From contig CAYRQL010000001.1 in NCBI GenBank assembly GCA_964426525.1, positions 130,294-194,293 on the forward strand: a stretch of 64,000 nucleotides of DNA, given 5' to 3'. The position numbers and the translations under genes are program-made. Below the pieces are notes generated by a model that had not been told where the DNA came from, made no database searches, and saw nothing but the letters and a program-made list of their open reading frames with translations. This DNA is from an uncultured Actinomycetota bacterium. Lineage in GTDB: Bacteria; Actinomycetota; Aquicultoria; SKW223; CALKMS01. Below are positions 1 to 64,000 of the stretch, one piece after another; positions within the stretch are counted from its first letter, which is position 1, and each line of letters begins with the position of its first letter.

Positions 1-399
1 TTCGGCAAAGTACATATCGCAAAATGAAGTGATCCCACCTTTAAGCATCTCCAGGCAAGCCAGTCTAATTGCTTTACGAATAAAATCGGGATTTACATAT
101 TTAGCTTCAGCTGGCCAGATATAATTTTCTAACCACTCTTTAAGCGGTAAGTCATCGGCCAAACCACGAAAGTAAACCATTGCCGCGTGGGTGTGAGTGT
201 TGATTAAGCCGGGAAGAGCCAGTTTTCCATTGCCGTCAATGTTTTTTTCTCCTTGGTAGGAAACAACAATTTCGTTTTCAGAGCCAACAGCCACAATTTT
301 TCCGTTTTTTATCGCGACGGCTCCATTAGCAAAGAAATCTTCCCTTCGGTTCATAGTTAAAACGGCACAGTTTTTAATTAAAAGATCAACTTTTTCCAT
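1..399 (-). CDS. Amidohydrolase-family protein, 5-methylthioadenosine/S-adenosylhomocysteine deaminase (MtaD)-like. Only the N-terminal 133 aa lie in the window; the gene runs off the window start.
   Basis: Reverse-complement translation from the ATG at 397-399 reads MEKVDLLIKNCAVLTMN...GKLALPGLINTHTHAAMVYFRGLADDLPLKEWLE, the metal-dependent amidohydrolase/MtaD signature. A GGAGGGTA Shine-Dalgarno site lies 7 nt upstream on the minus strand. Confidence 0.7.
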   Translation of the reverse strand, partial: MEKVDLLIKNCAVLTMNRREDFFANGAVAIKNGKIVAVGSENEIVVSYQGEKNIDGNGKLALPGLINTHTHAAMVYFRGLADDLPLKEWLENYIWPAEAKYVNPDFIRKAIRLACLEMLKGGITSFCDMYFAE

Positions 400-410
400 T
401 TACCCTCCTT

Positions 411-1418
411 TTAAGTTTCTGTTTCTAAAGGTAAACTGGGCTGAAGCAAAGTTTGCTTAGCTTTTTGTATCTCTAAGTAACTTAGCGTCCAGTAGTTAGT
501 TAGTAAGGTGCCAGATATTGCTTTAGCAAATAATGAAACTGTAGTAAGAACAAGTAGAAAAACTGAAAAAATCAAAACAAAAAATAAAAAAGCGCTTCCT
601 TGAGATTTAAAAAAAACTAAAAAAAATGTTGAACTTATAAAAGCCAAAAATAGTGGCAAGACTACAATCAAAAAAAGCAAACCAAAAGCAAAAGAGACAA
701 CCAATGATATTAGCCAGATAAGAGCTACTTTTTGCCACTCCTTAAAAAACAACATCAAGCCTTCATTTACTGCTTCCAAAACTTTTTTATTTTCAATTAC
801 AACTTTACGATGGACAAGTTCGGTTGTAAGAGAAAAAAGAATAGACAAAAGGGCCAAAATAAGAAGCAAAAACAAAAAAAGAAAGAAAGAAGCTAAAGAA
901 AGTGAAACATTCTTAAAAAGCATTAATAGAGAAAGGATAAGGCCAATTATTGGAATCGAAATTAGTATTAAATATGGAATCCAGAGACACCATCCTGCTA
1001 AAACATAACGAAAGAAATATTTTTGCCCCCACTGAAGGCCTTCAATAAGCGAGGGATTTTTATCTTGAGTTTCTTTTAATTCTACTAGCTTAATAAGAGC
1101 AGGTTTGGAAAGCCAGCTTAAGATTTGAATAATAATAATAATGAACAGAAAAAGGCTGGCAAAAAAAATTACCCAGAAGAGGTGCGCCTTTAAGAATTTT
1201 AGAACCGGGTTTATGTCTTTCAGAAAATCAGCAAAAGCTTGCTGTTCGGAAAAAATCTCAGATTTCTCGATTTGACTGAAATTAGGGAAGTTGTAGCCCA
1301 AACTAAAATTTGGAACCGAATAGCTTGCTGGAACAAACAAACCAAAAATCCACAAAATCCTATACTTCCAGCAGAATTGCCAACTTTTTTTGAGAAGCTC
1401 GAAATAAGGAAACTTCAT
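411..1418 (-). CDS. Hypothetical polytopic integral membrane protein (335 aa, Phe/Leu/Ile-rich)
   Basis: Long ORF with many predicted TM helices. It is co-oriented with the upstream amidohydrolase. I recognise no family motif. Confidence 0.45.
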   Translation of the reverse strand: MKFPYFELLKKSWQFCWKYRILWIFGLFVPASYSVPNFSLGYNFPNFSQIEKSEIFSEQQAFADFLKDINPVLKFLKAHLFWVIFFASLFLFIIIIIQILSWLSKPALIKLVELKETQDKNPSLIEGLQWGQKYFFRYVLAGWCLWIPYLILISIPIIGLILSLLMLFKNVSLSLASFFLFLFLLLILALLSILFSLTTELVHRKVVIENKKVLEAVNEGLMLFFKEWQKVALIWLISLVVSFAFGLLFLIVVLPLFLAFISSTFFLVFFKSQGSAFLFFVLIFSVFLLVLTTVSLFAKAISGTLLTNYWTLSYLEIQKAKQTLLQPSLPLETET

Positions 1419-1546
1419 AGAGAAAGAATACCAAAAATCGGCAAATTATGAAGTGGCGGATAACCTAAGGGAAAATTCTAAAGATGTCGAGAGAGCTCGT
1501 AATTTTCAAAATTCGCTGAATTTTATTGTTAAGATAAAATAATTTA

Positions 1547-2875
1547 GTGAATATGCCAGAAGAGAAGGTTCAAATAATTGGGGGAGGGCTGGCCGGTAGT
1601 GAAGCTGCCTGGCAATTGGCTCAGCGCGGGGTTGAAGTTCTGTTATATGAAATGCGTCCTAAAAAGCAAACTCCTGCCCATCACACTTCATACCTAGCTG
1701 AGTTAGTGTGTTCCAATTCTTTTCGCTCAAAAAATCCGGAGAAAGCAGCCGGGTTATTAAAAGAAGAAATGAAACTTTTAGGCTCGTTAATAATAAAAGT
1801 GGCTGAAGAATGCCAGGTGCCAGCAGGCCAAGCTTTAGCGGTTGATAGAGAGCTTTTTTCAAAGAAAATAACAAAGATGATCCAGAACCATCCAAGAATA
1901 AAAGTTATTCGAAAAGAAATAAAAAAATTACCCGGAGAGAGACCTCTCATTATTGCAACTGGACCTTTGACTTCGAACAGTTTAGCTCAAGAGCTTTTTA
2001 AAATAACTGGAAAGAAAGGATTATATTTTTATGATGCAGCTTCTCCTATTGTTTACAGACAATCCATTGATATGAGTAAAGCTTTTGAAGCTAATCGCTA
2101 TGATAAAGGCGAAGGGACATACATTAACTGTCCTTTGAGAGAAGAAGAATATGAAAATTTCTGGAATGAGCTGGTTAAAGCAGAGCGAGTAAAACCTAAA
2201 GATTTTGAAAAGGAAATTTATTTTTCTGCTTGTCAGCCGATTGAAGAAGTTGCACGGAGCGGCAAGCAAGCTCTTCTTTTTGGTTGTTTAAAACCAGTTG
2301 GCTTGATTGATCCGCGTACAGGTGAGCTTCCTTATGCAGTAGCTCAACTAAGGCGGGACAATGTTAAAGGTGATTTATATAGCTTAGTCGGTTTTCAGAC
2401 CAGCTTAAAATGGTCAGAACAAGAAAGAGTTTTTCGTTTAATTCCAGCTTTACGTAAAGCTGAGTTTGTTCGATTTGGGGTAATGCATCGCAATACTTAT
2501 CTTAATTCACCTTCGCTAATAGACTCTACGCTTGAGTTTTGTGACTTTCCAGGATTGTTTATTGCTGGTCAACTTTCAGGGGTTGAAGGATATATTGAGT
2601 CTGCAGCTACCGGAATAGTTGCGGGCCTTAATGCTTTAAGATATTTAAAAGGCGAAAAGCGAATCAAGCTTCCATTAACGACAGCTCTAGGGTCCTTACT
2701 TAATTACATTGCTCGAGCGGACTCAGAAAACTTTCAGCCAATGCATGTGAGCTTTGGACTTTTACCGCCTTTAAATAAAAAAGTATCAAAAAAGAAGCGG
2801 GGAAAGGTTTATTTTTTACGTTCAATTTATGACTTAAAAGCCTTTATTTCGAAAAATCAGGAATTTAATTTATAA
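1547..2875 (+). CDS. trmFO: Methylenetetrahydrofolate--tRNA-(uracil-5-)-methyltransferase TrmFO (Gid)
   Basis: N-terminal FAD motif VQIIGGGLAGSEAAWQLA and the ELVCSNSFRS block. Length 442 aa. Followed by xerC as in Firmicutes. Confidence 0.9.
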   Translation: MNMPEEKVQIIGGGLAGSEAAWQLAQRGVEVLLYEMRPKKQTPAHHTSYLAELVCSNSFRSKNPEKAAGLLKEEMKLLGSLIIKVAEECQVPAGQALAVDRELFSKKITKMIQNHPRIKVIRKEIKKLPGERPLIIATGPLTSNSLAQELFKITGKKGLYFYDAASPIVYRQSIDMSKAFEANRYDKGEGTYINCPLREEEYENFWNELVKAERVKPKDFEKEIYFSACQPIEEVARSGKQALLFGCLKPVGLIDPRTGELPYAVAQLRRDNVKGDLYSLVGFQTSLKWSEQERVFRLIPALRKAEFVRFGVMHRNTYLNSPSLIDSTLEFCDFPGLFIAGQLSGVEGYIESAATGIVAGLNALRYLKGEKRIKLPLTTALGSLLNYIARADSENFQPMHVSFGLLPPLNKKVSKKKRGKVYFLRSIYDLKAFISKNQEFNL

Positions 2876-2882
2876 TTTTTTT

Positions 2883-3785
2883 GTGAAAGAGAAAATAAAA
2901 GATTTTTTAGAATTTCTGACTTACGAAAAAAAGTACTCACCGGAAACCATTCGAGCTTATCGAGCCGATCTACTTCAATTTGCTGAATATTTAAATAGGT
3001 TAAAGATTTCAATTGAAGAAATTAACCCTATTATTTTAAGAAGATACATAGCTCATCTTCATCTTAAAGGTTTGTCTCGGGGGCGCTATTCAGAAGCAAC
3101 AATGGCACGAAAAGTAGCTTCTTTGCGAGCTTTCTTAAACTACTTAGCGGACAAAGGAATTTTACCTTCAAGCTTTGAGGTTTTTTTACCATTTCCAAAA
3201 CTAAAGAAAAAACTCCCTGAAATTTTAAGCTCTTTTGAGTTGTTAAACTTGATTGAAATGGTTAAACCCAATAAACCTCTTGTTTTTCGCGACAAAGCTT
3301 TAATTGAAGTTCTTTTAGGTACTGGTTTGAGAGTCAGTGAGCTGGTATCACTAAATCTTGACTCAGTCAGTTTTGACCGCTGCGAGCTTAAAGCAAAAGG
3401 AAAGGGTAACAAAGAGAGAGTAGTGCCCATAAATTCTGAAGCTGAAGAGGCATTACGTACATATCTTTCTAAAGGACGTCCTTTTCTTTTTTGTAAGGAA
3501 ACTGAAGCACTTTTTTTAAACAATCGAGGAGGCCGTTTGACTACGGCTGGTGTTCGAAAAATCCTTAGGAAGTACGCCGGGAGACTTTACGGGAAATCCC
3601 GTCTTCATCCACATCTTTTTCGTCATACTTTGGCAACTGGTCTATTGGAGGGTGGGGCAGATTTACGTGTAGTTCAAGAGGTTTTAGGACATTCCTCTTT
3701 GTCAACTACTCAGGTTTATTTAAAATTAGGGGTTGAAAGACTAAAAAAAGTTTATAAAAAATCACACCCAAGAGAACAGGGGTAG
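2883..3785 (+). CDS. xerC: Tyrosine site-specific recombinase XerC/XerD (CodV) family
   Basis: GTG start. The C-terminal catalytic region reads RHTLATGLLEGGADLRVVQEVLGHSSLSTTQVYLKL (R..HxxR..Y). Chromosomal trmFO-xerC context. Confidence 0.85.
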   Translation: MKEKIKDFLEFLTYEKKYSPETIRAYRADLLQFAEYLNRLKISIEEINPIILRRYIAHLHLKGLSRGRYSEATMARKVASLRAFLNYLADKGILPSSFEVFLPFPKLKKKLPEILSSFELLNLIEMVKPNKPLVFRDKALIEVLLGTGLRVSELVSLNLDSVSFDRCELKAKGKGNKERVVPINSEAEEALRTYLSKGRPFLFCKETEALFLNNRGGRLTTAGVRKILRKYAGRLYGKSRLHPHLFRHTLATGLLEGGADLRVVQEVLGHSSLSTTQVYLKLGVERLKKVYKKSHPREQG

Positions 3786-3787
3786 AT

Positions 3788-4546
3788 TTGGATTTAGAAG
3801 CAGCCTGGAAAAATTATGTTAAGACCCGCGACCTTCATCTTCGAAACAAGCTGGTTCTTTTATATGCTCCCTTGGTTAAGTATATCGCTGGTCAGATTTA
3901 TTCTCGCCTTCCCCCAAGAAGTGTCGAGATTGCTGATTTAATAGGAGCGGGCACCATTGGCTTAATTGAAGCAGTGGAGAAGTTCCATCCAGAGAGAGGT
4001 TACAAGTTTGAAACTTACGCATTCCAGCGAATTAAAGGAGCGATTATTGATTCTTTGCGGAAGCTAGATTGGCTACCACGTAATCTCAGGATAAAAACTA
4101 AGAAGTTAGAAGAAGCTTATTTTAAACTTGAAGAACAACTTAAACGTCCTCCATCAGATGAAGAGCTAAAAGCTTATTTGGGCTATAAAGAAAAGGATTT
4201 TCAAGCTGCTCTTTCTGCAATAGGATACTCTCATATAATTGCTTTCGAAGATTTAAAAACTCAAACACCTGAGGGAGAAAGTAAAGCTTCAATTTATGAG
4301 GTTCTCGAAGACAAAATGCAATTAGATCCACTGGACTTAATCGAACAGCGAGAAGGAATGGATTTATTAAGAGAAGCCATAAAACATCTTCCACGAAGAG
4401 AAAGGCAAGTGATAATTTTTTATTATTTCAAAAACTTTAATCTTAGAGAGATAGGCGAGATAATGGGCATTTCTGAGTCCCGTGTTTCTCAAATTCACGG
4501 TCGAGCACTTCTTAACTTAAAGTCTCAATTGAAAGTTTATTTCTGA
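3788..4546 (+). CDS. Sigma-70 family RNA polymerase sigma factor, FliA/WhiG (sigma-28/SigD) type
   Basis: Region 2 reads IGLIEAVEKFHPERGYKFETYAFQRIKGAIIDSLRKLDWLPR. The region-4 HTH reads REIGEIMGISESRVSQIHGRALLNLK. TTG start 3 nt after the xerC stop. Confidence 0.8.
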   Translation: MDLEAAWKNYVKTRDLHLRNKLVLLYAPLVKYIAGQIYSRLPPRSVEIADLIGAGTIGLIEAVEKFHPERGYKFETYAFQRIKGAIIDSLRKLDWLPRNLRIKTKKLEEAYFKLEEQLKRPPSDEELKAYLGYKEKDFQAALSAIGYSHIIAFEDLKTQTPEGESKASIYEVLEDKMQLDPLDLIEQREGMDLLREAIKHLPRRERQVIIFYYFKNFNLREIGEIMGISESRVSQIHGRALLNLKSQLKVYF

Positions 4547-4677
4547 TTTTTTTAGTTATTTGATAATTTTTAACTTCTGTGTTTAATTTAAAACTTCACT
4601 TTTTCGACAGATTTTGCCCTTCTGATAAATTTAGTAGAATGTGTTAAAATAACCAAAAATTCAGGGAGTTTATTTAA

Positions 4678-5787
4678 GTGATTCGTATTAAGCAATATTT
4701 GAGCGAAATTAAACCTTATGTTCCTGGAAAGGCAATCGACGAGGTAAAACGAGAGTTAGGCCTGGAAAAAATAGTTAAACTTGCTTCAAACGAGTCACCT
4801 TTCCCGCCGTTTCCGTCAGCCATTAAAGCGATTGAAGAAGCAATACCAACCTTGAATGAGTATCCTTTAAGTGATTCTTATTATTTAAGGAAAGCCATTT
4901 CTGAAAAGTTTGACTTTCCTATCGACCAAATTGTTATCGGAGCTGGCGCTGATGAGCTTATAAGTTTAACTGCTCGCTGTCTTTTAGAACCTGGCGATGA
5001 AGCAGTGATGCCTTCACCAGCTTTCATTATGTATCCAATTGCCACTAAACTAACTGGCGCATTAGCAATTCAAGTCCCTCTAAGAGACGATCGGGTTGAC
5101 TTAAGGGGAATTTTAGAAGCAGTGAATGAAAAAACCAAAATAGTTTTTTTAGATAATCCCAATAATCCTGCTGGAACAATATTTACTGAAAAGGAGCTCA
5201 GGTGGTTTCTGAATCAGATATCAGACGATGTAACTGTTCTCCTTGACCAAGCTTATCATGAGTTTGTTACTTTGCCGGACTATCCTGATGGTTTGGATTT
5301 TATTAAAAAAGGTTATAAAAATGTTATCGTTACCCGGACCTTTTCTAAAATATATTCTTTGGCTGGCTTACGTGTCGGATATGGATTTTTCCCTGTTGAA
5401 TTAGCTGAAGCCTTAAACAAAACTCGCGGACCTTTTAATGTAGGAACTTTAGGTCAGGTTGCAGCTATTGCAAGTCTCAACGATGAAGAAGAAGTTTTAA
5501 GGAGGAGAACCTTAATTACTAACGAAAGGGATCGAATTCTTTTTGAACTTAAAAAGCGAGGCTTTAAATGTACACCAACACAGGCAAATTTTATTTTTTT
5601 TGAGACGCCTTTTCATTCTGAAAATATTTTTCAAACTTTACTCAGAAAAGGAATTATCGTTCGACCCGGACATATTTTTGGTTCTGGTTACGAAAAGTAT
5701 GTTCGCATGACGATTGGCACCAAAGAAGAAAATGACATTTTTCTTAATGCCTTGGATAGTTTGAATGAGGAGGTGATTAAGAAGTGA
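4678..5787 (+). CDS. hisC: Histidinol-phosphate aminotransferase
   Basis: Class II aminotransferase with the LASNESPFPP and TRTFSKIYSLAGLRVGY (PLP-Lys) blocks. GTG start. Confidence 0.85.
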   Translation: MIRIKQYLSEIKPYVPGKAIDEVKRELGLEKIVKLASNESPFPPFPSAIKAIEEAIPTLNEYPLSDSYYLRKAISEKFDFPIDQIVIGAGADELISLTARCLLEPGDEAVMPSPAFIMYPIATKLTGALAIQVPLRDDRVDLRGILEAVNEKTKIVFLDNPNNPAGTIFTEKELRWFLNQISDDVTVLLDQAYHEFVTLPDYPDGLDFIKKGYKNVIVTRTFSKIYSLAGLRVGYGFFPVELAEALNKTRGPFNVGTLGQVAAIASLNDEEEVLRRRTLITNERDRILFELKKRGFKCTPTQANFIFFETPFHSENIFQTLLRKGIIVRPGHIFGSGYEKYVRMTIGTKEENDIFLNALDSLNEEVIKK

Positions 5788-6797
5788 TTGTGGTAATGAA
5801 GCCAGGCGCTACCGAGAGAGATATCGAGCATGTAGTAGAAAAATTAAAAGAGGCGGGGCTTGAAGCTCATATTTCTAAGGGTAAATACCGGACAGTAATT
5901 GGTGTAATAGGCGATGAGGAATTAATCGCTAACCTTCCATTGACTATTTACCCTGGCGTAGAAAAAGTAATGCCGGTGTTAAAACCTTACAAGTTGGTAA
6001 GCCGGGAGTTCCAAATTGAGGACAGCTTTTTTAAAATTGGAAATTCAAAAATAGGAGCTGGGTACTTTGGACTTATGGCTGGGCCTTGTAGTGTTGAAAC
6101 TATCGAACAAACACTTTCTACAGCCAAATTTGTCAAAGAATGCGGAGCGAACTTTTTAAGGGGGGGAGCTTACAAACCACGCACTTCGCCCTATAGCTTT
6201 CAAGGACTGGGCGAAGAAGGATTAAAAATTTTAGCCCAAGCTCGGGAAGAAACAGGCTTACCCATAGTTACTGAGGTAATGGATGTAAGGGATGTTGAGC
6301 TGGTATCGCACTATGCCGATGTTTTACAAATTGGGGCACGCAACATGCAAAACTTTTTGCTCTTGACTGAGGTAGGTCGTCAGGATAAACCAGTAATGAT
6401 TAAAAGAGGTTTTTCCAACACAGTTGAAGAGTGGTTAATGGCGGCTGAATATGTTGCTAAAGCTGGAAATAAAAAAATTATTCTTTGCGAAAGAGGAATT
6501 AGAACTTTTGAAACTTCAACCCGCAATACGCTTGATGTCAGCTCGATACCAGTTATCAAAAGTTTGAGCCATTTACCAGTAATTGCTGATCCTTCTCACG
6601 CTTCTGGCAGAAGTGATTTAATCTTACCTCTTTCTCTGGCGTCAATTGCTGCTGGGGCTGATGGCTTGTTGATTGAAGTTCATCCTAATCCAGAAGAAGC
6701 GCTTTGTGATGGTCCTCAATCCTTAAATTTTGAGAAATTTTCAGAGTTGGTTTCACAGATTAAAGAGATTCTTCCCCATTTTTCTAAAACTATTTAG
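5784..6797 (+). CDS. aroF: 3-deoxy-7-phosphoheptulonate (DAHP) synthase, type I-beta, with an N-terminal ferredoxin-like/ACT-like regulatory domain
   Basis: About 70 aa of N-terminal extension (MIVVMKPGATERDIEHVVEKLKEAGLEAHISKG...) is followed by the KDO8PS/DAHPS barrel (GPCSVE, KPRTSPYSFQGLG, IADPSHA). This is the Thermotoga-type architecture. Confidence 0.85.
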   Translation: MIVVMKPGATERDIEHVVEKLKEAGLEAHISKGKYRTVIGVIGDEELIANLPLTIYPGVEKVMPVLKPYKLVSREFQIEDSFFKIGNSKIGAGYFGLMAGPCSVETIEQTLSTAKFVKECGANFLRGGAYKPRTSPYSFQGLGEEGLKILAQAREETGLPIVTEVMDVRDVELVSHYADVLQIGARNMQNFLLLTEVGRQDKPVMIKRGFSNTVEEWLMAAEYVAKAGNKKIILCERGIRTFETSTRNTLDVSSIPVIKSLSHLPVIADPSHASGRSDLILPLSLASIAAGADGLLIEVHPNPEEALCDGPQSLNFEKFSELVSQIKEILPHFSKTI

Positions 6798-6801
6798 TAA
6801 A

Positions 6802-7911
6802 ATGGAGTTTAAAAAGGTTGGACTGGTTGGAACAGGGCTAATCGGTGGCTCTATTGGGCTGGCGATAAAAAAGTTTAAATCTCAAGTTGAAGTTATAGGA
6901 TATGATAAAAATTCAGAAGCAACAGCCATTGCTCAAAAAATTGGAGCTATTGATTTAAAAGCAGAAAACTTATCCGATTTTTCTCAGGTTGATCTAGTTT
7001 TCATAGCCACGCCAATTTCGGCAATAGTCGATACAATATTGCAAATTGCTCCTTATTTAAAGGAAGGAGCAGTCATAACTGACACTGGTAGTGTTAAGGC
7101 GCCTATCGTTGAAGGACTGATAAAAAAGTTACCAAAAGAAACAATTTTTATTGGTGGCCATCCAATGGCTGGTTCGGACAGAGAAGGAATAAGTTTTGCA
7201 ACACCATCAATTATCGAAAACTCATATTACATCTTAACACCCTTAAAATCTACCCCTGACCGAGCTTACCTGGCTTTGCACGATTTTTTAACTTCGCTTA
7301 AAGCTTTTGTGGTAGCAGTGGACCCTTATCGGCATGATCTAATTGTTGCTTATATTTCTCATCTTCCACATCTCTTGGCTGCTGCCATTGTTAATATGGC
7401 AGTTTCTCGCTCTAAAGAAGAAGAAGGACTTTTATTTTTTGCTTCAAGCGGCTTTCGTGATGTTACACGGATTGCTGGGGGTAATTCGCGCTTGTGGGCT
7501 GATATTCTACTTCAGAATCAAGAGGCTGTTTTAAGGGCTCTTTCAGAGCTTAAAATTGAGATTAAAAGTTTAGAGCACGCGCTTAATCAAATGAACCGCG
7601 ATGAAGTTTTAAAGCTTTTAGAGAGGGCTCGCTTGGCAAGACGTGGATTACCGGTTGCTGCAAAAGGAACTGTTGAAGATTTGAGGATCTTGAGCGTTCC
7701 GGTTGAAAATAAACCAGGAGTTTTAAGCGAAGTTACTGTTTTGCTTGGGAGTGCGGGAATTAATATAGAGGATATAGAGATAGTACACGGGGTAGACCGT
7801 GGTGTTCTAAAGTTAACAGTTAGCACACAAGAGAGAGCAGAAAAAGCCAAGAGAATTTTAGAAGAAAAGGGTTATGAAGTTTTAATTTCGGCTTACTCGA
7901 ATGGAGTGTAA
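6802..7911 (+). CDS. tyrA: Prephenate dehydrogenase with C-terminal ACT domain
   Basis: Rossmann motif VGLVGTGLIGGSIGLAIKK, the HPMAGS catalytic block, and a C-terminal ACT segment (VLSEVTVLLGSAGINIEDIEIV). I moved the start from the ORF-track start to the ATG at 6802, 4 nt after the aroF stop. Confidence 0.85.
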   Translation: MEFKKVGLVGTGLIGGSIGLAIKKFKSQVEVIGYDKNSEATAIAQKIGAIDLKAENLSDFSQVDLVFIATPISAIVDTILQIAPYLKEGAVITDTGSVKAPIVEGLIKKLPKETIFIGGHPMAGSDREGISFATPSIIENSYYILTPLKSTPDRAYLALHDFLTSLKAFVVAVDPYRHDLIVAYISHLPHLLAAAIVNMAVSRSKEEEGLLFFASSGFRDVTRIAGGNSRLWADILLQNQEAVLRALSELKIEIKSLEHALNQMNRDEVLKLLERARLARRGLPVAAKGTVEDLRILSVPVENKPGVLSEVTVLLGSAGINIEDIEIVHGVDRGVLKLTVSTQERAEKAKRILEEKGYEVLISAYSNGV

Positions 7912-9215
7912 TGAAGGCGATAATTAAAAGCAAGGGAAAATTTAAAGGCAAACTTAAACCTCCGCCTGATAAATCAATTTCTCACCGTGCAGCTATTTTC
8001 TCCTCAATTGCTGAAGGCGAAAGCAGAATTAGCAACTTTCTTTTAGCTCAGGATTGCCTTGCTACTGTTGATGCTATGAAAAAATTAGGAGTTGAGATTG
8101 ATTTGGATTTAAAAACTGGCGAAATGATAGTTAATGGTAATGGTTTAAAAAGTTTAAAAGAACCTGAAGATGTAATAGATGCTGGTAATTCAGCTTCTAC
8201 AATGCGAATGCTTACTGGTTTAGTCTCAAGTTACCCTTTTTTGACAGTTATAACTGGTGACCGTTCGCTTAGAAAAAGACCAATGGACCGGATAATTCAC
8301 CCCTTAACTCAAATGGGGGCAGTTATTTTAGCAAGGGAACAAAGATTTGCTCCGCTTTGCATTCGAGGCGGCAATTTAAAAGGGATTAATTACTCCTTAC
8401 CAGTTGCTAGTGCTCAACTAAAGACCGCTTTAATGCTGGCTGCTTTAAGAGCTGAAGGCGAGACAGTTATTATTGAACCTTCCGTCAGCCGAGATCATAG
8501 CGAAAGGATTTTAAAAAAACAAGGAGCTGATATCGAAATTCATAATAAGGTTATTAAAATAAGACCAGTCGAACGATTAAACCCTTTAATTTTTTCTGTT
8601 CCAGGCGATTTTTCTTCAGCAGCTTTTTTCTTGGTAGCTGCACTAATTTGTCCAGATTCAGAGATTGAGATTGAATCGCTTAACCTAAATCCGACCCGCA
8701 CGGGCTTGTTGGAAACTCTAGAGCAAATGGGGGCTCGATTAAACGTTGAATTTGAGACGAAAGAAGGAGAGCCAGTAGGAAAAGTAAAAGCTTCAAGTTC
8801 AAGTTTAAGGTCGATTGAAATAGGGGGTCCGATTTGGCCGCGACTTATTGACGAAGGTCCTATTTTATTTGTAGCAATGGCTTTATCTGAAGGGAAAAGT
8901 GTAGTTTTCGGTGCTCAAGAGTTGAGAGTAAAAGAAACCGATAGGATTAGGGCAATGGCGATCGAGCTTAATAAAATGGGGGCAAAAGTTGAAGAGAGAG
9001 AAGACGGTTTAATAATAGAAGGAGTAGATAAACTAGTTGGAACAGAGGTTGAAAGCTATGGCGACCACCGAATTGCAATGGCTTTGTCTATTGCAGCCCT
9101 AAGAGCTGAGGGAGAAACAGTTATTGAGGGAGCCGAGTGCGTATGGGTTTCATTTCCTAATTTTTTCGAAGAGCTTGGGAAGGCTTGTCAGGCTGAGGTT
9201 CGGTTGATTCAATGA
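7911..9215 (+). CDS. aroA: 3-phosphoshikimate 1-carboxyvinyltransferase (EPSP synthase)
   Basis: KPPPDKSISHRAAIFSSIAEGESRI, the LAQDCLATVDAMKKLG and GDHRIAMALSIAAL blocks. Confidence 0.9.
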   Translation: MKAIIKSKGKFKGKLKPPPDKSISHRAAIFSSIAEGESRISNFLLAQDCLATVDAMKKLGVEIDLDLKTGEMIVNGNGLKSLKEPEDVIDAGNSASTMRMLTGLVSSYPFLTVITGDRSLRKRPMDRIIHPLTQMGAVILAREQRFAPLCIRGGNLKGINYSLPVASAQLKTALMLAALRAEGETVIIEPSVSRDHSERILKKQGADIEIHNKVIKIRPVERLNPLIFSVPGDFSSAAFFLVAALICPDSEIEIESLNLNPTRTGLLETLEQMGARLNVEFETKEGEPVGKVKASSSSLRSIEIGGPIWPRLIDEGPILFVAMALSEGKSVVFGAQELRVKETDRIRAMAIELNKMGAKVEEREDGLIIEGVDKLVGTEVESYGDHRIAMALSIAALRAEGETVIEGAECVWVSFPNFFEELGKACQAEVRLIQ

Positions 9216-10471
9216 TTATTGCTATTGATGGTCCTGCAGGGAGCGGAAAGAGCACAGTAGCCAGACTATTAGCTAAGAGATTAGGTTTTTTTTATTTAGA
9301 TAGTGGAGCTCTTTATCGGGCCATTACCTTGGCTTTGACCAGTAGAGGCGTCAAAGTTGAAGATGAGAACGAGGTTAACGAAGCGCTTAAAAGTATTCAA
9401 ATAAGCTTTAAGTATGACTTTAACTTTAAGGTTTATGTTGATGGTCGCGATGTAACGGAGGAAATACGCCAACCTTATGTGAGCCAGGCTGTTTCCTTAG
9501 TATCCAGCTACCAAGAAGTAAGAAAAATGGTAAATAAAATTCAGATAAAATCAGTTAAAAAAAATGCTGTAGTTGAAGGAAGAGACATTACAAGTGTGGT
9601 TTTTCCTTCGGCTGATTTAAAGATCTTTCTAGAGGCTTCACTTGAGGAAAGAGCTAAAAGAAGATGGCAGGAATGGCAAAGAAAAGGAATTAAAGGTAGT
9701 TTAGAGCAAGCAAAAAAAGACATCAAGCAAAGAGATTTATTAGATTCCAGTCGCGAACACGCACCTTTAAAAATTACTAATGATGCAGTTAGAATTGATA
9801 CTACTGAGCTTACACCCGATGAGGTTGTTGAAAGAATTCTTCAATTAATTAGCAGAGGAAAACGAAAAGATTGGTTTTGGAAGTTTGCTTATTCAGTTCT
9901 CTGGTTGCCAGTGAAAGTCTTTTTCCGTTTAAAAGTTAAAGGAAAAGAAAATTTAAACTTTAAAGGTCCCGCTATTATTGTTTCAAATCATAAAAGTTAC
10001 ATCGACCCAATTATTCTTGGTTTAGCAATTAAAGAACCAATTTCTTTTATGGCTAAAGCTGAGCTTTTTAGATATCCAATATTCTCTTTTATTATTAAGA
10101 AGCTTCACGCTTTTCCAGTAAGAAGGGGAATATTAGATAGAGAAGCTATAAATAAAGGATTGGAGAAATTGAGAATGGGCTACCATCTTGGGATTTTTCC
10201 GGAAGGCACTCGAATTCATAGCTCTGAGATTGGTCCTTTTAAAAAAGGCGTAATTTTGTTTATCAAAAGGGGTAATTTTTTGGTTTTACCTGTGGCAATT
10301 AAAGGCACTGAGCACTTGTTAAAATGGTGGGCATTCTTTCCTTTATTTAGTAAGATTGAAGTAAGAATTGGGAAACCTTTCAAATTTAATTCTTTGGATT
10401 TAAGCAAAGATGAAGCTATCAGAAAGTTGAAACTTTTGGTGGAGGAGCTATTTTATGGTCGAGATTGTTAA
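9212..10471 (+). CDS. cmk: Fusion protein: cytidylate kinase (N-terminal) plus 1-acyl-sn-glycerol-3-phosphate acyltransferase (C-terminal LPLAT domain)
   Basis: N-terminal P-loop IAIDGPAGSGKSTVARLLAKRL...LDSGALYRA (Cmk). The C-terminal half carries the acyltransferase motifs IIVSNHKSYIDP (HX4D) and FPEGTRI. One continuous 419-aa ORF. Confidence 0.8.
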   Translation: MIIAIDGPAGSGKSTVARLLAKRLGFFYLDSGALYRAITLALTSRGVKVEDENEVNEALKSIQISFKYDFNFKVYVDGRDVTEEIRQPYVSQAVSLVSSYQEVRKMVNKIQIKSVKKNAVVEGRDITSVVFPSADLKIFLEASLEERAKRRWQEWQRKGIKGSLEQAKKDIKQRDLLDSSREHAPLKITNDAVRIDTTELTPDEVVERILQLISRGKRKDWFWKFAYSVLWLPVKVFFRLKVKGKENLNFKGPAIIVSNHKSYIDPIILGLAIKEPISFMAKAELFRYPIFSFIIKKLHAFPVRRGILDREAINKGLEKLRMGYHLGIFPEGTRIHSSEIGPFKKGVILFIKRGNFLVLPVAIKGTEHLLKWWAFFPLFSKIEVRIGKPFKFNSLDLSKDEAIRKLKLLVEELFYGRDC

Positions 10472-11306
10472 GGCCAAAAATGCTGGCTATTGTTACGGAG
10501 TAGAAAGAGCTTTAAAGTTAGTTGAAGAGTCTTTAGAAAACTTGAAAAAACCTTTTTACTCTCTTGGCCCTCTAATCCACAATCCACAGGTAGTAAAAGA
10601 GTTGGAGGAAAAGGGAATCAAAGCTGTTAAATCTTTAGATAATATTTTTTCCGGCACAGTGATTATAAGGTCGCACGGTGTTAAGCCTCAAATAATACAA
10701 GAAGCAAGAGCTAAGAACCTAGATGTTATAGATGCAACTTGCCCTTTTGTTCGTAAAGCCCAATTAGTAGCAGAACAACTTAAAAAAGAAGGTTATACAG
10801 TGGTTATAGTAGGGGAAAAAACTCACCCGGAAGTTGAGGGTATTTTAGCTTACGCTGACAACAATGCTGTTGTAGTTGATAGCTCAAGGGAGATTAGCAA
10901 AAAAAAGTTTAGCGGCATCTCAAGGATAGGAGTTGTGGTGCAAACAACTCAAAGCCTGGAAAAACTGAAAAAAATCGTTGCCAAACTCTTAACTTTCACT
11001 TTAGAGTTGAAGGTTTTTAATACTATTTGCAATGCAACTCGAAAGCGTCAAGATTCAGCTCGGAAACTTGCTCAGCAAATGGATTTGGTCATCGTTATCG
11101 GCGGTAAGAATAGTGCTAACACCACACGCCTTTTTCAAATTTGTCAAAAAATTAATCCTTTTACTTACCACATTGAGTCACCTGATGAAATTCAAAAAAG
11201 TTGGTTTAAAAGTGTGAAAAAAATAGGGATAACAGCTGGGGCATCAACACCTAACTATCTCATAACTGAAGTAGAAAAAAAAATTCAAGGTTTTTTTAAA
11301 CATTAA
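10455..11306 (+). CDS. ispH: 4-hydroxy-3-methylbut-2-enyl diphosphate reductase
   Basis: MVEIVKAKNAGYCYGVERAL start and the HNPQVV and ATCPFV Cys-ligand blocks. cmk-ispH adjacency is conserved. Confidence 0.9.
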   Translation: MVEIVKAKNAGYCYGVERALKLVEESLENLKKPFYSLGPLIHNPQVVKELEEKGIKAVKSLDNIFSGTVIIRSHGVKPQIIQEARAKNLDVIDATCPFVRKAQLVAEQLKKEGYTVVIVGEKTHPEVEGILAYADNNAVVVDSSREISKKKFSGISRIGVVVQTTQSLEKLKKIVAKLLTFTLELKVFNTICNATRKRQDSARKLAQQMDLVIVIGGKNSANTTRLFQICQKINPFTYHIESPDEIQKSWFKSVKKIGITAGASTPNYLITEVEKKIQGFFKH

Positions 11307-11311
11307 GGAAA

Positions 11312-12619
11312 ATGGCTAAGCTTCCAGTTGTGGCTATTATTGGAAAACCAAACGTGGGCAAGTCAACTTTACTGAACCGCTTAATTGGTAGAAGAGAGGC
11401 AATTGTTCATTCTCAGCCTGGTGTTACTCGGGATCGACTTTATTTTCCTTGTGAGTGGCGAGGAAAAGAATTTCTTTTGGTTGACACTGGTGGAATTTAT
11501 TTTTCGAAGTCTTTGATGATAGAAAAGATAAATCAGCAAGCAGAAGTAGCGATTAACGAAGCTGATCTTGTTTTATTTGTTTTAAGTTTTAAAGAGCCTC
11601 TTTCTTCATTAGATTTTGAAATTGCTAATCGGCTTCAAAAGTCAGGGAAAAAAGTATTATTGGTGATAAATAAAGTTGATAACATCACCGATTTTCAGCC
11701 TGACCCTGAGTTTTACCAGTTAAGATTGGGTGAGCCTTTTCCCGTTTCCGCCCTTCATGGCTTAAACATTGGCGAACTTCTTGATTTACTGTCTGATGAA
11801 ATCAAATTGCCAAAAGTGAAAGAAATTGAAGAAGAAAACAATTTTAAGCTGGCAATAATCGGCCGGCCTAATGTGGGGAAATCCTCAATTCTTAATGCAA
11901 TTTTAGGTTATGAAAGAGCTCTGGTTAGCGAAGTCCCTGGAACAACTCGGGATAAAATTGATACGATAATTAGGTTTCAATCTTATACTATCACTCTCAT
12001 TGACACAGCCGGATTAAAAAGGAAGAAGAGAGACTTAACTGAACTGGAGTTTTATAGTATGTCTCGAACGTTAAGAGCAGTTAGCCAAACAGATGTTGCT
12101 TTGCTGGTGCTTGCTGTTGATTTAGGAGTGACTGCCCAGGACCAAAAGATTGCTCAAGCAGCTTTAGAAAGGGGCTGCGCCCTGGCGTTAGTTTTTAACA
12201 AGTGGGACTTGGTGCAAGACAAAGAAAAAGAAAATACCCTTCTATCAGATTTGGCTTACCGATTTCGTTTTTTACCAAGACTTCCTCTGGTTAAGGTTTC
12301 AGCTTTAGAAAGAAAAAATGTCAAAAAGATACTTCCTCTCTCTGTTAAAGCTTATCGAAATTATTCAACACGCTTACCAACTTCAAAATTAAATAAGTTT
12401 TTTCAGGGTTTAAGAGAACGAATTCCTACTACTGGGAAAAACAATCTGAAGTTTTTTTACTTGACTCAAATTGACACTTCACCACCCCATTTTGTTTTTT
12501 TTGTAAACCGCCCCGAATTGGTTAAAGATTCAATAAAGCGGTTTTTAGAAAATGAACTTTCTAAAGAGTTTGGATTTGAAGCGACGCCGTTAATCTTAAC
12601 TTTCAAAAGGAGGAAATAA
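11312..12619 (+). CDS. der: Ribosome-biogenesis GTPase Der (EngA), tandem G domains plus KH-like C-terminus
   Basis: Two P-loops, GKPNVGKST and GRPNVGKSS, with DTGG/DTAG motifs. der-plsY-gpsA order. Confidence 0.9.
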   Translation: MAKLPVVAIIGKPNVGKSTLLNRLIGRREAIVHSQPGVTRDRLYFPCEWRGKEFLLVDTGGIYFSKSLMIEKINQQAEVAINEADLVLFVLSFKEPLSSLDFEIANRLQKSGKKVLLVINKVDNITDFQPDPEFYQLRLGEPFPVSALHGLNIGELLDLLSDEIKLPKVKEIEEENNFKLAIIGRPNVGKSSILNAILGYERALVSEVPGTTRDKIDTIIRFQSYTITLIDTAGLKRKKRDLTELEFYSMSRTLRAVSQTDVALLVLAVDLGVTAQDQKIAQAALERGCALALVFNKWDLVQDKEKENTLLSDLAYRFRFLPRLPLVKVSALERKNVKKILPLSVKAYRNYSTRLPTSKLNKFFQGLRERIPTTGKNNLKFFYLTQIDTSPPHFVFFVNRPELVKDSIKRFLENELSKEFGFEATPLILTFKRRK

Positions 12620-13237
12620 GTGCCTTATCTGCTTTTTGTTTTTGCTTATTTGATTGGGTCAATTCCTAGTGGTTATTTAATTGCTCGCTATTTTTATGGA
12701 GTCGACATAATGAAAAAAGGTAGTGGCAACATTGGTTTTACCAATGTTACTCGAGTAATAGGCTTTAGAGCCGGAATTTTAACCCTTTTTCTTGACGCTT
12801 TGAAAGGGGCTTTGCCAGCTTATCTCGCTCGATTTTTTTATCCCGATTTTTTAAGTTATCTAAACCAGGCTTTAATTGTGGCTCTGGTTTTCTTTTTTGC
12901 GGTTTTCGGTCATTCCTTTTCGATTTTTTTAAAGTTTAAAGGTGGAAGGGGAGTAGCAACTGCTGCCGGAGTACTGCTTGTCCTTTTTCCTCAAGTTTTT
13001 TTGATTTTACTTATTGTTTTTGCCTTGGTTCTGGCAATTTTTCGCTATGTCTCACTTTCCTCAATTACAGTTGCCTTATTGTTCCCTGTTTTAGTTTTTC
13101 TTTTTTACCCTGCTAACCTTGTTTTACTAATTTTTTCCCTTATTCTTTCTAGCCTGGTTATAATTAAACATATTCCTAACATTAGAAGACTTTTAAAAGG
13201 TGAGGAACCAAAAATCGGAAGAGGAGCAGAAAATTGA
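12620..13237 (+). CDS. plsY: Glycerol-3-phosphate acyltransferase PlsY
   Basis: GSIPSGYLIARYF, GSGNIGFTNVTRV. Membrane protein. GTG start. Confidence 0.9.
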   Translation: MPYLLFVFAYLIGSIPSGYLIARYFYGVDIMKKGSGNIGFTNVTRVIGFRAGILTLFLDALKGALPAYLARFFYPDFLSYLNQALIVALVFFFAVFGHSFSIFLKFKGGRGVATAAGVLLVLFPQVFLILLIVFALVLAIFRYVSLSSITVALLFPVLVFLFYPANLVLLIFSLILSSLVIIKHIPNIRRLLKGEEPKIGRGAEN

Positions 13238-14238
13238 AGATATCAGTTGTAGGAGCGGGAAGCTGGGGAACTGCCTTTGCTTCTCTTTTAGCTAAAAAAA
13301 GCTATAAAGTTACTCTTTGGGCACGGAATTCTGATTTAGCGGAGTCTATCAATCGGGAGCACCGAAACCCTTTTTATATAAGCAGCTCTTTTTTGCCCGA
13401 GGGTATTAGAGCAACCAGTTTAATTGAAGATTTGTTCCCGACCGAACTGGTGGTTTTAGCCGTTCCTTCTCATGCTTTAAGGGGAGTAGTTGAAAGCCTT
13501 AATCCTTTTTTAAATTCTCAAACCAATATTCTTTCTTTGACAAAAGGCATTGAAAAAGAAACGGGGATGCGAATGTCAGAAGTGATTTCTGAAACTTCGT
13601 CTCTTCCTTTAGATAAAATAGCTGTCCTTTCTGGTCCTAATCACGCTGAAGAAGTAATAAGAGAAGTTCCTTCGGCGACTGTTATTGCTTCAGTCTCAAC
13701 CGATTTAAGTCAACAACTGCAAGAAGTTGTTTTTACTCCATATTTTCGCGTTTATACCAATACTGATGTGGTAGGAGTAGAAATTGGCGGAGCAGCAAAA
13801 AATGTGATCGCTATTGCTGCCGGTATTTCTGATGGTCTGGGTTTTGGTGACAACACCAAAGCCTCTTTGCTGACTCGCGGTTTAGCGGAGATTGTTCGCC
13901 TGGGAGTGGCCTTAGGTGCTAGGCCGTTGACTTTTTTAGGTTTGGCAGGGGTTGGCGACCTAATTGCTACTGCTACCAGCAAATATAGTCGAAATCGATA
14001 TGTTGGAGAACAAATTGGCAAAGGGAAATCTTTAAATGAAGTTCTAAATAATATGAGAATGGTAGCTGAGGGAGTAAAAACTACCCTTTCAATAAAGAAG
14101 TTAGGAGAAAAATTAGGGCTAGCTTTGCCAATTACTGAAGAAGTCTATCAAGTTCTTTACCAAGGCAAAGATCCTCGAGTATCAGTTGAAGACCTTATGT
14201 TGCGAATGCCTACAGAAGAAGCAAGACTTGATTTATAA
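13234..14238 (+). CDS. gpsA: NAD(P)H-dependent glycerol-3-phosphate dehydrogenase
   Basis: KISVVGAGSWGTAFA Rossmann fold. The LTKGIE and GPNHAEEV blocks. Confidence 0.9.
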   Translation: MKISVVGAGSWGTAFASLLAKKSYKVTLWARNSDLAESINREHRNPFYISSSFLPEGIRATSLIEDLFPTELVVLAVPSHALRGVVESLNPFLNSQTNILSLTKGIEKETGMRMSEVISETSSLPLDKIAVLSGPNHAEEVIREVPSATVIASVSTDLSQQLQEVVFTPYFRVYTNTDVVGVEIGGAAKNVIAIAAGISDGLGFGDNTKASLLTRGLAEIVRLGVALGARPLTFLGLAGVGDLIATATSKYSRNRYVGEQIGKGKSLNEVLNNMRMVAEGVKTTLSIKKLGEKLGLALPITEEVYQVLYQGKDPRVSVEDLMLRMPTEEARLDL

Positions 14239-14284
14239 TTAATTTTTTGTAAAATTTGTTAAAATTTTTACCCAAACAGAGGGA

Positions 14285-14704
14285 GTGTTGATGGGAATAT
14301 CAATGATAGTGGAAAACATCATGAGACGAGAAGTTGTAACAGCCTTTGACGACGAGCCAGTAATTAAGGCTGCCCATTTAATGATGGAAAAAAATGTGCG
14401 TTCGGTTGTTATCGTCAATAAAGAAAACAACCCAGTTGGGATTATTACTGACACAGATGTCCTATCCCGCGGTATTGGAGCTTGCAATCTTTACGAAACC
14501 CCTATTAGAAATATTATGACTCCCAATCCTATGACTGCTTCACCAACCGATAATGTGCTCGATATTGTGAAAATAATGGGAGAAAAGAAATTCCGCCGAA
14601 TGCCTGTTGTTGGTGATGATGGAAAGTTAATTGGGATAATTTCAATCGGCGATATTGCTCCTCAAATAATGATTCAGCTTGAGCTATTAAGGGACTCTCT
14701 TTAA
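14285..14704 (+). CDS. CBS-pair domain protein
   Basis: Two CBS motifs (MRREVVTAFDDEPV...VVIVNK...GIITDTDV and FRRMPVVGDDGKLIGIISIGDI). The start could be TTG 14285 or ATG 14291. Confidence 0.7.
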   Translation: MLMGISMIVENIMRREVVTAFDDEPVIKAAHLMMEKNVRSVVIVNKENNPVGIITDTDVLSRGIGACNLYETPIRNIMTPNPMTASPTDNVLDIVKIMGEKKFRRMPVVGDDGKLIGIISIGDIAPQIMIQLELLRDSL

Positions 14705-14795
14705 AAACTTTAATAGTTTATAATTTTTTTCCGACAACTTTTATTTGCTTTAATTTTACCTACTAAGCTTTTTCTCATAAGTTATAATTTTTTAG

Positions 14796-16109
14796 ATGAA
14801 GTATTTTTTAACCACTTTAGGATGTCCGCGAAATCAGCTTGACTCCGATTTTATTATTGAATTTTTAAGTAAGAAAGCATTTGAACAAGTTCTTTTTCCA
14901 TCTCAAGCTGATGTTTGTTTGGTAAATACCTGCGCCTTTATTGAAGCTGCAAAAGAAGAGTCGCTTGAAGAAATATTTTCTTTGGTTAAACAGGGAAAGA
15001 AAGTTTTTGTTATTGGCTGCTTGGCTCAGCGTTACGGAAAAGAAATATTCGAACAAATTCCTGAAGTTTCAGCTGTTGTTTCCCCTGATAATTATTTTGA
15101 ATTACCGCAGATTTTTAAGAAAGTGGCTTTAGCTGAAAGAGTTTTATCTTTTTCCAATCAAAAAAAATTTTTATATCAACCTGATTGTTATGATCTTAGG
15201 TCAGATTTTAAACAAAATAATAAATATTATGCTTATTTAAAACTAACTGAAGGCTGCAATAACCGCTGTTCGTTTTGTGCTATTCCTAATATTAGGGGGG
15301 AATTGAGAAGCTTTAAACCGGAGCTACTTTTAGAAAAAGCTAAAAAAATTCTGGCGGCTAACTACAAAGAAGTTATTCTTGTTGGCCAAGATATTACTGC
15401 TTACGGTCTTGACTGGGGTAAAGCGTCTTTGGGTTCTATTTTAAAAAAACTTGACTCGCTTGATGGAGATTTTTGGATTCGTTTACTTTACTTAAATCCT
15501 CTCAGGATTGACGAAAACTTTCTTGAAATGATTGCTGAAAGTGCAAAAATACTTCCTTATTTTGACCTTCCCTATCAACATGCCAGCAAAAAAATTCTTA
15601 AAAAAATGGGTCGTTCTTACGATTACGAGACAATCGCCAAGCAAGTAGAAACAATACGAAAAATATTACCTGAGTCGGTGATTAGAACAACACTGATGGT
15701 TGGTTTTCCTGGCGAAACTGAAGAGGATTTCCAGTTATTACTTGAACTAATAAAAGAGATAAACTTTGATTATGTGGGTGTTTTTGATTATTCTAAAGAA
15801 GAAGGAACAGTGGCAGCTAAATTTTCTGGCCAGATATCTAAAAAAGAAAAGAGGGAGAGAAAGGAAAAGTTGTCTTTTTTTGCTGATGAGTTAAGTTTTT
15901 TGCGACTTGGCAGGTTTTTAGGAAAAAAATTACAAGTTTTAGTTGAAGCAAAAGAGAAAACCTATTTTCAAGGACGTTTTTTTGCTCAAACACCGGAAAT
16001 TGATGGCGAAGTTATTTTATCTGGAAACGCAAAAGTTGGAAGTTTTGCTATGGTGAAACTAGAAAAACAAGAAGGCTTTGATTTTATAGGAAAGGTGGTT
16101 TCTGGTTGA
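14796..16109 (+). CDS. rimO: Ribosomal protein S12 methylthiotransferase RimO (radical SAM MTTase with TRAM domain)
   Basis: N-terminal MTTase LGCPRNQLDSD and radical-SAM CNNRCSFCAIP. The separate miaB at 26691 sits next to miaA, so this copy is RimO. Confidence 0.75.
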   Translation: MKYFLTTLGCPRNQLDSDFIIEFLSKKAFEQVLFPSQADVCLVNTCAFIEAAKEESLEEIFSLVKQGKKVFVIGCLAQRYGKEIFEQIPEVSAVVSPDNYFELPQIFKKVALAERVLSFSNQKKFLYQPDCYDLRSDFKQNNKYYAYLKLTEGCNNRCSFCAIPNIRGELRSFKPELLLEKAKKILAANYKEVILVGQDITAYGLDWGKASLGSILKKLDSLDGDFWIRLLYLNPLRIDENFLEMIAESAKILPYFDLPYQHASKKILKKMGRSYDYETIAKQVETIRKILPESVIRTTLMVGFPGETEEDFQLLLELIKEINFDYVGVFDYSKEEGTVAAKFSGQISKKEKRERKEKLSFFADELSFLRLGRFLGKKLQVLVEAKEKTYFQGRFFAQTPEIDGEVILSGNAKVGSFAMVKLEKQEGFDFIGKVVSG

Positions 16110-16660
16110 ACCTACCAAACTTCTTTACTTTATCCCGAATACTTTTAATTCCAGTTTTTATGGCTTTACTCTTTTCAGATTTAAGTTTCGGTCATTACTG
16201 GGCGGCTGTAATTTTTTTAATAGCTGCCTTAACTGATGGGCTTGATGGCTATTTGGCTCGCCTTCATCGGCAAGTTACCAATTTTGGAAAGTTTTTAGAC
16301 CCGTTAGCTGATAAGCTTTTAATAATCTCGGCTTTAGTGGTATTTGTCGAACTAAAAAGCATTTCTTCCTGGGTTGCAATGGCTTTTATTGCCAGAGAAA
16401 TCGCGGTTACTGGTTTGCGTTTACTTGGAGTTAAAAGTGGCAAAGACATTCAACCTTCTATTTGGGGGAAGACCAAAACTTGGTTTCAAGTGGTAGCCTT
16501 ACTTCTTCTCTTTCTAAAACCTTCTTTTTATAATTTTCTCAATGATTATTATCAGGCAGTGGTAAACACTACTTTGTATATCGCTCTTTTTCTTACTTAC
16601 TACTCTGCCTGGCTTTATTTTAAAGATAATTTAGGGGTTTTGTTTGCTGAGAACCAGTAA
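16106..16660 (+). CDS. pgsA: CDP-diacylglycerol--glycerol-3-phosphate 3-phosphatidyltransferase
   Basis: CDP-alcohol phosphatidyltransferase motif DGxxAR...G...D...D (TDGLDGYLARL...FGKFLDPLADK). pgsA-cinA-recA region as in Bacillus. Confidence 0.85.
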   Translation: MNLPNFFTLSRILLIPVFMALLFSDLSFGHYWAAVIFLIAALTDGLDGYLARLHRQVTNFGKFLDPLADKLLIISALVVFVELKSISSWVAMAFIAREIAVTGLRLLGVKSGKDIQPSIWGKTKTWFQVVALLLLFLKPSFYNFLNDYYQAVVNTTLYIALFLTYYSAWLYFKDNLGVLFAENQ

Positions 16661-17891
16661 AGTAGTTAAAGTTGAAATTATTTCTGTTGGGACTGAAATT
16701 GTTTTAGGGCGGATATTTAATACCAATCAGACTTTTATTTCCCGCCAGCTCTTGCTAAACGGTTTTTATCCTCGATGGTCAACAGTGGTAAACGATGATA
16801 TTAATGAGATGATTGAAGCAATAAAGAAAGCTTTAAACCGCGCTGACTTGATTGTTTTAACCGGAGGTTTGGGTTCGACCCCTGACGACCTTACTCGACA
16901 GGCAATTTCCAAAGCACTTAGTCTCCCTCTTAAAACCAACTCTCAAGCGGAAAAAGAAATTCGTCAAAGGCTCAAAAAGGTAAGTGAGCATAGGTTAAAG
17001 TTTGCTTTAAAACAAGCACAATCATTTGAAGGCAGCCGACTTTATTTTTCATCTTCTGGCACCGCTCCTGGCTTTCTTTTAAACTACAGGGGAATAGTTT
17101 TAGTGGCTATTCCAGGGGTTCCAGAGGAAGCTATAGAAATTTTTTCCGAGGCATTACCTCAGCTTAAGTCAATTTTTAAAAATCGAACTCACTTTTACTT
17201 TAAAGTTCTTAGGACTTATGGGCTTGTTGAGGCAGAGGTATTGGAAAGGATTGGTTCTCTAACGACAGCGTTTCCTCAAGTTGAAGTTGGCTATTTGCCA
17301 GTTTATGGCGGGGTTGATATCGAAGTAATATCTGAGGATAAAAAAACGCATCAAGAATTTTTTAAGAAAATAAAAAAACTTCTTAAGCCATTTGTTTATG
17401 GCGAAGACAATCAAGAGCTTTATCAAGCGGTGGGAGAAATTTTACAAAAAAAAGGACTTACTTTATCGGTTGCTGAGTCTTGCACGGCTGGACTTTTAGC
17501 CGCTGAAGTTACCAAGCAGTCTGGTAGTTCAAACTATTTTCTGGGCGGTGCTATATCTTACAGCAATGAAGTTAAGAAAAATTTTTTAAAGGTAGAACCA
17601 AAAACTCTTATCAAATACGGTGCCGTAAGCGAGCAATGTGCTCGAGAAATGGCAGAAAATGCTCGAAAGATTTTCCAGTCTGATATCGGACTTTCCATAA
17701 CCGGAATAGCTGGGCCATCTGGAGGAACCAAAGAAAAACCAGTTGGGCTTGTTTATCTTGGGCTTTCGACCGAAGAAGGAACGCAAGTTTGGAAAAGGGA
17801 TTTTTCAGGCAATCGAGAAGAAATTAGGCGGAAAGCGGTTTTGGAAATTTTAAACCTATTGAGACTTTATCTGAAAGGAATGATTAATTGA
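16644..17891 (+). CDS. cinA: Competence/damage-inducible protein CinA (MoeA-like N-terminus plus CinA/PncC nicotinamide-nucleotide amidase C-terminus)
   Basis: VEIISVGTEIVLGRIFNTN and the C-terminal SVAESCTAGLLAAEVT block. TTG start overlapping the pgsA end. Confidence 0.85.
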   Translation: MLRTSKVVKVEIISVGTEIVLGRIFNTNQTFISRQLLLNGFYPRWSTVVNDDINEMIEAIKKALNRADLIVLTGGLGSTPDDLTRQAISKALSLPLKTNSQAEKEIRQRLKKVSEHRLKFALKQAQSFEGSRLYFSSSGTAPGFLLNYRGIVLVAIPGVPEEAIEIFSEALPQLKSIFKNRTHFYFKVLRTYGLVEAEVLERIGSLTTAFPQVEVGYLPVYGGVDIEVISEDKKTHQEFFKKIKKLLKPFVYGEDNQELYQAVGEILQKKGLTLSVAESCTAGLLAAEVTKQSGSSNYFLGGAISYSNEVKKNFLKVEPKTLIKYGAVSEQCAREMAENARKIFQSDIGLSITGIAGPSGGTKEKPVGLVYLGLSTEEGTQVWKRDFSGNREEIRRKAVLEILNLLRLYLKGMIN

Positions 17892-18430
17892 TGTCTCGTC
17901 TTTTTATTGCCATCGATTTGCCCGACAAGCTAAAACAAAAATTAGGCCGAGTTAAAGATAGCCTTCACATTTCTCAAGCTCGATGGGTAAAAGAAGAAAA
18001 TCTTCACCTGACTTTAAAATTTCTTGGCGAAGTGAAAAAGGAAAAAATAGATTCTATTTCTAATAGCTTAAAAAGTTTGACAAGGGATTTTCCTGTTTTT
18101 TGTTTTCAAACCGGCCAATTGGGTGCCTTCCCCAATCTCAAAAGAGCCCGAGTTCTTTGGATTGACATAAAAGAGGGGAGAGAAAAAGTTCAAAAATTAG
18201 CTAAGTTAATCGAGAATGAACTTTCAAAATTAGGTTTTGAAAAAGAAAAAAGAAATTTTGAACCTCACATCACCTTAGCCCGTCTTAAGAAACCAGAGCT
18301 GATTTCGCAACTGCCAACAGTTGATTGGTATTACTCATTTGAAGTCACTCAAGTGATTATGTTCGAAAGTTTGCTAAAACCCACCGGCCCGATCTACACT
18401 CCACTTTATGTTTTTCCTTTGAAAAAGTAG
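17888..18430 (+). CDS. thpR: RNA 2',3'-cyclic phosphodiesterase (2'-5' RNA ligase LigT/ThpR family)
   Basis: Two H-x-T/S-x motifs (HLTLKFLGE and HITLARL), 180 aa. Confidence 0.7.
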   Translation: MMSRLFIAIDLPDKLKQKLGRVKDSLHISQARWVKEENLHLTLKFLGEVKKEKIDSISNSLKSLTRDFPVFCFQTGQLGAFPNLKRARVLWIDIKEGREKVQKLAKLIENELSKLGFEKEKRNFEPHITLARLKKPELISQLPTVDWYYSFEVTQVIMFESLLKPTGPIYTPLYVFPLKK

Positions 18431-18640
18431 CCTATTAGAAGGTTTATTGAAACAGGTTGAGTTAGCAGATGACAAACAAAGTCGGGTTTTGAGTTTTGGG
18501 TTGTGAATTTTTAGGTAAACATTTTAGAGAAATAAATTCTAATTTAAATAATTGCTTTTAAATAATCTCTTTCATAATCAAACAAACTTAATCGTATTTT
18601 AAGTATATTGTCACAATAAAAATTCAAAGCTAATACCGTA

Positions 18641-19894
18641 TTAAAACAGTAGCTGAACAAACATTGCTACGGTGAAGAAAGTCATAATTAAAGCAGTTGC
18701 TAAACCTATAAAATTGTCCCAGCGAGTGTTGGTATATTCACCCATTATTTTTTTGTCGTTACATACTTTTAGAAGAAAAATGATTAATGCTGGAGTTAAA
18801 ATTCCTTGAAAAACTTGGGAGTAATAGAGCATCTGAATCGGCGATAGACCGATGAGATTGAATGTTACACCAACAAAAAGAGACATTATCATTATTAAAT
18901 AAAAGTATTTTGCTTGCGAAAAAGTTTTATTTAAACCTTCAGGCCAGCCGACTATTTCTGTAATAGCATAAGCAGAAGAAGCGGCCAGCACGGGAATAGC
19001 AATGAGCCCCGAGAATAATAAAGCGATTGAAAAAAGAAGCCATGCCAAGTTCCCAGCAATCGGTTTTAAAGCTAGAGCGGCATCAGCAGCTGTTAATATA
19101 CCCTTTGCATAACTTTTCCCATAGATTGTTGCTCCAGCACAGAGTACAATAAAGTAAAAAATCAAGTTGGCGTAGACCATTCCTGAAACAACACCTGTGT
19201 TTTCCTCTTTAAGTTGCGATAAAGTTTTGCCTTCTTCAATTTCTTCTGTGGTCTGCCAGAAAATTAGATAAGGAGAGATTGTTGTTCCTAAAAGGGCAAC
19301 TGCTGCTGTTAAATAAGTAGTGTTGAATTGGATTTCAGGAATAAAAGTTTTTCTTATAATCTCTATCCATGGAGGTTTTACTGATACTGAGGAGATAATA
19401 TAAAGAAGCAAAAAAGGTGTCATAATAAAAAGAAAACGACTAATATAATGATAATTTTTAGTTACCAGAAAAAAACTGATGATTAGAGTGATAGGTATTA
19501 AATATATATGCCAGGGGATTCCAGTTAAAAGTTCAAGTGCCGCTGCCATGCCTGCAAGGTCAGCTCCGATAGTAGTAATATTGCAGGCTAGAAGGATGAC
19601 GGATGCTAAGGAAGCCAATATCGTCCCATAATATTCTTTAATAACTTGGGCGAGACCTTTCTTAACTACTACTCCCACCCTGGCGGACATCTCTTCAACT
19701 TCAATGAGCATTGGTATAGTAAGAATCATTAGCCATAGTTGGGAAAACCTCGTGAGGGCACCAATCTGAGTATAAGTAGTAATGCCTGAGGGGTCGTTAT
19801 CTGCTGCGCCGGTGATTGTTCCTGCCTGAGTTATTTTGAAATAATCCCTTAAGTGGCGACGTTTTTTATGAATATGTTGTACACGCATTTTCAT
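18641..19894 (-). CDS. NRAMP-family divalent metal cation transporter (MntH-like)
   Basis: Polytopic, 417 aa, with an NRAMP-like N-terminal DPGN-type block (GAADNDPSGITTYTQIGA). Divergent from recA across a 618-bp spacer. Confidence 0.6.
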   Translation of the reverse strand: MKMRVQHIHKKRRHLRDYFKITQAGTITGAADNDPSGITTYTQIGALTRFSQLWLMILTIPMLIEVEEMSARVGVVVKKGLAQVIKEYYGTILASLASVILLACNITTIGADLAGMAAALELLTGIPWHIYLIPITLIISFFLVTKNYHYISRFLFIMTPFLLLYIISSVSVKPPWIEIIRKTFIPEIQFNTTYLTAAVALLGTTISPYLIFWQTTEEIEEGKTLSQLKEENTGVVSGMVYANLIFYFIVLCAGATIYGKSYAKGILTAADAALALKPIAGNLAWLLFSIALLFSGLIAIPVLAASSAYAITEIVGWPEGLNKTFSQAKYFYLIMIMSLFVGVTFNLIGLSPIQMLYYSQVFQGILTPALIIFLLKVCNDKKIMGEYTNTRWDNFIGLATALIMTFFTVAMFVQLLF

Positions 19895-20512
19895 AGGTAA
19901 ATCATCTGTTAAAAGTGAGTAGTCGTCAAGATTTTAAGGAAGGTCGAGTCACAAATTTTGACACTTGTCTTTCCGTATATAAGCTTAGAATATAGTTGAT
20001 TAAACTTTAAAGAGTAGAACATTTAATGTTGCATTGTTTTGACACTTCCATCAAATTAATGTGATTAAAAAAACATTTTCTGAATTTGAGAAATAAGAAA
20101 AACTTGCCTTTTTTAAAGTATGTATGCAATTAATGTCAATACCATTTTCTCTTCAAAATAGAAAACATAAGGAGTTTCATTTTTATTGTAAAAGTAAGTT
20201 TAAGTAAGCTAAGATTGTTTCTGTTGCATTATTTTCAATGACTCATTTGAAGTAGTTGTAAACCATTGCAAGAGTAAGTGGTAGCGGTAATATTGCTTCC
20301 TTTGATTAAAACAGTCTGGATCCTTTGATTTTCTGCATCATAAGAGTGAGTAATAGTAGCTTCATTAGAGATTTAAAAAAATATTCAAAGGACAATTTAG
20401 GCAGTAGGCATTTTGGTAGAATTTTTTAAAAATTTGAATTTTAATGGTTGAGTTATTTTTGTCGCAGGGGTGTTTTATTATAATCAAAGAAATCTAAAAG
20501 GAGGGGTTCAGC

Positions 20513-21502
20513 TTGGATAAAGAAAAGATGTTGGAAGTAGCAAAAGAGCAGATTGAGCGCAAGTATGGTAAAGGCGCCATTATGAAGCTTGGCGAGCGGC
20601 CAGCGGTCACTGACCTTGGAGTTATCCCCACTGGAAGCCTGGCTCTCGATATAGCTCTGGGAGTTGGCGGCGTTCCAAGAGGAAGAATTATTGAGATTTT
20701 TGGGCCCGAGGCTTCAGGTAAAACTACTCTTGCTCTTCAAATTATTGCCGAAGCTCAAGCAAAGGGCGGAGTAGCAGCTTTTATCGACGCTGAGCATGCT
20801 CTTGACCCGATTTATGCTCAAAAAATCGGAGTTGATGTCGATAATCTTTTAATTTCCCAGCCTGACACTGGTGAGCAGGCTCTTGAGATTACCGAAACTT
20901 TGGTTCGTAGCGGAGCTGTTGACATTGTAGTAATTGATTCAGTAGCCGCTTTAGTTCCACGAGCCGAAATTGAGGGGGACATGGGAGATGCACAGGTTGG
21001 TCTTCAAGCTCGGCTTATGTCTCAAGCTCTGAGAAAATTAGCTGGCGCTATAAGCAAATCACAAACTTGCTGTATTTTCATTAACCAGTTGCGGGAAAAA
21101 ATTGGCATTATGTTTGGCAATCCTGAGGTAACTCCGGGTGGGAGAGCTTTAAAGTTTTGGGCTAGTGTGCGGATTGATGTTCGAAAGATTCAGTCTTTGA
21201 AGCAGGGGACAGAGGAGATTGGTAGTCGGGTTAGAGCTAAGGTGGTAAAAAACAAAATAGCCCCGCCGTTTAAAATAGCAGAATTTGATATCCTTTTCGG
21301 TCAGGGAATTTCTCGCGAAGGTTCACTCATTGATTTAGGGACAGACACTGGAGTGATTACAAAAAGTGGCTCCTGGTTTGCTTATGGGGAAACCCGGTTG
21401 GGCCAAGGGAAAGAATCAGCCCGGGATTATTTAAAAGAGAATACAAAACTAGCAAAGGAAATTGAGGATAACATTCGGCAGTCTTTGGGCTTAAAGGTTT
21501 AA
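20513..21502 (+). CDS. recA: Recombinase RecA
   Basis: Walker [13 protein letters not shown] and the [21 protein letters not shown] and [27 protein letters not shown] blocks. TTG start after a GGAGGGG Shine-Dalgarno site. Confidence 0.95.
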
Positions 21503-21511
21503 AATTTTAAT

Positions 21512-21988
21512 TTGGAAGAAGAAAGAGCACATAGTTTAGCTTTAAGATATTTAGCACGCTTTAATGTTCCCCGAAAAAAACTAATTGACTACCTTGAGAA
21601 AAAGGGTATCGAAAAGACTCTGGCGATTAAAGTAGCCTCTGAACTCGAAAGGTTGGGGTACTTAAACGACTTCGATTATGCTCTGGCGTTTGTTCAGCGA
21701 AAAAAGGAAAAGTTTGGCTCTTTCCGGCTTTACGGTGAGCTAATAAAGAAAGGGGTTTCTAAAGAAGTGGCGAATGAAGCAATTCGGGAGGTGAGCGAGG
21801 AGGAAGAAAGAAAAACTTTAAAACAAATTGCCTCAGATTATTTAAAAAAGAATTCTGGTCTGGATAAGAAAATTATTAAAAGAAGATTAGCTGAATTTTT
21901 GGTCCGTCGAGGTTTCAGTCAGGAATCGGTTTTGGCAGTTTTAGAAGAGTTTTTAGGGGATATTGATTCTCTTAAAACCCGAAAATAA
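21512..21988 (+). CDS. recX: Recombination regulator RecX
   Basis: Lies immediately downstream of recA. RecX-like repeats (ALRYLARF..., YALAFVQRKKEKFG, LAEFLVRRGFS). Confidence 0.8.
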   Translation: MEEERAHSLALRYLARFNVPRKKLIDYLEKKGIEKTLAIKVASELERLGYLNDFDYALAFVQRKKEKFGSFRLYGELIKKGVSKEVANEAIREVSEEEERKTLKQIASDYLKKNSGLDKKIIKRRLAEFLVRRGFSQESVLAVLEEFLGDIDSLKTRK

Positions 21989-21993
21989 AACAG

Positions 21994-22022
21994 TTGACAG
22001 AGAAGTTGTAAAGTTTTATTTT
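21994..22022 (+). promoter_or_regulatory. Candidate sigma-A promoter for rny: TTGACA, 17-nt spacer, TATTTT
   Basis: TTGACA at 21994-21999, a 17-nt spacer, and TATTTT at 22017-22022, upstream of the rny leader hairpins. Confidence 0.35.
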
Positions 22023-22110
22023 GTTAAATAGAAGTTTTGCTAAATAGTGAAGTTCGGCAGGGCTAAAACCGAAAGGTTTTTAGATAAATTAAAACTGAAT
22101 AAAGCCTAAA

Positions 22111-22145
22111 TTGCCGAGCTTTGCTTGGCAATTTTTATTTTGGAA
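22111..22145 (+). terminator. Rho-independent terminator/attenuator hairpin (TTGCCgAGCtttGCTtGGCAA plus T-tract) between recX and rny
   Basis: Near-perfect inverted repeat 22111-22131 followed by TTTTTATTTT. It is preceded by a second hairpin with a GAAA tetraloop at 22063-22083. Confidence 0.5.
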
Positions 22146-22186
22146 CGAATTTGTTAAATAAGAGTGAGATTTAGAAAGGAGGAAAA

Positions 22187-23725
22187 ATGTGGTTGTTGCC
22201 AGCGATTACAATTTTACTCTCTTTAACGCTCGGTCTGGCAGGCGGTTTCTATTTGCGAAAGTTCTATCTTGAGAGCAAGCTCGAGGGAGCAAAAGAAGAT
22301 GCCCGCAAAATTATTGAAGACGCAAAAAGAGAAGCTGAAAACTTAAGAAAAGAAGCTGTTTTAAAGTCTAAAGAGGAGATTTATAGCTTAAAGCAGGAAG
22401 TAGACAAAGAAATCAAAGAAAGACGTCTTGAACTTCAAAAGCTGGAGGAAAGGCTTCTTTCTCGAGAAGAGACTTTAGACCGAAAAGCTCAAAGCCTTGA
22501 AGACAAGGAAAAAAATGTAAATCAGTTAAAGGAGGAGTTTCAGCAGAAGCAAAAGAAACTGGAAGAACTTATAGCTCAAGAAGAAACCTTACTGTCTCAA
22601 ATATCAGGATTAAGCAAAGAACAAGCAAAAGAACTTCTTTTTAAGAAAATTGAAGAGGAAACGCAGGTTGAGGCAGTAAAATTAAAGAAAAAAATTCTCG
22701 AGCAGGCTGAAGAAGAAGCAGAAGAAAAATCGCGACATATTTTATCAATGGCAATCCAGAGATGTGCTGCTGATCATGTAGTAGAGACTACTGTCTCAGT
22801 TGTTGCCTTACCTAGTGATGATATTAAGGGAAGAATTATTGGTCGGGAAGGCCGCAACATCAGAACTTTTGAAAACTTAACCGGAGTAAATCTGATAATT
22901 GATGACACACCTGAAGCTGTTACTCTATCGAGTTTTGATCCGGTCAGAAGAGAAATTGCCCGCCGATGTTTGGAGAAGCTAATTGTTGATGGGAGAATTC
23001 ATCCGGCGCAAATTGAAAAGCTTTATGAGAAAGCCAAAACTGAAGTTGAAGCAGAAATTAGAAAAGCAGGTGAGCAAGCTCTCTTTGAACTTTCTATTAC
23101 TGGAGTTCATAGCGAATTAGCTAAAGCTTTAGGACGGCTGAAGTATCGAACCAGCTACGGCCAGAATGTTCTTCAACATTCAATAGAGGTAGCTAATTTG
23201 GCTGGGGTTATGGCAGCTGAAATTGGAGCTGATGTAAAATTGGCAAAAAGAGCAGGCCTCCTTCACGACATTGGTAAAGCTATCGACCAGGAAGTTGAAG
23301 GCCCTCATACGATAATTGGCGCTGAATTAGCCCAGAGGCTTAGAGAATCTCCAGCTGTTTGTCATGCTATTAAAGCGCACCATGAAGAAGTCGAACCCGA
23401 GTCAATTGAAGCAGTTCTGGTTCAAGCAGCCGATGCTATCTCTGCTACTCGACCAGGTGCTCGTCGGGAAACTCTTGAAAGCTATATCAGAAGGTTAGAG
23501 AAATTAGAGGAATTAGCTCAGAATTTCGAGGGTGTGGAAAAGTGTTATGCAATTCAAGCTGGACGAGAAGTTAGAGTAATGGTCAAACCAACAGAAGTTG
23601 ACGATGAGAAATCCAATGTTTTGGCTTTTCAACTGGCAAGAAAAATTGAAGAAGAGTTGGATTATCCCGGCCAGATTAAAGTAATGGTAATAAGAGAACA
23701 TCGAGCTGTTGAATACGCTAAATAA
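22187..23725 (+). CDS. rny: Ribonuclease Y (N-terminal TM anchor, coiled coil, KH, HD domains)
   Basis: [25 protein letters not shown] segment, then an E/K-rich coiled coil, KH ([13 protein letters not shown]), and HD (LLHDIGKA...HH). Strong AGGAGG Shine-Dalgarno site. Confidence 0.9.
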
Positions 23726-23864
23726 TTTAAGAAATCCAAAAAATTTATGTTGTTGAAGAGCTGCCTAATTACTTTCTAACCAGGCTGATTATGGCTTTTT
23801 GGCTTTTAAAAGATCCTATTGTTGCTGTCTTTTCTTCAGAGTGGCTGAGGTATAATAGAAAAAA

Positions 23865-24884
23865 ATGAAAAACAAAGCCAAAGATATCGAATTCGTAGTC
23901 GATTCTTGCAGTGACTTACCTCGAATTGAAGAAGATTTAGGTTTTGGTTTTGTTCGGCTTTTAGTTGACGAAGCCGAAAGAAGGCAAGCTAAACACGATG
24001 TCAGGTCAGTGGAGGATGTTTTAATTGAGCTGCTGAGAAATTCTCGTGATGCCCAGGCAAAACATATTCTGGTTGCTGTTTCAACTACTGAGGACTCATT
24101 GAAACGGATTTTAGTTATTGATGACGGTCAGGGGATTCCGCCAGAACTTCATCAAAAAGTTTTTGATTCTCGTGTAACCTCTCGTTTGTACAATTTAATC
24201 GAAGACGATTATGGAATACATGGGCGAGGGATGGCTCTTTATGCAGTCAAGGCTCGTTCGAAAGAAGCAAAAGTTACCGCATCAGATGATGGAAAAGGAA
24301 CATCAGTTTATGTCGTAATTGATTTAAATGAACTTCCTCAAAGAAAAGACCAGTCAACCTGGCCTAAAATCATTTATCGAAAAAACTCTTACGAGATAAC
24401 ACAGGGCCCTCATAATATATTAAGAACACTGGTTGAATTTTACCTTCGGCATAACTATTTAGAAATTTTTGTAGGTTCACCAGCCGAGATTGTCGCGACT
24501 TTAAGATTTTTAATTGAACAAGGTTTTTTTGTCGGAACTTTATTTGAGCCATTGGGAGAAATAAGCAACGCTGCTGAGCTAAAACAATTGGCTGAAAATC
24601 TAGAACTGAACATTTCTCTTAGGAATGCTTATCGAATTTTAAAAGGGGAAATTGCTCCGGTTCTTTCAATTAAAGAAAAGATAAATTTATTGGCTGAGCG
24701 AAAACGTTCCAGCCAGAAACCACTAATTCATTCAGCTGATTTGGAAAGGGCGGAGAAAAGAATTAAAAAAATTATTTCCGAGCTTGGTCAAAAATACTTT
24801 TTAAACCCTGTTGAGTTAAAACTTACTCATCGTGGAAAAAAGCTAAACATAAGCGTAACTTTTGAAGAAATTGATAACCTTTGA
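23865..24884 (+). CDS. Orphan GHKL (histidine-kinase-like) ATPase-domain protein with an about 190-aa C-terminal region of unknown function
   Basis: N-box ELLRNSRDA, G1 VIDDGQGIP, G2 GIHGRGMALY. No recognisable DHp/HisKA or sensor domain precedes it. Sits between rny and spoVS. Confidence 0.6.
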   Translation: MKNKAKDIEFVVDSCSDLPRIEEDLGFGFVRLLVDEAERRQAKHDVRSVEDVLIELLRNSRDAQAKHILVAVSTTEDSLKRILVIDDGQGIPPELHQKVFDSRVTSRLYNLIEDDYGIHGRGMALYAVKARSKEAKVTASDDGKGTSVYVVIDLNELPQRKDQSTWPKIIYRKNSYEITQGPHNILRTLVEFYLRHNYLEIFVGSPAEIVATLRFLIEQGFFVGTLFEPLGEISNAAELKQLAENLELNISLRNAYRILKGEIAPVLSIKEKINLLAERKRSSQKPLIHSADLERAEKRIKKIISELGQKYFLNPVELKLTHRGKKLNISVTFEEIDNL

Positions 24885-24958
24885 AATTCTGGTAAAATAA
24901 ATAAAAAAAGTTTAAAAATCTAGAAATGAAAGAAAACCAGCATTGGGAGGAAGCAGAA

Positions 24959-25219
24959 ATGGAAGTTATCAGAGTATCATCAAAGTCTAATCCAACTTCA
25001 GTAGCCGGTGCTTTAGCAGGTATAATTAAGGAAAAAGGTGGAGTAGAAATTCAAACGATTGGTGCAGGAGCCTTGAACCAAGCCATAAAAGCAATTGCTA
25101 TTGCACGAGGCTATGTTGCCCCTATTGGCTACGATTTAGTTTGTATTCCTGCTTTTAAAGATGTAGAAATTGACGGGGAGCATCGCACTGCCATTCGTTT
25201 GTTATTGCAAACGCGTTAA
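24959..25219 (+). CDS. spoVS: Stage V sporulation protein S (SpoVS family)
   Basis: MEVIRVSSKSNPTSVAGALAGIIKEKGGVEIQTIGAGALNQAIKAIAIARGY is highly SpoVS-like. I moved the start to the internal ATG at 24959 (86 aa, preceded by GGGAGGAAG) instead of the ORF-track start. Confidence 0.85.
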   Translation: MEVIRVSSKSNPTSVAGALAGIIKEKGGVEIQTIGAGALNQAIKAIAIARGYVAPIGYDLVCIPAFKDVEIDGEHRTAIRLLLQTR

Positions 25220-25222
25220 CTA

Positions 25223-26044
25223 ATGTTTGTTGACTTACACATTCACACTACTGCTTCTGACGGGATTCTTACCCCTGTTGAATCGGTTGAAAAGGCTATG
25301 CGAAATCAGATTAGTTATTTAAGTTTGACTGATCATGACTCAATTGAAGGGATAGGGGAAGCAATAGAAGCTGGAAAATCAATGGGAGTAAAAGTAATTT
25401 CTGGCATTGAACTTTCAACTGTTTTGAATCAGCAAGATGTTCATATTCTTGGCTATGGATTTGACTATCAGCAATCATTTCTTGTTAAGAAACTAAATAG
25501 TTTACGGCAAAAAAGAGAGCGAAGAATGAAAGAAATGCTTAAAAAAGCAACTCGGGCAGGCATAGAGATTACATATGATGAAGTTGTTGAGTTAGCTAAA
25601 AGTGGAAGCTTAAGCCGCGCTCACTTAGCTCGTCTTTTGGTTAAAAAAAAGGTAGTTAATAATATTTCCGAGGCTTTTCAACTTTATTTAGGGCGTGGCA
25701 AGCCTTTTTTTGTTGAAAAAGAAGAAATTAGCCCTGAAGACGCTATTGATTTAATAAATAAAATTGGCGGCATTTCTGTGTTAGCCCACCCTGGCGTTAC
25801 TAATCTTGACTCTGAGATTGACTATCTTATTAAAAGAGGCTTAAAAGGTATTGAAGCATACTACTCTGATCACACTCCTGAACAAACTCTTTACTACCTT
25901 GACTTAGCTAGACGAAAGAATCTTTTAGTGACCGCTGGTTCTGATGCTCACAATATTCCTGGACACGGCTCTCAAATTGGCACTTTTAAAGTTGAAGCTG
26001 AGAAAGTTAGACCCTTTTTGTCTTTAGTTTTAGAAAATAGTTGA
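25223..26044 (+). CDS. PHP-domain metal-dependent phosphoesterase (TrpH/YciV-like)
   Basis: MFVDLHIHTTASDG, SLTDHDS and LAHPG blocks typical of the PHP family. Confidence 0.75.
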   Translation: MFVDLHIHTTASDGILTPVESVEKAMRNQISYLSLTDHDSIEGIGEAIEAGKSMGVKVISGIELSTVLNQQDVHILGYGFDYQQSFLVKKLNSLRQKRERRMKEMLKKATRAGIEITYDEVVELAKSGSLSRAHLARLLVKKKVVNNISEAFQLYLGRGKPFFVEKEEISPEDAIDLINKIGGISVLAHPGVTNLDSEIDYLIKRGLKGIEAYYSDHTPEQTLYYLDLARRKNLLVTAGSDAHNIPGHGSQIGTFKVEAEKVRPFLSLVLENS

Positions 26045-26172
26045 GTTTTCTTTTTGCTCGCTTTATCTTTTATAGCTTATAGCTCTATACTTTTTGCAAA
26101 AAGCCAGGGTAAAAAACTTTAAAAGTAAATCGATTTTTGTTACAATCTTTATTGAATAAATTCACAAGGGGG

Positions 26173-26577
26173 TTGAAAGGTGTGGAAAAGGGCAGATTTT
26201 TAGTTTCACTTATTTTAATAATACTTATTTTCGCCGGTTGTTCTTCTGCTCAGACCCCTACTCAACAACCAAGCCAGCCAGCTGAAGAAAAACCAGCCGG
26301 AGAGCAGCCAGCCACTGAAGATACAGTTAGCGCCGAATTAAAGGCTATTCAGAAAGAAGTTGATTCTGGGCAACAAACATGGCGACTTGACCCCGTAGCC
26401 GTAACTAAGGAAAGTGTTTTAGGAGATAGTTATAAGGTAATTTCAAATGACCAAGTAAAATCAGCTGTTGTTGAAGTTAGACAAGGCAAAAAAAAGTTTA
26501 AGGTTTATTTAATAAAACCCGTTCGCCAAGACAAAAAAGGAATATGGTTTGTTGAAAAAATTGAAGAGATTGAGTAA
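26173..26577 (+). CDS. Hypothetical lipoprotein
   Basis: Signal peptide with lipobox (LIFAGCSS) and a low-complexity Pro/Gln/Glu linker. The start is set at the TTG 26173 after an AAGGGGG Shine-Dalgarno site. The ORF track gives 26137. Confidence 0.45.
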   Translation: MKGVEKGRFLVSLILIILIFAGCSSAQTPTQQPSQPAEEKPAGEQPATEDTVSAELKAIQKEVDSGQQTWRLDPVAVTKESVLGDSYKVISNDQVKSAVVEVRQGKKKFKVYLIKPVRQDKKGIWFVEKIEEIE

Positions 26578-26690
26578 ATTTCTTTTTGTCTTAGCTTTTT
26601 TTAGCTGAATTTTTTCTAACTGAGTTACTTTCTGCCTACTTTAGTTTTGATTTTTATTTTTTTTAAGCTCCACCTTATAATATTTATTCT

Positions 26691-28007
26691 ATGAAGACTT
26701 TTTATATCAAAACATTTGGTTGTCAAATGAATAAGCACGACTCAGAAAGGTTAACTGGTTTATTGTTGGCTAAGGGCTTTCAAGCCTCTTCTTCTCCAGA
26801 GGATGCTGAGATTTTGATATTCAATACTTGCAGCGTTCGTCGCTCGGCTGAGAAGAAATTTCTTGGTGTTTTAACTTACTGGCAAAAGGAAAAAGCAAAA
26901 GAGGATGTTTTAATTGGGGTTGGTGGTTGTACTGCCCAAAAAGAAAGGGAGAAACTAATAAAGAAACTTCCGGGTGTGGATTTTATTTTTGGACCTAATG
27001 ATTTAGATAAAGTTCCCCAGCTTATCGACGCTTGCCTTCGGGGCAATAAGCCTCAAATCAGTGCAAACGTTGAGAACCGTCCTGATTTTTCTTCTCTTCC
27101 TTTGCATCGAGAGGAAAAATTTAGAGCTTGGGTTAGCATATCTACTGGTTGCGATAACTTTTGCGCTTACTGTATTGTTCCTTTTGTTCGGGGTAGAGAA
27201 AAAAGCCGCCCACTAGAAGAAATTTTAAGTGAAGCTCAAAATTTGGTTGAAGACGGTGTAGTTGAAATAACTTTACTTGGACAAAATGTAAATTCTTACG
27301 GTAAAGACCTATACGGCCAACCACGCTTTGGTAAACTTCTTCAAGCAGTGGAAAAAATACCTGGTTTAAAAAGATTGAGATTTACCACTTCTCATCCTCG
27401 GGATTTTAGCTTTGATTTGGTTTACATTGTAAAAAACTCGTCAGTTATTTGCCCTCATTTTCACTTGCCTTTGCAAGCTGGTTCAAATAAAGTCTTAGAA
27501 CTTATGAACCGCCAATACAAGCAGGAAGATTATCTTAGATTGGCTAATAAAATTAGAGAAGAGATACCCGAAGCAGCTATTACTACCGATATAATAGTTG
27601 GTTTTCCTGGAGAAAGAGAAGAAGATTTTAAAGAAACGCTTAAAGTGGTAGAAGAAGTTCAGTTTGATCAAGCTTTCACCTTTCTCTATTCGCCAAGGGA
27701 GGGGACTAAAGCAGCTGAAATGGAAGATTTTGTTCCCCTAAAAGAAAAGAAGGAGTGGTTTTTAGAACTTACCAGTCTAACTAAAAGAGTGGCCTTAAAA
27801 AGAAATGAACTTTTGGTTGGCAAAACTTTGACCGTTTTGATTGATGGAAAAAGCAAAAAGGGACAGATTTCAGGGAGAACGACAACCAACAAAGTGGTTA
27901 ACTTGATTGATAATAGTTTCTTGGAGGAATGTCTCGGTAAAATTTTTAATGTTCAAATCACCTCTGCCTTTCCTTTCCATTTAAAAGGGAAAATAATCCT
28001 TGACTGA
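26691..28007 (+). CDS. miaB: tRNA-2-methylthio-N6-dimethylallyladenosine synthase MiaB
   Basis: MKTFYIKTFGCQMNKHDSE, radical-SAM CDNFCAYCIVP, and a TRAM C-terminus. Adjacent to miaA. Confidence 0.9.
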   Translation: MKTFYIKTFGCQMNKHDSERLTGLLLAKGFQASSSPEDAEILIFNTCSVRRSAEKKFLGVLTYWQKEKAKEDVLIGVGGCTAQKEREKLIKKLPGVDFIFGPNDLDKVPQLIDACLRGNKPQISANVENRPDFSSLPLHREEKFRAWVSISTGCDNFCAYCIVPFVRGREKSRPLEEILSEAQNLVEDGVVEITLLGQNVNSYGKDLYGQPRFGKLLQAVEKIPGLKRLRFTTSHPRDFSFDLVYIVKNSSVICPHFHLPLQAGSNKVLELMNRQYKQEDYLRLANKIREEIPEAAITTDIIVGFPGEREEDFKETLKVVEEVQFDQAFTFLYSPREGTKAAEMEDFVPLKEKKEWFLELTSLTKRVALKRNELLVGKTLTVLIDGKSKKGQISGRTTTNKVVNLIDNSFLEECLGKIFNVQITSAFPFHLKGKIILD

Positions 28008-28941
28008 GTTAGAAAGTCCCAACTTTCCCGTTATCGCTATTGTCGGTCCAACTTCAGTGGGGAAATCAGCTTTTGCTTTATCTTTAGCTCAAAAAATTGA
28101 TGCTGAAATTGTTTCAGTAGACTCCATGCAAATTTACAAAGATATGGATATAGGCACTGATAAACCACCGGAAAAAGTAAGAAGAAAAATTCCCCATCAT
28201 ATGATTGACATAACCACACCAGATAAGAATTTTTCCGTTGCTGAGTTTCAAAAACTAGCTCGCCAAGCAATTGAAGACATTAGAAGACGCCAAAAAAAAG
28301 TTATTTTAGTTGGTGGTTCAGGTTTGTATTTTAGGGCAGTTGTTGACCCCTTGACTTTTCCAAAAGGAGTTTTAAATTCTCCTTTGCGAAAAGAATTGGA
28401 GAGAGAAGTAGAAGTAAAAGGCTCAGATTATCTTTACCGCTTGCTTTTAAATAAAGATCCCGAAGCGGCTAAATATTTACCTTCAACTGATACTCGAAGA
28501 ATTATTAGAGCTTTGGAAATAATTAAACAAGAAAATATTCTTTACTCTGACTTGAGAAAAAACTGGCGCCGATACGAATCCATTTATGACTTGAGAGTGA
28601 TTGGGCTTAATCTTTCGAGAGAAGAATTGTATCAAGCAATAGAAAATAGAGTTGATTTAATGATGAAAAAAGGATTGCTGGAAGAAGTTAAAAACCTTTT
28701 AAGCAAGTATCAACTCGCAACAACTCCCAAGCAGGCATTAGGTTATAAAGAGTTAATATCATATTTAAATGGCGATTTAAGTTTAAACGAAGCGGTGGAG
28801 CTAGTTAAGAAAAGAACCAGACATTTTGCTAAAAGACAGCTCGTTTGGTTTAAAGCTGACCCACGAGTTTACTGGATTGATGTCGAAAAGTTTAGAAATG
28901 CTGAAGAACTTTTAAGTTATACTTTAACTTTAAAATTTTAA
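28000..28941 (+). CDS. miaA: tRNA dimethylallyltransferase MiaA
   Basis: P-loop IVGPTSVGKSAFAL and the DSMQIYKDMDIGTDKP block. TTG start overlapping the miaB end. Confidence 0.9.
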   Translation: MTELESPNFPVIAIVGPTSVGKSAFALSLAQKIDAEIVSVDSMQIYKDMDIGTDKPPEKVRRKIPHHMIDITTPDKNFSVAEFQKLARQAIEDIRRRQKKVILVGGSGLYFRAVVDPLTFPKGVLNSPLRKELEREVEVKGSDYLYRLLLNKDPEAAKYLPSTDTRRIIRALEIIKQENILYSDLRKNWRRYESIYDLRVIGLNLSREELYQAIENRVDLMMKKGLLEEVKNLLSKYQLATTPKQALGYKELISYLNGDLSLNEAVELVKKRTRHFAKRQLVWFKADPRVYWIDVEKFRNAEELLSYTLTLKF

Positions 28942-28970
28942 TTTTTAGCTGTTTTGAAAATTTTGTTAGG

Positions 28971-29004
28971 AGCTTGGATATATTTAGAGCTTGGATATAT
29001 TTAA
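28971..29004 (+). repeat. Tandem direct repeat, 2 x 17 bp (AGCTTGGATATATTTAG / AGCTTGGATATATTTAA)
   Basis: Two exact 16-nt copies 1 nt apart, immediately upstream of the dapF promoter. Copy 2 supplies the -35-like TTGGAT. Confidence 0.8.
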
Positions 29005-29019
29005 GTTTTCTCTTATAAT
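28991..29019 (+). promoter_or_regulatory. Candidate sigma-A promoter for dapF: TTGGAT, 17-nt spacer, TATAAT
   Basis: TTGGAT at 28991-28996, a 17-nt spacer, TATAAT at 29014-29019, then an AAAGGAGG Shine-Dalgarno site and the TTG start at 29040. Confidence 0.45.
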
Positions 29020-29039
29020 CTTAAAGAAAGGAGGTCTTA

Positions 29040-29927
29040 TTGGATTTCATTGAGTTTACCAAACTTCAGGGAACCGGCAATGATTTTGTTTTAATTGAAG
29101 ATTTTGAAGGGGAATTCAATTTGAATTCCAGAGCAATTGAGCTCCTTTGCGACCGTCATTTTGGTATAGGAGCTGATGGACTGCTTATCTTAGCTAATTC
29201 AGATAAAGCTGATTATCGAATGATTATTCACAATTCTGACGGAAGTCGCGCTGAAATGTGTGGCAATGGTATTCGATGTTTTGGTAAGTATCTATGGGAC
29301 CGGGGGCATATTAACGAGGCTAATTTTAAAGTAGAAACTGACGCGGGAGTGAAAGAAGTTGAATTAATAATTGATGAGGCTACAGCAGTGGGTGCCAGAG
29401 TGAGTATTGGTAGGCCAGTTTTCCAGTCCGACAAAATTCCTGTAAAGTTAAAAGGAAAGCTGAAGGTTTTTGACTACGAGCTTTTATTTGACCAAGAAAA
29501 AATAAAAATCAATGCTGTTTCAATGGGAAACCCACATTGTGTGATTTTTGTTGACCAGTTGGACAAGCTAAATTTATCATTTGCTGGAAAGCGAATCGAA
29601 AAACACCCTTTTTTCCCACAAAGAACTAATGTTGAATTTGTCCAGGTGATAAGCAGAAAAGAGATAAAAATGAGAGTTTGGGAGAGAGGGGTGGGAGAAA
29701 CACTTTCTTGTGGCACCGGCGCAGTAGCGGCGGGAGTGGTAAGTATTGACAAGGGACTTGTTTCAAGTCCGGTTATTGTGAAAGTCCCGGGCGGAGAGTT
29801 AATAGTGGAATGGAAAGGTGAAGAAGCATTTCTATCCGGACCAGCTGAGGAAATTTACTCTGGTATAATTTCTGAAGAGTTTTTAAATCGCTTAAACTTA
29901 CTTACTGAATTTACGGAGGAAGAATGA
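29040..29927 (+). CDS. dapF: Diaminopimelate epimerase
   Basis: FTKLQGTGNDFVLIED, the CGNGIRCFGKYL catalytic Cys, and the second Cys in ETLSCGTGAVA. Confidence 0.9.
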   Translation: MDFIEFTKLQGTGNDFVLIEDFEGEFNLNSRAIELLCDRHFGIGADGLLILANSDKADYRMIIHNSDGSRAEMCGNGIRCFGKYLWDRGHINEANFKVETDAGVKEVELIIDEATAVGARVSIGRPVFQSDKIPVKLKGKLKVFDYELLFDQEKIKINAVSMGNPHCVIFVDQLDKLNLSFAGKRIEKHPFFPQRTNVEFVQVISRKEIKMRVWERGVGETLSCGTGAVAAGVVSIDKGLVSSPVIVKVPGGELIVEWKGEEAFLSGPAEEIYSGIISEEFLNRLNLLTEFTEEE

Positions 29928-31084
29928 TTGAAGAAGCTTACCGAATAAAACAACTCCCCCCTTATTTATTTGCTCGCATTGATAGGATGATCGAAGAAAA
30001 AAAGGCTCAAGGTGCTGATGTTATAAGTTTAGGTATTGGTGATCCGATTGAGCCAACCCCTTCTCATATTATTGAGCGATTAAAAAAAGAAGCTGAAAAG
30101 GCTGAAAATCACCGCTACCCATCTTATTATGGCTTAAAAGAATTCCGCCAGGCAATAGCTGAGTGGTACTGGGAAAGGTTCAATGTTTCTCTTGATCCTG
30201 AAAAAGAAGTTCTACCTTTGATTGGTTCAAAAGAGGGAATTGCTCACATTTCTTGGGCAATGATTAACACAGGTGACATCTCTTTGGTGCCTGACCCTGC
30301 TTACCCTGTATATGCCATTGGGACGCAACTGGCTGGCGGTGAGCCCTTTTTTTGCCCCCTTCTTAGAAAGAATGATTTCCTTTTGAAGCTTGAAGATGTT
30401 AACGAGGAAATTCTCAAGAAAACCAAGTTGCTTTTTTTAAACTACCCGAATAATCCAACCTCAGCAGTAGCTTCGCTGGACTACTTTAAGATGATTGTTG
30501 AAATTGCTAGAAAATATGAGATTGTTGTTTGTCACGATAACGCTTATTCCGAAATAACTTTTGATAATTTTATTGCCCCTAGCATCCTTCAGGTTGAAGA
30601 AGCAAAGGAATGTTGTGTGGAGTTTCATTCACTTTCAAAAACTTACAATATGACTGGCTGGAGAGTGGGTTTTTTGGTTGGCAACCAAAAAGTGGTCGAA
30701 GCTTTGGGTCGAATAAAAACCAACATTGACTCCGGAATTTTTAATCCTATACAGTATGCTGCCATTGAGGCACTGAGAGGTTCTCAGGATTGCGTTAAAA
30801 AAATGAATGAAATTTACCTGAAAAGAAGGAATCTGGTCCTCTCGGCTTTAGAAAGAATTGGCCTTTCTTGTTTTTTCCCCCGGGCGACAATTTATGTTTG
30901 GGTGGAAGTTCCGGAAGGCGAAAGCTCCGCCTCTTTTACCCAGCTTCTTCTGGATAAGGCCAATGTTGTTGTGTCGCCTGGAAATGCTTACGGAAACTAC
31001 GGCGAAGGTTATGTTAGGATTTCTTTAACTGTTTCTGATAACCGACTTGAAGAAGCCTTAGAAAGAATTGAAAAGGTTTTTTGA
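29924..31084 (+). CDS. dapL: LL-diaminopimelate aminotransferase (DapL-type; PLP fold-type I)
   Basis: LPPYLFARIDRMIEEKKAQGADVISLGIGDP start typical of DapL. The PLP-Lys region reads SLSKTYNMTGWRVGF. Immediately downstream of dapF. Confidence 0.65.
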   Translation: MIEEAYRIKQLPPYLFARIDRMIEEKKAQGADVISLGIGDPIEPTPSHIIERLKKEAEKAENHRYPSYYGLKEFRQAIAEWYWERFNVSLDPEKEVLPLIGSKEGIAHISWAMINTGDISLVPDPAYPVYAIGTQLAGGEPFFCPLLRKNDFLLKLEDVNEEILKKTKLLFLNYPNNPTSAVASLDYFKMIVEIARKYEIVVCHDNAYSEITFDNFIAPSILQVEEAKECCVEFHSLSKTYNMTGWRVGFLVGNQKVVEALGRIKTNIDSGIFNPIQYAAIEALRGSQDCVKKMNEIYLKRRNLVLSALERIGLSCFFPRATIYVWVEVPEGESSASFTQLLLDKANVVVSPGNAYGNYGEGYVRISLTVSDNRLEEALERIEKVF

Positions 31085-31087
31085 GTT

Positions 31088-32230
31088 TTGGTTTTGAATA
31101 AAAAAGAAAAAGCCATTTTGGTTGGACTACAAATATCTTCACAGAACCCGACTGAGATTAAAAACTCCCTAAATGAGCTTGAGCTTCTTCTGCAAACCGC
31201 AGGTGGAGAGGCGGTAGCAAAGGTAATTCAAAAGAAGGAAGCACCTTCGCCTCGTACTTATATAGGTAGTGGAAAATCTAAAGAGCTTTTAGAGATGGCT
31301 GAAGAGCTGGCAGCAGATATGATTGTTTTTGATGATGAGTTGTCACCAACTCAACAAAGAAACTTGGAAGAAATTATTGGAAAAAAAATTATTGACCGAA
31401 CAGCTCTGATACTTGATATATTTGCTCAGCATGCACATTCTAAAGCTGGAAAACTTCAGGTAGAAATGGCTCAACTAAGTTATCGTCTACCGCGCTTGAG
31501 AGGTAGGGGAGTTTATCTTTCTCGTTTGGGCGGGGGGATAGGAACACGGGGACCTGGGGAAACAAAACTGGAAGTTGACCGCCGGAGAATACTTGAAAGG
31601 ATTCAAAAAATAAAAAGACTTTTAAAAGAACTGGAAAAGCAGCGCGAAGTTCAAAGAAAAAAAAGAAAGAGCCGAACAGTTCGAATATCAATTGTTGGTT
31701 ACACAAACGCTGGTAAGTCAACACTTTTAAATCGCTTAACAATTGGTGGGGCAAAGGTGGAAAACCAACCTTTTGCTACTCTTGACCCTCTATCCCGTCA
31801 GTTTTATCTTGATAACTCAGTTCAAGTAGTAATTTCTGACACTGTTGGCTTTATTCAAAAGTTGCCACCTGACTTAGTAGCAGCTTTCCACTCCACTCTT
31901 CAGGAAGTAGTTGAATCTAATTTTTTAATTCATCTCATTGACGCCTCGCACTCAGACTATAAAAAACAAATTGAGGTAGTAAATCAAATTTTAGAGGAAA
32001 TTGGGGCTGGGTACTTGCCACGCCTGTTAGTTTTTAACAAAGCTGACCTTTTAGAAAAAAAGGAAAAAGAAAGACTAAAAAACCTTTTTCCTGACAGTAT
32101 ATTAATTTCAGCTTTAAATGCAGTAGGGATTGAAGAGTTAAAAGAGAAAATTGTTGATGAAATTAAAAAAACCAGAACAAATAAAACTGGCTTTAAACTC
32201 ATTCTACCATCTCTTTTATGGTGTAGTTGA
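31088..32230 (+). CDS. hflX: GTPase HflX
   Basis: HflX N-domain ([29 protein letters not shown]...[15 protein letters not shown]) plus the G domain ([21 protein letters not shown]). Confidence 0.85.
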
Positions 32231-32282
32231 AGTATTTAGATTTTTTTTATATATTTTTAAAAATTCTATCCGAGGAGGTCAT

Positions 32283-32771
32283 TTGAAAAATTTTAAATTT
32301 AAATTAGGTGTTTTGTTGTTATTGATTATTCTTTTGCTTGTTTCTCTTTCCTGTTCCCCTGAGGAGAAAAAAACAAAAATAAGTCCTCGGACTGAATTGG
32401 GCAAACTTGTTTATCACGAGCTTACTGATTTCAGTATTGAGAACTTTACCGAGAATCAGGAGTTTGCCCAGTCTCTCTATGTAAACCAGAAAAAGCATTT
32501 GTTTTTAACAGTTAGGGCTCAAAAATCCCATTATGACTATCACAAAAAACTTGATGAAGAGTATTCAAAAAAACGTCGGATAACCATAGCCGGGCATTCA
32601 TTGTATGAAGGGATAAATCAGACTGATGTTAATATTTCCTATCTTTTGGTTTTTAAAAAAGGCGACTTGATTTACGAAGTTCATTTCCGCACACCCCAGG
32701 GTTATTTCCGCCCTCTTTCTGAAATTAAAAAGTTAGCTAAAAAAATTATGTTAAAAGTTCTTAAAAGTTAG
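32283..32771 (+). CDS. Hypothetical lipoprotein
   Basis: TTG start after a GGAGG Shine-Dalgarno site. Signal peptide MKNFKFKLGVLLLLIILLLVSLSCSP with a lipobox. No recognised domain. The ORF-track start at 32151 would overlap hflX by 80 nt. Confidence 0.4.
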   Translation: MKNFKFKLGVLLLLIILLLVSLSCSPEEKKTKISPRTELGKLVYHELTDFSIENFTENQEFAQSLYVNQKKHLFLTVRAQKSHYDYHKKLDEEYSKKRRITIAGHSLYEGINQTDVNISYLLVFKKGDLIYEVHFRTPQGYFRPLSEIKKLAKKIMLKVLKS

Positions 32772-32826
32772 CTTCTTTGTCACGCCCTTATCTTAAAATC
32801 AAAAAGTAAAAATTTTTTAAAAAAAC

Positions 32827-32855
32827 TTGACAACAAACACAAGATATGGTATTTT
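32827..32855 (+). promoter_or_regulatory. Candidate sigma-A promoter for nrdD: TTGACA, 17-nt spacer, TATTTT
   Basis: TTGACA at 32827-32832 and TATTTT at 32850-32855. The -10 element lies inside NrdR box 1. Confidence 0.4.
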
Positions 32856-32883
32856 CAAATTTGCTAGATACTATATCTTGTAG
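32837..32883 (+). promoter_or_regulatory. Tandem NrdR-box operator (two 16-bp imperfect palindromes, centres 31 bp apart)
   Basis: Box 1 ACACAAGATATGGTAT (32837-32852). Box 2 ATACTATATCTTGTAG (32868-32883). Each matches the ACACtATATaTaGTGT-type NrdR consensus at 11-12 of 16 positions. The spacing is the canonical 31-32 bp. Sits directly upstream of the nrdD RBS. Confidence 0.6.
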
Positions 32884-32898
32884 AAGAGGGGGATAGCA

Positions 32899-35169
32899 GT
32901 GAGAACTATAGAGACATTAGGGAAGGAAACAAGTTTAGAAGCTAAAGACCCTCAACGGATAATTAATGTGATTGAAAAAGCAGGGGAGAAAGGAGATTCA
33001 ACCGACATAGCTTTACTGGTCACTACTTCTTCTAAAGCCGAAATTGATAGTTGGGACCGCAACCGAATTGTCCGTTGCCTGATTAGAGAGATAAATGCTG
33101 ACCCTGAATTAGCTGAAGAAATTGCTTCAGAGGTGGAAAAGGTTATTTTTGAAAGCCATCTTTCAACTGTTACTACCAGCATAATTCGGGAACTTGTTGA
33201 CATTCAGCTTCTTAAAAGAGGATTAGGTACTTTACACCAACGCCATACTCATTTGGGTTTGCCTACCTTTGATGTAGAGCAAATTATTCTCAATGCTAAC
33301 AAAGAAAACTCAAACACAACTCACAATCCGGAATCAATAAACCTGACTTTAGCCGAGAACATATTAAAGCAGTATGCTCTGACGAAAGTTTTTAGCGAAG
33401 ATGTAGCCCAAGCTCATTTAAAAGGTGATATTCACCTCCATGACCTAGGTTTTATAACTCGTCCTTACTGTGGTGGTCATTCGCTTGAATATATTAAAAA
33501 ATACGGTTTGTCCTTACCAAATATTACTTCGACCTCAAAGCCAGCTAAACATCCAGAGGTTTTAATTGGCCATATGGTCAAAATGGCTTCCACTTTACAA
33601 TCACATTATGCTGGTGCCATTGGTTGGGAAGCGGTTAACATTTTTTTTGCTCCTTTCTTGAAAGGTCTTCCATACAGCCGAATTAAACAGTTGGCTCAAA
33701 TGATCATTTACGAGTTTAACCAGTTAGCCGGGGCGCGGGGCTCTCAAGTTGTGTTTACTGATTTCAACCTTTACTATGGCGTGCCACCTCATTTTAGAGA
33801 TGTTTTTGCTTTAGGTCCTGGCGGAAAGTATCTTAAACCAAATGGCGATGATTTTATTTACCTTGATGAGCCAGAGGAAGGTTGTTTAACTTATAAAGAT
33901 TTTGAGTTTGAAGCCAATCAGTTTTTAAAGGCTCTTTTTGAAGTTTACCTCGAGGGTGATGCCACTGGTAAAACTTTTGTTTTCCCCAAACCTTTACTTC
34001 ATTTAAATGAGAGTTTTTTTCAGACTCCAGGCTGGGAAGAGCTGCTTAATTTGGCTTGCAAAGCAGCTTCCAAACAAGGAATTACTTATTTTGTGTTCGA
34101 TCGGGGCAGTGAAGTAACTGTTTCCCAATGTTGTCGTTTAAAGCTTCGCTTAGGAGAAAAGGACCTTCAAGAAGCTAAAACGCCGGAAAAACTAAGATTT
34201 ACTGCTCTTCAAAATGTAACCATTAATCTTCCGCGCATTGCTTATAAAGCAAGAGGTAATGATTGGCAGCTGACCAAAGAGATTATAAAGGCGATGAGAT
34301 TAGTGACAAAAGCTCATTTACAAAAGAAAAAATTTATCGAAAGCTTACTTGCTCTCGGAGAGAATGGCCCATTAGCTTTCTTTACGGCTGCTAAAGATGG
34401 CGAACCTTATTTAAGGGTTGACCGTTTAACTTATCTTTGTGGGATTTTGGGCTTAAATGAGATGGTTCAGTTTCATTATGGAAAGCAACTTCACGAATCA
34501 GAAGAAGCTTATAAGTTTGGGTTAAAGGTTATTGCCATAATGAGCCGGTATGCTCAAAAAATCTCAAAAAGATATAACATAAAATTGGTCCTAGAAGAAA
34601 CACCGGCTGAATCAGCGGCTTATCGTTTAGCTAAGCTCGATATGAAATATTATCCCTTTTTTGCCAGTAGGGTTCTTAAAGGAAATATTGAAAAAGGAGA
34701 GTTTTACTATACCAACTCGGTTCATTTTGCTGCTGATGCTCCCATTGATTATATAGAGCGGGTGATAAAACAAAGTCGTTTTCATCCAATGATTGAAGCT
34801 GGAGCAATTATTCATATTTGGCTTGGAGAAAGCGAGCCTCACCCTGATTCAATTAAGAATTTTGTTATTAAAACTTTCAGCAGTACCCAAGCTGAACAAA
34901 TTGCTTTTAGTCCTGAATTTACTGTTTGCGAGGATTGTTATCGCACAAATAGAGGTCTTTTCACAGATTGTCCAAAATGCGGCTCTGAAAATGTTTACGG
35001 AATTACCAGAATAGTTGGTTACTTTTCCAAAATTCCCACCTGGAACAAAGGGAAAATAGGAGAGCTGAAGCAACGCATTAGAACTTCGCTTTCTGAGTTT
35101 GATCAGCACAGCGGAGGTGAAAATGAGAGCAAAATTCTTTTTCAAAAAAGATTGCCCAAGATGTCCTGA
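32899..35169 (+). CDS. nrdD: Anaerobic ribonucleoside-triphosphate reductase (class III RNR) with N-terminal ATP-cone
   Basis: Length 756 aa. C-terminal Zn ribbon (CEDCYRTNRGLFTDCPKCGS) and the glycyl-radical motif RIVGYFS. GTG start after a GAGGGGGA Shine-Dalgarno site. Confidence 0.9.
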   Translation: MRTIETLGKETSLEAKDPQRIINVIEKAGEKGDSTDIALLVTTSSKAEIDSWDRNRIVRCLIREINADPELAEEIASEVEKVIFESHLSTVTTSIIRELVDIQLLKRGLGTLHQRHTHLGLPTFDVEQIILNANKENSNTTHNPESINLTLAENILKQYALTKVFSEDVAQAHLKGDIHLHDLGFITRPYCGGHSLEYIKKYGLSLPNITSTSKPAKHPEVLIGHMVKMASTLQSHYAGAIGWEAVNIFFAPFLKGLPYSRIKQLAQMIIYEFNQLAGARGSQVVFTDFNLYYGVPPHFRDVFALGPGGKYLKPNGDDFIYLDEPEEGCLTYKDFEFEANQFLKALFEVYLEGDATGKTFVFPKPLLHLNESFFQTPGWEELLNLACKAASKQGITYFVFDRGSEVTVSQCCRLKLRLGEKDLQEAKTPEKLRFTALQNVTINLPRIAYKARGNDWQLTKEIIKAMRLVTKAHLQKKKFIESLLALGENGPLAFFTAAKDGEPYLRVDRLTYLCGILGLNEMVQFHYGKQLHESEEAYKFGLKVIAIMSRYAQKISKRYNIKLVLEETPAESAAYRLAKLDMKYYPFFASRVLKGNIEKGEFYYTNSVHFAADAPIDYIERVIKQSRFHPMIEAGAIIHIWLGESEPHPDSIKNFVIKTFSSTQAEQIAFSPEFTVCEDCYRTNRGLFTDCPKCGSENVYGITRIVGYFSKIPTWNKGKIGELKQRIRTSLSEFDQHSGGENESKILFQKRLPKMS

Positions 35170-35365
35170 AGCAAAAGAACTTTTAGCAAAAATTGACATA
35201 AGCTATGAAAGTTTTGATATCGAAACAATTGATGGCATGGCTGAAGCGGCTTACCACGATGTGTTTTCTACGCCTTCAATTTTAATACTTAGTGATTCTA
35301 ACGAGGAAGTTAAGAGTTGGAGAGGAGAACTTCCATCGCTGGAAGAGTTAAAAGAAGTTCTATAG
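35123..35365 (+). CDS. Small thioredoxin/glutaredoxin-fold protein with a CPRC (CxxC) motif
   Basis: 80-aa ORF MRAKFFFKKDCPRCPEAKELLAKIDISYESFDIETIDG... A strong GGAGGTGA Shine-Dalgarno site lies 5 nt upstream. The ORF overlaps the last 47 nt of nrdD in the +1 frame and ends 27 nt before the nrdG ATG. Confidence 0.55.
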   Translation: MRAKFFFKKDCPRCPEAKELLAKIDISYESFDIETIDGMAEAAYHDVFSTPSILILSDSNEEVKSWRGELPSLEELKEVL

Positions 35366-35391
35366 TTTTTGGCGGCTTTTTGCCGGCCTCA

Positions 35392-36054
35392 ATGCTAGAT
35401 TGGAAAGGTAAGGTCGCATCAGTATTTTTTACCGCTGGATGTAATTTCCGTTGCCCTTATTGCCACAATCCAGAGTTGGTAGCTGATATTGAAAACTTAA
35501 TACCTTTTGAATGGGAAGATCTCTACTCGCATTTAAAAACCAGAATTGGCTGGTTAGATGGGGTTGTTATTGGGGGAGGGGAGCCGACTATCCATCCTGA
35601 GCTGCCATTTTATTTAAAAAAAATTAAGGAATTGAATTATTTAATTAAACTTGACACTAATGGCAGCAACCCTTCTATGATTGATGAGCTCGTCAAGAAT
35701 GGTTTAGTTGATTTTATAGCTATGGACATAAAAACCGGCTTTAAACACTATAAAGATGCTACGGGAAATTTTGATTCAACAAAGCAAATCAAAGAAAGCA
35801 TTGAAATAATTATAAGTTCAGGAATTCATCACGAGTTTAGAACAACCGTTGTCCCTGGATTAGTTGACCGCCAGGATGTTTTAGCTATTGCTAAAGAGAT
35901 TCAGGAAGCTCGCGAGTATGTTTTGCAGCAATTTAATCCTAAGGTGACACTGAAGGAAAGTATGTGTTTAGTTGAGCCATACTCTTTTGAAACATTGCTA
36001 AGCTGGGCTAACGAGGCAAACGAAATTGTTCCAACCAGATTGCGAGGTGTTTGA
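35392..36054 (+). CDS. nrdG: Anaerobic ribonucleotide reductase activating protein (radical SAM, NrdG family)
   Basis: CNFRCPYCHN radical-SAM cluster near the N-terminus and the GGEPT glycine-rich block. Immediately downstream of nrdD. I chose the ATG at 35392 over an in-frame TTG at 35380 and the ORF-track start at 35317. Confidence 0.75.
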   Translation: MLDWKGKVASVFFTAGCNFRCPYCHNPELVADIENLIPFEWEDLYSHLKTRIGWLDGVVIGGGEPTIHPELPFYLKKIKELNYLIKLDTNGSNPSMIDELVKNGLVDFIAMDIKTGFKHYKDATGNFDSTKQIKESIEIIISSGIHHEFRTTVVPGLVDRQDVLAIAKEIQEAREYVLQQFNPKVTLKESMCLVEPYSFETLLSWANEANEIVPTRLRGV

Positions 36055-36495
36055 TTGTTGAAAATTAAAGTGAAGGTTAAAAGATTAGACCCCGGGCTAC
36101 CTCTACCCCGTTTTGCTCATCCGGGGGATGCTGGGGTTGATCTTTTTAGTCGAATTGATGTTTTACTTGAGCCAGGAGAACGAAAAACTATACCAGCAGG
36201 TATAGCTATAAGTTTACCTTCTGGTTGGGCAGCTTTTATTCAACCCAGAAGTGGTTTAGCGGCTAACCATGGGATCACAATTGTTAACACCCCTGGCTTA
36301 ATAGACTCTGGTTACCGTGGCGAAATAAAAGTTATTTTATTAAATACCGATAAAGAGAAAAGTTTTGAAATAAAAAGAGGCGATAAAATTGCCCAGATGG
36401 TAGTTCAGCAAGTAGCCGAAGTAGAATGGGAGGAGGTGAACGAACTCGACTCAACTTCTCGAGGAGCTGGCGGTTTTGGAAGCACTGGAATTTAA
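36055..36495 (+). CDS. dut: dUTP diphosphatase
   Basis: dUTPase motifs (AGVDLFS, RSGLA, the GLIDSGYRGEI block, RGAGGFGSTG). Confidence 0.9.
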   Translation: MLKIKVKVKRLDPGLPLPRFAHPGDAGVDLFSRIDVLLEPGERKTIPAGIAISLPSGWAAFIQPRSGLAANHGITIVNTPGLIDSGYRGEIKVILLNTDKEKSFEIKRGDKIAQMVVQQVAEVEWEEVNELDSTSRGAGGFGSTGI

Positions 36496-36551
36496 ATCTT
36501 TTGTAAATTGGGGAGGGAAAGAGCCCATTTGAACAGCTAATATGCTTCCAG

Positions 36552-36573
36552 ACGCTTTCTAAGCGTTTTTTTA
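36552..36573 (+). terminator. Probable rho-independent terminator after dut (ACGCTTtctAAGCGT plus T7)
   Basis: Short GC-containing inverted repeat followed by TTTTTTT about 55 nt after the dut stop. Confidence 0.4.
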
Positions 36574-36768
36574 AGCACCGGTTATATTTTTTATATATTT
36601 AAGGAGTTAAATTATCTCTTTTAAATCCTTTTAATTATGTATTTAGATAATTCACGAACATTTAAGGGGACACAATTAAACACGAATGTTAACATTGTTA
36701 ATTTATTATTAAAAAGAAGCCTTATTAATCTTCAATTTTTTTCAGAGCTTTAATTTTTTTTTTGCACT

Positions 36769-36788
36769 TAGTTTAAATTAGTTTAAAT
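36769..36788 (+). repeat. Tandem 10-bp repeat (TAGTTTAAAT x2) inside the 460-bp AT-rich spacer, preceded by a T11 tract
   Basis: Exact duplication seen in the sequence. Confidence 0.7.
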
Positions 36789-36955
36789 ATTTAGTAACAC
36801 CAAATGGGGAGTTAAATCGTTTATAATGTTAGAAATAATTTAAAAGTAAATTCTTTTGTTACGATAATATATGTTATGTAAACTAAAATAATGTTTGTTT
36901 TAAATTTTTAATTAGGTAAAATAGAGTGGTATAAAGAAGGACGGTTGAAGAGGAA

Positions 36956-37588
36956 ATGGCAAAGTTTTATGAAGACTATTGCGATAGAGCTTGTGGACAT
37001 TTAAAGCTTTCTGAGAGACGTTGTTTTCGCAATGAATGTCACCTGAAAAATTTTTTTGATGAGCTATTGTTGAAAATACCTAAAGATACTATGTTGAGTC
37101 TTTCGGATACCATTAGGGCTCTTCAATTAGAAAATGATTTAAGAAATACCCGTTATGGAAGCTTAATTAAACAAGTCAACCTTAAAGGTCCTACCCTATT
37201 AATTAACTTTGATGATTCTGTTCTTTCTGCTGAAGATAAAATAAAGTTAAACTTTGTTAATCCTGACGAAGTGCTTATTATTTCTGCCTATCGTATTTTA
37301 GTGACTAATCCTCAAATTCATGAGTTTAAGCTATCTTGCGCTCTTAAAAATTTACCTGAGGTAAATTTGGTAACCACCCGACATCGGCTGATTGAATTAA
37401 TTTCTCATAGTGGTATGAGTGAAATTAAGAGAGATTGGAACGCAATTTGGAATTACTTCCGTCCAGTCCTAAACAATCCCGAGTTTGCTGATAAGGTTCG
37501 CCAATTTTTGAATGGTTATTCAAATGACAACCCAATCGAAATTCAGAGTCAGGAATCGCCCGGTTGGCTTAATAAGTTTTTGAAATGA
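36956..37588 (+). CDS. Hypothetical protein with an N-terminal Cys/His cluster (C-x3-C-x-H ... C-x4-C-H), probably metal-binding
   Basis: 210-aa ORF. N-terminus MAKFYEDYCDRACGHLKLSERRCFRNECHLKN. AAGAGGAAATG Shine-Dalgarno site. No family recognised. Confidence 0.45.
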   Translation: MAKFYEDYCDRACGHLKLSERRCFRNECHLKNFFDELLLKIPKDTMLSLSDTIRALQLENDLRNTRYGSLIKQVNLKGPTLLINFDDSVLSAEDKIKLNFVNPDEVLIISAYRILVTNPQIHEFKLSCALKNLPEVNLVTTRHRLIELISHSGMSEIKRDWNAIWNYFRPVLNNPEFADKVRQFLNGYSNDNPIEIQSQESPGWLNKFLK

Positions 37589-37596
37589 TAAGATAA

Positions 37597-38415
37597 ATGA
37601 AGAAAGTTGCTTATCCCATAACTTATTATGCTTTTACACGAGAAGCTATTTTCTATCTAATTCTTTTATTATTAATTTTGGTTCTTTCTCTTTTGCCCTT
37701 AAATTTGCTGGCCGCCATATCTGTTTTCCTTTTTATCCCGGTTATTTTAGCTTCAGCTTTTTGGTTTAAAAATGGTGGTTTTTGGGCAGGAATAGTTTCT
37801 GCTTCTATCTTAATAGCTGTTTTTGTTGCGGTTTTTTTGGCTGATTTTTCTTTTTCTCCCCTGGCAACTCTTTCTTTCTTTTTGGTCATACTTTACCCGG
37901 TTGCCGGCTGGTTTTTGGGGCAAACTGCTCAATCGGTATCAAATCAATTTGGCGAACTAGAGCAACACAGATTGAGTAGCGCGATTAGCGCTATTTATAC
38001 AAAAGAATATTTATCAAATCTTATTCATAAATATATTAAAGAATACGAAAGATATAAAAGTAATTTTTCTATTATTTTAATGGAGATTGATCCCAAAGCT
38101 ATGGAAGCAGTAAGTGCTTTTCGGCGAGAACATATACTAAGTGAAATCGCTTCAGTTATAAGGAAGAATATAAGAACAATTGACGAGCTTGGTCGTTATG
38201 AAAATCAGTTTTTAATGGTTCTTCCCCATACTCCTTTTCAGGGTAGCCAGGTTGTTGAGGGAAGGGTTAAAAACTTGATTTTAAAAGTCTTACAAAGTCA
38301 TGGTTGCGAACCAACCTCTGAACAGATTTATGCTGCTGCTGTTTCTTATCCAGAAAATAAACAGGGCATGGAAAAACTTCTTCATGCCCTGGAAGAACCA
38401 ATCTCTTTTTCCTAG
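37597..38415 (+). CDS. Membrane-anchored (about 4 TM) degenerate GGDEF-domain protein. Active-site motif RYENQF in place of RYGGEEF. Retains an RxxD I-site.
   Basis: Hydrophobic N-terminal 110 aa. C-terminal region aligns to the GGDEF fold (SIILMEIDPKAMEAV... RTIDELGRYENQFLMVLPHT). The I-site RTID sits 3 residues before RY, the same spacing as RAIDLPCRYGGEEF in PleD. Confidence 0.55.
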   Translation: MKKVAYPITYYAFTREAIFYLILLLLILVLSLLPLNLLAAISVFLFIPVILASAFWFKNGGFWAGIVSASILIAVFVAVFLADFSFSPLATLSFFLVILYPVAGWFLGQTAQSVSNQFGELEQHRLSSAISAIYTKEYLSNLIHKYIKEYERYKSNFSIILMEIDPKAMEAVSAFRREHILSEIASVIRKNIRTIDELGRYENQFLMVLPHTPFQGSQVVEGRVKNLILKVLQSHGCEPTSEQIYAAAVSYPENKQGMEKLLHALEEPISFS

Positions 38416-38432
38416 TAATTTTCCTAGTAATT
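38409..38432 (+). repeat. Tandem 12-bp duplication (TTCCTAGTAATT x2) spanning the stop codon of the GGDEF-like gene
   Basis: Exact repeat. The TAG stop at 38413-38415 is duplicated at 38425-38427. Confidence 0.75.
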
Positions 38433-38436
38433 TAGT

Positions 38437-38877
38437 TTACTTTTTGCCTTCGACCTCTTTTTTTATAGCGTCTATTTTGCTTTTAATTTCTTCAAGCTCA
38501 GCTTTAAGTTTTTTAACTTCTTCTTCTTTAGCCTTTATTTCTTCTTCCTTAGCTTTAACCTGAGCATCTAACTCATCAATTTCTTTCTTTCTCTCATTCT
38601 TTTTAATTTCAAGCCGGCGCTCAAGTATTGATGAGATTAAAGCTTCTTCTTCTGGGTATTTCTCAAGGCATTCAGGCCCTACCGAATGAACCATACTGCC
38701 AACCTGGACTTCTTTTCCTTTAATAATCTTGCGGGCGTCCTTGTAAAGTTTGTAGGTGTCCCCTTCTAGAATGTAGTACTCAGCATAAACCACACTGTCA
38801 GCGTCGCAAAGAAAACACTTTTCCGCTTTTTCAACTTCCTTTCCATTTTTGAAATCATACTCGAAATATACTCCCAT
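38437..38877 (-). CDS. Hypothetical small protein, paralog 1: N-terminal MGVYFEYDF...CFLC domain plus a C-terminal E/K-rich coiled coil
   Basis: 146 aa. Shares about 40% identity over the first 90 aa with the ORF at 39606-40019. The C-terminal 50 aa are almost pure K/E heptads. Confidence 0.5.
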   Translation of the reverse strand: MGVYFEYDFKNGKEVEKAEKCFLCDADSVVYAEYYILEGDTYKLYKDARKIIKGKEVQVGSMVHSVGPECLEKYPEEEALISSILERRLEIKKNERKKEIDELDAQVKAKEEEIKAKEEEVKKLKAELEEIKSKIDAIKKEVEGKK

Positions 38878-38908
38878 TTTAACCTCCTTTATAAAAAAAT
38901 ATTTCTTA

Positions 38909-39613
38909 CTAAATTAAGATAGAATGGCCCGGTTCAAGAACTTTTCCTTCAAAACCCCTTTCTTCAATTTGAGAAAGAAACTGAGCAGGGTCAACCTGGC
39001 GGGACTGATAAATGCCAGCGGGGAGATTATAGTGCATAGGGATAGCAATACGAGGCTTAATTTTGTCAATAGCCATAATAGATTCCGTCAAGTCCATTGT
39101 CGTTCCACCACCAATCGGTATAAGCAATAAGTCCGGTCTCCATTCTTCCCAGTCATCCCTTAATAGAGTTTCGCCTAAATGGCAAATTGTGCGCTCTTCC
39201 AAAGTAATAAAATAACCAAGCCCTTCAGGTGTTGCACTTTTTCTTTTAAATAAGCTCCTCAATCCTCCCCCAATTTGTCCTGGTGAAGCTTTAAAAGCCT
39301 GGATTTTTACCCCAAGAATATTAATTTCTTCCTGGGATTTTATTGCTTGAAAATTAACATTCTCCACATCGATGTGCTCTTTTAATTCCTCAGGTCCCAC
39401 TACAACCTTAAAACCTGAAGAAATAACTGACGGGAGAGCTCCTGAATGGTCTTCGCCAATCGAAGTTACTAAAACTAAATCAGTATCGCTGTATTCTTCC
39501 TGACGAATAATTGGATTTTCTTCTGGGATGGCTTTCCCAGGGTCAATTATAATTTTAACTGTTTCACCCTTAACAACGAAGGAAGAATAGCCATAAAAAA
39601 CTACTCTAACCAA
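38909..39613 (-). CDS. Metallo-beta-lactamase-fold protein (UPF0173-like) with a degenerate HxHxDH motif
   Basis: YGYSSFVVKGETVKIIIDPG start and DLVLVTSIGEDHSG (only the DH of HxHxDH is kept). Later His/Asp residues (IPMHYN) remain. Overlaps the upstream paralog gene by 8 nt. Confidence 0.6.
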   Translation of the reverse strand: MVRVVFYGYSSFVVKGETVKIIIDPGKAIPEENPIIRQEEYSDTDLVLVTSIGEDHSGALPSVISSGFKVVVGPEELKEHIDVENVNFQAIKSQEEINILGVKIQAFKASPGQIGGGLRSLFKRKSATPEGLGYFITLEERTICHLGETLLRDDWEEWRPDLLLIPIGGGTTMDLTESIMAIDKIKPRIAIPMHYNLPAGIYQSRQVDPAQFLSQIEERGFEGKVLEPGHSILI

Positions 39614-40019
39614 CTTTACCCTCCTTTGCTTTTTCTAAGTGATAATATAGCTTTCCCAATCGCTCTACTAACTCCAAGAACTCTTTTTTGGTTTCTTCGA
39701 TTTCTTTTTCGATTGTTTGTGTTTGAGAAGTGATTTCTGTCTCCTTTTCTTCTTTTCGTCGCCTAATAATCTCTGATACTAAACTTTCCTCGCTCCCATA
39801 TGTGTTATAGCAGTCTTCACAAATCATATATTCAGCACTTCCTACTTTGATTTGATGCCCACTATGAAGTTTTCTTGCATTGTCATATAGAGAATAAACT
39901 AACCCGGTTTTTATGTGATATTCGACAAAAAGCACTTTTTTTTGTTCACAAAGATAACAGGGAAACCACCTTTCAACTTCTTTTCCCTCTTCAAAGTCAT
40001 ACTCGAAATATATCCCCAT
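39606..40019 (-). CDS. Hypothetical small protein, paralog 2: MGIYFEYDF... with two CxxC pairs (CYLC ... CEDC, zinc-ribbon-like) plus a coiled-coil tail
   Basis: 137 aa. The conserved N-terminal block is MG[VI]YFEYDFxxGKEVE...CxLC...EY.I..G..Y.LY.NARK...G...VGS. Confidence 0.5.
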   Translation of the reverse strand: MGIYFEYDFEEGKEVERWFPCYLCEQKKVLFVEYHIKTGLVYSLYDNARKLHSGHQIKVGSAEYMICEDCYNTYGSEESLVSEIIRRRKEEKETEITSQTQTIEKEIEETKKEFLELVERLGKLYYHLEKAKEGKVG

Positions 40020-40070
40020 CTATCCCACCAAAGGTTATAATAACGAGATTCACCTATAAAATCAAGTAAA

Positions 40071-40385
40071 TTAAATGCTTTTTGGTAAAAAAAGATATTT
40101 TTTTTCCAGTTGGCTTTTGGTTAAAGTGGTTAAATCCTCTTGTATTTCTTCAAAAGCTCTGAGCGCTTTATCTTTATCAACAAAATACCGCCAAGGATAA
40201 ACGATCTTAGTTTCGAGGTCAACAAATTCGATCAGGAATTTTCGCAGGCTCTTTCCTTCTTCTAATGGAGGCGGAAAATAAGAAATGCCTTCCTTCCAAT
40301 CAAGTTCGGCTGGAAACTCACAAATAATTTCAAAAAGCCTGACACGATAAAAATCATTAGCTGGGCCTATGACTTTGGTCATCAA
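40071..40385 (-). CDS. Hypothetical protein (104 aa), first gene of the minus-strand operon in the island
   Basis: ORF preceded by a 174-bp AT-rich spacer. No recognisable motif. Confidence 0.35.
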   Translation of the reverse strand: MMTKVIGPANDFYRVRLFEIICEFPAELDWKEGISYFPPPLEEGKSLRKFLIEFVDLETKIVYPWRYFVDKDKALRAFEEIQEDLTTLTKSQLEKKYLFLPKSI

Positions 40386-40559
40386 AATTATTCTACTTTA
40401 TTCTTCTTTTTAATCAACTCACTTTTAAACAAATTAACAAGAATGCTATAAAAAAATTCTATTAATCCATCTTTTCTGTTAGAAAGAGTTAAAAATGTTC
40501 TATTTCGTCAGATCTTATACCGAGTTGAAAATAAATGCTGTTCAGATTAAAATTTTAAA

Positions 40560-41612
40560 ATGATGATTAAAAAAAGTTTTATTAAGATTTTACTTTTAAT
40601 TTGTTTATTTTTATCTATCCCCTCTTTTAAATTACTGGCTGTTCCTCCATCCACTATTAGCGCACAGAGAGCTGAAATTGAAGAGATTAAAAGAAAAATT
40701 AAGCAGCTCGAGTCTCAACGTGAACTTTTGTCAGAGTATAAAGTAGCTCTGAGTAATCATCTTGAAGTGCTTAATGAAAGGCTTGCGTTAACCCGATTGC
40801 GATTAGACCGCACCCAAAAGTTTTTAAAAAAAGAAGAGAACATAGCCAATCAAAGAATTAGAAAAATTTACATCTATGGCGACCGTGGGGTTCTCCATCT
40901 TCTTTTGAACGCTCAGAGTTTCTCTGATTTTATTACCCGCTTTTATGTTATTTCTCGCTTGCTTCAAAATGACCAGTTAGTAATTCGAAAAATCGATAGT
41001 TATCAGCAAGAGATACAAAAGATTGAAAAAGAATTGCTGGAAGAAAGAAAAGAAAAAGACATTTTAAACGAGCAATACTTGCTGAACTTGGCAAAGCTTA
41101 ATCAAAAAGAAGAAGAGCTAAGAAAACTTTTAACTCAGGCAAACGATGAGCTTAAAAACCTTTACCAGCAAATGAGGCTTGCTTATGAAACATCTTTACG
41201 AAGAACATATAGTACTCCCGGTTACTTAGGTACAGTGGTAGAAAGATATGTTACAGTGGAGCCTTATCTAAACCAGTATTACCTAACTAGCGCCCAATTT
41301 CCAGCAAAATTTAAGGCCACTGGAAAAACTTTTTCAGTTTATTCAAGCTGGTATGGTCCGGGGTTTCATGGGCGAAGAACCTCAAGCGGAGAAGTTTTTA
41401 ACGAAAATGATTTCACCTGCGCACATAGAACTCTTCCTTTCGGTACGTTCCTGGCAGTGAAGTATAAGGAACGAAAAATAATTGTCAAAGTTAACGACCG
41501 CGGCCCATTTATACCAGGAAGAGACCTTGACCTTTCAAAAAGGGCAGCTCAAGCCCTTGGATTTTCAGGAGTTGTCAAGGTTGATTTTGAAATTGTTACT
41601 CCCCTACCTTGA
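40560..41612 (+). CDS. RlpA-like double-psi beta-barrel protein (septal ring lytic transglycosylase family) with N-terminal signal peptide and a long coiled coil
   Basis: C-terminal block SSWYGPGFHGRRTSSGEVFNENDFTCAHRTLPFGTFLAVKYKERKIIVKVNDRGPF, which is the RlpA DPBB signature. N-terminal hydrophobic leader. Confidence 0.7.
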   Translation: MMIKKSFIKILLLICLFLSIPSFKLLAVPPSTISAQRAEIEEIKRKIKQLESQRELLSEYKVALSNHLEVLNERLALTRLRLDRTQKFLKKEENIANQRIRKIYIYGDRGVLHLLLNAQSFSDFITRFYVISRLLQNDQLVIRKIDSYQQEIQKIEKELLEERKEKDILNEQYLLNLAKLNQKEEELRKLLTQANDELKNLYQQMRLAYETSLRRTYSTPGYLGTVVERYVTVEPYLNQYYLTSAQFPAKFKATGKTFSVYSSWYGPGFHGRRTSSGEVFNENDFTCAHRTLPFGTFLAVKYKERKIIVKVNDRGPFIPGRDLDLSKRAAQALGFSGVVKVDFEIVTPLP

Positions 41613-41613
41613 T

Positions 41614-42594
41614 TCAATCAGAATTTAAGCTTTCAAATTGATTCGTTTTTCCGACAATTATTATCCTATCCCCGTCTTCCAATTGTATTTCTGGATGGGG
41701 CACTGAAAAATCTTTTTCATTTACTTTCTTTACCCCGAGGATAAGCAAGCCATGTTCCTTTCCAAGATTAAGTTCTTTTAAAGTTTTGCCTTTCATAGCC
41801 GAATTGCTGGTTATTAAAATTTCATCTAACTCAAAATCACTGCTCTCCCCCGGAAATAGCTTGTCTAAAAAATCAGCTAAAGCTGGCTTTAAAACTATGC
41901 TGGCAATCCTTCTACCTCCTATAATGGTTGGTGATACAACATGCGAAGCACCCGCTTTTAAAAGTAAAGCTTCAGCTTCCTCCTCATTTGCTCTGGCAAC
42001 AATAAGAAGTTGTGGATTAATTTGTTTAGCAGCTAAAACTATAAAGACATTTTGAGAGTCTGAATCTAAGGCTGCAACCAGCGAGGAAGCTCGGTCTAAT
42101 CCAGCTTCCAGCAGCATTTCTTCTCTGGTTGCATCTCCATTTAAAACTAAATATCCCTTTTTTTGAGCATCAGCTAAGCGGTTTTCATCTATATCAAGGA
42201 TAATAAAGGGTTGATTACGCTTGGCCATCTCTTGGGCTACTTGCTTGCCCACTCTACCGTAACCACAAATAATAGTATGGTTTTTAAGTTTTTCTCGCAC
42301 TTTCTTCAACCTCCTTTTTTCTAATAATCCTCCAAAATGGCCTTCAATCATAAACTCAATAGCTGAACTAGCGGTATAAAAAATTATGCCAATTCCGCTG
42401 ACAATTAATATCATAGTCCACACTCTCCCCGCATCAGAAAGAGGTATAACCTCACGAAAGCCAACTGTGGAAATGGTTATTAAAGTCATGTACAAAGCAT
42501 CGAGCCAATTCGAGCTTTCAATGACAACAAAGCCTAAAGTTCCAATTAAAAGAAGAACAGTCAGCCAGGCAAAGCCAAAGGCAATTCTCCTCAT
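41614..42594 (-). CDS. Two-TM ion channel with a cytoplasmic RCK domain (TrkA-N plus TrkA-C), MthK-like. Non-canonical pore-filter sequence TVGFRE.
   Basis: Pore helix/filter LYMTLITISTVGFREV. Rossmann GYGRVGKQVAQEM and the TrkA-C tail. I checked the filter codons (GGC TTT CGT GAG) directly on the minus strand. Confidence 0.7.
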   Translation of the reverse strand: MRRIAFGFAWLTVLLLIGTLGFVVIESSNWLDALYMTLITISTVGFREVIPLSDAGRVWTMILIVSGIGIIFYTASSAIEFMIEGHFGGLLEKRRLKKVREKLKNHTIICGYGRVGKQVAQEMAKRNQPFIILDIDENRLADAQKKGYLVLNGDATREEMLLEAGLDRASSLVAALDSDSQNVFIVLAAKQINPQLLIVARANEEEAEALLLKAGASHVVSPTIIGGRRIASIVLKPALADFLDKLFPGESSDFELDEILITSNSAMKGKTLKELNLGKEHGLLILGVKKVNEKDFSVPHPEIQLEDGDRIIIVGKTNQFESLNSD

Positions 42595-43136
42595 TAAAAA
42601 ACTCCAGCTAAAATATCTTTTTCTTCCAATGCTCGAATGTGTGAAAGATTTCTATAACGTTGACCGTAATCAAGGCCGTAGCCAACAACGAAAACATCAG
42701 GAATGTCGAAACCTATATACTTAATTGGCAAGTCAACTATTCGACGTATTGAACGATTGAGAAGCGTGCAAACCTCTAACGACCTTGGGTTTCTGGCTTT
42801 CAAATTCCTTAAGAGGTAAGAAACAGTAAGTCCGGTATCGATTATGTCTTCAACTAAAATTACATCTTTGCCCTCTATATTCTCTTCTAAGTCTTTTAAA
42901 AGTCTAACTACACCAGAAGAGGCTGGACCATAGCCGCTAATAGCAATAAAATCAATGCTGCAAGGAATTTTTATTGCTCGCGAAAGGTCAGATAGAAAGA
43001 CAAAAGCTCCTCGCAGAACACCGATTAAAATCAAGTCTTTATTTTGGTAATCAAAAGTTATCTGTCTTCCCATTTCTTTCACTCTTTTTTGTATCTGACT
43101 TTTTCGAAAGACGACTGTGTTTTTTCTCTTTTTCAT
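42594..43136 (-). CDS. hpt: Hypoxanthine-guanine phosphoribosyltransferase
   Basis: PRPP-binding motif VILVEDIIDTGLT and the LIGVLRGAFVFLSDL block. Confidence 0.85.
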   Translation of the reverse strand: MKKRKNTVVFRKSQIQKRVKEMGRQITFDYQNKDLILIGVLRGAFVFLSDLSRAIKIPCSIDFIAISGYGPASSGVVRLLKDLEENIEGKDVILVEDIIDTGLTVSYLLRNLKARNPRSLEVCTLLNRSIRRIVDLPIKYIGFDIPDVFVVGYGLDYGQRYRNLSHIRALEEKDILAGVF

Positions 43137-43142
43137 TTAAAA

Positions 43143-43526
43143 TTAGCCTTTTTCAAAATAAGCATTGTGTTTTTGGTGTAGTCCATATTTTAAAAGTAGT
43201 TTCTTAAAATCTTTTTGATAAAAGATTTTGATGTTCACTTCAGGATATAGTTTTTTTAATAGCTTAACCTTCCGGTTTTTTTTGGTTACCAAACGCTGAT
43301 TCATGGTGGTAAGCTCGATATAGAGGTCAAGTTCGGGTAAGTAAAAGTCCGGGGTAAAACTTAAAACAACTTTGCCTTTTTTATCCCAGGCCAGTGGAAA
43401 AGTTTTTGGTTCATACTCCCATTTAATTCCGTAATAATTAAGTATTTCAGCGCAAACCCGCTCGCTGTTATGTGCGAACTTAACATCTTCCAGATTTTTA
43501 TTATCTTTTTTAGAAGCTTCAGGCAT
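43143..43526 (-). CDS. Hypothetical protein, possibly a restriction-endonuclease-fold (PD-(D/E)xK-like) protein
   Basis: 127 aa. Segment VVLSFTPDFYLPELDLYIELTT resembles a PD...(D/E)x(K/T) core. Weak, unverified. Confidence 0.3.
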   Translation of the reverse strand: MPEASKKDNKNLEDVKFAHNSERVCAEILNYYGIKWEYEPKTFPLAWDKKGKVVLSFTPDFYLPELDLYIELTTMNQRLVTKKNRKVKLLKKLYPEVNIKIFYQKDFKKLLLKYGLHQKHNAYFEKG

Positions 43527-43562
43527 TTTTTATGATGTGTTATTATATCAAATTATTAAATT

Positions 43563-44030
43563 ATGATTTGGAAAGAGTGTTATTTGCATATAGCTTTTGC
43601 TCTGAGTAGCCTGGTATTAATGTTTCTTAATTTCATTGGCGGATTGAGTTTTTTGCTAGTCAAGCGATATGAGAATGAAGAAAAACTCGAAGATTTTGTC
43701 AAGAATATAAAAGAAGTTCGTAGCAATCTCAACTTTGTCTATTTAATTTTGTCCCTGATTTTTATGACTATCGCCCTGATTTTGGGAGTTTTTAGAGCCC
43801 AAGCCATCTGGAAAACTTTTTTCGATTTCAAAACTTTCGTTACTCTATTTATCGTTTTTTATCTTTTATTTGCTTCATTAATTGTTTCTTATCGGCGAAT
43901 TAAAAAGAAAACCTGGAGAGCGCATCTTGCTTATTTCAGTTTATTCAGTATTTTTTTGGTTATTTTAAGTTTAGCCAGCAATTTGTTGAGTGCCCATCAT
44001 CATTACTTAAAACTTATCTTTCAGTTCTAA
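43563..44030 (+). CDS. Hypothetical membrane protein (about 4 TM)
   Basis: 155-aa hydrophobic ORF, divergent from the gene at 43143-43526. Confidence 0.4.
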   Translation: MIWKECYLHIAFALSSLVLMFLNFIGGLSFLLVKRYENEEKLEDFVKNIKEVRSNLNFVYLILSLIFMTIALILGVFRAQAIWKTFFDFKTFVTLFIVFYLLFASLIVSYRRIKKKTWRAHLAYFSLFSIFLVILSLASNLLSAHHHYLKLIFQF

Positions 44031-44031
44031 C

Positions 44032-44505
44032 CTAAAGCCCCAACCCTAAAGACTTATTAACGAATTTCTGAAAGCTAACAAGCTGACTTCCTGGCCAAAA
44101 AACTCGATGGCAGGACGAACAAGTGAAAAAATAATCCTGAGTAAGATAAACATATGGCGGCACTTGAGAAAGAACCTGCTCTGGTAAAGTATTGGCTAAT
44201 CTAATATTGCAAAACGGGCAAAAAGCCGGTTTTTGAGGTTTAAGGGGAAAAGCTTTGTTAACTTCTTTGATTTGTTCCTCGGTTTTATTACTGACAATCA
44301 AAAGTGACTTCACCTTTCCTTGTTTAACAATTTTTCGCTTGACCAGCTGTCGATCACGGGTAAGGAGAATGCGATTTTCTCTAAAAGCAATATAGATAAG
44401 ACTTGAATCGTCATTAAGTTTTAAATAAAGGGAATCATAGCCCAACAGTCTTAGCCACCTTGCTAATTTTCCGAGCATGTAATCAAGCAAAAATTTTTCA
44501 GGCAT
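44032..44505 (-). CDS. Mut7-C RNase domain protein (DUF82; PIN-like plus Zn ribbon)
   Basis: MLGKLARWLRLLGYDS N-terminal signature and C-terminal CPFCN ... CSSCHRVFW Zn ribbon. Start overlaps the MerR stop. Confidence 0.6.
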   Translation of the reverse strand: MPEKFLLDYMLGKLARWLRLLGYDSLYLKLNDDSSLIYIAFRENRILLTRDRQLVKRKIVKQGKVKSLLIVSNKTEEQIKEVNKAFPLKPQKPAFCPFCNIRLANTLPEQVLSQVPPYVYLTQDYFFTCSSCHRVFWPGSQLVSFQKFVNKSLGLGL

Positions 44506-45197
44506 TATCCTGAGTAGTATTTTTCTAAAAGCCTGACAAGTAGAATTTTCCGCAGTTCGCTTAGGTTTTTTAAAAGAATTTGCAGCTTTTCCCAGGCTTG
44601 ACGCTTTCCTTCGCTACTCCTTTGCTTTAGATATGGAAGCAGCATTTGTTCAATAAAAATTTTTTCCCTCTCGCTAAAGTTAACATACATTCGAAGGTGG
44701 CGCGGCTCAATTCCAAAAGAGGTTAGATTAGCAAATATTTGAGCAATTTTTAAATCGTACTGAGTAAATTCCTCTCCCTCTAAGGTGTTTTCGGGTAAAA
44801 AAATTCCATAGCTTACCATTTCTCCCACAACCTCGTCTGAGAGATTGGTAGCTTTCCGAAACTTATCCCGATTTAAGCCCTGCGTTTCTTCAACTTCAGC
44901 TTCTTCTTCAATTTGAGAAAATATCGATTTTAAAGAATCGGCTTGACTGCTTAATTTTTCTTTTATTACTGTCAGGGGCAGAAAGCGTTCTTTTTGAAGC
45001 CGCAAAATCAGTCTTAAGACCTCAATATCATGTTCATTAAACATTCGGTAACCAGAGCTACTCCTCTTAGGTTTGATCAATCCCTGTGACTCCAAAAAAC
45101 GGATTTTGCTTGGGGTTAAATCAGGAAACTCAGATTTAAGAAGATCAACAACTTGATTAACTTTTAATAAATTAGAGACGAGTGCCTTTTTGGGCAA
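44505..45197 (-). CDS. MerR-family transcriptional regulator
   Basis: N-terminal MerR HTH (LTPSKIRFLESQGLIKPKRSSSGYRMFNEHDIEVLRLILRLQKE) plus a 150-aa C-terminal domain. Confidence 0.7.
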   Translation of the reverse strand: MPKKALVSNLLKVNQVVDLLKSEFPDLTPSKIRFLESQGLIKPKRSSSGYRMFNEHDIEVLRLILRLQKERFLPLTVIKEKLSSQADSLKSIFSQIEEEAEVEETQGLNRDKFRKATNLSDEVVGEMVSYGIFLPENTLEGEEFTQYDLKIAQIFANLTSFGIEPRHLRMYVNFSEREKIFIEQMLLPYLKQRSSEGKRQAWEKLQILLKNLSELRKILLVRLLEKYYSG

Positions 45198-45199
45198 GT

Positions 45200-45637
45200 T
45201 TACCTCTTTTTAAAGAAAACTAATTTAAATTTACCAATTTGAATTTCTGCTCCCTGATCAAGATGAGCTCTGTCCACTCTTTTTCCATCTACGAAAATTC
45301 CGTTAAGACTCCCCAGGTCTTCAATAAAAGCTTCGTTTTTTTCAAAAAAAATTCGCGCATGACGACGAGAAACGGTTATATCGTTTAAAAATATATCACT
45401 TGCCGGGTCCCGTCCAATTGTTATCTCTTCCTTTTCAATGAAAAACTCCGTTCCTGCAGACGGTCCCTTTTTAATTGCTACCGTGTGAACTTTATCAGTA
45501 GAAGGTTTTACTTCGACTTCGTTACCAGCTAAAGCAGATGTTTTTAATAAAGCAGTGTCTTCCTGAATCTGGTGGTTGCAATGAGGACAGAAACTCACAT
45601 CTTCACTGACTATTTTTTTGCAGTTGGGGCAAAACAT
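45200..45637 (-). CDS. Zinc-ribbon plus FHA-domain protein
   Basis: N-terminal CPNC...CPHC. C-terminal FHA (TIGRDPASDIFLNDITVSRRHARIF...NGIFVDGKRV). Confidence 0.75.
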   Translation of the reverse strand: MFCPNCKKIVSEDVSFCPHCNHQIQEDTALLKTSALAGNEVEVKPSTDKVHTVAIKKGPSAGTEFFIEKEEITIGRDPASDIFLNDITVSRRHARIFFEKNEAFIEDLGSLNGIFVDGKRVDRAHLDQGAEIQIGKFKLVFFKKR

Positions 45638-45640
45638 ACC

Positions 45641-45913
45641 TCACTCCCCTGAAAGAGAAAAGAAATCCATTTGCTCTTTGAAGGATTTGTTTATTTCTTC
45701 TTCTAAGGTTGCTATTAACTCGGGGTTTTCTAATAAACGAGTCATTTCTTCTTCACTCAAACGGTTCTTAATGTAAGGGTCTTTTAAAATTGATGGTAAA
45801 CGCCGCCCATTTTTTAGCTCACGAATAATATAATTAACTATTCTTTCTTCAAGAAGATCAACGCTAAGTTCTTTAAAAAAATTAGTAATTCGATCTCTTA
45901 AACTATTTTCCAA
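45641..45913 (-). CDS. Hypothetical small protein (90 aa)
   Basis: ORF in the operon upstream of the FHA gene, with an AGGAGG-like Shine-Dalgarno site (GGAGGTTTAAC). Confidence 0.4.
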   Translation of the reverse strand: MENSLRDRITNFFKELSVDLLEERIVNYIIRELKNGRRLPSILKDPYIKNRLSEEEMTRLLENPELIATLEEEINKSFKEQMDFFSLSGE

Positions 45914-45980
45914 GTTAAACCTCCTTTTATTAAAGTTTAACTTTAAACAAGAGATTTGACAACTACTTTTTAAAAATGAG

Positions 45981-46511
45981 TTAGAAGTTACTGGCTAAAA
46001 TTTGCTCGATCTTGTTCAAGATTGTTTCAATGGTTGTTTCTGGTTTAGTAAGTCGGCGTTCTAATTCATTTTTTAAAATGTCCAACCAGCCATGAATTAA
46101 TCGGCGGACAAAAGAAACTTCGGCTTCTTTGTTGCGCAGTGCAGCAAGACTTTTTTCTAACTCTTCAATAGAGCTGTCAGTGGGTTTTCCTGTTAAAGAA
46201 GGTAAGGTAAAAAGATTAGCAAGATCAACATCATCAAGACTTTTCTTACAAGAAACGGGAAAAGATTCAAGAGTAGAAGCAAGACTTTCAAGTAATGAGC
46301 GATCTCTAAGAGAAGGATTAGCTGCTAAACGATTAATAAGTTCAGCTTTAAAGCCATTATCGATCTGATGAAGGTTGTTTCTGAACTGAGAAACTTCTTT
46401 TTCTAATTCACTGAGCTCTGCAAAAAGTTTCTTCAAATCAGAAACTGACTTGCTTTCAATATTGAGAAAGGCTTCCTGAAGTTCTTTTAAGTCCATTTTT
46501 TTCTCTAACAT
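45981..46511 (-). CDS. Hypothetical coiled-coil protein (176 aa)
   Basis: First gene of the minus-strand operon ending in Mut7-C. No recognised domain. Confidence 0.4.
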   Translation of the reverse strand: MLEKKMDLKELQEAFLNIESKSVSDLKKLFAELSELEKEVSQFRNNLHQIDNGFKAELINRLAANPSLRDRSLLESLASTLESFPVSCKKSLDDVDLANLFTLPSLTGKPTDSSIEELEKSLAALRNKEAEVSFVRRLIHGWLDILKNELERRLTKPETTIETILNKIEQILASNF

Positions 46512-46526
46512 ATTAATCGACCCTTT

Positions 46527-47699
46527 TTAAAAAAAGTTTAAAAATTGAGAAAAAAACTGGATTGCCTGCTTGAAAAAATTTACAGGGGAAGATTTAGATT
46601 TATACACCGGGTTGACATCATTTTTAGCTATAAGTCTTACTTCCCCTAAGACTTTATTTGTCCGAGTATTAAAAACTCTAAAACTTCCTACTGGGGTACC
46701 CTTTTTAATCGGAAGATAGTTGTTAGATTTAAGAGAGATATCACTTACAACTGGTTCTACTTTTTGATAAAGCACTGAGAGGTCTTTCTCGGCTTGGGCA
46801 ACCAATGGGGTATCTCCATCGTCAAAGTAAAGCTTGGCAGCTACCTCTCCCTTTTTAATAAAACTTTGATAAGAATAATTTAAAGCAATGTAATTTATTA
46901 GATTTAAAGTGTCGCTATAACAATTTTGACTGGTTGGAGCATTTAAAACAACTGTTAGTATTTTAAGGTTGTTAAGCTCGGCTAGGGCAATCAAACAGTA
47001 GCCAGCCTCACTTGTGTAACCTGTTTTAACTCCTTTTATATAGTCATATTTTAAAACCAACTTATTGTGGTTGCTTACATTTCTCACCGATGATTTATTC
47101 TCCCGAGGGAAGTGCTTTTCCTTAGTAGCAACAATTTTAGCGAAAATGGGATTTTTAAGGGCTTCCTTAGTAATTAAGTAAAGGTCATAAGCGGTTGAGT
47201 AATGTTTTTTATTGTAAAGGCCGTGGGGATTAATAAAATGTGTGTTTAGAGCTCCGAGAGTCCGGGCTTTTTTATTCATCAAGTCAACGAAGCGGCTGGT
47301 ATTACCAACTCCTTCCGATAAAACCATTGCTGCATCATTAGCTGACTTTAGAAGCATAGCGTAAAGAAGGTTTTCAACCGTCATAGTTTCATCAGGTTCC
47401 AAATAAATCTCTGCTTCTCCAGCCGATGCTGCTTTCGGGGTGGTAGTTAAAACTTGACTCAATGAAAGCTCTTCTAAAGCAACTAAAGCTGTCATTACTT
47501 TAGTAGTACTGGCAATCGGCCTTTTTTCATTAACTTTTTTCTGGTAAAGGATTTGGTCACTTTTTAGCTCCACAGCAATCGCTGATTTGGCAGAGACTGC
47601 AGGTTCTTTTACCAAAGCGGCCAGACAGTTTGTTGAAAATTGAAAGTGAATTAAAAAAATAATTAACAAAAATGTTATTAATAAAATTTTTTTCTTCAT
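46527..47699 (-). CDS. D-alanyl-D-alanine carboxypeptidase (serine-type, PBP5/DacA family)
   Basis: Signal peptide. SxxK motif IASTTKVMTAL, SAND motif (KSANDAA), and the KTG triad (GVKTGYT). Confidence 0.8.
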   Translation of the reverse strand: MKKKILLITFLLIIFLIHFQFSTNCLAALVKEPAVSAKSAIAVELKSDQILYQKKVNEKRPIASTTKVMTALVALEELSLSQVLTTTPKAASAGEAEIYLEPDETMTVENLLYAMLLKSANDAAMVLSEGVGNTSRFVDLMNKKARTLGALNTHFINPHGLYNKKHYSTAYDLYLITKEALKNPIFAKIVATKEKHFPRENKSSVRNVSNHNKLVLKYDYIKGVKTGYTSEAGYCLIALAELNNLKILTVVLNAPTSQNCYSDTLNLINYIALNYSYQSFIKKGEVAAKLYFDDGDTPLVAQAEKDLSVLYQKVEPVVSDISLKSNNYLPIKKGTPVGSFRVFNTRTNKVLGEVRLIAKNDVNPVYKSKSSPVNFFKQAIQFFSQFLNFF

Positions 47700-48877
47700 A
47701 GCTTAATTTCTAATCTATTTAAGTTTTTCAAAACTTTTTCTCTTATTTTACGCGGTGAAGGCAACTCTTTTACAAGTTTGCCCTTTTGCATCCAAAGCTT
47801 CAAAAGAGGTTCCAATTCTTTGCTATCGCATTCGCAAGTTGGCTTCTTTGCTCCCCAAGGAAGAATATAGTCACGAAAACATTTTAAACAACGGTAAACT
47901 TGTTTAGCTCCTGAGGTTTTACCTCTTTTAGAAAAAGGCTTGTTGTCAACCTCAACTAAGTCAAAAGAAAAATCAACGACGGGCGCATTACTAATAGCTG
48001 TTCCAACACCATATGCATCAGCATGCTTGTTTAACTCTGAAATGAGTTTTTCACTCAACCCACCACTAATAAATATTTTTACACGATTAAAACCCCTTAA
48101 ATCAAGTTCCCAGCGAACTTCCTCGATAATCTTTAAAAAATTTCCGCGACGAGAGGAAGGTGTATCAAGTCTGACAGCATAAAGGTCAGGGCCAATAGCT
48201 TCCGCAGCTGTTAAGGCTCCAAATTTTTCATCCTGGAAAGTATCAATTAAAGCAATTCTCTTAATTTTTGAAGGCATAATTTTATGAAAAGCTTTAAAAG
48301 CTTCTTTTTCGTTTTGAAAACAGAGAATGAACGAGTGTGACATGGTGCCAACCGGTTCTTCTTTAATAAGGTGGGCGCTTTCGATAGCTGCAACTCCATC
48401 ACATCCGCCAATGAACGCATTCCTTTCAATCATTGGGGCAATGGCTGGATGCATTCGGCGAGCACCAAAACTATAAACGGGACGGCCTTCTGCTGCTTTT
48501 TTGCAGCGCGAAGCCATAGTTGCAATGCCAGAAGCTTGGCAGAGAAAACCCAAAAGGGCAGTTTCGTAGACAGCATAACTCAAATATTTTCCCTCTATTC
48601 GAAAGACTGGTGTTTCAGAATGAAATATTTCTCCTTCTTCAAGAGCGTAGATATCAACTGGAAAGCCTTCGAATAAATGCAAAACCTCTTCAAGGCCAGC
48701 AAAAACTGCAAAAGTCCAGTCTTTGGGCAAACTCCCTGCTCTCACCTCCCCTTTTGTAAAAGGATTCACGCCCGAAGCTTTAAGAACTTCAGAAATGCGA
48801 CTAAAATAGACGTCTGAAACCAGCCCTTTTTTAATGTCGCTCTCAGATGCGATAAAAAACTTTTTCCTTTTACTCAT
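47696..48877 (-). CDS. pncB: Nicotinate phosphoribosyltransferase (type II PRTase family, archaeal/Firmicute short form) with a C-terminal Cys cluster
   Basis: NAPRTase-family blocks (DVYFSRISEVL, FGARRMHPAIAPMIERNAFIGGCDGVA, YAVRLDTPSSRRG). C-terminal CLKCF...CEC. Confidence 0.7.
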   Translation of the reverse strand: MSKRKKFFIASESDIKKGLVSDVYFSRISEVLKASGVNPFTKGEVRAGSLPKDWTFAVFAGLEEVLHLFEGFPVDIYALEEGEIFHSETPVFRIEGKYLSYAVYETALLGFLCQASGIATMASRCKKAAEGRPVYSFGARRMHPAIAPMIERNAFIGGCDGVAAIESAHLIKEEPVGTMSHSFILCFQNEKEAFKAFHKIMPSKIKRIALIDTFQDEKFGALTAAEAIGPDLYAVRLDTPSSRRGNFLKIIEEVRWELDLRGFNRVKIFISGGLSEKLISELNKHADAYGVGTAISNAPVVDFSFDLVEVDNKPFSKRGKTSGAKQVYRCLKCFRDYILPWGAKKPTCECDSKELEPLLKLWMQKGKLVKELPSPRKIREKVLKNLNRLEIKL

Positions 48878-49622
48878 TAGCTACTCCCTTGCGAAAAACT
48901 TTTTCTATTACCCCGGTTGACGAACGGCCAAGTTCGATTACTTTGCCATCTACTATAACCTCAGTTGAGCTTGCATTGCCAACCCGTAGCCTTACTTCCT
49001 CGCCTTCCCACTTATCTTCATCACCTTGTTCCATTATTCCTTCAAAAACTTTTTCCCCATCAACAACGACTTTAATCCAGCTTGCTTTACCGGTTATCCT
49101 GACTTTAACTGTAACTTTTTTAGGAGTAATAGTGGTAGCATTTGTGGTAGGTTGTGTGGTTGGAGTCGTTTTTTTCGGAGGCGGACTTGGTTCAGCGGAC
49201 GGATTTGTAGTGGGAGTTGTTGTTTTAGTTTCGGGTTGGGGCTTTTCGACTGGAGTCTCAGTTTTTATATAAGAAAACAAATAGTAAAGACCCCATAAAA
49301 ACAAAGCAGCTAAAAACAAAAAGGCTAAAAAAGTTCCTGACCATTCCGGAAAGACAAATTTTGAAGATTTATACTTTTCGTCTTTCGGTCGTGATAAGTA
49401 AAGAGCGTCAAATTCATCTAAAATTTTATCCTTGTCCAGACCAAGATAGCTGGCATAGTCTGAAAGGAAAGCTCGAGCATAAATTATTGAAGGAAGTTTA
49501 TCAAAATTATCGTTTTCTAATGCTTCAAGGTAACTGCTTCGTATTTTTAAGACAAGCTCTATTTCTTTTATAGTTCTTCCCGATTCTCTTCTTTTCTCGG
49601 AAAGTCTTTGCCCAATTGTCAA
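48870..49622 (-). CDS. rodZ: Cytoskeleton protein RodZ-like (XRE HTH, TM, Pro/Thr-rich linker, C-terminal domain)
   Basis: N-terminal HTH (IGQRLSEKRRESGRTIKEIELVLKIRSSYLEALEND), a single TM segment, and a PETKTTTPTTNPSAEPSPPPKKTTPTTQPTT linker. Confidence 0.7.
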   Translation of the reverse strand: MTIGQRLSEKRRESGRTIKEIELVLKIRSSYLEALENDNFDKLPSIIYARAFLSDYASYLGLDKDKILDEFDALYLSRPKDEKYKSSKFVFPEWSGTFLAFLFLAALFLWGLYYLFSYIKTETPVEKPQPETKTTTPTTNPSAEPSPPPKKTTPTTQPTTNATTITPKKVTVKVRITGKASWIKVVVDGEKVFEGIMEQGDEDKWEGEEVRLRVGNASSTEVIVDGKVIELGRSSTGVIEKVFRKGVANE

Positions 49623-49623
49623 T

Positions 49624-51702
49624 TTATTGCTCCTTAGCCAGGTTTTGCTTAATTTCTTCCCACTCAGATAAAGTTAGTAAAACTTCTCGTGGTTTACTTC
49701 CTTGAGCCGGGCCAACGATTCCTCTTTCTTCTAGTAAGTCCATTAGACGAGCCGCTCGGGCATAGCCAAGTTTAAATTTCCTTTGAAGATAGGTTACTGA
49801 TGCTTTCCCGGTGACAATCACTAACTCTGCGGCTTCATCAAAAAGAATATCTTCCTCTCCCAAGGCAAGCGGTTTAAGATGACTGATCTCCACCACTTTG
49901 AAATCGTACTGTGGCTCCATTAAAGCTTTCCAGTAATCAACTACTTTTTCAATTTCATTCTCGGTGACATAAACTCCTTGTAGGCGACGAGGTTTTAGCC
50001 AGGAAGGAGTTATAAAAAGCATATCTCCTTTTCCTACTAGTTTTTCTGCCCCAGGGCTATCTAAAATTACTCGAGAATCAACTTGAGAAGAGACGGCAAA
50101 AGCAATGCGGGAAGTTATATTAGCCTTGATTAGTCCAGTTATAATATCAGAAGATGGCCTTTGAGTGGCAACGATTAGATGGATACCAACAGCTCGGCCC
50201 ATCTGAGCTAGTCGGCAAATTGCATCTTCTACTTCTTTAGCAGCAATTATCATTAAATCGGCTAATTCATCGAGAACAATGACTAAATAAGGAAGTTTTT
50301 CTTTGGCTTCTTTATTGTAAGAATCAAGATGGCGAGTTTTAGTTTCAGAAAGAAGCTCGAAACGCTTTTCCATTTCTTCTACTGCCCAAGCAAGAGCAGC
50401 AGCTGCTTGCTTCGGGTTGACAACAACCGGGACAATCAAATGAGGAATATCATTATATAAGTTCAACTCAATTCTCTTGGGGTCAATCATTATAAATTTC
50501 ACTTCATCAGGTCGTGCTCGTAAAAGAATGGAAGTAATAATAGCATTTAAACAAACACTTTTACCTGAACCGGTTGCTCCGGCAATCAAAAGATGTGGCA
50601 AGCCTTTCAAGTCAATAACAACAGGTGTTCCGGTAATTTCCTGACCGACAGCTACTGCTAAAGGTGACTGAGCTTCCTGGAAATCAGGCGTTTTTACCAA
50701 ATCCCCAAGATAGACAAAAGAACGATAAATGTTGGGCACTTCAATTCCAATAGCAGACTTCCCGGGGATAGGAGCTAAAATTCTTAAGTCAGGTGAGGCA
50801 AGAGCTAAAGCAATATCTTCTTCAATGTTTAAAATTTTGTTAACTTTTACTCCAGGTTCAAGTTGAATCTCAAAACGGGTTACGGTTGGTCCTTCAACAA
50901 CATTTTCTATCCAGGCTCCAACCTCAAATTCTCGCAAAGCTTTTTCTAACGCTGTTTTCATTTCTTTAGCCGATTTTTTCTTTTTCCCACTCGAACAAAG
51001 CAAATACTTTTCAACCCCTTCTTTTTTAATGATTTCCAGAGGCACAGTAGCAACCTCGTTAATGGGTTTGGTTCTTTTTTCTGATAACGGTTTTTCTAAG
51101 GGAACAGTTTTTTCTTCAGTTAACACGGGAAGAGTTTCTTCAACAAAGGTCAATTCGGGTTGTTCAGAAAGATTCAAATTTCTGGCTGGTACTCGGTGGG
51201 AGACGCAGGTTTTTTTTCTCCCTAAACGGATAAAATCAGTTAGAGGTCTCCTGACTGTCAAAACAACTCCAATCAGAAAAACGCCAACGAGAATAACAGT
51301 TGCTCCTACAGGTTTAAGTAAATAAACAAGTGGATAAGATAAAAGAAAACCCACAAACCCACCATATTTAGTTAATGATTCAAGAGCGTACATTTTGTTG
51401 AGTGGAACTAAAATGTGACTTTGGGCTAAGAGTGAGACCCCGATTAAGGACAGACCGAGTATAATATCATTCCAGTAAACTTTACGATGAACTAGAAGAA
51501 TGCCTGATAAACCTAAAAGTAAGAAAGGAAATAAAAACTGCCCCCAGCCAAGAAGCCAGCTTAAAAAAAAGACAGTATAACGACCGACAATGCCAGTGTA
51601 GTTGCTGAACAAGGAAAAAAGCAAGAAAATTGCTAGTGTGGCAAGGATTATAGCATAAACATCAGCGTAATAATCAACTTCATTAGCTTTACCCTTTTTC
51701 AT
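49624..51702 (-). CDS. ftsK: DNA translocase FtsK/SpoIIIE
   Basis: N-terminal TM segments. Motor domain with Walker A IAGATGSGKSVCLN and a gamma winged helix at the C-terminus. I moved the start to the ATG at 51702 (GGTGG Shine-Dalgarno site), which forms an ATGA overlap with the uppP stop. Confidence 0.9.
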   Translation of the reverse strand: MKKGKANEVDYYADVYAIILATLAIFLLFSLFSNYTGIVGRYTVFFLSWLLGWGQFLFPFLLLGLSGILLVHRKVYWNDIILGLSLIGVSLLAQSHILVPLNKMYALESLTKYGGFVGFLLSYPLVYLLKPVGATVILVGVFLIGVVLTVRRPLTDFIRLGRKKTCVSHRVPARNLNLSEQPELTFVEETLPVLTEEKTVPLEKPLSEKRTKPINEVATVPLEIIKKEGVEKYLLCSSGKKKKSAKEMKTALEKALREFEVGAWIENVVEGPTVTRFEIQLEPGVKVNKILNIEEDIALALASPDLRILAPIPGKSAIGIEVPNIYRSFVYLGDLVKTPDFQEAQSPLAVAVGQEITGTPVVIDLKGLPHLLIAGATGSGKSVCLNAIITSILLRARPDEVKFIMIDPKRIELNLYNDIPHLIVPVVVNPKQAAAALAWAVEEMEKRFELLSETKTRHLDSYNKEAKEKLPYLVIVLDELADLMIIAAKEVEDAICRLAQMGRAVGIHLIVATQRPSSDIITGLIKANITSRIAFAVSSQVDSRVILDSPGAEKLVGKGDMLFITPSWLKPRRLQGVYVTENEIEKVVDYWKALMEPQYDFKVVEISHLKPLALGEEDILFDEAAELVIVTGKASVTYLQRKFKLGYARAARLMDLLEERGIVGPAQGSKPREVLLTLSEWEEIKQNLAKEQ

Positions 51703-52463
51703 TTTAACCACCAAACACTCGCAGACCCCAGGAATAAACAATAAACTGCAAAAAGATATAAAGTCTTTTGCTTTAAATATTTTAATAGAAAATCAATAAC
51801 AATATAACCCGTGATAAAAGAAACCAAAATTCCGATAAGAGTTGGTATTAATGGAATCTGACTTAAAGATACTTCTTTCAATTCAAAAAGGAAGCTACCT
51901 AAAAATATTGGAAGACCCAAAAGAAAAGAAAATCGGGCTGCATCTTGCCGCTTTAAACCCAGAAATAATCCAGCCGAAATAGTAGCTCCTGAGCGCGAAA
52001 TGCCTGGAAAAATAGCTAATGCTTGGGCTGTTCCTATTACTAAAGCTTCAAAAAGATTAAGATTTAGCTTTGCTTTCTTAAAAGTAGCTAACCTTTCCGC
52101 AATAAGTAAAAGTAATCCATTAAAAATTAAAAATAAAGCTGCCCAGAGAGGCTTTTGAAAAAACCTTTCAAAAAAATCACGAAACAAAAGACCAGCAAAA
52201 GTTGCTGGAATGGAAGCTACCACGATAGCCTTTAAAAGATTTAAGTTTTCTTCTCTTGATTTGAAAAAGGCCTCAATTTGTTTTCGAAAGTAAACTAAAA
52301 GTGCTAAAAAAGTACCAAAATGAAGACTTATATCAAAAAAAAGAGAAGGTTGGGAGATTCCTAAAACTGCAGGAAGGATAACCAGATGAGCTGAACTGCT
52401 TATCGGGATAAATTCAGTTGCTCCTTGAGCAATAGCTAAAAACACTATTGACCAGATAGCCAT
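51699..52463 (-). CDS. uppP: Undecaprenyl-diphosphatase
   Basis: BacA/UppP motifs (GATEFIPISSSAHL, PGISRSGATI). Confidence 0.9.
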   Translation of the reverse strand: MAIWSIVFLAIAQGATEFIPISSSAHLVILPAVLGISQPSLFFDISLHFGTFLALLVYFRKQIEAFFKSREENLNLLKAIVVASIPATFAGLLFRDFFERFFQKPLWAALFLIFNGLLLLIAERLATFKKAKLNLNLFEALVIGTAQALAIFPGISRSGATISAGLFLGLKRQDAARFSFLLGLPIFLGSFLFELKEVSLSQIPLIPTLIGILVSFITGYIVIDFLLKYLKQKTLYLFAVYCLFLGSASVWWLK

Positions 52464-54118
52464 TAGAGCTCAATTACCAAAGGCACGATGAGAGGTTTGC
52501 GCTTTGTTTGTTTAAATATAAATCGGCTAATAGTAGCTTTAATTTCTTCTTTTAAAGCAGTTTTTTCGATTAACTTAGCGCGAGCGGCTTCAAAAAAAAG
52601 GGTCAAGATATGTTCTTTTATTTGATTGAGTAGTTCGCTTGAGTCCTCTGGATGAATAAAACCGCGCGAAATAATTTCTGGACCATAAATAAGCTCACCA
52701 CGAGGTTGTTTAACCCCAACAACTATCACTACCACTCCGTCAGAAGCTAACTTCATTCGGTCCCGTAAAACGTGTTCAGAAACATCCCCTATTCCTAAAC
52801 CGTCAACAAATATTTGGCCTGCTCCAATGTTTTTGCTTACATAAGCTGTGTCTGAAGTGACAGTTAAAACATCGCCATTTTCTAAAATAAAAATGTTGTT
52901 AGTTTCTATACCAACTTCCTGGGCTAGTTTTGAATGGTAGACAAGGTGGCGATATTCTCCATGAATTGGCACGAAAAAGCGTGGATTGATTAAACTTATA
53001 AGAAGCTTTAACTCTTCCTGGTAGCCGTGGCCAGATACATGAACACGAGAAATATCTTCGTAAAAAACTTTAGCTCCCATTTTAAAAATATCATCAATAA
53101 TCCGGGAAACTGCCCTTTCATTGCCCGGAACCGGTGTAGCAGCGATTATCACCGTGTCTTCCGAATCAATACACAAATTTTTGTGTTGGCCAGTGGCTAA
53201 AAGATAGAGAGCTGAAAGAGGTTCGCCCTGGCTTCCGGTACAAATAATAGTAATCTCGGCTGGATCAAAGTTATTAATGTTAAACAAATCAACTATCATT
53301 TCATCAGGTAAATCAAATTGGTTGAGCTGCCGCCCAATTTCTATGCTTTCCTTCATGCTTCGACCGGAAATTACTATTTTGCGGTTAAACTCTTTGCTTA
53401 GCTCAATAACTTGTTTTATTCGGTGCAAATGAGAAGCAAAGGAGGCGACGATAATCTTTTTTTTCGCTTGCTGAAAAATCTTTTCCAGAGTCTCCCCAAC
53501 AATCCTTTCAGAAGGCGAGAAACCAGGAACTTCAGCATTAGTTGAGTCAGACAAGAAAACCAAGACGTTGTCTTTTCCAATCGCTGAGAAGCGATTTAAA
53601 TCAGTTGGGCTGCCGTCGATGGGAGCAGGATCAAGTTTGAAATCGCCAGAATGAACAATTCCACCAGCTGGAGTTTTAATATATAAGCCAACACCGTCAG
53701 GAATGCTATGATTAACCTGTATGAACTCAATTTCGAAAGGTTCAAGATTGATTGAGTCTCCAGCTTTAATAGTGTTTAGCTGACTGGAAATTGAAAAATC
53801 TTCCAGCTTTGCCCGAACTAAACTTATAGTTAAAGGTGTGCCGAACACCGGAATATCCAACTCTTTAAGCAAATAAGGCAAGGCTCCAACATGGTCTTCG
53901 TGCCCGTGAGTTAAAATTATTGCCAATGGCTTAACCGGCAAGCCTTTCAAGTAAGAGAAATCCGGCAAAACTAAATCTACACCCAGCATTTCTTCTTCAG
54001 GAAATTTCAGGCCGGCATCTATTAGTATGGAAAAAATTTCATACTTAATTAAAGTAGAATTTTTCCCTATTTCACCCAAACCCCCGAGAGGGATAATCTC
54101 AATTGCTTTTTTTGACAT
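52463..54118 (-). CDS. rnj: Ribonuclease J
   Basis: Beta-lactamase motif ILTHGHEDHVGALPYL, beta-CASP, and a C-terminal domain. N-terminal IIPLGGLGEIGKN. 551 aa. Confidence 0.9.
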   Translation of the reverse strand: MSKKAIEIIPLGGLGEIGKNSTLIKYEIFSILIDAGLKFPEEEMLGVDLVLPDFSYLKGLPVKPLAIILTHGHEDHVGALPYLLKELDIPVFGTPLTISLVRAKLEDFSISSQLNTIKAGDSINLEPFEIEFIQVNHSIPDGVGLYIKTPAGGIVHSGDFKLDPAPIDGSPTDLNRFSAIGKDNVLVFLSDSTNAEVPGFSPSERIVGETLEKIFQQAKKKIIVASFASHLHRIKQVIELSKEFNRKIVISGRSMKESIEIGRQLNQFDLPDEMIVDLFNINNFDPAEITIICTGSQGEPLSALYLLATGQHKNLCIDSEDTVIIAATPVPGNERAVSRIIDDIFKMGAKVFYEDISRVHVSGHGYQEELKLLISLINPRFFVPIHGEYRHLVYHSKLAQEVGIETNNIFILENGDVLTVTSDTAYVSKNIGAGQIFVDGLGIGDVSEHVLRDRMKLASDGVVVIVVGVKQPRGELIYGPEIISRGFIHPEDSSELLNQIKEHILTLFFEAARAKLIEKTALKEEIKATISRFIFKQTKRKPLIVPLVIEL

Positions 54119-54996
54119 TAACTAATTGTCTTTAATTCCTCCAGTATTTTTTTTAAAATCTCTTTGTCTTCTGGTTTAGCTTCAACTAAAGGTAAACGTG
54201 GCGGTCCCACTGGAAAACCAATGAGCTCAACTGAAGCTTTAGTTAAAATTGGATTAGTTTTCAAAAAGAGAGCTTTAAACAATGGCATAAGCTGATTATG
54301 ATAATCAAGAGCTTTTTTAAATTCCCCTTCGAAAAATAGTGAAATCATTTTTTTAATTTGAGGTGCAGCAACATGGGACGCAACGCTTATAACCCCGTTG
54401 CCACCTAAAGCAAGTATTGGATAAGTAAAAGCGTCGTCTCCTGAGTAAACCAAAAAGTCATCTGAAGTACTGGCAATTATTTTCCCAATCTGGGCTAAAT
54501 TTCCGCTGGCCTCTTTAATTCCAACAATGTTTTCTATTTTTGAAAGTTCTATGGTAGTTTCAGCCTCTAAATTGCAAGCAGTTCGAGAAGGAACATTATA
54601 AAGTATTACTGGTAAATTAGTTTTGGATGCCACTGCCTGGAAATGCCTTTTAAGCCCTTCTTGTGGTGGTTTATTGTAATAAGGAACAACCAAAAGACAT
54701 CCATCTACTCCGAGTTTTTCTGCTTTTTTTGTTAATTCAATTGTTTCTTCAGTATTGTAATTGCCAGTACCCGCTATTACTTTGGCTTTTCCCTTGACTG
54801 CCTGGGAGACCGCTTTAAATAAATCTAACTTTTCTTGCTCTTTTAATACTGGGGATTCACCAGTAGTTCCAGAAACCACCAGAGCATCTGAGCCATTTTC
54901 CACTAAAAAGTTAGCCAAACTTTCTGCTAAATCAAAGTTCAGGCTTAAATCTTTATTGTATGGAGTTACCATAGCAGTTATCAAAGAACCAAACAT
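54118..54996 (-). CDS. dapA: 4-hydroxy-tetrahydrodipicolinate synthase
   Basis: TAMVTPYN start, the GTTGESPVL block, and the Schiff-base Lys region (GIKEASGN). Confidence 0.9.
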   Translation of the reverse strand: MFGSLITAMVTPYNKDLSLNFDLAESLANFLVENGSDALVVSGTTGESPVLKEQEKLDLFKAVSQAVKGKAKVIAGTGNYNTEETIELTKKAEKLGVDGCLLVVPYYNKPPQEGLKRHFQAVASKTNLPVILYNVPSRTACNLEAETTIELSKIENIVGIKEASGNLAQIGKIIASTSDDFLVYSGDDAFTYPILALGGNGVISVASHVAAPQIKKMISLFFEGEFKKALDYHNQLMPLFKALFLKTNPILTKASVELIGFPVGPPRLPLVEAKPEDKEILKKILEELKTIS

Positions 54997-55003
54997 TTCT
55001 CCC

Positions 55004-55804
55004 CTAAATCCTTATTTCTAAAATTTTATCCAATCCATAAGTTAAACCTGGCCTTTTTACGACTGCCTCAATTGCCATTAATACTCCAGGCATAAATGAC
55101 TTTCGACTTAAAGTGTCATGCCTTATGGTTAAAGTTTGGTCCAAACCACCGAAAATTACTTCCTGATGTGCTAATAAGCCAGGTAGTCTTACTGAATGAA
55201 TTCGAACTTGCTTCACCTCTCCCCCACGGCAACCTGGAACAATTTCTTTTCCTTCTGGTATCTCTGGCTTCCTTTTTCGTGCCTGGTTAATTACTTCGGC
55301 TGTTAATAAAGCTGTTCCCGAAGGAGCATCGGCTTTCTTTTCATGATGAAGCTCAATAATTTCTACTTCCGGAAAGAACTGAGCGGCTGCTTTAGACAGC
55401 TTAATCATCAAAACTGCTCCTAAAGAAAAGTTGGGAGCTATAAAAACGTTTTTACCAGTTTTTTTACTTAGGTTTTCGATATCAGGTAATTTTTCTTCCT
55501 TTAATCCAGTAGTGCCAACTACAATGTGAGCACCATTATTTAGGGTTGTGACAATGTTTTCAAAAACCACTGAAGGATGGGTAAAATCAACAACTACTTC
55601 AGGGTGATTATTTTTAATTGCCTCAGCTAAGCTGCCCTCAATCGGTTTTCCGCAAGGTTCAATTCCTGCACTTTCAGTTAAATCAGTTCCCACATTCTTA
55701 ATGTCCACTCCTCCTACCAACTCAAAATCAGGATGAGTATAAACTGTTCTTATTAATTCTTTTCCCATATTGCCGGATGCGCCACAAACTAATACTTTTA
55801 TCAT
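55004..55804 (-). CDS. dapB: 4-hydroxy-tetrahydrodipicolinate reductase
   Basis: IKVLVCGASGNMGKEL Rossmann fold and the ELHHEKKADAPSGTA catalytic block. Confidence 0.85.
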   Translation of the reverse strand: MIKVLVCGASGNMGKELIRTVYTHPDFELVGGVDIKNVGTDLTESAGIEPCGKPIEGSLAEAIKNNHPEVVVDFTHPSVVFENIVTTLNNGAHIVVGTTGLKEEKLPDIENLSKKTGKNVFIAPNFSLGAVLMIKLSKAAAQFFPEVEIIELHHEKKADAPSGTALLTAEVINQARKRKPEIPEGKEIVPGCRGGEVKQVRIHSVRLPGLLAHQEVIFGGLDQTLTIRHDTLSRKSFMPGVLMAIEAVVKRPGLTYGLDKILEIRI

Positions 55805-55901
55805 CTGCTTTTCCTCATAATCATGATCTTTAAATTATAGGTTAGTTTAGTCAATTATCTCAACTACATTCAACTTTTTACAAAATTTATAAATTAAACT
55901 G

Positions 55902-55937
55902 GTTTACCAGATATTAATAGTTTACCAGATATTAATA
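55902..55937 (+). repeat. Tandem 18-bp duplication (GTTTACCAGATATTAATA x2) spanning the stop codon of the M16 peptidase gene
   Basis: Exact copies at 55902-55919 and 55920-55937. The copy inside the gene encodes the C-terminal ...DINIW followed by the stop. Confidence 0.8.
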
Positions 55938-57187
55938 TCTTCTTTTTTTCTTAATGGGCCAATTGTGGCAACGACTATCCGAGAAGGTTTAAATAATTTC
56001 TTGGCTAAGTTTTTAACTTTCTCAACCGAAACCTCATTTACCTTTTGAATGATCTGATTGAGAGAAAGAATTTTTTGTCTGGCCATAATTGTTCGTCCAA
56101 TTCGATTCATCCGGGCAGATGTGCTTTCCAGACTTAGCACTAACTGGCTTTTAATCTGGTTTTTAGCTTTTTCTAATTCTTCCTCAGTTGGGCCTTCATC
56201 ACCTAAGGAATATATTTGTTCTAATATTAAATCAATCACCTTTTGCAGGTTCTTTTTGTTTGTACCGGCATAAATTATCTGAGCACCGGTTTCATTAAAA
56301 AGAGAGCTGTAAGAAAAAATTGAATATGCCAATCCTCTCTTCTCTCTGATTTCCTGAAAAAGGCGAGAACTCATTCCTTTCCCTAAAATAGTATCGAAGA
56401 CAGCCAAAGTGAAGCGTTCAGGGTGGCGTGCATTAAAGGTTTCCACTCCGAGACAAAGATGGATTTGCTCAGTTTTTTTGTAACTAACAGCAACTTTAGG
56501 AAAAGTTTTAACTTTTAGAGGCCCACCCTTTATTTCACCGCTATCATTTTTAACCCAATGCGCTTGAAGTTTTTCAACGAGTTCCTGGTGTTTAAGACTA
56601 CCTGAAGCAGCTAAGACGATGCTAGCCGGGTTGTAATAACTTTCAAAATATTTTGCCAGTTCGTCTCGGCTTAAGTTTTTAATAGTTTCAGAATCTCCAA
56701 GGATACTATTACCTAATGGATGACCTTCGAAAAGATAATTTAAAAATAAGTCGTGAATTTTTTCGTCAGGAGTATCTTCGTACATCGCGATTTCTTCTAA
56801 AATTACTTTTCTCTCTGATTCAACATCTTCTGGCTTAAATAAAGGATTCTGAAGAATTTCCGTTAAAACCTCAAAACCTTTATCAAGGTGTTCGTCAAGC
56901 AAACGGAAGTAATAACAGGTGTACTCTTTTCCGGTAAAAGCATTTATTTCGCCACCCAAGTTATCAAAAATTGCAGAGATTTCTTGCGCGTTATAACGAG
57001 CCGAGCCTTTAAAAATTAAGTGTTCAATAAAGTGAGAAATTCCAGCTTGCTCAGGTTTTTCATAGCGGGAACCTGTTTTTATCCAGAATCCAAGTGAAAC
57101 CGAACGAAAACCGGGAACTTCTTCCGTGAAAACTTCAAGCCCGTTTGCGAGCCTGGTTTTTTGATATTGCTGATCAGGTAAGGTCAT
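55922..57187 (-). CDS. M16-family zinc peptidase (inverzincin motif HFIEH)
   Basis: HxxEH motif GISHFIEHLIFKGS, 421 aa. Sits downstream of pnp, as mlpA/ymxG does in Bacillus. Confidence 0.8.
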   Translation of the reverse strand: MTLPDQQYQKTRLANGLEVFTEEVPGFRSVSLGFWIKTGSRYEKPEQAGISHFIEHLIFKGSARYNAQEISAIFDNLGGEINAFTGKEYTCYYFRLLDEHLDKGFEVLTEILQNPLFKPEDVESERKVILEEIAMYEDTPDEKIHDLFLNYLFEGHPLGNSILGDSETIKNLSRDELAKYFESYYNPASIVLAASGSLKHQELVEKLQAHWVKNDSGEIKGGPLKVKTFPKVAVSYKKTEQIHLCLGVETFNARHPERFTLAVFDTILGKGMSSRLFQEIREKRGLAYSIFSYSSLFNETGAQIIYAGTNKKNLQKVIDLILEQIYSLGDEGPTEEELEKAKNQIKSQLVLSLESTSARMNRIGRTIMARQKILSLNQIIQKVNEVSVEKVKNLAKKLFKPSRIVVATIGPLRKKEDINIW

Positions 57188-59340
57188 CTTTTAGGCGGAA
57201 CCGAGCGGTGTTTAGCTTGGTCAAGATAAGTAACTGAAGCCAAGTTAACTCGGTTCATTGAGTCAATCTCAACAACTTCAACCAGTAATTTATCCCCTAC
57301 TTTAACGACATCTTTCGCAGTTTTAACCCTTTGCGGAGAAAGCTTTGAAACATGAACCAAACCTTCTTTTCCAGGCACTAACTCTACAAATGCACCAAAA
57401 TCAGCAACCCGAGTGACTGTTCCTAGAAATCTTTCACCAACTTTAATTTCTCTAGTAATGCTTTCAACAATCTCCCTAGCCTTTTCGGCGCTAATTTCAT
57501 CTTTAGAAGCAATAAAAACTGTACCATCTTGTTCAATGTCGATATTTACACCGGTTTCCTCAATAATGCCTTTAATCACACGACCACCAGGGCCAATCAA
57601 TTCACCAATTTTGTTTTGAGGAATACGAAGAGTATAAATTCTTGGAGCGTGCGGCGACAAAGATTGGCGTGGCTCGCTAATGGTTTCGTTCATTCTTTCG
57701 AGTATATAAAGTCGGGCCTCTTTCGCTCTGAATAAGGCATTTTTAAGTACTTCAGCCGAAATTCCAGTAATTTTTATGTCCATCTGTAAAGCAGTTACTC
57801 CATCAATAGTTCCGGCAACTTTAAAATCCATATCGCCCAAAGCGTCTTCGATTCCCAAAATATCAGTTAGAATTGCAACTTTTTCTCCTTCTTTTATTAG
57901 GCCCATAGCAATTCCTGCAACTGGTTTTTTAATCGGTATTCCCGCATCCATCAAAGCCAGAGTGCTGGCACAAACACTAGCCATTGAAGTTGAGCCATTG
58001 GACTCAAGGACTTCAGAGACCACTCGAATAGTATATGGAAATTCACTTTCCGGCGGTATAACTGGCAAAAGTGCTCTTTCAGCCAAAGCTCCGTGGCCAA
58101 TTTCTCTCCGCCTTGGACCTCTTAAGGGATAAGCTTCTCCAGTTGAAAAAGGAGGAAAATTATAATGATGAATGTATCTTTTAGACTCTTCAGCTTCAAG
58201 GCCATCAAGTATTTGCTCCTCCGAAGTCGTACCTAAAGTTGCTACCGATAAAACCTGAGTTTGACCCCGAGTGAAAAGTCCTGAACCATGAGTGCGAGGA
58301 AGCAGTCCAATTTCACAGCTGATTGGTCTAATCTCTTCTGGCCGGCGTCCGTCTGCCCGGAGGTTCTTTTCAATAACCAACTTCCTCATTTCGTGCTTTA
58401 ACAACTTATCGATCGCTTTTTTAGCTTGTTTTTCGACTTCTTCATCCTCAAGTTCCCACTCGACTTCTTTTGCTTGAGCCACTATGGATTCTTTCAAAGT
58501 TTTAATTTTTGTCTCTCGTTCGCTTTTTTCAAAAGTGTTTAGCACCTCTTCCAATTGGGGTGAGGCTAACTCGTTAACCCGTTTAACAATTTCAGGTTCA
58601 AGTTCGTCAATAATAAAAGGCTTCTTTGGTTTTCCAATTTTTGACTGAATTTCTTTCTGAAAATCAATTATTTTTTTAATAAAAGGTTCGGCTTGTTTGA
58701 AAGCTTCAAATATTATTTCTTCTTTTACTTCAGCCGCGCCAGCCTCAACCATAATCAAACCAATTTTAGTTTGTCCGTTTTCTGTGTATTCTCTCCCTGC
58801 TACAACCAGGTCAAGTGTCCCAAAATCGATTTCTTGATAAGTGGGGTTAATTATCCATTCATTATTAGCATAACCTACTCTAACAGCACCAATAGGACCT
58901 TCAAAAGGTATGTTGGAAACCGAAAGAGCAAGTGAAGCAGCATTAATAGCTAAAATATCGGGTGGATTAATCTGGTCAACTGAAAGAATTGAAGCAATTA
59001 TTTGCACATCATTTCTATAGCCTTCGGGAAAGCAAGGGCGAAGAGGGCGGTCAATAAGACGAGCAGTTAGAATTGCTTTTTCACTTGGTCGACCTTCACG
59101 ACGAAAAAAACCACCTGGTATTTTTCCTGCTGCATACATTTTTTCTTCAACATCAACTGTTAAAGGGAAAAAATCAACCCCTTCTCTTGGTTCATCAGAG
59201 GAAACAGCCGTCAATAAGACAACGGTTTCGCCACAGGTTACCACAAAAGCGCTGCTGGCTTGTTTGGCAATTTTACCAGTTTCAAAATAGATAGTTTTAC
59301 CACCTATTTCCAGTTCAGCCTGGAATACTTCGTCTGACAT
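57184..59340 (-). CDS. pnp: Polyribonucleotide nucleotidyltransferase (PNPase)
   Basis: 718 aa. Two RNase PH domains, KH (IGPGGRVIKGIIEETG), and an S1 C-terminus. Confidence 0.95.
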   Translation of the reverse strand: MSDEVFQAELEIGGKTIYFETGKIAKQASSAFVVTCGETVVLLTAVSSDEPREGVDFFPLTVDVEEKMYAAGKIPGGFFRREGRPSEKAILTARLIDRPLRPCFPEGYRNDVQIIASILSVDQINPPDILAINAASLALSVSNIPFEGPIGAVRVGYANNEWIINPTYQEIDFGTLDLVVAGREYTENGQTKIGLIMVEAGAAEVKEEIIFEAFKQAEPFIKKIIDFQKEIQSKIGKPKKPFIIDELEPEIVKRVNELASPQLEEVLNTFEKSERETKIKTLKESIVAQAKEVEWELEDEEVEKQAKKAIDKLLKHEMRKLVIEKNLRADGRRPEEIRPISCEIGLLPRTHGSGLFTRGQTQVLSVATLGTTSEEQILDGLEAEESKRYIHHYNFPPFSTGEAYPLRGPRRREIGHGALAERALLPVIPPESEFPYTIRVVSEVLESNGSTSMASVCASTLALMDAGIPIKKPVAGIAMGLIKEGEKVAILTDILGIEDALGDMDFKVAGTIDGVTALQMDIKITGISAEVLKNALFRAKEARLYILERMNETISEPRQSLSPHAPRIYTLRIPQNKIGELIGPGGRVIKGIIEETGVNIDIEQDGTVFIASKDEISAEKAREIVESITREIKVGERFLGTVTRVADFGAFVELVPGKEGLVHVSKLSPQRVKTAKDVVKVGDKLLVEVVEIDSMNRVNLASVTYLDQAKHRSVPPKR

Positions 59341-59970
59341 CTAGTCCTCCTTTAAAGTTTTATTCCTATGCCTTTTCATTAGCTCATTTTCCACTTCAAA
59401 AAAGTCAATTTCTTTTTTTCGGAGCAAAACAAGCAAGTGAAATAATAAGTCTGCTGTTTCCTCGATTATTCTCTGTCGGCTTTCATTTTTAGCCGCTTCT
59501 ACCACCTCTTTCGCTTCTTCTGTAACTTTTTCTGAGATATAGCTCAACCCTCTTTTAAAAAGCTCTGCAGTGTAAGAACTTTTAGGTTGGTCAATTTTTC
59601 TTTGTTTTATTACTTCTTCAAGTTTAAACAACCAGTGAGTCGAAGAACCTTCAGTGTTTTCTTTAGCATTACGAAAAAAACAACTGCGATTACCAGTATG
59701 GCAAGCCGGTCCTACCTGTTCAACCAGCACAAGCAAAGCATCGGCATCACAATCATATTTTATTTCTTTAACTATCTGAATATTCCCCGAAGTTTCTCCT
59801 TTACACCAAAGCTGCTGGCGGCTTCGGCTATAAAACCAGGTTCGGTTAGTCTCCATTGTTTTTTGAAATGATTCCTGATTCATGTAAGCCAGCATTAAAA
59901 CTTCGCCAGTCTTAAAATCTTGGACAATCGCGGGGATTAGACCTTTTTCATCAAATTTTAAATCACTCAT
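59341..59970 (-). CDS. hisI: Bifunctional phosphoribosyl-AMP cyclohydrolase / phosphoribosyl-ATP pyrophosphatase
   Basis: HisI N-terminus (LIPAIVQD...MLAYMN...WCKGETSGN...CHTG) plus a HisE-like C-terminus ([10 protein letters not shown]...[13 protein letters not shown]). Confidence 0.85.
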
Positions 59971-59999
59971 TCAAACATAATATTTTATCAAAAAATTTA

Positions 60000-60761
60000 T
60001 CATAAAACCAATCGCACCGGTACGCCTTTTTGTCTTAAATACTCCTTAACTTTGTTTATTCGCAAGGTTCCGTAGTGAAAAAGCGAGGCAGCCAAAGCGG
60101 CATCAGCACCAGCTTTCGTTAGAACTTCGTAAAAGTGAGTTAAATTACCAGCTCCGCCTGAAGCAATTACCGGAATGTTAACAGCTGAAGCAATAGCTTT
60201 TGTTAGTTCAAGGTCGTAACCAATTTGAGAACCATCTCGATCCATACTGGTAAGTAAAATTTCACCAGCACCAAGCTTTTCAACTTTTTTTGCCCACTCA
60301 ACTGCGTCGAGGCCAGTTGGGGTGCGCCCACCGTGTATGTAAACTTCCCAGCTACTACCTGCTCTTTTAGCATCAATGGCCACAACAATACATTGCGAGC
60401 CAAATTTTTTAGCCGATTCAGTTACGAGCTGAGGGTTTTTAACTGCGGCCGTATTAATGGAAACCTTATCGGCTCCTGCCCGCAAAATTTCTTTTATTTC
60501 TTCGATGTTCTTTATTCCCCCTCCGACGGTAAAAGGAATAAAAACTCGTTCAGCTGTTCTCCTAGCTATTTCAACCATTGTTTTTCTTTTTTCAGCCGAA
60601 GCAGTTATATCAAGAAAAACCAATTCATCAGCTCCCTCTTGATTATAAAAGTCAGCAAGCTCAACAGGGTCGCCAGCGTCTTTAAGATTAACGAATTGCA
60701 TCCCCTTAACTACTCTTCCTTTATCAACATCTAAACAAGGAATTATTCTTTTAGTCAACAC
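60000..60761 (-). CDS. hisF: Imidazole glycerol phosphate synthase cyclase subunit
   Basis: [16 protein letters not shown] start and the (beta/alpha)8 phosphate-binding blocks. Confidence 0.9.
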
Positions 60762-61482
60762 GGTTGAACATCACCGCCTCATTTAGATTGATAGTTTTTT
60801 CGTAGATTGCTTTACCAATAATAATTCCTTCTACTCCCTTTTTTTCCAGTTCTGCTGCTCTTTTAAGGTCTTTCAGAGAAGAAACTCCACCAGAAATTAT
60901 TAACGGCAGATTTGTCATTGAAAGCAAATCCTCAACCAGTTTAAAATTGACACCTTGAAGCGTGCCGTCTTTTTCAACATCAGTTAATAAAAGATGGCCA
61001 GGCCCCAAAGCTTCAAGTTTTTCAACTAATTCACTTAAGTTTTGGGCAGTTTTCTTTTGCCAGCCCTCAATCGCAACTTTTCCTTCTTTTGTATCAACGG
61101 CTGCTACTACCCTCGCTGAACCGAATTTCATAATTATCTTTTTAGCAAGTTCAGGGTTAGCAATTAAAATAGTTCCTAAAATCACGCGTTGGGCGCCAAA
61201 TTCAAAAGCTTTCTCAACGCTTTCAATATTTCGCAGACCACCTCCAAACTGAATTACAAGATTGGTATTTTTAGCAATCTTCTTAAGAACAGAAAAATTT
61301 TTGGGCTCGCCAGTTCGAGCCCCATCGAGGTCAATCAGATGTAAATGAGAAAAGCCCAGAGACTCAAACATCAAAGCCGGCTCAAGAGGATCATCGTAAT
61401 AAACCTTAGGATTTTCCAGCTGTCCTTTAAAAAGTCGGACGCTTTTATTTCCTAATACATCTATGGCAGGAAAAACGATCAT
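60751..61482 (-). CDS. hisA: 1-(5-phosphoribosyl)-5-[(5-phosphoribosylamino)methylideneamino]imidazole-4-carboxamide isomerase
   Basis: [16 protein letters not shown] start and the HLIDLDGA block. Confidence 0.85.
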
Positions 61483-62093
61483 TAGCTTTCTTCAGCCCAA
61501 AGAGCAAAATTTTTTAAAATTTTTAACCCCGCACTAGAGCTTTTTTCAGGATGAAACTGCACTCCTAAAAGATTCTTTCGCCCGACTGCCGAAGGAAAAT
61601 CAATCCCGTAATCGGTTACTCCAATTATTTCTGACGAGTCTAAAGGTTGACAATAATAAGAATGGTCGAAATAAAAATATGAATGTTGAGGAATTTCTTC
61701 GAGAAAAGGATGTTTTTTTACTATTCTAAGTTCATTCCAACCAATGTGGGGAATTTTTACTCCTGGTGGCAACTTATGAACCTTTCCTTTTATAACTCCT
61801 AAACCTTCCACGCTTGCCTCTTCAACACTGCTTTCAAAAAGAATTTGCATACCCAAGCAAATGCCTAAATAGGGTCGGCCAGAAAAAATATAATCAATTA
61901 TTGCTCTATCTAATCCTCTTTCTTTAAGGTTTCTTAAACAATCCCCAAACGAACCAACTCCAGGTAAAACCACTCCTTTAGCTTCAACAATTTCTTCTGG
62001 TGAAGAACAAATTTTATTTGGTACTTCCAAATAATCGAAAGCTTTAACTACGCTTAAAAGATTGCTAGAACCGTAATCAACAACAAGAATCAA
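61482..62093 (-). CDS. hisH: Imidazole glycerol phosphate synthase glutaminase subunit
   Basis: Class I glutamine amidotransferase with the GICLGMQ catalytic Cys and the HPE block. Confidence 0.9.
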   Translation of the reverse strand: MILVVDYGSSNLLSVVKAFDYLEVPNKICSSPEEIVEAKGVVLPGVGSFGDCLRNLKERGLDRAIIDYIFSGRPYLGICLGMQILFESSVEEASVEGLGVIKGKVHKLPPGVKIPHIGWNELRIVKKHPFLEEIPQHSYFYFDHSYYCQPLDSSEIIGVTDYGIDFPSAVGRKNLLGVQFHPEKSSSAGLKILKNFALWAEES

Positions 62094-62671
62094 TCAATTA
62101 CCTCTTTGGTTGAAGGTAAATTTTTACGGTTTAGTGAAACTGCCATCTCAAGAGCTTTTGCCAGCCCCTTAAATACTGATTCTATAAGGTGATGGTCATT
62201 ACGTCCGTACAAAGTTTTGATATGAAGAGTCAGGCCTGAGTGATTGACAAACGCTTGAAAAAAATCTCGGAAAAGGTCGGTTTCAAACTGCCCAATCTTA
62301 TCTTGATTAAAGTTGACTTCAAAAACGAGAAAAGGCCGCCCACTGATGTCCAGTGCTATTTGAGCTAAGGCTTCGTCCATTGGAAGCAAGCAAAATCCGT
62401 AACGATTAATCCCTTCTTTATTTCCTAATGCTTGTTTTAACGCTTGACCTAGAACAATCCCAATGTCTTCAACTGTGTGGTGAGCATCTACTTCAAGGTC
62501 ACCTTTTGCGCTTAAGGTCAGGTCAAAATTAGCGTGGCGAGCTAAAAGCTCGAGCATATGATTTAGAAAAGGAAGTTCAGTTTCAATTGAAACTTCTCCT
62601 TTGCCATCGAGATTTAAGTCTGCCGTTATGTAAGTTTCTTTAGTCTTTCTTTCAACCTCTGCTTTTCGCAT
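62090..62671 (-). CDS. hisB: Imidazoleglycerol-phosphate dehydratase (monofunctional, no fused phosphatase domain)
   Basis: RKAEVERKTKET start, the LNHMLELLARH and DAHHTVEDIGI metal-binding blocks. 193 aa. Confidence 0.9.
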   Translation of the reverse strand: MRKAEVERKTKETYITADLNLDGKGEVSIETELPFLNHMLELLARHANFDLTLSAKGDLEVDAHHTVEDIGIVLGQALKQALGNKEGINRYGFCLLPMDEALAQIALDISGRPFLVFEVNFNQDKIGQFETDLFRDFFQAFVNHSGLTLHIKTLYGRNDHHLIESVFKGLAKALEMAVSLNRKNLPSTKEVID

Positions 62672-63657
62672 TACTTGCTTCCCTCTCTGAGAAGAAAATT
62701 TAAAGCAGCTTCAGTAGAATCAGCTACAAAATCAACTCCTTGCTTAAGAAAAGTGTTGGCTTCTTTAAGCGAGCTAACTACAATCCCACCAAAAACTTTC
62801 CTTTCTTTATAAATTTTACAATATCTTTTGACCATCAGCCAATCATCAAGAACATCTCCAATGTAAACAGCCGTTCTGAACCCTGATGTTTCCATTAGAT
62901 GATTCAATGGAGCAGGGTGAGGTTTGTTGGTTAGAAAGCCATCGTGAACAATCGCTTCTTTTTTGAAAAGTGATTGAAAAGAAGAAATTTTTAGAAAAAG
63001 CTCAGTTTCGCTTTTAGTTCTGCCAGTTATTAAAGCAAGCTTTGGATAAAATTTCTTTAAATCTTCTTTGCTGACAAGCATCTTTTCCTTATTTACTAAA
63101 CCCGGTTTTTTTACGAGTTCAGGTTTGAAGCCATAAAGGAACTCGCAATAATCACAGCCGCCGTACAACTCCTGAAAATATTTTTTTACCTTTTCGTATG
63201 GTATTAAAGAATAGAACTTACTGTATTCAGTTCGGTTTTGCTGTTCAAAAATTTTTTTAGCTCCTTTTAATCCGCCGTTTTGATTGGCAACCTTTATTAA
63301 AAAATTAACTAAAAAAGAGTTGAAATCAGCGATTTGCCCCAGGCGAACTACGGTTTGTTGATAAGAAATTAAACATAGTATAAGACTATAAGTTAACTCC
63401 CAATCATTATTAAAACCTGGAGTTAGCTTAAATTTTTTTATTACTGAAGGAGAAATTTTTCGAGCAAGACTTGGGTTGATATGCTGCCGGCAAAAATAAG
63501 AGGCTGTTTGAGCAATTGCTTTTCTAAATGAGCCTCGGACATCAACCAGGACACCATCGATATCAAGTATTAATCCTTCAAATCCCTGGAGACTTTTTAA
63601 AGAACTTGACCTGACTATAACATTGTTTAGTTTTAGGTAATCTGACTTAAAGCTCAT
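62671..63657 (-). CDS. HAD-superfamily hydrolase with a large cap insertion; candidate histidinol-phosphate phosphatase
   Basis: HAD motif I ILDIDGVLVDV, motif II LITGR, motif IV YIGDVLDD, and about 180 aa between motifs I and II. Sits inside the his operon between hisD and a monofunctional hisB. Confidence 0.55.
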   Translation of the reverse strand: MSFKSDYLKLNNVIVRSSSLKSLQGFEGLILDIDGVLVDVRGSFRKAIAQTASYFCRQHINPSLARKISPSVIKKFKLTPGFNNDWELTYSLILCLISYQQTVVRLGQIADFNSFLVNFLIKVANQNGGLKGAKKIFEQQNRTEYSKFYSLIPYEKVKKYFQELYGGCDYCEFLYGFKPELVKKPGLVNKEKMLVSKEDLKKFYPKLALITGRTKSETELFLKISSFQSLFKKEAIVHDGFLTNKPHPAPLNHLMETSGFRTAVYIGDVLDDWLMVKRYCKIYKERKVFGGIVVSSLKEANTFLKQGVDFVADSTEAALNFLLREGSK

Positions 63658-64000
63658 TATTTAACTCATCAAGTCTTACTTTGACTGCTTCAGCATGAGC
63701 TTCTAAACCTTCAAGTTGTGCAAACTCAACCATTTTAGGAGCCATTTTCAGAAAACCATCGTGGCTTAATTTAATTAATGAATGGCTGGTGAGAAAAGTT
63801 TGAACTGACAAGGGAGAAAAAAAGCGAGCCGTTTGAGAGGTTGGCAAAGTATGACTAGGACCAGCAAGGTAATCACCAGCAACAACCGTTGAATTTGCCC
63901 CAACGAATATTGCTCCACAAGCATAAATTTTATCAACAACCCCTTCTGGCGAAGCAACAATAACTTCTAAATGTTCAGGAGCAAAGAGATTAACAGCTCT
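63647..64000 (-). CDS. hisD: Histidinol dehydrogenase, C-terminal 117 aa only; the gene start lies beyond the window end
   Basis: Minus-strand translation reads ...AGDYLAGPSHTLPTSQTARFFSPLSVQTFL..., matching the conserved HisD GDYxAGPxHxLPT block. The reading frame is open to position 64000. Confidence 0.85.
   Translation of the reverse strand, partial: RAVNLFAPEHLEVIVASPEGVVDKIYACGAIFVGANSTVVAGDYLAGPSHTLPTSQTARFFSPLSVQTFLTSHSLIKLSHDGFLKMAPKMVEFAQLEGLEAHAEAVKVRLDELNNEL

Follow-up and report, generated by a model that had tools for sequence, protein, structure and literature searches.

The question raised by this locus is whether its six genes constitute a single dedicated signalling or effector module, possibly acquired horizontally, as was held in the original prediction, or whether they came together in another way. 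The window in which they lie (i.e. the whole 64-kb stretch of DNA that was analysed) belongs to the lineage Candidatus Geothermocultoraceae (Actinomycetota, Aquicultoria). Our main reading, to which we assign a probability of roughly 60%, is that the block was inherited vertically and is a composite cluster, restricted to this lineage, at the replication terminus of the Candidatus Geothermocultoraceae chromosome.

The layout of the block was predicted correctly. On the plus strand, a 210-aa gene (36956-37588) is followed by the gene for a 272-aa transmembrane GGDEF protein (TM-GGDEF; 37597-38415). The minus-strand operon starts with a 103/104-aa gene (40071-40385) and continues with the type-A paralog (paralog 2; 39606-40019, 137 aa), an MBL-fold gene (38909-39613, 234 aa) and the type-B paralog (paralog 1; 38437-38877, 146 aa); the 103-aa gene and the two paralogs are hereafter called the trio. 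The two operons are convergent, with stop codons 21 bp apart, and the remaining spacings within the block are 8, 31, -8 and 51 bp. Both AT-rich spacers are present as described, one of 460 bp (36496-36955, GC 0.25) and one of 174 bp (40386-40559, GC 0.22) that forms the divergent promoter region between the trio operon and the RlpA-family gene, and so are short tandem duplications inside the block, e.g. 12 bp x2.2 at 38407-38433. What does not hold is that genes everywhere else are separated by gaps of 0-50 bp, since the window contains further long spacers of 618, 343, 338, 210 and 198 bp.

The site acted on by XerC/XerD-class recombinases is dif, and the 460-bp spacer contains a dif-like Xer recombination site of 28 bp (TGTTACGATAA-TATATG-TTATGTAAACT; 36857-36884, plus strand). 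It is intergenic, in AT-rich DNA, and has an 11-6-11 layout, in which xxxTxxGATAA and the central hexamer are followed by TTATGTAAACT. The dif pattern has its single exact match in the window here, with a PWM score of 36.5 bits, the runner-up in the 64 kb reaching 4.7 bits. Each of 14 related loci carries exactly one such site, as do L019 and L020, always within the dut-to-paralog interval and in constant orientation; every locus covering this interval has one, the short partial contigs L005, L008, L017 and L018 carrying none. The 28-mer fits the dif sequences tabulated in PMC2731167, agreeing by our own count at 20 of 28 positions with that of Bordetella pertussis (PMC2731167). Apart from dif, the spacer consists of the dut terminator region, non-conserved AT-rich DNA and a -10-like GGTAAAATA before the 210-aa gene. 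When it is aligned with four orthologous spacers, conservation is confined to the terminator portion at the 5' end, the dif 28-mer and the stretch resembling a promoter, and no Rfam family matches the spacer. What had been taken for the long AT-rich edge of an island is therefore made up of terminator, dif and promoter.

The surroundings of the site agree with such a position. Cumulative GC skew climbs to about 38 kb and then declines, with its maximum at 38306 (1.4 kb from dif), and the skew is +0.126 to the left of dif versus -0.086 to the right. On the plus strand are 32 of the 34 large ORFs before 36.5 kb, the non-overlapping large ORFs after 41.6 kb are on the minus strand with one exception, and the flip occurs at 38.4 kb, between the two convergent operons. 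Because the skew maximum coincides with this change of coding strand, part of the skew signal is gene orientation. The window also encodes a XerC/XerD-type tyrosine recombinase with Phage_integrase and SAM_1 domains (2883-3785, plus strand; XerC 291 bits, XerD 283 bits, both under the equivalog cut-offs), which is the only Xer-type gene visible in it, and an FtsK-type DNA translocase (49624-51741, minus strand; NF007615 FtsK, E 4.6e-127, partial model coverage). From local skew, strand bias and dif, as seen in 64 kb of a metagenome contig, we conclude that the 460-bp spacer holds the predicted chromosomal dif site and that the block is at the replication terminus. The original prediction had overlooked both the dif site and the co-located switch of skew and strand.

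Synteny around the block is kept in about 12 related loci, and the order dut ... trio, RlpA-like, TrkA-like, HPRT is constant in all of them, so that the supposed lack of synteny logic between dut and the RlpA-like gene is not borne out. Two states of the locus occur: trio-only (L003, L006, L009, L012 and L013) and six-gene (L010, L011, L014, L015 and L019, with partial ones in L017, L018 and L020). In a tree built from the TrkA-like neighbour the two states form separate clades, with the six-gene state on a single branch, which means that the co-occurrence of the genes counts as one evolutionary event. Within the six-gene clade, the gene order is the same at every locus, even though the proteins encoded nearby are down to 40-48% identity, and the convergent stop codons are 1-21 bp apart. 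Short gaps and overlaps (i.e. the 8-nt gap between the 210-aa and TM-GGDEF genes and the 8-nt overlap of paralog A and the MBL gene) are retained in orthologous loci. The dif site lies 50-70 bp past the stop of the type-B paralog in the trio-only loci and 50-70 bp ahead of the 210-aa start in the six-gene loci. Judged from this distribution, the trio is the older operon core, common to both sampled clades, to which the six-gene clade, the one that includes the window, has added the MBL gene, inserted between the paralogs, and the 210-aa/TM-GGDEF operon, wedged between dif and the trio. On the other side of dif, the sister clade has cargo of its own, namely a peroxiredoxin and a Macro-domain gene; together with the 210-aa/TM-GGDEF operon at dif, this shows that both flanks of dif vary.

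Such variability at dif, with the 210-aa/TM-GGDEF operon abutting the site where the sister clade has nothing and other cargo present there on the far side, is what would be seen if the block or its three clade-specific genes were an island that was integrated at dif by Xer (IMEX-like) and later domesticated. This origin is nevertheless quite improbable. The window has no second dif-like site, whether at the block borders or farther off, and at the far border no degenerate dif is seen either, 38380-38480 scoring -14 bits at best against 36.5 for dif itself. There is no tRNA, integrase or transposase inside or beside the block, and a search for attachment repeats found short pairs at chance level. 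Compared with 59 window genes, GC, GC3 and codon usage give z-scores of no more than about 1.5 and the tetranucleotide distance falls at the 80th percentile, so that composition and codon usage are native. A search of viral contigs and plasmids yielded no relatives of the block proteins, and nothing points to a donor lineage: the 210-aa family comprises 9 clusters, every one of them in the six-gene clade, and in searches with the MBL protein its orthologs score at least 292 bits and everything else at most 72 bits (a 220-bit gap). Moreover, the MBL insertion is within the trio operon, away from dif. Recent horizontal acquisition, which the original prediction considered, therefore finds no support in composition, borders or relatives.

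All six genes have a dN of 0.06-0.11 relative to their orthologs in L010, which served as the comparison for selection. The dN/dS values are 0.037 for TM-GGDEF, 0.026 for type B, 0.052 for MBL and 0.033 for the 103-aa gene, with synonymous sites saturated; dS was not computable for the 210-aa gene and paralog 2.

Given that the block is best read as inherited and composite, it may still be asked whether its parts now work as one system, in which a membrane c-di-GMP receptor acts with its Cys/His partner to control the MBL protein, the paralogs and the 103-aa protein as one complex. The genes are real, uncatalogued and jointly conserved, as was proposed. At every locus of the deep six-gene clade the paralog-MBL-paralog genes co-occur with TM-GGDEF in constant order, despite the divergence of their neighbours, with the stop codons of the two operons close together, the three added genes present or absent together and purifying selection on all. 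However, the sister clade conserves the trio without the other three genes, the all-or-none pattern represents one branch and thereby a single event, and the two operons are transcribed separately. Since the entire neighbourhood is syntenic, adjacency says little. PADLOC defence models returned only coiled-coil noise (paralog 1) and CARF_TM at E 0.04, and no phage, defence or curated family explains the six genes. A single dedicated six-gene module is therefore not what the loci indicate, and joint operation is unlikely, although the retention of all six genes across a deep clade would allow for a functional link between the two operons.

Turning to the trio, types A and B were rightly recognised as paralogs (45% identity over 95 aa, E 2e-29). 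Type A has four conserved cysteines (C21, C24, C67 and C70), arranged as two CxxC knuckles (C21/C24 and C67/C70) at either end of a small beta-sheet, and ends in a coiled-coil helix; type B has a zinc-ribbon-like beta domain, in which the copy in the window has Gly for the third Cys, and a long C-terminal helix. The domain of the paralogs is extended by a further long beta-hairpin and by a coiled-coil helix of 60 residues, and both proteins are acidic (pI 5.0-5.3 in both domains). Type-B orthologs are found in both clades (L003, L006, L009 and P0018), as are orthologs of the 103-aa protein. Of 1.84 billion protein clusters, only three represent the paralog family, and neither a solved structure nor a Pfam, NCBIfam or PDB zinc-ribbon family matches it; one homolog was labelled automatically by JGI as 'RNA polymerase subunit M/TFIIS'. 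The 103-aa protein, for which Pfam, NCBIfam, PHROG, PADLOC and PDB gave no match, is by these searches a lineage-restricted orphan.

The divergent neighbour of the trio (40560-41612, plus strand) encodes an RlpA-family lytic transglycosylase with a DPBB domain and a PcsB-type coiled coil (Pfam: DPBB_1 75 bits, CC_PcsB 38 bits; TIGR00413 rlpA 99.7 bits, exceeding the cut-off of 82), and this gene is found in every locus long enough to show it. The 174-bp spacer between them has promoter-like hexamers on either strand. A position fixed between dif and a septal-type RlpA/PcsB-like hydrolase gene, from which the trio is divergent in all loci, would suit a terminus- or cell-division-linked complex, the more so as the trio adjoins dif in the trio-only clade or is within 1.6 kb of it and as the window also encodes FtsR (184 bits, over the cut-off), an FHA protein and FtsK. 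We consider such a role for the trio a long shot: with all of the 20-kb region syntenic, the trio is not alone in keeping its neighbours, the intergenic region shares just a -10-like element among 8 aligned loci, the acidity of the paralogs is unlike that of typical DNA-binding zinc ribbons, and none of the proteins is similar to known divisome or segregation proteins.

The MBL-fold protein, which occurs in the six-gene clade only and whose start the type-A paralog overlaps by 8 nt, is assigned to Lactamase_B_3 (PF13483, 73 bits) and scores 87 bits with PRK00685 (UPF0173), missing the cut-off of 144. Its closest PDB entries are TM_1162 and Igni_1254 (E 1e-16), the TM_1162 alignment (E 1.4e-16) covering residues 3-232 of the 234. 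The degenerate metal motif that had been noted is indeed present, HxHxDH having become SIGEDH; in addition, the later His is lost, and HaGDT reads HLGET, with Glu for Asp. The motif differs among the orthologs (THNDPDH, TSVSEDH, TLPERDY), one of which also lacks the final PMHY His, so that the ligand positions are unconserved. The protein is a diverged UPF0173 offshoot and probably a pseudoenzyme.

The TM-GGDEF protein was predicted to be a membrane-anchored, degenerate GGDEF protein with an intact I-site, and this description stands. Hydropathy indicates about 4 TM helices ahead of the GGDEF domain, which matches PF00990 weakly (29 bits, over the Pfam cut-off of 23.8) and TIGR00254 with 32.6 bits (under the cut-off of 37.4); no GAF domain was matched in Pfam and NCBIfam profile searches. 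The active-site motif GRYGGEEF has become GRYEN-QF through a one-residue deletion and is unchanging in 5 orthologs. The I-site RTID (R193-T-I-D196) aligns with RQSD of PDB 3ign, and R193, D196 and the downstream R223 are invariant in the 5 aligned orthologs. These features suggest a c-di-GMP receptor and not a cyclase, in agreement with the second-messenger reading put forward originally; we infer c-di-GMP binding from the three conserved residues. An RsiG-family gene nearby (45981-46511; Pfam) suggests that the lineage uses c-di-GMP. The soluble 210-aa protein has the expected Cys/His cluster at its N-terminus (C-x3-C-x-H-x7-C-x4-C, with C9, C13, H15, C23 and C28 invariant) and a conserved GWLxKF tail at its C-terminus. 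Its structure model is of medium confidence (pLDDT 69.8) with generic fold matches, and it is, like the 103-aa protein, a lineage-restricted orphan.

Taken together, the most likely arrangement would be a PelD-like membrane c-di-GMP receptor with its partner, beside a separate coiled-coil complex. The TM-GGDEF protein would be unable to make c-di-GMP and would bind it, in the fashion of PelD, at the conserved RxxD I-site, and the signal would be handed on at the membrane to the co-translated 210-aa partner. The two acidic paralogs, in turn, might pair via the C-terminal helices and, with the 103-aa protein, form a hetero-oligomer, of which the MBL pseudoenzyme may be a non-catalytic subunit in the six-gene clade. 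The promoter of the receptor operon is within about 70 bp of dif. That the six genes amount to a so far undescribed c-di-GMP-controlled membrane complex of one uncultured Actinomycetota family, built from an A/B pair of unmatched fold (zinc-ribbon beta domain and coiled coil), a Cys4His protein and an MBL pseudoenzyme that was recruited, and perhaps tied in expression or activity, through the closeness of that promoter to dif, to chromosome dimer resolution and septation, is a speculation that we rate as highly doubtful. What the locus offers is a set of real, conserved genes that is apparently limited to one uncultured actinobacterial lineage, inherited-looking and situated beside dif.

Among known systems, PelD binds c-di-GMP via I-site residues (RxxD and a downstream Arg) of a degenerate GGDEF domain (PMC7112168). 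The block protein shares with it the N-terminal TM helices, the GGDEF fold with a ruined active site and the conserved RxxD plus downstream Arg, but it has no GAF domain between membrane and GGDEF, no pel or polysaccharide operon accompanies it and its partner is an orphan Cys/His protein; similarity to PelD itself is not significant, the PDB search giving generic cyclases only. With UPF0173 (TM_1162, Igni_1254/Igni18; PRK00685), the MBL protein has in common the full-length alignment and the Lactamase_B_3 fold family, whereas its metal site is decayed, its score is under the family cut-off and its gene lies between two coiled-coil paralogs. The paralogs resemble zinc-ribbon proteins in the two CxxC knuckles at the beta-sheet ends, but differ by their acidity, the extra beta-hairpin, the 60-residue helix and the loss of one Cys in one copy. 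Integrative mobile elements exploiting Xer (IMEX) include the CTX phage and the gonococcal genetic island, and as in these, clade-specific genes in the window are directly beside dif; unlike them, the block has no second dif and no phage or transfer genes, its composition is native, and its genes are old and have become fixed in the clade. Finally, although a single Xer-type gene is seen in the window, the predicted dif site is like the chromosomal dif sites of XerCD-FtsK systems in being 28 bp long, unique, intergenic, near the skew maximum, kept in relatives and accompanied by Xer and FtsK genes.

Long AT-rich borders, operons that converge on each other and genes without a name give the block the look of a replication terminus with its dif site, not of an imported island. 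All six ORF calls fall where the original prediction had placed them: the genes for a 210-aa protein (36956-37588) and a 272-aa TM-GGDEF protein (37597-38415) on the plus strand, followed on the minus strand by those for a 146-aa paralog (38437-38877), a 234-aa MBL protein (38909-39613), a 137-aa paralog (39606-40019) and a 104-aa protein (40071-40385; 103 aa if started at the second Met, as gene callers do). Starting at dut and ending at the RlpA-like gene, the successive gaps across the block are 460, 8, 21, 31, -8, 51 and 174 bp, with a GC content of 0.25 in the 460-bp and 0.22 in the 174-bp flanking spacer. That such long AT-rich gaps are special to the block was overstated, since spacers of 618, 343, 338, 210 and 198 bp occur in the window as well. 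The 618-bp spacer (19895-20512, GC 0.29), upstream of recA, is the window's longest intergenic region and has no Rfam match at the gathering threshold. A perfect 12-bp tandem duplication (TTTTCCTAGTAA x2.2; 38407-38433) covers the GGDEF stop codon and takes up the 21 bp that separate the GGDEF gene from the convergent paralog gene.

The cumulative GC skew rises from position 1 to ~38 kb and falls afterwards (maximum of the cumulative G-C at 38306; mean skew +0.126 on the left and -0.086 on the right), and large ORFs are nearly all on the plus strand up to 38.4 kb and nearly all on the minus strand past it; the two convergent operons are located where the two replichores meet. Within the 460-bp spacer lies a dif-like site, TGTTACGATAA-TATATG-TTATGTAAACT (36857-36884), which, like bacterial dif sites, has an 11-6-11 layout and the conserved core ATAA/TTATGT; an example among the tabulated proteobacterial sites is AATTCGCATAATGTATATTATGTAAAGT (PMC2731167). 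Scored with a weight matrix derived from its orthologs, it reaches 36.5 bits, versus 4.7 for the runner-up position in 64 kb, and it agrees with dif on all sequence-level criteria tested. The matrix-scoring step also used the dif strings of E. coli and B. subtilis. Across five aligned orthologous spacers, conservation is limited to the terminator region downstream of dut, the 28-mer of dif and, ahead of the 210-aa gene, a short -10-like stretch, and the supposed island edge is therefore terminator, dif and promoter. A 38-aa ORF called in this spacer (36637-36753) is unconserved in the alignment and was treated as spurious, while the 174-bp divergent spacer holds no conserved regulatory motif beyond one -10-like element. 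The window also encodes FtsK (49624-51741) and an XerC/D-type recombinase (2883-3785); the latter is the only such gene visible in the 64 kb, and its scores (291 bits for XerC, 283 bits for XerD) lie under both equivalog cut-offs.

Recent horizontal acquisition, with which the block was originally held to be compatible, finds no support. In GC, GC3 and synonymous codon usage, the six genes are within ~1.5 sd of the 59 other window genes (the 146-aa paralog being, if anything, more typical than average), and by tetranucleotide distance the block ranks at the 80th percentile among windows of its size. The block borders carry no integrase, transposase or tRNA, the window-wide scans gave no tRNA and no Rfam RNA family, and viral contigs and plasmids contained no relatives. 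An ancient insertion targeted to dif, which would still account for genes lying directly beside the site, is quite improbable, as nothing marks the block as mobile DNA and there is no second dif near it. A weak inverted repeat at the GGDEF/paralog junction was rejected as a second dif or dif remnant, the best score there being -14 bits on the dif matrix. No donor is visible for the block genes: the 210-aa family comprises 9 clusters among 5.8 billion, every one in the six-gene clade described below, and a wide gap separates the MBL orthologs (at least 292 bits) from generic UPF0173 proteins (at most 72 bits). Compared with their orthologs at the related locus L010, the block genes have a dN of 0.06-0.11 with saturated dS, and dN/dS, where computable (four of the six), is 0.03-0.05, the same as for flanking genes. 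All six genes are functional and long-resident.

The exact MBL protein was found on metagenomic contigs only. The one-genome-per-species scan returned four loci, of which the two named ones, Candidatus Geothermocultoraceae (91% identity) and Candidatus Geothermocultor quzhuomuensis (58%), are members of the Actinomycetota, class Candidatus Aquicultoria. Protein look-ups and a scan of metagenomes brought the total to ~12 distinct related loci, all sharing one backbone: NrdD, a thioredoxin-like gene, NrdG, dut, the block, an RlpA-family gene, a TrkA-like channel and HPRT. That the neighbourhood lacks synteny logic is wrong. A division-control cluster typical of actinobacteria, encoding FtsR (MerR family; 184 bits, over its cut-off), an OdhI/FipA-like FHA protein and an RsiG-family protein (44505-46511), adjoins the block in all relatives.

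The related loci are of two types, which form two clades in the tree of the TrkA-like protein. In clade 1 (the window, L010, L011 and L014 in the tree; L015 and L017-L020 assigned by layout), all six genes occur in identical order. In clade 2 (L003, L006, L009 and L013 in the tree; L012 by layout), the 103-aa gene is followed directly by the type-A (137-aa) and type-B (146-aa) paralogs only, and the MBL, 210-aa and GGDEF genes are missing. Conservation of the neighbourhood thus holds for the six genes throughout clade 1, while clade 2 has the trio alone, which means that the block is composite: an old trio operon, an MBL gene inserted into it and, between dif and this trio, an operon of two genes. 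In every locus spanning the interval from dut to the paralogs, a single dif-like site is found, always in the same orientation, 50-70 bp past the type-B paralog stop in clade 2 and 50-70 bp ahead of the 210-aa gene start in clade 1. On the opposite side of dif, L003, L006 and L013 carry a Macro-domain gene and a peroxiredoxin, whereas L009 and L012 have nothing between dut and dif, so that both dif flanks are variable slots. That all six genes form a single module would fit the fixed order in clade 1, but is unlikely given the trio-only loci. Overall, the explanation as a composite at the terminus is given a probability of roughly 0.6.

Several features of individual loci were also observed. 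Upstream of the 103-aa gene, some six-gene loci have a small extra Cys-rich ORF (62-106 aa; L011:9324-9644, plus strand; L014:12462-12758 and a shorter copy at L015:8784-8972, both minus strand), with a CLHCxDC motif in the two longer copies, L011 and L014. It is missing from the window and L010, and is unrelated to the 210-aa N-terminus (hhalign). In L020 (1386-2001), the match to the 210-aa gene is broken into two overlapping pieces that lie in different frames, a frameshift or assembly error in a metagenomic contig. In L003 (9569-10324, minus strand) and L006 (9602-10312, minus strand), the pair of 'AhpC-TSA' ORFs that separates dut from dif is one peroxiredoxin gene with an in-frame TGA precisely at the peroxidatic Cys position (FYPGDFTFV-TGA-ATE), directly followed in L003 by a hairpin, GCAACCG-AGCTTTCGG-CGGTTGC. 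It is a candidate selenocysteine peroxiredoxin split in two by gene callers.

For the six proteins, searches with PADLOC, PHROGs and NCBIfam returned nothing beyond GGDEF, MBL and coiled-coil noise. The 146-aa and 137-aa proteins are indeed paralogs (45% identity over 95 residues, E 2e-29), of a family confined to this lineage, in which types A and B invariably occur together and which is without sequence or structural relatives. The 103-aa protein had no match in any search, and PDB profile searches with the paralog, 103-aa and 210-aa alignments gave nothing. Most likely, the paralogs would pair via their C-terminal helices, along with the 103-aa protein; that this trio serves as a division-linked or terminus-linked complex, as its position might suggest, is very improbable. 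The RsiG-type c-di-GMP motif (ExxxSxxRxxxQxxxD) is absent from the paralog helices in the alignment inspected by eye. Residue 67 of the window's type-B paralog is Gly, versus the third zinc-ribbon Cys in all other family members (VGPEC vs C-x-x-C), and its metal site may be impaired.

The degenerate metal motif of the MBL protein was borne out: it belongs to the Lactamase_B_3/UPF0173 family, with SIGEDH replacing HxHxDH. Its metal ligands are replaced, varying from ortholog to ortholog, and yet the gene is under purifying selection, the apparent pattern of a pseudoenzyme retained for a non-catalytic role and a clear case of an enzyme turned into a conserved non-catalytic protein. In clade 1 this putative pseudoenzyme, translated from an overlapping start, probably joins the complex of the paralogs and the 103-aa protein.

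In the 272-aa protein, about four hydrophobic helices precede a weak GGDEF domain (29 bits vs a cut-off of 23.8). In the alignment with the cyclase 3ign, RTID falls on the I-site RQSD and GRYGGEEF has become GRYEN-QF, which confirms the proposed membrane-anchored degenerate GGDEF with an intact I-site; R193, D196, R223 and ENQF are invariant in five orthologs. With its active-site motif altered, it is not an active diguanylate cyclase. Presumably unable to synthesise c-di-GMP but keeping the I-site residues, it would most likely act, by analogy, as a membrane c-di-GMP receptor, and an RsiG-family gene (45981-46511) suggests that the lineage uses c-di-GMP. The receptor output would pass through the 210-aa protein, whose gene belongs to the same operon and lies 8 nt upstream. 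Confidence in this receptor mechanism is fairly low, well under that in the composite explanation. The predicted Cys/His cluster of this protein is present as five invariant residues near the N-terminus, which gives a sub-threshold DUF7833 match in 7 of 9 members. Its core is modelled as a double alpha-beta-beta-alpha sandwich (pLDDT 69.8, medium confidence) with generic structural neighbours only, and its conserved C-terminal GWLxKF tail could lie on the membrane.

No long-standing question is answered here, and the organism is uncultured; the interest that remains is modest but real. The practical value lies in correcting the imported-island appearance, which provides the uncultured class Aquicultoria with a terminus marker and a dif consensus that can be put to use. 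Among known systems, the block matches no catalogued defence system. The MBL protein can be aligned over its full length with TM_1162 and Igni_1254 of UPF0173, but lacks the metal ligands of UPF0173 hydrolases and is not a canonical member. PelD likewise has a degenerate GGDEF behind a membrane anchor and binds c-di-GMP via I-site residues (PMC7112168), and the degenerate domain, the membrane anchor and the I-site residues are shared by the GGDEF protein. PelD proper, however, has a GAF domain and a pel operon, neither of which is found here, so that the GGDEF protein is not PelD proper, but would be a minimal receptor of TM and degenerate GGDEF with an orphan partner. The block is best described as lineage-specific genes at the chromosome terminus, including a predicted PelD-like receptor variant.

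Follow-up and report, generated by a model that had tools for sequence, protein, structure and literature searches.

The locus described here raises the question whether a small membrane protein with a GGDEF-like domain synthesizes c-di-GMP or senses it. Annotation routinely treats degenerate GGDEF domains as diguanylate cyclases, a practice that inflates counts of c-di-GMP producers and hides receptors, and the homologues of the 272-residue protein studied here are themselves labelled 'diguanylate cyclase (GGDEF)-like protein' by JGI. The gene lies in a 64-kb stretch of DNA, called the window below; its features are collected in Table 1. The protein comes from an uncultured basal actinobacterium (Ca. 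Aquicultoria).

Table 1. Coordinates, within the window, of the gene for the 272-residue protein, its predicted functional sites and its upstream neighbour
Feature	Position	Strand	Remarks
Gene encoding four TM helices, stalk helix and degenerate GGDEF domain	37597..38415	+	Complete, 272 codons plus stop (ORF list)
Membrane anchor, residues ~14-108	37636..37920	+	Four predicted TM helices: ~14-33, 36-56, 61-82, 88-108
Stalk, residues ~109-132	37921..37992	+	TM4 carried on into the cytoplasm; joins membrane to GGDEF domain
GGDEF-fold domain, residues 133-264	37993..38388	+	Pfam PF00990, PDB sequence matches, Foldseek
R152, candidate secondary I-site arginine	38050..38052	+	RY ending helix alpha1; aligned to last R of RFRRY in 3ign
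E163, in place of first Asp of D-x-D metal site (PleD D327 position)	38083..38085	+	MEID aligned to FDID
Primary I-site RxxD, R193-T-I-D196	38173..38184	+	Read directly from codons
Degenerate active-site hairpin R200-Y-E-N-Q-F205	38194..38211	+	Replaces R-Y-G-G-E-E-F, one residue shorter
R223, second arginine of primary I-site pocket	38263..38265	+	VEGRVK aligned to CERIRE; position of R in ERIR of 3ign
Upstream gene for 210-aa four-cysteine protein, likely operon partner	36956..37588	+	Co-oriented

The reading frame opens with ATG, and this start codon is supported by an N-terminus that is invariant in six homologues (M1, P7, T9 and Y10 are unchanged in all of them); homologues that are 89-38% identical to the protein have equal length. 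Measured against the 89%-identical orthologues, dN/dS is ~0.03-0.04, and the gene is under purifying selection. A scan of genome contigs for the gene returned two loci only, both close orthologues.

The preliminary description had assigned the cytoplasmic part to the GGDEF fold and proposed a profile alignment as a check, and that alignment bears the assignment out: PF00990 matches at 29.0 bits, above its gathering cutoff of 23.8 (E 1.1e-6), with residues 133-264 covering positions 9-146 of the 161 in the profile; TIGR00254 matches at 32.6 bits, under its cutoff of 37.4. The top phmmer match of the protein in the PDB is the diguanylate cyclase 3ign (E 2e-6), which the family profile finds at E 6e-24, and the top 31 Foldseek matches of an AF2 model are all GGDEF domains, with target-normalised TM-scores of ~0.6 to isolated GGDEF domains. 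The model was built from just 7 sequences and has a pLDDT of ~75-86 in this domain.

The membrane anchor was likewise described at the outset as consisting of about four TM helices, the number given both by hydropathy and by the secondary structure of the AF2 model (H8-32; H37-55, as H37-44/47-55; H61-83; H88-128). Residues 57-61 form a conserved FKNGG loop, and TM4 contains two glycines, G104 and G108, with a conservation of at least 90% in a MAFFT alignment of 79 relatives. Pfam recognizes DUF4118 in 17 of these 79 relatives and MASE1 in 10, and matches neither family in the protein itself (DUF4118, PF13493, at E up to 1); a TM profile of the clade alone scores just 15-28 bits against distant relatives. 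TM4 and the stalk make up the single long helix H88-128, with low pLDDT at residues 118-132. The stalk includes an ELEQ motif, whose residues E120, L121, E122 and Q123 are invariant within the clade, and a degenerate DxLT region (SSAISAIYTKEY). We infer that the protein dimerises through this stalk.

Alignment to 3ign suggests how far the active site has decayed. GRYEN-QF stands opposite GRYGGEEF, i.e. with a deletion of one residue, as had been described for the YENQF loop on first reading; the two glycines of the motif are replaced by E202 and N203, and the second glutamate of GGEEF by Q204. The hairpin is conserved as RYE(N/S)QF in the clade of the query, and more distant degenerate relatives retain its full loop length. 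At the metal site, MEIDP.K.AME aligns with FDIDHFKPVND of 3ign, the first aspartate being replaced by glutamate and the asparagine by methionine; the column of E163 holds D in 54/54 active-type relatives and is variable in degenerate ones. The guanine-binding Asn and Asp (positions of PleD N335 and D344) are replaced by M169 and E178, in columns that are both less securely aligned and hold N in 29/54 and D in 42/54 of the active-type relatives, respectively. The C-terminal YxAK-GRN segment is absent from the protein in the alignment. Moreover, E163, Y201, E202, Q204 and H211, all invariant in the search profile, vary among the degenerate relatives found. The preliminary description had asked for such a check of GG, the metal ligands and DxLT: GG, the metal aspartate and the guanine-binding positions are replaced, and DxLT is degenerate. 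Judged by alignment, all catalytic or substrate-binding positions examined are lost, and the comparisons support the view that the protein is not a cyclase.

The I-site presents the opposite picture. RTID, which the preliminary description had located at the codons listed in Table 1, aligns to RQSD, which forms the I-site in 3ign, the structure of a GGDEF domain that was crystallised together with c-di-GMP; RTID is followed by E-L-G-R-Y and then by the motif position, so that five residues separate it from the former GG(D/E)EF downstream. The pocket would be completed by R223, which we take to be equivalent to PleD R390. The candidate secondary arginine, R152, would correspond to WspR R198 if the intervening stretch is ungapped (HMMER coordinates, query 132 to 3bre 178).

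Conservation across the degenerate relatives singles out the same residues: R193 and D196 are present in 101/101 of them and R223 in 97/101; R193 and D196 are the sole invariant columns in the MAFFT alignment of 79 degenerate relatives, in which R223 and R152 are conserved to 90% or more. These relatives stem from profile or pattern searches in which the best 150 of 8622 matches were inspected, and members without RxxD could rank below those 150. Such searches favour RxxD, since 53/54 active-type matches carry it too (the arginine of RxxD is present in 54/54). Profile bias alone does not explain the conservation of the I-site, since other positions that are invariant in the profile drift in the same matches; and among relatives retrieved by TM-domain peptides only, RxxD together with a degenerate A-site occurs in 7/7 distinct sequences (eight loci). 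A second homologue search, with the 79-sequence alignment, gave 10 matches among 8000 candidates scored and was uninformative. Taken as a pattern of substitution, these data indicate that the I-site residues of the degenerate family are under selection.

We therefore favour the reading put forward in the preliminary description, a receptor rather than a cyclase, since RxxD and R223 are kept in degenerate relatives while the catalytic positions drift. The protein is probably a catalytically dead, membrane-anchored I-site receptor for c-di-GMP, and we consider it reasonably likely to bind the nucleotide. In the mechanism that we envisage, the four TM helices would anchor the protein in the membrane, and TM4 would extend as the stalk helix that bears the cytoplasmic GGDEF-fold domain; an intercalated c-di-GMP dimer would bind a pocket made of R193, D196 and R223, with R152 of a second subunit perhaps forming a bridge; binding would alter the conformation or the pairing of the GGDEF domain; and the change would be relayed by protein-protein contact to a partner, for which the likeliest candidate would be the co-transcribed 210-aa four-cysteine protein, the alternative being a membrane protein contacted via the TM module.

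Bacillus and Listeria already provide examples of this kind of protein, the receptor mechanism of which is well established, and the present one joins them as a new member. By published descriptions, its closest known counterparts are YdaK of Bacillus subtilis and PssE (Lmo0531) of Listeria monocytogenes, which have four TM helices or a TM region with a degenerate GGDEF domain in ~283-285 aa, compared with 272 aa here. YdaK has 283 aa, four TM helices, a soluble domain at residues 112-283 and the motif SDERI with RxxD five residues upstream; c-di-GMP binding has been shown for it, and its response is lost in the R202A variant (PMC5422440, PMC7064775). PssE has a GGDEF domain at residues 107-285 with the motif DKDDA, also with RxxD five residues upstream, and binds two c-di-GMP per protein with a Kd of 0.79 uM (PMC4125290). 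Both bind the nucleotide via the RxxD I-site (PMC5422440, PMC7064775, PMC4125290). The likeness to the present protein, with its soluble part from ~residue 109, extends to the destroyed motif (SDERI and DKDDA; ENQF here), to the spacing of RxxD and to the fusion of a multi-TM anchor directly to the degenerate GGDEF domain. However, YdaK and PssE are encoded within exopolysaccharide operons and activate a synthase, whereas the proposed partner here is a lineage-specific 210-aa Cys4 protein; and none of the best 150 relatives carries SDERI.

The precedents named in the preliminary description, PelD and PopA, hold as degenerate-GGDEF I-site receptors, but YdaK and PssE are closer in size and layout. 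PelD of Pseudomonas aeruginosa and Bacillus cereus is anchored in the membrane and binds c-di-GMP at the I-site of its degenerate GGDEF domain, and its anchor is the 4-TM DUF4118 module (PMC7890745), the family matched by 17 of the 79 relatives and not by the query. Unlike the query, PelD has a GAF domain between anchor and GGDEF domain, and is encoded in a pel operon. We reject an identity with PelD: the query has a stalk of ~25 residues in place of a GAF domain, no match to PF16963 (PelD_GGDEF) and no pel genes; nor does the family profile match any PelD chain in the PDB at E up to 0.01. PopA of Caulobacter crescentus has a degenerate GGDEF domain whose I-site serves as a c-di-GMP receptor; it differs in being a soluble proteolysis adaptor with two receiver domains and no membrane anchor. 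The active cyclases with an I-site (3ign, PleD and WspR) share the fold and the position and spacing of RxxD and of the ERIR arginine, whereas their catalytic GG(D/E)EF, metal aspartate and guanine-binding residues are lost here.

When phmmer with 52 active-type GGDEF proteins and motif regexes were applied to the 64-kb window and nine related loci, the search for other GGDEF, EAL, HD-GYP and PilZ genes returned only the target; Pfam, applied to nearly all window ORFs of at least 100 aa, showed housekeeping genes; and Rfam, run on the whole window at gathering thresholds, gave no c-di-GMP riboswitch or other RNA. The window does encode a FliA/WhiG-family sigma factor and a single-motif, RsiG-like anti-sigma factor whose c-di-GMP motif is near-canonical. 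By homology, this WhiG/RsiG-like pair suggests that c-di-GMP signalling exists in the organism, and the anti-sigma factor with its sigma factor is the only other c-di-GMP component visible in the window.

The gene is flanked by genes for NrdD, NrdG, dUTPase and the 210-aa Cys4 protein, and faces a convergent MBL-fold operon downstream (ORF list, Pfam), as had been observed on first reading. The functional link to that operon suggested at the time finds support in whole-region synteny only, and we do not adopt it: the block from NrdD to a K+ channel is collinear in all relatives over >15 kb, which makes adjacency uninformative. For the same reason, the adjacency of the 210-aa and 272-aa genes says little about function. 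The two genes are likely co-transcribed. Only 8 nt lie between the end of the upstream ORF and the ATG of the 272-aa gene, and a promoter/terminator scan, the counts of which are not above those in shuffles, found no plausible terminator between them; its single terminator-like match (37897-37911, fewer than in shuffles) lies inside the coding sequence of the GGDEF protein, and one weak promoter-like match (9/12, no more than chance) inside the 210-aa ORF. The upstream protein has four invariant N-terminal cysteines (C9, C13, C23 and C28), an alpha-beta-beta repeat domain in its centre and a GWLxKF tail at its C-terminus; it is lineage-specific, and its pairing with the degenerate GGDEF gene is conserved in the clade. 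That it is the partner of the receptor is a tentative proposal. We considered whether it might be a diverged form of the pilin-like partner of the nearest sister subfamily and rejected this (hhalign probability 0.1). No glycosyltransferase, polysaccharide or other obvious output genes adjoin the 272-aa gene; a Wzy_C gene lies ~5 kb away in just one relative (L017).

Several other readings of the protein must be weighed. It might be a scaffold or adaptor that works independently of nucleotides, with RxxD and R223 forming a protein interface (for example, with an active cyclase) or stabilizing the fold. The degenerate GGDEF domains of LapD and FimX, which are not known to bind c-di-GMP, are among the Foldseek matches and lend this idea some weight, as does the lack of any cyclase found in the 64-kb window. 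YdaK needs its I-site arginine also to contact the cyclase DgcK, but the same residue is required for the conformational change induced by c-di-GMP (PMC7064775); and in the present family no positions are better conserved than the three or four residues of the known c-di-GMP pocket, while the rest of the surface drifts. A scaffold is in our view rather unlikely. We consider it less likely still that the protein is a receptor for some nucleotide other than c-di-GMP (a different cyclic dinucleotide, GTP or (p)ppGpp), held in the I-site or in what is left of the active site. Such a role would fit the remodelled, shortened hairpin of the clade with its clade-invariant E202, Q204 and H211, and enzymes of c-di-GMP metabolism were not found in the available sequence; against it, the substrate-binding positions vary in the wider family, the residues that are conserved are those of a c-di-GMP I-site, and the WhiG/RsiG-like pair points to c-di-GMP.

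The protein could also be a negative regulator or a sink that has no downstream partner: its dead GGDEF domain would form heterodimers with an active membrane cyclase and thereby prevent productive dimerisation, or would buffer c-di-GMP. GGDEF domains act as dimers, and the TM-stalk-GGDEF architecture is common to many active membrane cyclases in the same search. However, the clade has a conserved, tightly linked partner gene and the sister subfamily a different conserved, pilin-like one, which argues for a dedicated output; we hold a negative regulator or sink to be quite improbable. The least probable reading is that the protein is still an enzyme, with E163, E202 and Q204 making up the unusual active site of a divergent nucleotidyl cyclase. 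Acidic residues near the metal site (E163, D165 and E202) are indeed invariant in the closest clade, but the protein lacks the glycines needed to bind substrate phosphate, both guanine-binding residues (Asn and Asp) and the Lys/Arg segment at the C-terminus, and the same catalytic positions vary freely in the wider family.

With an I-site receptor for c-di-GMP as the preferred reading, the protein is a clean receptor candidate from an uncultured, deep-branching actinobacterial class. As the receptor mechanism is already well established, the finding by itself is of moderate interest; if binding is true, the Cys4 protein here and the pilin-like protein of the sister subfamily would be new c-di-GMP outputs beyond polysaccharide synthases. 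The degenerate domains cluster coherently: of their five nearest neighbours, 90% are degenerate as well, and the query domain reaches 82-105 bits against degenerate outgroups and no more than 65 bits against any active-type domain. It is possible, though doubtful, that they constitute a broad, undescribed receptor family of ~255-300 aa, with four TM helices, a dead GGDEF domain and an invariant I-site, seen at least in basal Actinomycetota. Its ancestral partner may have been a small type IV pilin-like protein that carried a conserved Cys3-His site and was encoded directly upstream, in which case the receptor would act as a c-di-GMP switch on a membrane protein resembling a pilin; the soluble 210-aa four-cysteine protein with its membrane-seeking C-terminal tail would have taken the place of this partner in the Aquicultoria clade and given the sensor a new output. 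In the nearest sister subfamily, a small pilin-like gene invariably accompanies the degenerate GGDEF gene. Most of the other relatives come from metagenomes and span 37-71% G+C.

Our results assign the query, a 272-residue membrane protein, to the GGDEF domain family: its Pfam GGDEF match (residues 133-264) scores 29.0 bits against a curated threshold of 23.8, and every top match of its AlphaFold2 model in a Foldseek search of the PDB is a GGDEF domain, which bears out the fold claimed in the preliminary description. The nearest solved structures are diguanylate cyclases, the best being 3ign (E 2e-6). The model, built on seven sequences (pLDDT mean 65.9; about 75-86 within the GGDEF domain), contains four N-terminal helices, the last of which (88-128) exits the membrane as a stalk and is followed by the alpha-beta-alpha-beta-beta-alpha-beta-alpha order of a GGDEF domain. 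The label DUF4118 fits the membrane anchor of 17 of 79 relatives; the query itself has no DUF4118 match (Pfam, E up to 1).

Residue-level alignment to 3ign shows how far the active site has changed: GRYEN-QF of the query pairs with GRYGGEEF across a one-residue gap, confirming the shortened YENQF loop noticed earlier, and MEIDP-K-AME pairs with FDIDHFKPVND. The query has thus lost both motif glycines and the second motif glutamate, and other residues stand in for the first metal-binding aspartate and for the asparagine that binds guanine; in addition, the position of the guanine-base-pairing aspartate is a glutamate, and the C-terminal YxAK-GRN segment is absent. By every sequence criterion the query cannot be a diguanylate cyclase, and we rejected its membership among active cyclases, as the defining GG(D/E)EF motif was examined and is absent. 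The I-site previously reported as RTID at codons 38173-38184 was read directly and aligns with the RxxD of 3ign.

The degenerate state could in principle reflect a decaying pseudogene or a set of independent, recent wrecks. Close relatives of the query are rare, only six clusters among 5.8 billion proteins (52-89% identity, 271-275 aa), and all six share R-x-I-D-E-x-G-R-Y-E-(N/S)-Q-F. A scan of genome contigs assigns the lineage to Candidatus Geothermocultoraceae, within the actinomycetotal class Ca. Aquicultoria. Comparison with orthologues of about 89% identity gives a dN/dS of 0.03-0.04; with dS near saturation the ratio is rough yet far below 1, and the degenerate state is therefore maintained, which rejects a decaying pseudogene. 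A profile search across all 1.84 billion representative proteins gave 8622 matches with E values up to 1e-3, of which 146 reach 1e-10 or better. Among the 155 proteins inspected, namely the best 150 of the 8622 plus close homologues, 54 have an ordinary GG(D/E)EF motif and 101 a degenerate active site; most of the latter are 250-300 aa long and match the query across both membrane part and domain. Top-five neighbours of degenerate domains are themselves degenerate in 90% of cases, and the query domain scores 82-105 bits to degenerate outgroups vs. at most 65 bits to any active-type domain. These relationships reject independent wrecks; the degenerate domains are one coherent receptor-like family.

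Within this family, the I-site arginine and aspartate are kept in all 101 degenerate proteins and the arginine equivalent to R223 in 97, whereas the positions that were once catalytic vary widely (E, D, T, S, K or R at the metal-site position; D, E, S, G or N at the GG positions). A profile search is biased toward residues conserved in the profile; however, E163, Y201, E202, Q204 and H211 are as invariant in the profile, yet unconserved in the matches, so the conservation of the I-site is not explained by bias alone. When 79 degenerate relatives were aligned independently with MAFFT, R193 and D196 were the sole invariant columns, with R152, R223, P210 and T212 among the few columns conserved at 90% or more. 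RxxD also occurs in all seven distinct further relatives (eight loci) fetched from metagenomes via membrane-domain peptides only, in the forms RAIDE, RAVDE, RLVDD and RMVDD beside unrelated degenerate loops.

The best-supported reading is that the query, anchored in the membrane, would act as an I-site receptor of c-di-GMP; it fits this class on every sequence feature open to testing, and the loss of catalytic residues together with the I-site kept in all inspected degenerate relatives supports in silico the earlier proposal of a receptor rather than a cyclase. In 3ign, the R223 position is occupied by the arginine of ERIR, which we take to correspond to PleD R390; R152 pairs with the final arginine of RFRRY in the 3ign alignment, and we infer that it is equivalent to WspR R198. 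By analogy with YdaK and PssE, an intercalated c-di-GMP dimer would bind R193, D196 and R223; R152 of the neighbouring subunit in a putative protein dimer may bridge it; and a change in the GGDEF domain would be passed on to a candidate partner protein.

Judged by published descriptions of architecture, YdaK and PssE have a layout nearly identical to that of the query and provide a direct experimental precedent for this reading. In B. subtilis YdaK (283 aa, four TM helices), SDERI replaces GGDEF and is preceded by RxxD (202-205) at a distance of five residues; the protein binds c-di-GMP, and with R202A both its function and the conformational change induced by c-di-GMP are lost (PMC5422440, PMC7064775). 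Listeria PssE (GGDEF domain 107-285, motif DKDDA, RxxD five residues upstream) binds two c-di-GMP per protein with a Kd of 0.79 uM (PMC4125290). YdaK, PssE and PelD are, however, encoded in polysaccharide operons, whereas the query gene is not, so its setting departs from the output expected from these examples; membership in PelD itself was rejected, since the query lacks a GAF domain, a PelD_GGDEF match and pel genes.

No active cyclase or phosphodiesterase was found within the 64-kb window. It does contain genes for a FliA/WhiG-family sigma factor, whose best equivalog is WhiG (269.8 bits, below the cutoff of 343), and for an RsiG-like protein whose single helix motif for c-di-GMP binding, EAEVSFVRRLIHGWLD, is near-canonical, with Q replaced by H (E129-x3-S133-x2-R136-x3-H140-x3-D144; kept in orthologues). 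In basal actinobacteria, RsiG proteins with one such motif bind c-di-GMP as homodimers, together with WhiG (PMC8325347). The two genes provide circumstantial but relevant backing for c-di-GMP use by the organism. The sigma factor gene lies directly after an XerC-like integrase and a TrmFO/Gid-like gene; the RsiG-like gene adjoins an FHA/zinc-ribbon gene and one for a Rv1828-like MerR protein, and the locus of a distant relative (L022) likewise has RsiG, FHA and MerR, there about 4.5 kb from its own degenerate GGDEF gene. Elsewhere in the window, HATPase_c is the sole domain detected in a 339-aa protein; neither HisKA nor anything else matched at E up to 1e-6.

Coordinates of features in the window and of pilin-like genes in related metagenomic loci (L numbers)
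Feature	Location	Strand	Details
FliA/WhiG-family sigma factor, 252 aa	3788..4546	+	TIGR02479, 238.9 bits (cutoff 189.6)
HATPase_c protein, 339 aa	23865..24884	+	
Anaerobic ribonucleotide reductase cluster, compact	32899..36495	+	NrdD, thioredoxin-like 88-aa protein, NrdG radical-SAM activase, dUTPase
AT-rich intergenic spacer, 460 bp	36496..36955		between dUTPase gene and 210-aa gene
210-codon ORF	36956..37588	+	same strand as GGDEF gene, which starts 8 nt downstream
GGDEF gene (query)	37597..38415	+	intact ORF, 272 codons
Small protein, paralogue 1	38437..38877	-	
MBL-fold hydrolase	38909..39613		
Small protein, paralogue 2	39606..40019	-	
RsiG-like protein	45981..46511	-	PF22802, 59.5 bits
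Pilin-like gene	L010:5862-6203		upstream of sister GGDEF
Pilin-like gene	L022:5640-5978		upstream of sister GGDEF
Pilin-like gene	L025:3641-3979		upstream of sister GGDEF
Pilin-like gene	L027:44-391		upstream of sister GGDEF
Pilin-like gene	L029:3550-3975		upstream of sister GGDEF
Pilin-like gene	L030:282-569		upstream of sister GGDEF
Pilin-like gene	L032:2017-2337		upstream of sister GGDEF
Pilin-like gene	L033:73-525		upstream of sister GGDEF

Upstream of the query lie NrdD, the thioredoxin-like protein, NrdG and dUTPase, in overlapping ORFs (35099 before the NrdD stop at 35169; 35317 before 35365), then the spacer and the gene for the 210-aa protein. No Rfam family matched the spacer, and its promoter-like hexamers are all weak; related loci have a spacer of 200-700 bp at the same place. 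The 210-aa protein is confined to the query's lineage (9 clusters) and matched no Pfam family; the cysteines C9, C13, C23 and C28 are invariant in it, and a GWLxKF tail is conserved at its C-terminus. Its gene precedes the GGDEF gene, at GGDEF identities down to 38%, in every related locus with sequence there except L018, where no gene is called within the 742-bp upstream gap. The region is collinear over more than 15 kb in genomes with the pair, and the adjacency therefore argues only weakly for a functional link.

A sister subfamily offers a different pairing. Metagenomes of 37 to 71% G+C yielded P0010, the outgroup protein nearest to the query clade (E 1e-34, about 25% identity), together with its relatives. 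All ten distinct sister loci with upstream sequence have a same-strand gene of about 95-150 aa directly before the GGDEF gene, and in most it encodes a recognisable type IV pilin-like protein. Most copies carry the prepilin motif GF(T/S)L(V/I/T)E; L030 and L032 lack it given the start codon chosen, yet both still align with the family. PF07963 is matched by six of eight members, and C46, N49, C88, H111 and usually C105 are conserved. Kinship with the 210-aa protein was rejected (hhalign probability 0.1), and no pilin-like ORF was found in the 64-kb window. Conservation of this pair suggests that the membrane module of the family acts together with a small partner embedded in the membrane, and that the Aquicultoria clade swapped partners. 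A narrow literature search found no description of the GGDEF/pilin-like pairing.

Downstream, a convergent operon (146-aa protein, MBL-fold hydrolase, 137-aa protein, 104-aa protein) lies 21 nt past the GGDEF gene. The preliminary description was right that an MBL-fold operon faces the gene, but given the extended collinearity we leave it out of the proposed system. The hydrolase gene is flanked by those for two small paralogues; both proteins start with MG(V/I)YFEYDF, contain paired cysteines of the CxxC type and have a charged coiled coil at the C-terminus. No Pfam family matches either of them, and the arrangement is kept in all related loci.

Follow-up and report, generated by a model that had tools for sequence, protein, structure and literature searches.

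We describe an operon of the order X-B-(MBL)-A, restricted to one lineage of Actinomycetota, in which a metallo-beta-lactamase-fold (MBL) protein that has decayed at its metal site would be the co-translated, non-catalytic partner of an assembly built from two paralogous proteins, A and B, a reading to which we give about even credence. The operon lies within a 64,000-nucleotide stretch of contig CAYRQL010000001.1 of an uncultured Actinomycetota bacterium, the whole of which is called the window below. Four co-oriented ORFs make up the operon (Table 1). The preliminary description of this DNA had placed the two paralogs and the MBL gene correctly, and its coordinates for them are confirmed, but it overlooked X, the upstream member of the operon.

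Table 1. Features of the X-B-MBL-A locus and its surroundings; positions are those of the window.
Feature	Position	Strand	Description
dif-like site	36857-36884		best match in the window
GGDEF-like gene	37597-38415	+	convergent towards A
A	38437-38877	-	146 aa; paralog of B; E/K-rich heptad helix
Shine-Dalgarno for A	38883-38889	-	AAGGAGG, in the 31-nt MBL-A spacer
MBL-fold protein	38909-39613	-	234 aa; UPF0173-like; degenerate di-metal site
B/MBL overlap	39606-39613	-	8 nt; MBL TTG start (39613-39611) over B TAG stop (39608-39606)
B	39606-40019	-	137 aa; N-terminal beta domain and C-terminal heptad helix
Shine-Dalgarno for MBL	39620-39626	-	AAGGAGG, within the 3' end of B, with a 6-nt gap to the TTG
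X	40071-40385	-	104 aa; first gene of the operon
X/RlpA-like intergenic region	40386-40559	-	174 nt; no conserved ORF; presumed operon promoter region
Sigma-70-like match	40417-40390	-	weak, 9/12 positions
RlpA-like gene	40560-41612	+	divergent from X

The sigma-70-like sequence in the presumed promoter region is a consensus match only and does not exceed the expectation from shuffled sequence. The sequence GGTGGGA is found upstream of the ATG of B, and the 8-nt overlap between paralog and MBL gene that had been reported earlier is confirmed. The Shine-Dalgarno sequence placed inside B agrees with the translational coupling proposed at the same time, and judged from this arrangement coupling from B to MBL is likely. 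A search against Rfam found no RNA families across the whole window.

When we aligned A and B with each other, residues 1-95 matched without a gap at 45% identity and 66% positives (E=2e-29), slightly better than the figure of about 40% over 90 amino acids on which their paralogy had been claimed. Over the first 49 nt the two genes share 84% of their DNA sequence. In both paralogs the N-terminus reads MG[IV]YF.YDF..GKEVE almost without variation, so that the common start read earlier as MG[VI]YFEYDFxxGKEVE is present in A and in B, and the CxLC pair said to be common to both corresponds to C21/C24. Together with C67 and C70 these residues form a full C4 site in B, invariant or nearly so in 18-20 sequences; with two CxxC knuckles at conserved positions, the B sequence has the makings of a C4 zinc ribbon or treble clef. 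The A protein of the window carries C21, C24, G67 and C70, three of the four zinc-site cysteines, and its H64, which is invariant throughout the A orthologs, could act as a substitute zinc ligand for the lost third Cys.

Modelling with AlphaFold2 from the family alignment gave a pLDDT of 89.6 for full-length B and of 89.2 for its N-terminal domain alone. The model consists of strands at residues 12-20, 27-38, 41-53, 55-59 and 62-66, a short helix at 68-74 and a long helix at 77-135, with C21/C24 in the hairpin between strands 1 and 2 and C67/C70 at the start of the short helix. Each paralog begins with a beta domain of roughly 75 residues; from the positions of these predicted elements, that of B would be a treble-clef-like C4 arrangement. 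The coiled coils that had been proposed for both small proteins are borne out by the long predicted helix and by heptad periodicity; hydrophobic residues make up 0.53 of the a and d positions of B and 0.65 of those of A, the background fraction being about 0.3. The C-terminal helix of B also holds the conserved motif E.EIEE.K...L...L..LY..L. The head domains of A and B are both acidic; charge complementarity between the two tails was sought, and none that was consistent was found.

None of A, B and X has a relative in Pfam, NCBIfam or PDB. When A and B were compared with curated small zinc-finger families (DUF4428, Prok-RING_4, Zn_ribbon_TFIIS and others), the best E values ranged from 7e-4 to 0.03, came from a minority of members and were sub-threshold; the zinc domains match nucleic-acid-associated zinc fingers weakly. 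The matches of A in PADLOC and PHROGs (LmuB, JetC, a tail protein) are confined to the coiled coil at residues ~65-145, and membership of A in a defence or phage family was rejected on this ground. The same two collections gave nothing for B, X and MBL besides a generic hydrolase PHROG. A defence system or phage origin was also rejected for the locus as a whole, which is syntenic core genome and not an island. With Pfam, NCBIfam, PADLOC and PHROGs yielding coiled-coil noise or sub-threshold zinc-finger matches, the arrangement fits no known system, as the preliminary description had it.

We assembled 23 related loci and classified them by tblastn and blastp. The order X-B-(MBL)-A was found in 23 of 23, with TrkA and RlpA on one side and dUTPase-NrdG-Trx-NrdD on the other, and an X ortholog lies directly upstream of B in every sufficiently long locus. 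G7, A9, F12, L17, P25, W30, P39 and A74 are invariant in the alignment of X. A profile search with X recovered 18 clusters in 5.8 billion proteins, in the same distribution as B, whose family comprises 18 clusters at 90% identity in 5.8 billion proteins. The exhaustive HMM search of 1.84 billion representatives returned 3 true clusters at 50% identity, and the candidate remote homologs from exhaustive profile searching, three spurious repeat proteins as the sole additions, were discarded. The genome records of the family belong to Ca. Geothermocultoraceae, Ca. Geothermocultor quzhuomuensis and unclassified Actinomycetota MAGs; on these searches X-B-A is restricted to Ca. Aquicultoria-type Actinomycetota (class Ca. 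Aquicultoria). That the small ORFs might be non-coding is ruled out by their orthologs in the 23 loci and by dN/dS values of 0.005-0.08 for the genes of the locus.

The MBL gene is confined to a Geothermocultoraceae-type clade. It is present in the window and in loci L004, L005, L008, L009, L010/16, L011, L012, L015, L017, L018 and L023, every one of which also has the GGDEF-like gene and a 210-aa gene downstream. In loci L001/2/3, L006, L007, L013, L014, L019, L020 and L021/22, which represent about half of the sampled lineages, B and A form a direct tandem with a spacing of -1 to +18 nt. The triad for which a search in other genomes had been proposed thus recurs, with MBL between B and A, in the loci that have MBL, but is absent from about half of the lineages. 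The idea that a duplicated accessory subunit flanks an MBL core does not survive this comparison: the invariant unit across the 23 loci is X-B-A and MBL is the variable add-on. Since X-B-A occurs in all loci and MBL is missing from many, the conserved core is the paralog pair together with X and not the MBL protein. None of the 23 loci yielded a second MBL gene. The MBL proteins share 37-48% identity at distances where B and A share 57-72%, so MBL evolves faster.

In a neighbour-joining tree rooted on the paralogs, the orthologs of A form one monophyletic group and those of B another, and the A/B duplication is therefore older than all of the sampled genomes. As to gain or loss of MBL, the A tree shows genomes with and without it as sister clades (support 73 and 52), and in the B tree those lacking it fall within the MBL-bearing group, at a low support of 11-46. 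The MBL-bearing clade differs at the locus also by the GGDEF-like gene, the 210-aa gene and W. When W was looked for in the window it was absent, and a relationship between W and the 210-aa protein was unsupported (E=0.37).

The MBL protein itself belongs to Pfam family PF13483 (Lactamase_B_3; E=2.6e-20, 73.4 bits against a gathering cut-off of 24), its residues 4-194 lying on profile positions 2-160. Against the UPF0173 equivalog NF001911/PRK00685 it scores 87.3 bits, under the cut-off of 144. Its closest relatives in the PDB are TM_1162 and Igni18, both at E ~1e-16 over the full length. In Igni18, two Zn are held by H54, H56, D58, H59, H118, D144 and H194, and the homologs with which it was compared have all seven ligands (PMC7846560). 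When we aligned the window MBL to TM_1162, Igni18 and canonical homologs, the ligand columns were occupied by S51, G53, D55, H56, P111/Q113 (motif 3), E148 (motif 4) and H194 (motif 5), and the HxHxDH of canonical MBLs was read as S51-I-G53-E-D55-H56. Three of the seven canonical ligands are kept. The degeneracy of HxHxDH that had been noticed by eye therefore holds on alignment, and the prospect that proper alignment would reveal a complete metal site is ruled out by the same count. The protein also has clade-specific insertions at ~113-131 and ~197-200 and a conserved EW.PD motif.

The orthologs form a series of ligand decay. Loci L005 and L012 have H, D, D, H, H, D, H in the ligand columns (6/7), and L011 has N, N, D, H, Y, D, H (4/7). 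In the window clade and in P0019/22/23/24 three ligands are left (S, G/S, D, H, P, E, H; 3/7), and in L009, L017 and L018, on three independent contigs, the columns read L, Q, E, Y, M, P, Q/H (0-1/7). Across the orthologs every ligand column varies, whereas 28 other, mostly structural, residues are invariant. Pfam scores drop with ligand loss, from 101 through 82 and 73 to 59 bits, all far above the cut-off of 24, and by this measure the MBL fold is kept in every version.

Purifying selection has acted on all four genes of the operon. We obtained dN/dS values of 0.03-0.04 for X, 0.016-0.038 for B and 0.005-0.037 for A. Between the ligand-less MBL genes of L009, L017 and L018 the ratio is 0.038-0.078 with unsaturated dS of 0.4-0.6, indistinguishable from housekeeping genes of the same genomes (dUTPase 0.066-0.111, RlpA 0.078). 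Comparison of the window-clade MBL with L004 and L008 gave a dN of ~0.10 and a dS of at least 1.6, a saturated value that limits the claim there to dN being far smaller than dS; the ratio computed between the MBL genes of L010 and L023 has no meaning, since the fragments do not overlap. A decaying pseudogene is ruled out, since every lineage has an intact ORF and purifying selection stays strong even in the 0/7 form. Because this selection persists in the ligand-less form, the MBL is, as far as its sequence can tell, a maintained pseudoenzyme as regards canonical di-metal catalysis. The earlier suggestion of a possibly pseudo-enzymatic protein is strongly supported, and is extended by a series of orthologs that runs down to 0/7 ligands under purifying selection.

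Ligand loss in MBL coincides with changes in the neighbouring genes. In every lineage whose MBL has three or fewer of the seven ligands, B and MBL overlap (-8 or -4 nt), and the two genes are spaced by +14 to +20 nt in the lineages with four to six. The change of the third zinc Cys of A to Gly is likewise found only in lineages with three or fewer ligands, so that ligand loss, the B/MBL overlap and the loss of Cys3 in A occur in exactly the same lineages. The A tree groups the window clade with L009 (support 94), and the lineages with three or fewer ligands probably form one clade. All three derived characters probably arose on one ancestral branch, and their joint occurrence is therefore counted as one event and not as a correlation. 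Their coincidence is suggestive of co-adaptation of MBL with A and B.

Two explanations in which MBL would not be a non-catalytic partner of A and B have to be weighed. The window MBL may still be an enzyme with a remodelled mononuclear site, and A and B unrelated to it or regulatory, which we think rather unlikely. A mononuclear site is still conceivable in the window lineage because all three site-2 ligands (D55, H56, H194) and E148 remain; these four residues, conserved throughout the window clade and P0022-P0024, could hold one metal ion. The replacement of the bridging Asp by Glu is conservative, and MBL-fold relatives with altered ligands bind Fe or a single Mn, for example UlaG (PMC7846560). 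However, site 1 has lost its three ligands (S, G, P/Q), the score falls under the UPF0173 equivalog cut-off, and the sister lineage L009/L017/L018 lost its ligands under equally strong purifying selection in the same operon position. Since the proteins of that lineage are conserved without them, the function of the ortholog group cannot need the ligand residues. It is also possible, though unlikely in our judgement, that the sandwich has no functional meaning, MBL having been inserted or deleted between tandem paralogs and being co-transcribed by position, independently of A, B and X. B and A abut in the many lineages that have no MBL, and the further differences of the MBL-bearing clade (GGDEF-like gene, 210-aa gene, W) point to general remodelling of the locus. 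Synteny is high over the whole region; these genomes share gene order all the way from MerR to NrdD, and the conserved adjacency could therefore be inertia. Yet the position between B and A was kept although MBL diverged to 37-41% identity, and an overlap of the B and MBL frames arose, with the MBL Shine-Dalgarno sequence within B. Moreover, a protein still constrained to a dN/dS of ~0.05 after the loss of its catalytic site needs a non-catalytic role, for which the co-encoded proteins are the simplest candidate partners.

The surroundings of the operon raise a further possibility. Long ORFs are almost all on the plus strand up to 38.4 kb and on the minus strand beyond, and the GC skew changes sign there too, so that the operon begins exactly where gene orientation and GC skew switch. 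The best dif-like site in the window, TGTTACGATAATATATGTTATGTAAACT, matches 22 of 28 positions of the B. subtilis dif and 19 of 28 of the E. coli dif (reference sequences from PMC3025954); the runner-up in the window reaches 20/28. The site is ~1.5 kb from the stop of A, and relatives have it in the corresponding location, which in L013 is ~90 nt beyond the A stop. The switch of orientation and skew and the nearby conserved dif-like site place the operon at a probable replication terminus. X, B and A, with or without MBL, might accordingly be terminus-associated proteins that act on DNA near dif, as a lineage-specific analogue of a fork trap or a terminus-organising system. The tus and rtp genes also adjoin their sites. 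We hold such a role to be very improbable, even with this location and with zinc domains that weakly resemble nucleic-acid-associated zinc fingers. No convincing Ter-like repeated motifs were found around the terminus, and the heads of A and B are, as said above, acidic.

Under the explanation we prefer, that of a decayed MBL partnering A and B, the two paralogs would hetero-oligomerise through their helices and form a coiled coil displaying two zinc-domain heads, possibly with X. The MBL would share their mRNA, with its translation coupled to that of B, and would serve as a non-catalytic binding or scaffold subunit of the A/B assembly, by analogy with INTS9 and CPSF100. Counting against a scaffold, the X-B-A module works without MBL in the MBL-less clade. 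A more far-reaching proposal, which we regard as improbable, holds that MBL was converted from an enzyme into a structural subunit of an undescribed Ca. Aquicultoria X-B-A complex at the dif-adjacent terminus, with the intermediates preserved and the partners co-adapted; in its boldest version the X-B-A/MBL complex may act on the chromosome terminus.

When we compared the MBL with systems already described, two groups came closest. The UPF0173 hydrolases (TM_1162, PDB 3X2Z; Igni18, PDB 6HRG) have the same single-domain MBL fold of ~230 aa, and the window MBL keeps the Asp-His of motif 2 and the PMHY of motif 5. It differs from them in having three of the seven ligands that catalytic competence takes (six to none among its orthologs), in its clade-specific insertions and EW.PD motif, and in its setting within an operon of small proteins. 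INTS9 and CPSF100, of eukaryotic 3'-end processing, are scaffold or binding subunits without catalytic metals in which HxHxDH and other motifs are mutated (PMC7980224). The MBL described here resembles them in the loss of catalytic metal ligands with the fold kept under selection. In contrast, INTS9 and CPSF100 are MBL/beta-CASP proteins of >600 aa that form heterodimers with the active paralogs INTS11 and CPSF73, whereas ours is a bacterial, single-domain protein of 234 aa without a beta-CASP domain or a nearby active paralog; comparison with beta-CASP families gave noise matches only (E 0.03-0.04). Its presumed partners, too, are unrelated zinc-domain coiled-coil proteins. A and B share their architecture with small zinc-ribbon or treble-clef proteins that carry coiled coils, a generic likeness exemplified by RING/TRAF/TRIM-like heads on coiled-coil stalks.

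Should the MBL be an unrelated passenger, the outcome would be a tidy annotation result of limited wider interest. Pseudoenzymes are usually recognised as end states, and here one operon position spans MBL proteins from near-intact to ligand-less. This makes a tractable natural series for asking what the MBL fold is kept for after catalysis, with selection measurable at its end point, and all of the versions are small and soluble and are candidates for heterologous expression. A further outcome is an undescribed, lineage-restricted family consisting of two ancient paralogs and X in a poorly known actinobacterial class, and its operon, lying beside a probable dif, offers a concrete lead into cell-cycle or chromosome biology peculiar to this lineage.

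Nearly every long ORF lies on the + strand between 1.5 and 38.4 kb of the window; beyond 38.4 kb, up to 64 kb, nearly every one lies on the − strand, and at the point where the orientation switches GC skew passes from positive to negative. Such a coincidence of ORF strand switch and skew flip is the signature of a replication terminus and points to a probable one at the convergence point (see table). When the whole window was scanned for dif, the top-scoring match was a 28-mer that shares 22 of its 28 positions with the dif of B. subtilis and 19 of 28 with that of E. coli (reference sequences from PMC3025954). Its core, GATAATATATnTTATGT, is kept at the equivalent relative position in related loci, although dS is saturated. 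A tandem 12-mer was also observed, which spans the final codons of the GGDEF-like gene together with the 21 nt that separate this gene from the stop of A, one of the two paralogous zinc-domain genes of the − strand operon.

The GGDEF-like gene encodes a membrane protein in which GRYENQF, one residue shorter, stands at the place of the GGDEF signature; this alteration is common to all orthologs in which the motif was located. With the degenerate metallo-beta-lactamase-fold protein (MBL) encoded right beside it, the protein would seem to be the second enzyme fold here that has degenerated. Its gene has a dN/dS of 0.04-0.09 and is, among the loci compared, limited to MBL-containing genomes. Across loci, strict co-occurrence links the neighboring 210-aa gene with both MBL and the GGDEF-like gene; the product of the 210-aa gene gave a single, weak match, to DUF7833.

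The first 49 nt of the coding DNA of A and of its paralog B are 84% identical, whereas identity over the rest of the genes is far lower. One possible cause of this likeness is that the N-terminal peptide, or else the region of translation initiation, is strongly constrained; another is occasional gene conversion.

In MBL-containing genomes outside the window clade, a fifth conserved gene, W, was observed directly upstream of operon gene X. The product of W is about 100 aa long, carries the motif YYN..CY....C.HC.DC and had no Pfam match; the gene is missing from the window, from L004 (a member of the window clade) and from every MBL-less locus. An additional gene for a PcsB-coiled-coil protein with an NlpC/P60 domain is present in one related locus, L012, so the peptidoglycan-hydrolase neighborhood of the operon is variable.

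Coordinates of the features in the window and in related loci (L numbers)
Feature	Location	Strand	Remark
Orientation switch	window ~38415-38437		ORF strand and GC skew
dif-like 28-mer TGTTACGATAATATATGTTATGTAAACT	window 36857-36884	+	within 460-nt intergenic region, dUTPase/210-aa gene
dif-like site, relatives	L004 9121-9146; L005 9185-9210; L008 2810-2835; L009 8079-8104; L011 4027-4052; L012 8330-8355; L013 6019-6044; L017 3635-3660; L018 6578-6603; L021 4481-4506		
210-aa protein	window 36956-37588	+	Cys/His-rich N-terminus MAKFYEDYCDRACGHLKLSERRCFRNECH
GGDEF-family membrane protein	window 37597-38415	+	Pfam E=1e-6
Tandem 12-mer TTTTCCTAGTAA x2	window 38408-38431	+	exactly at convergence point
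Similar 5′ segments	window 38829-38877 (A); 39971-40019 (B)		
W	L005 5324-5644; L009 4373-4663; L010 4320-4616; L011 51-350; L012 4227-4535; L018 2874-3164		
Second PcsB-coiled-coil protein, NlpC/P60 domain	L012 1843-4189		between RlpA-like gene and W
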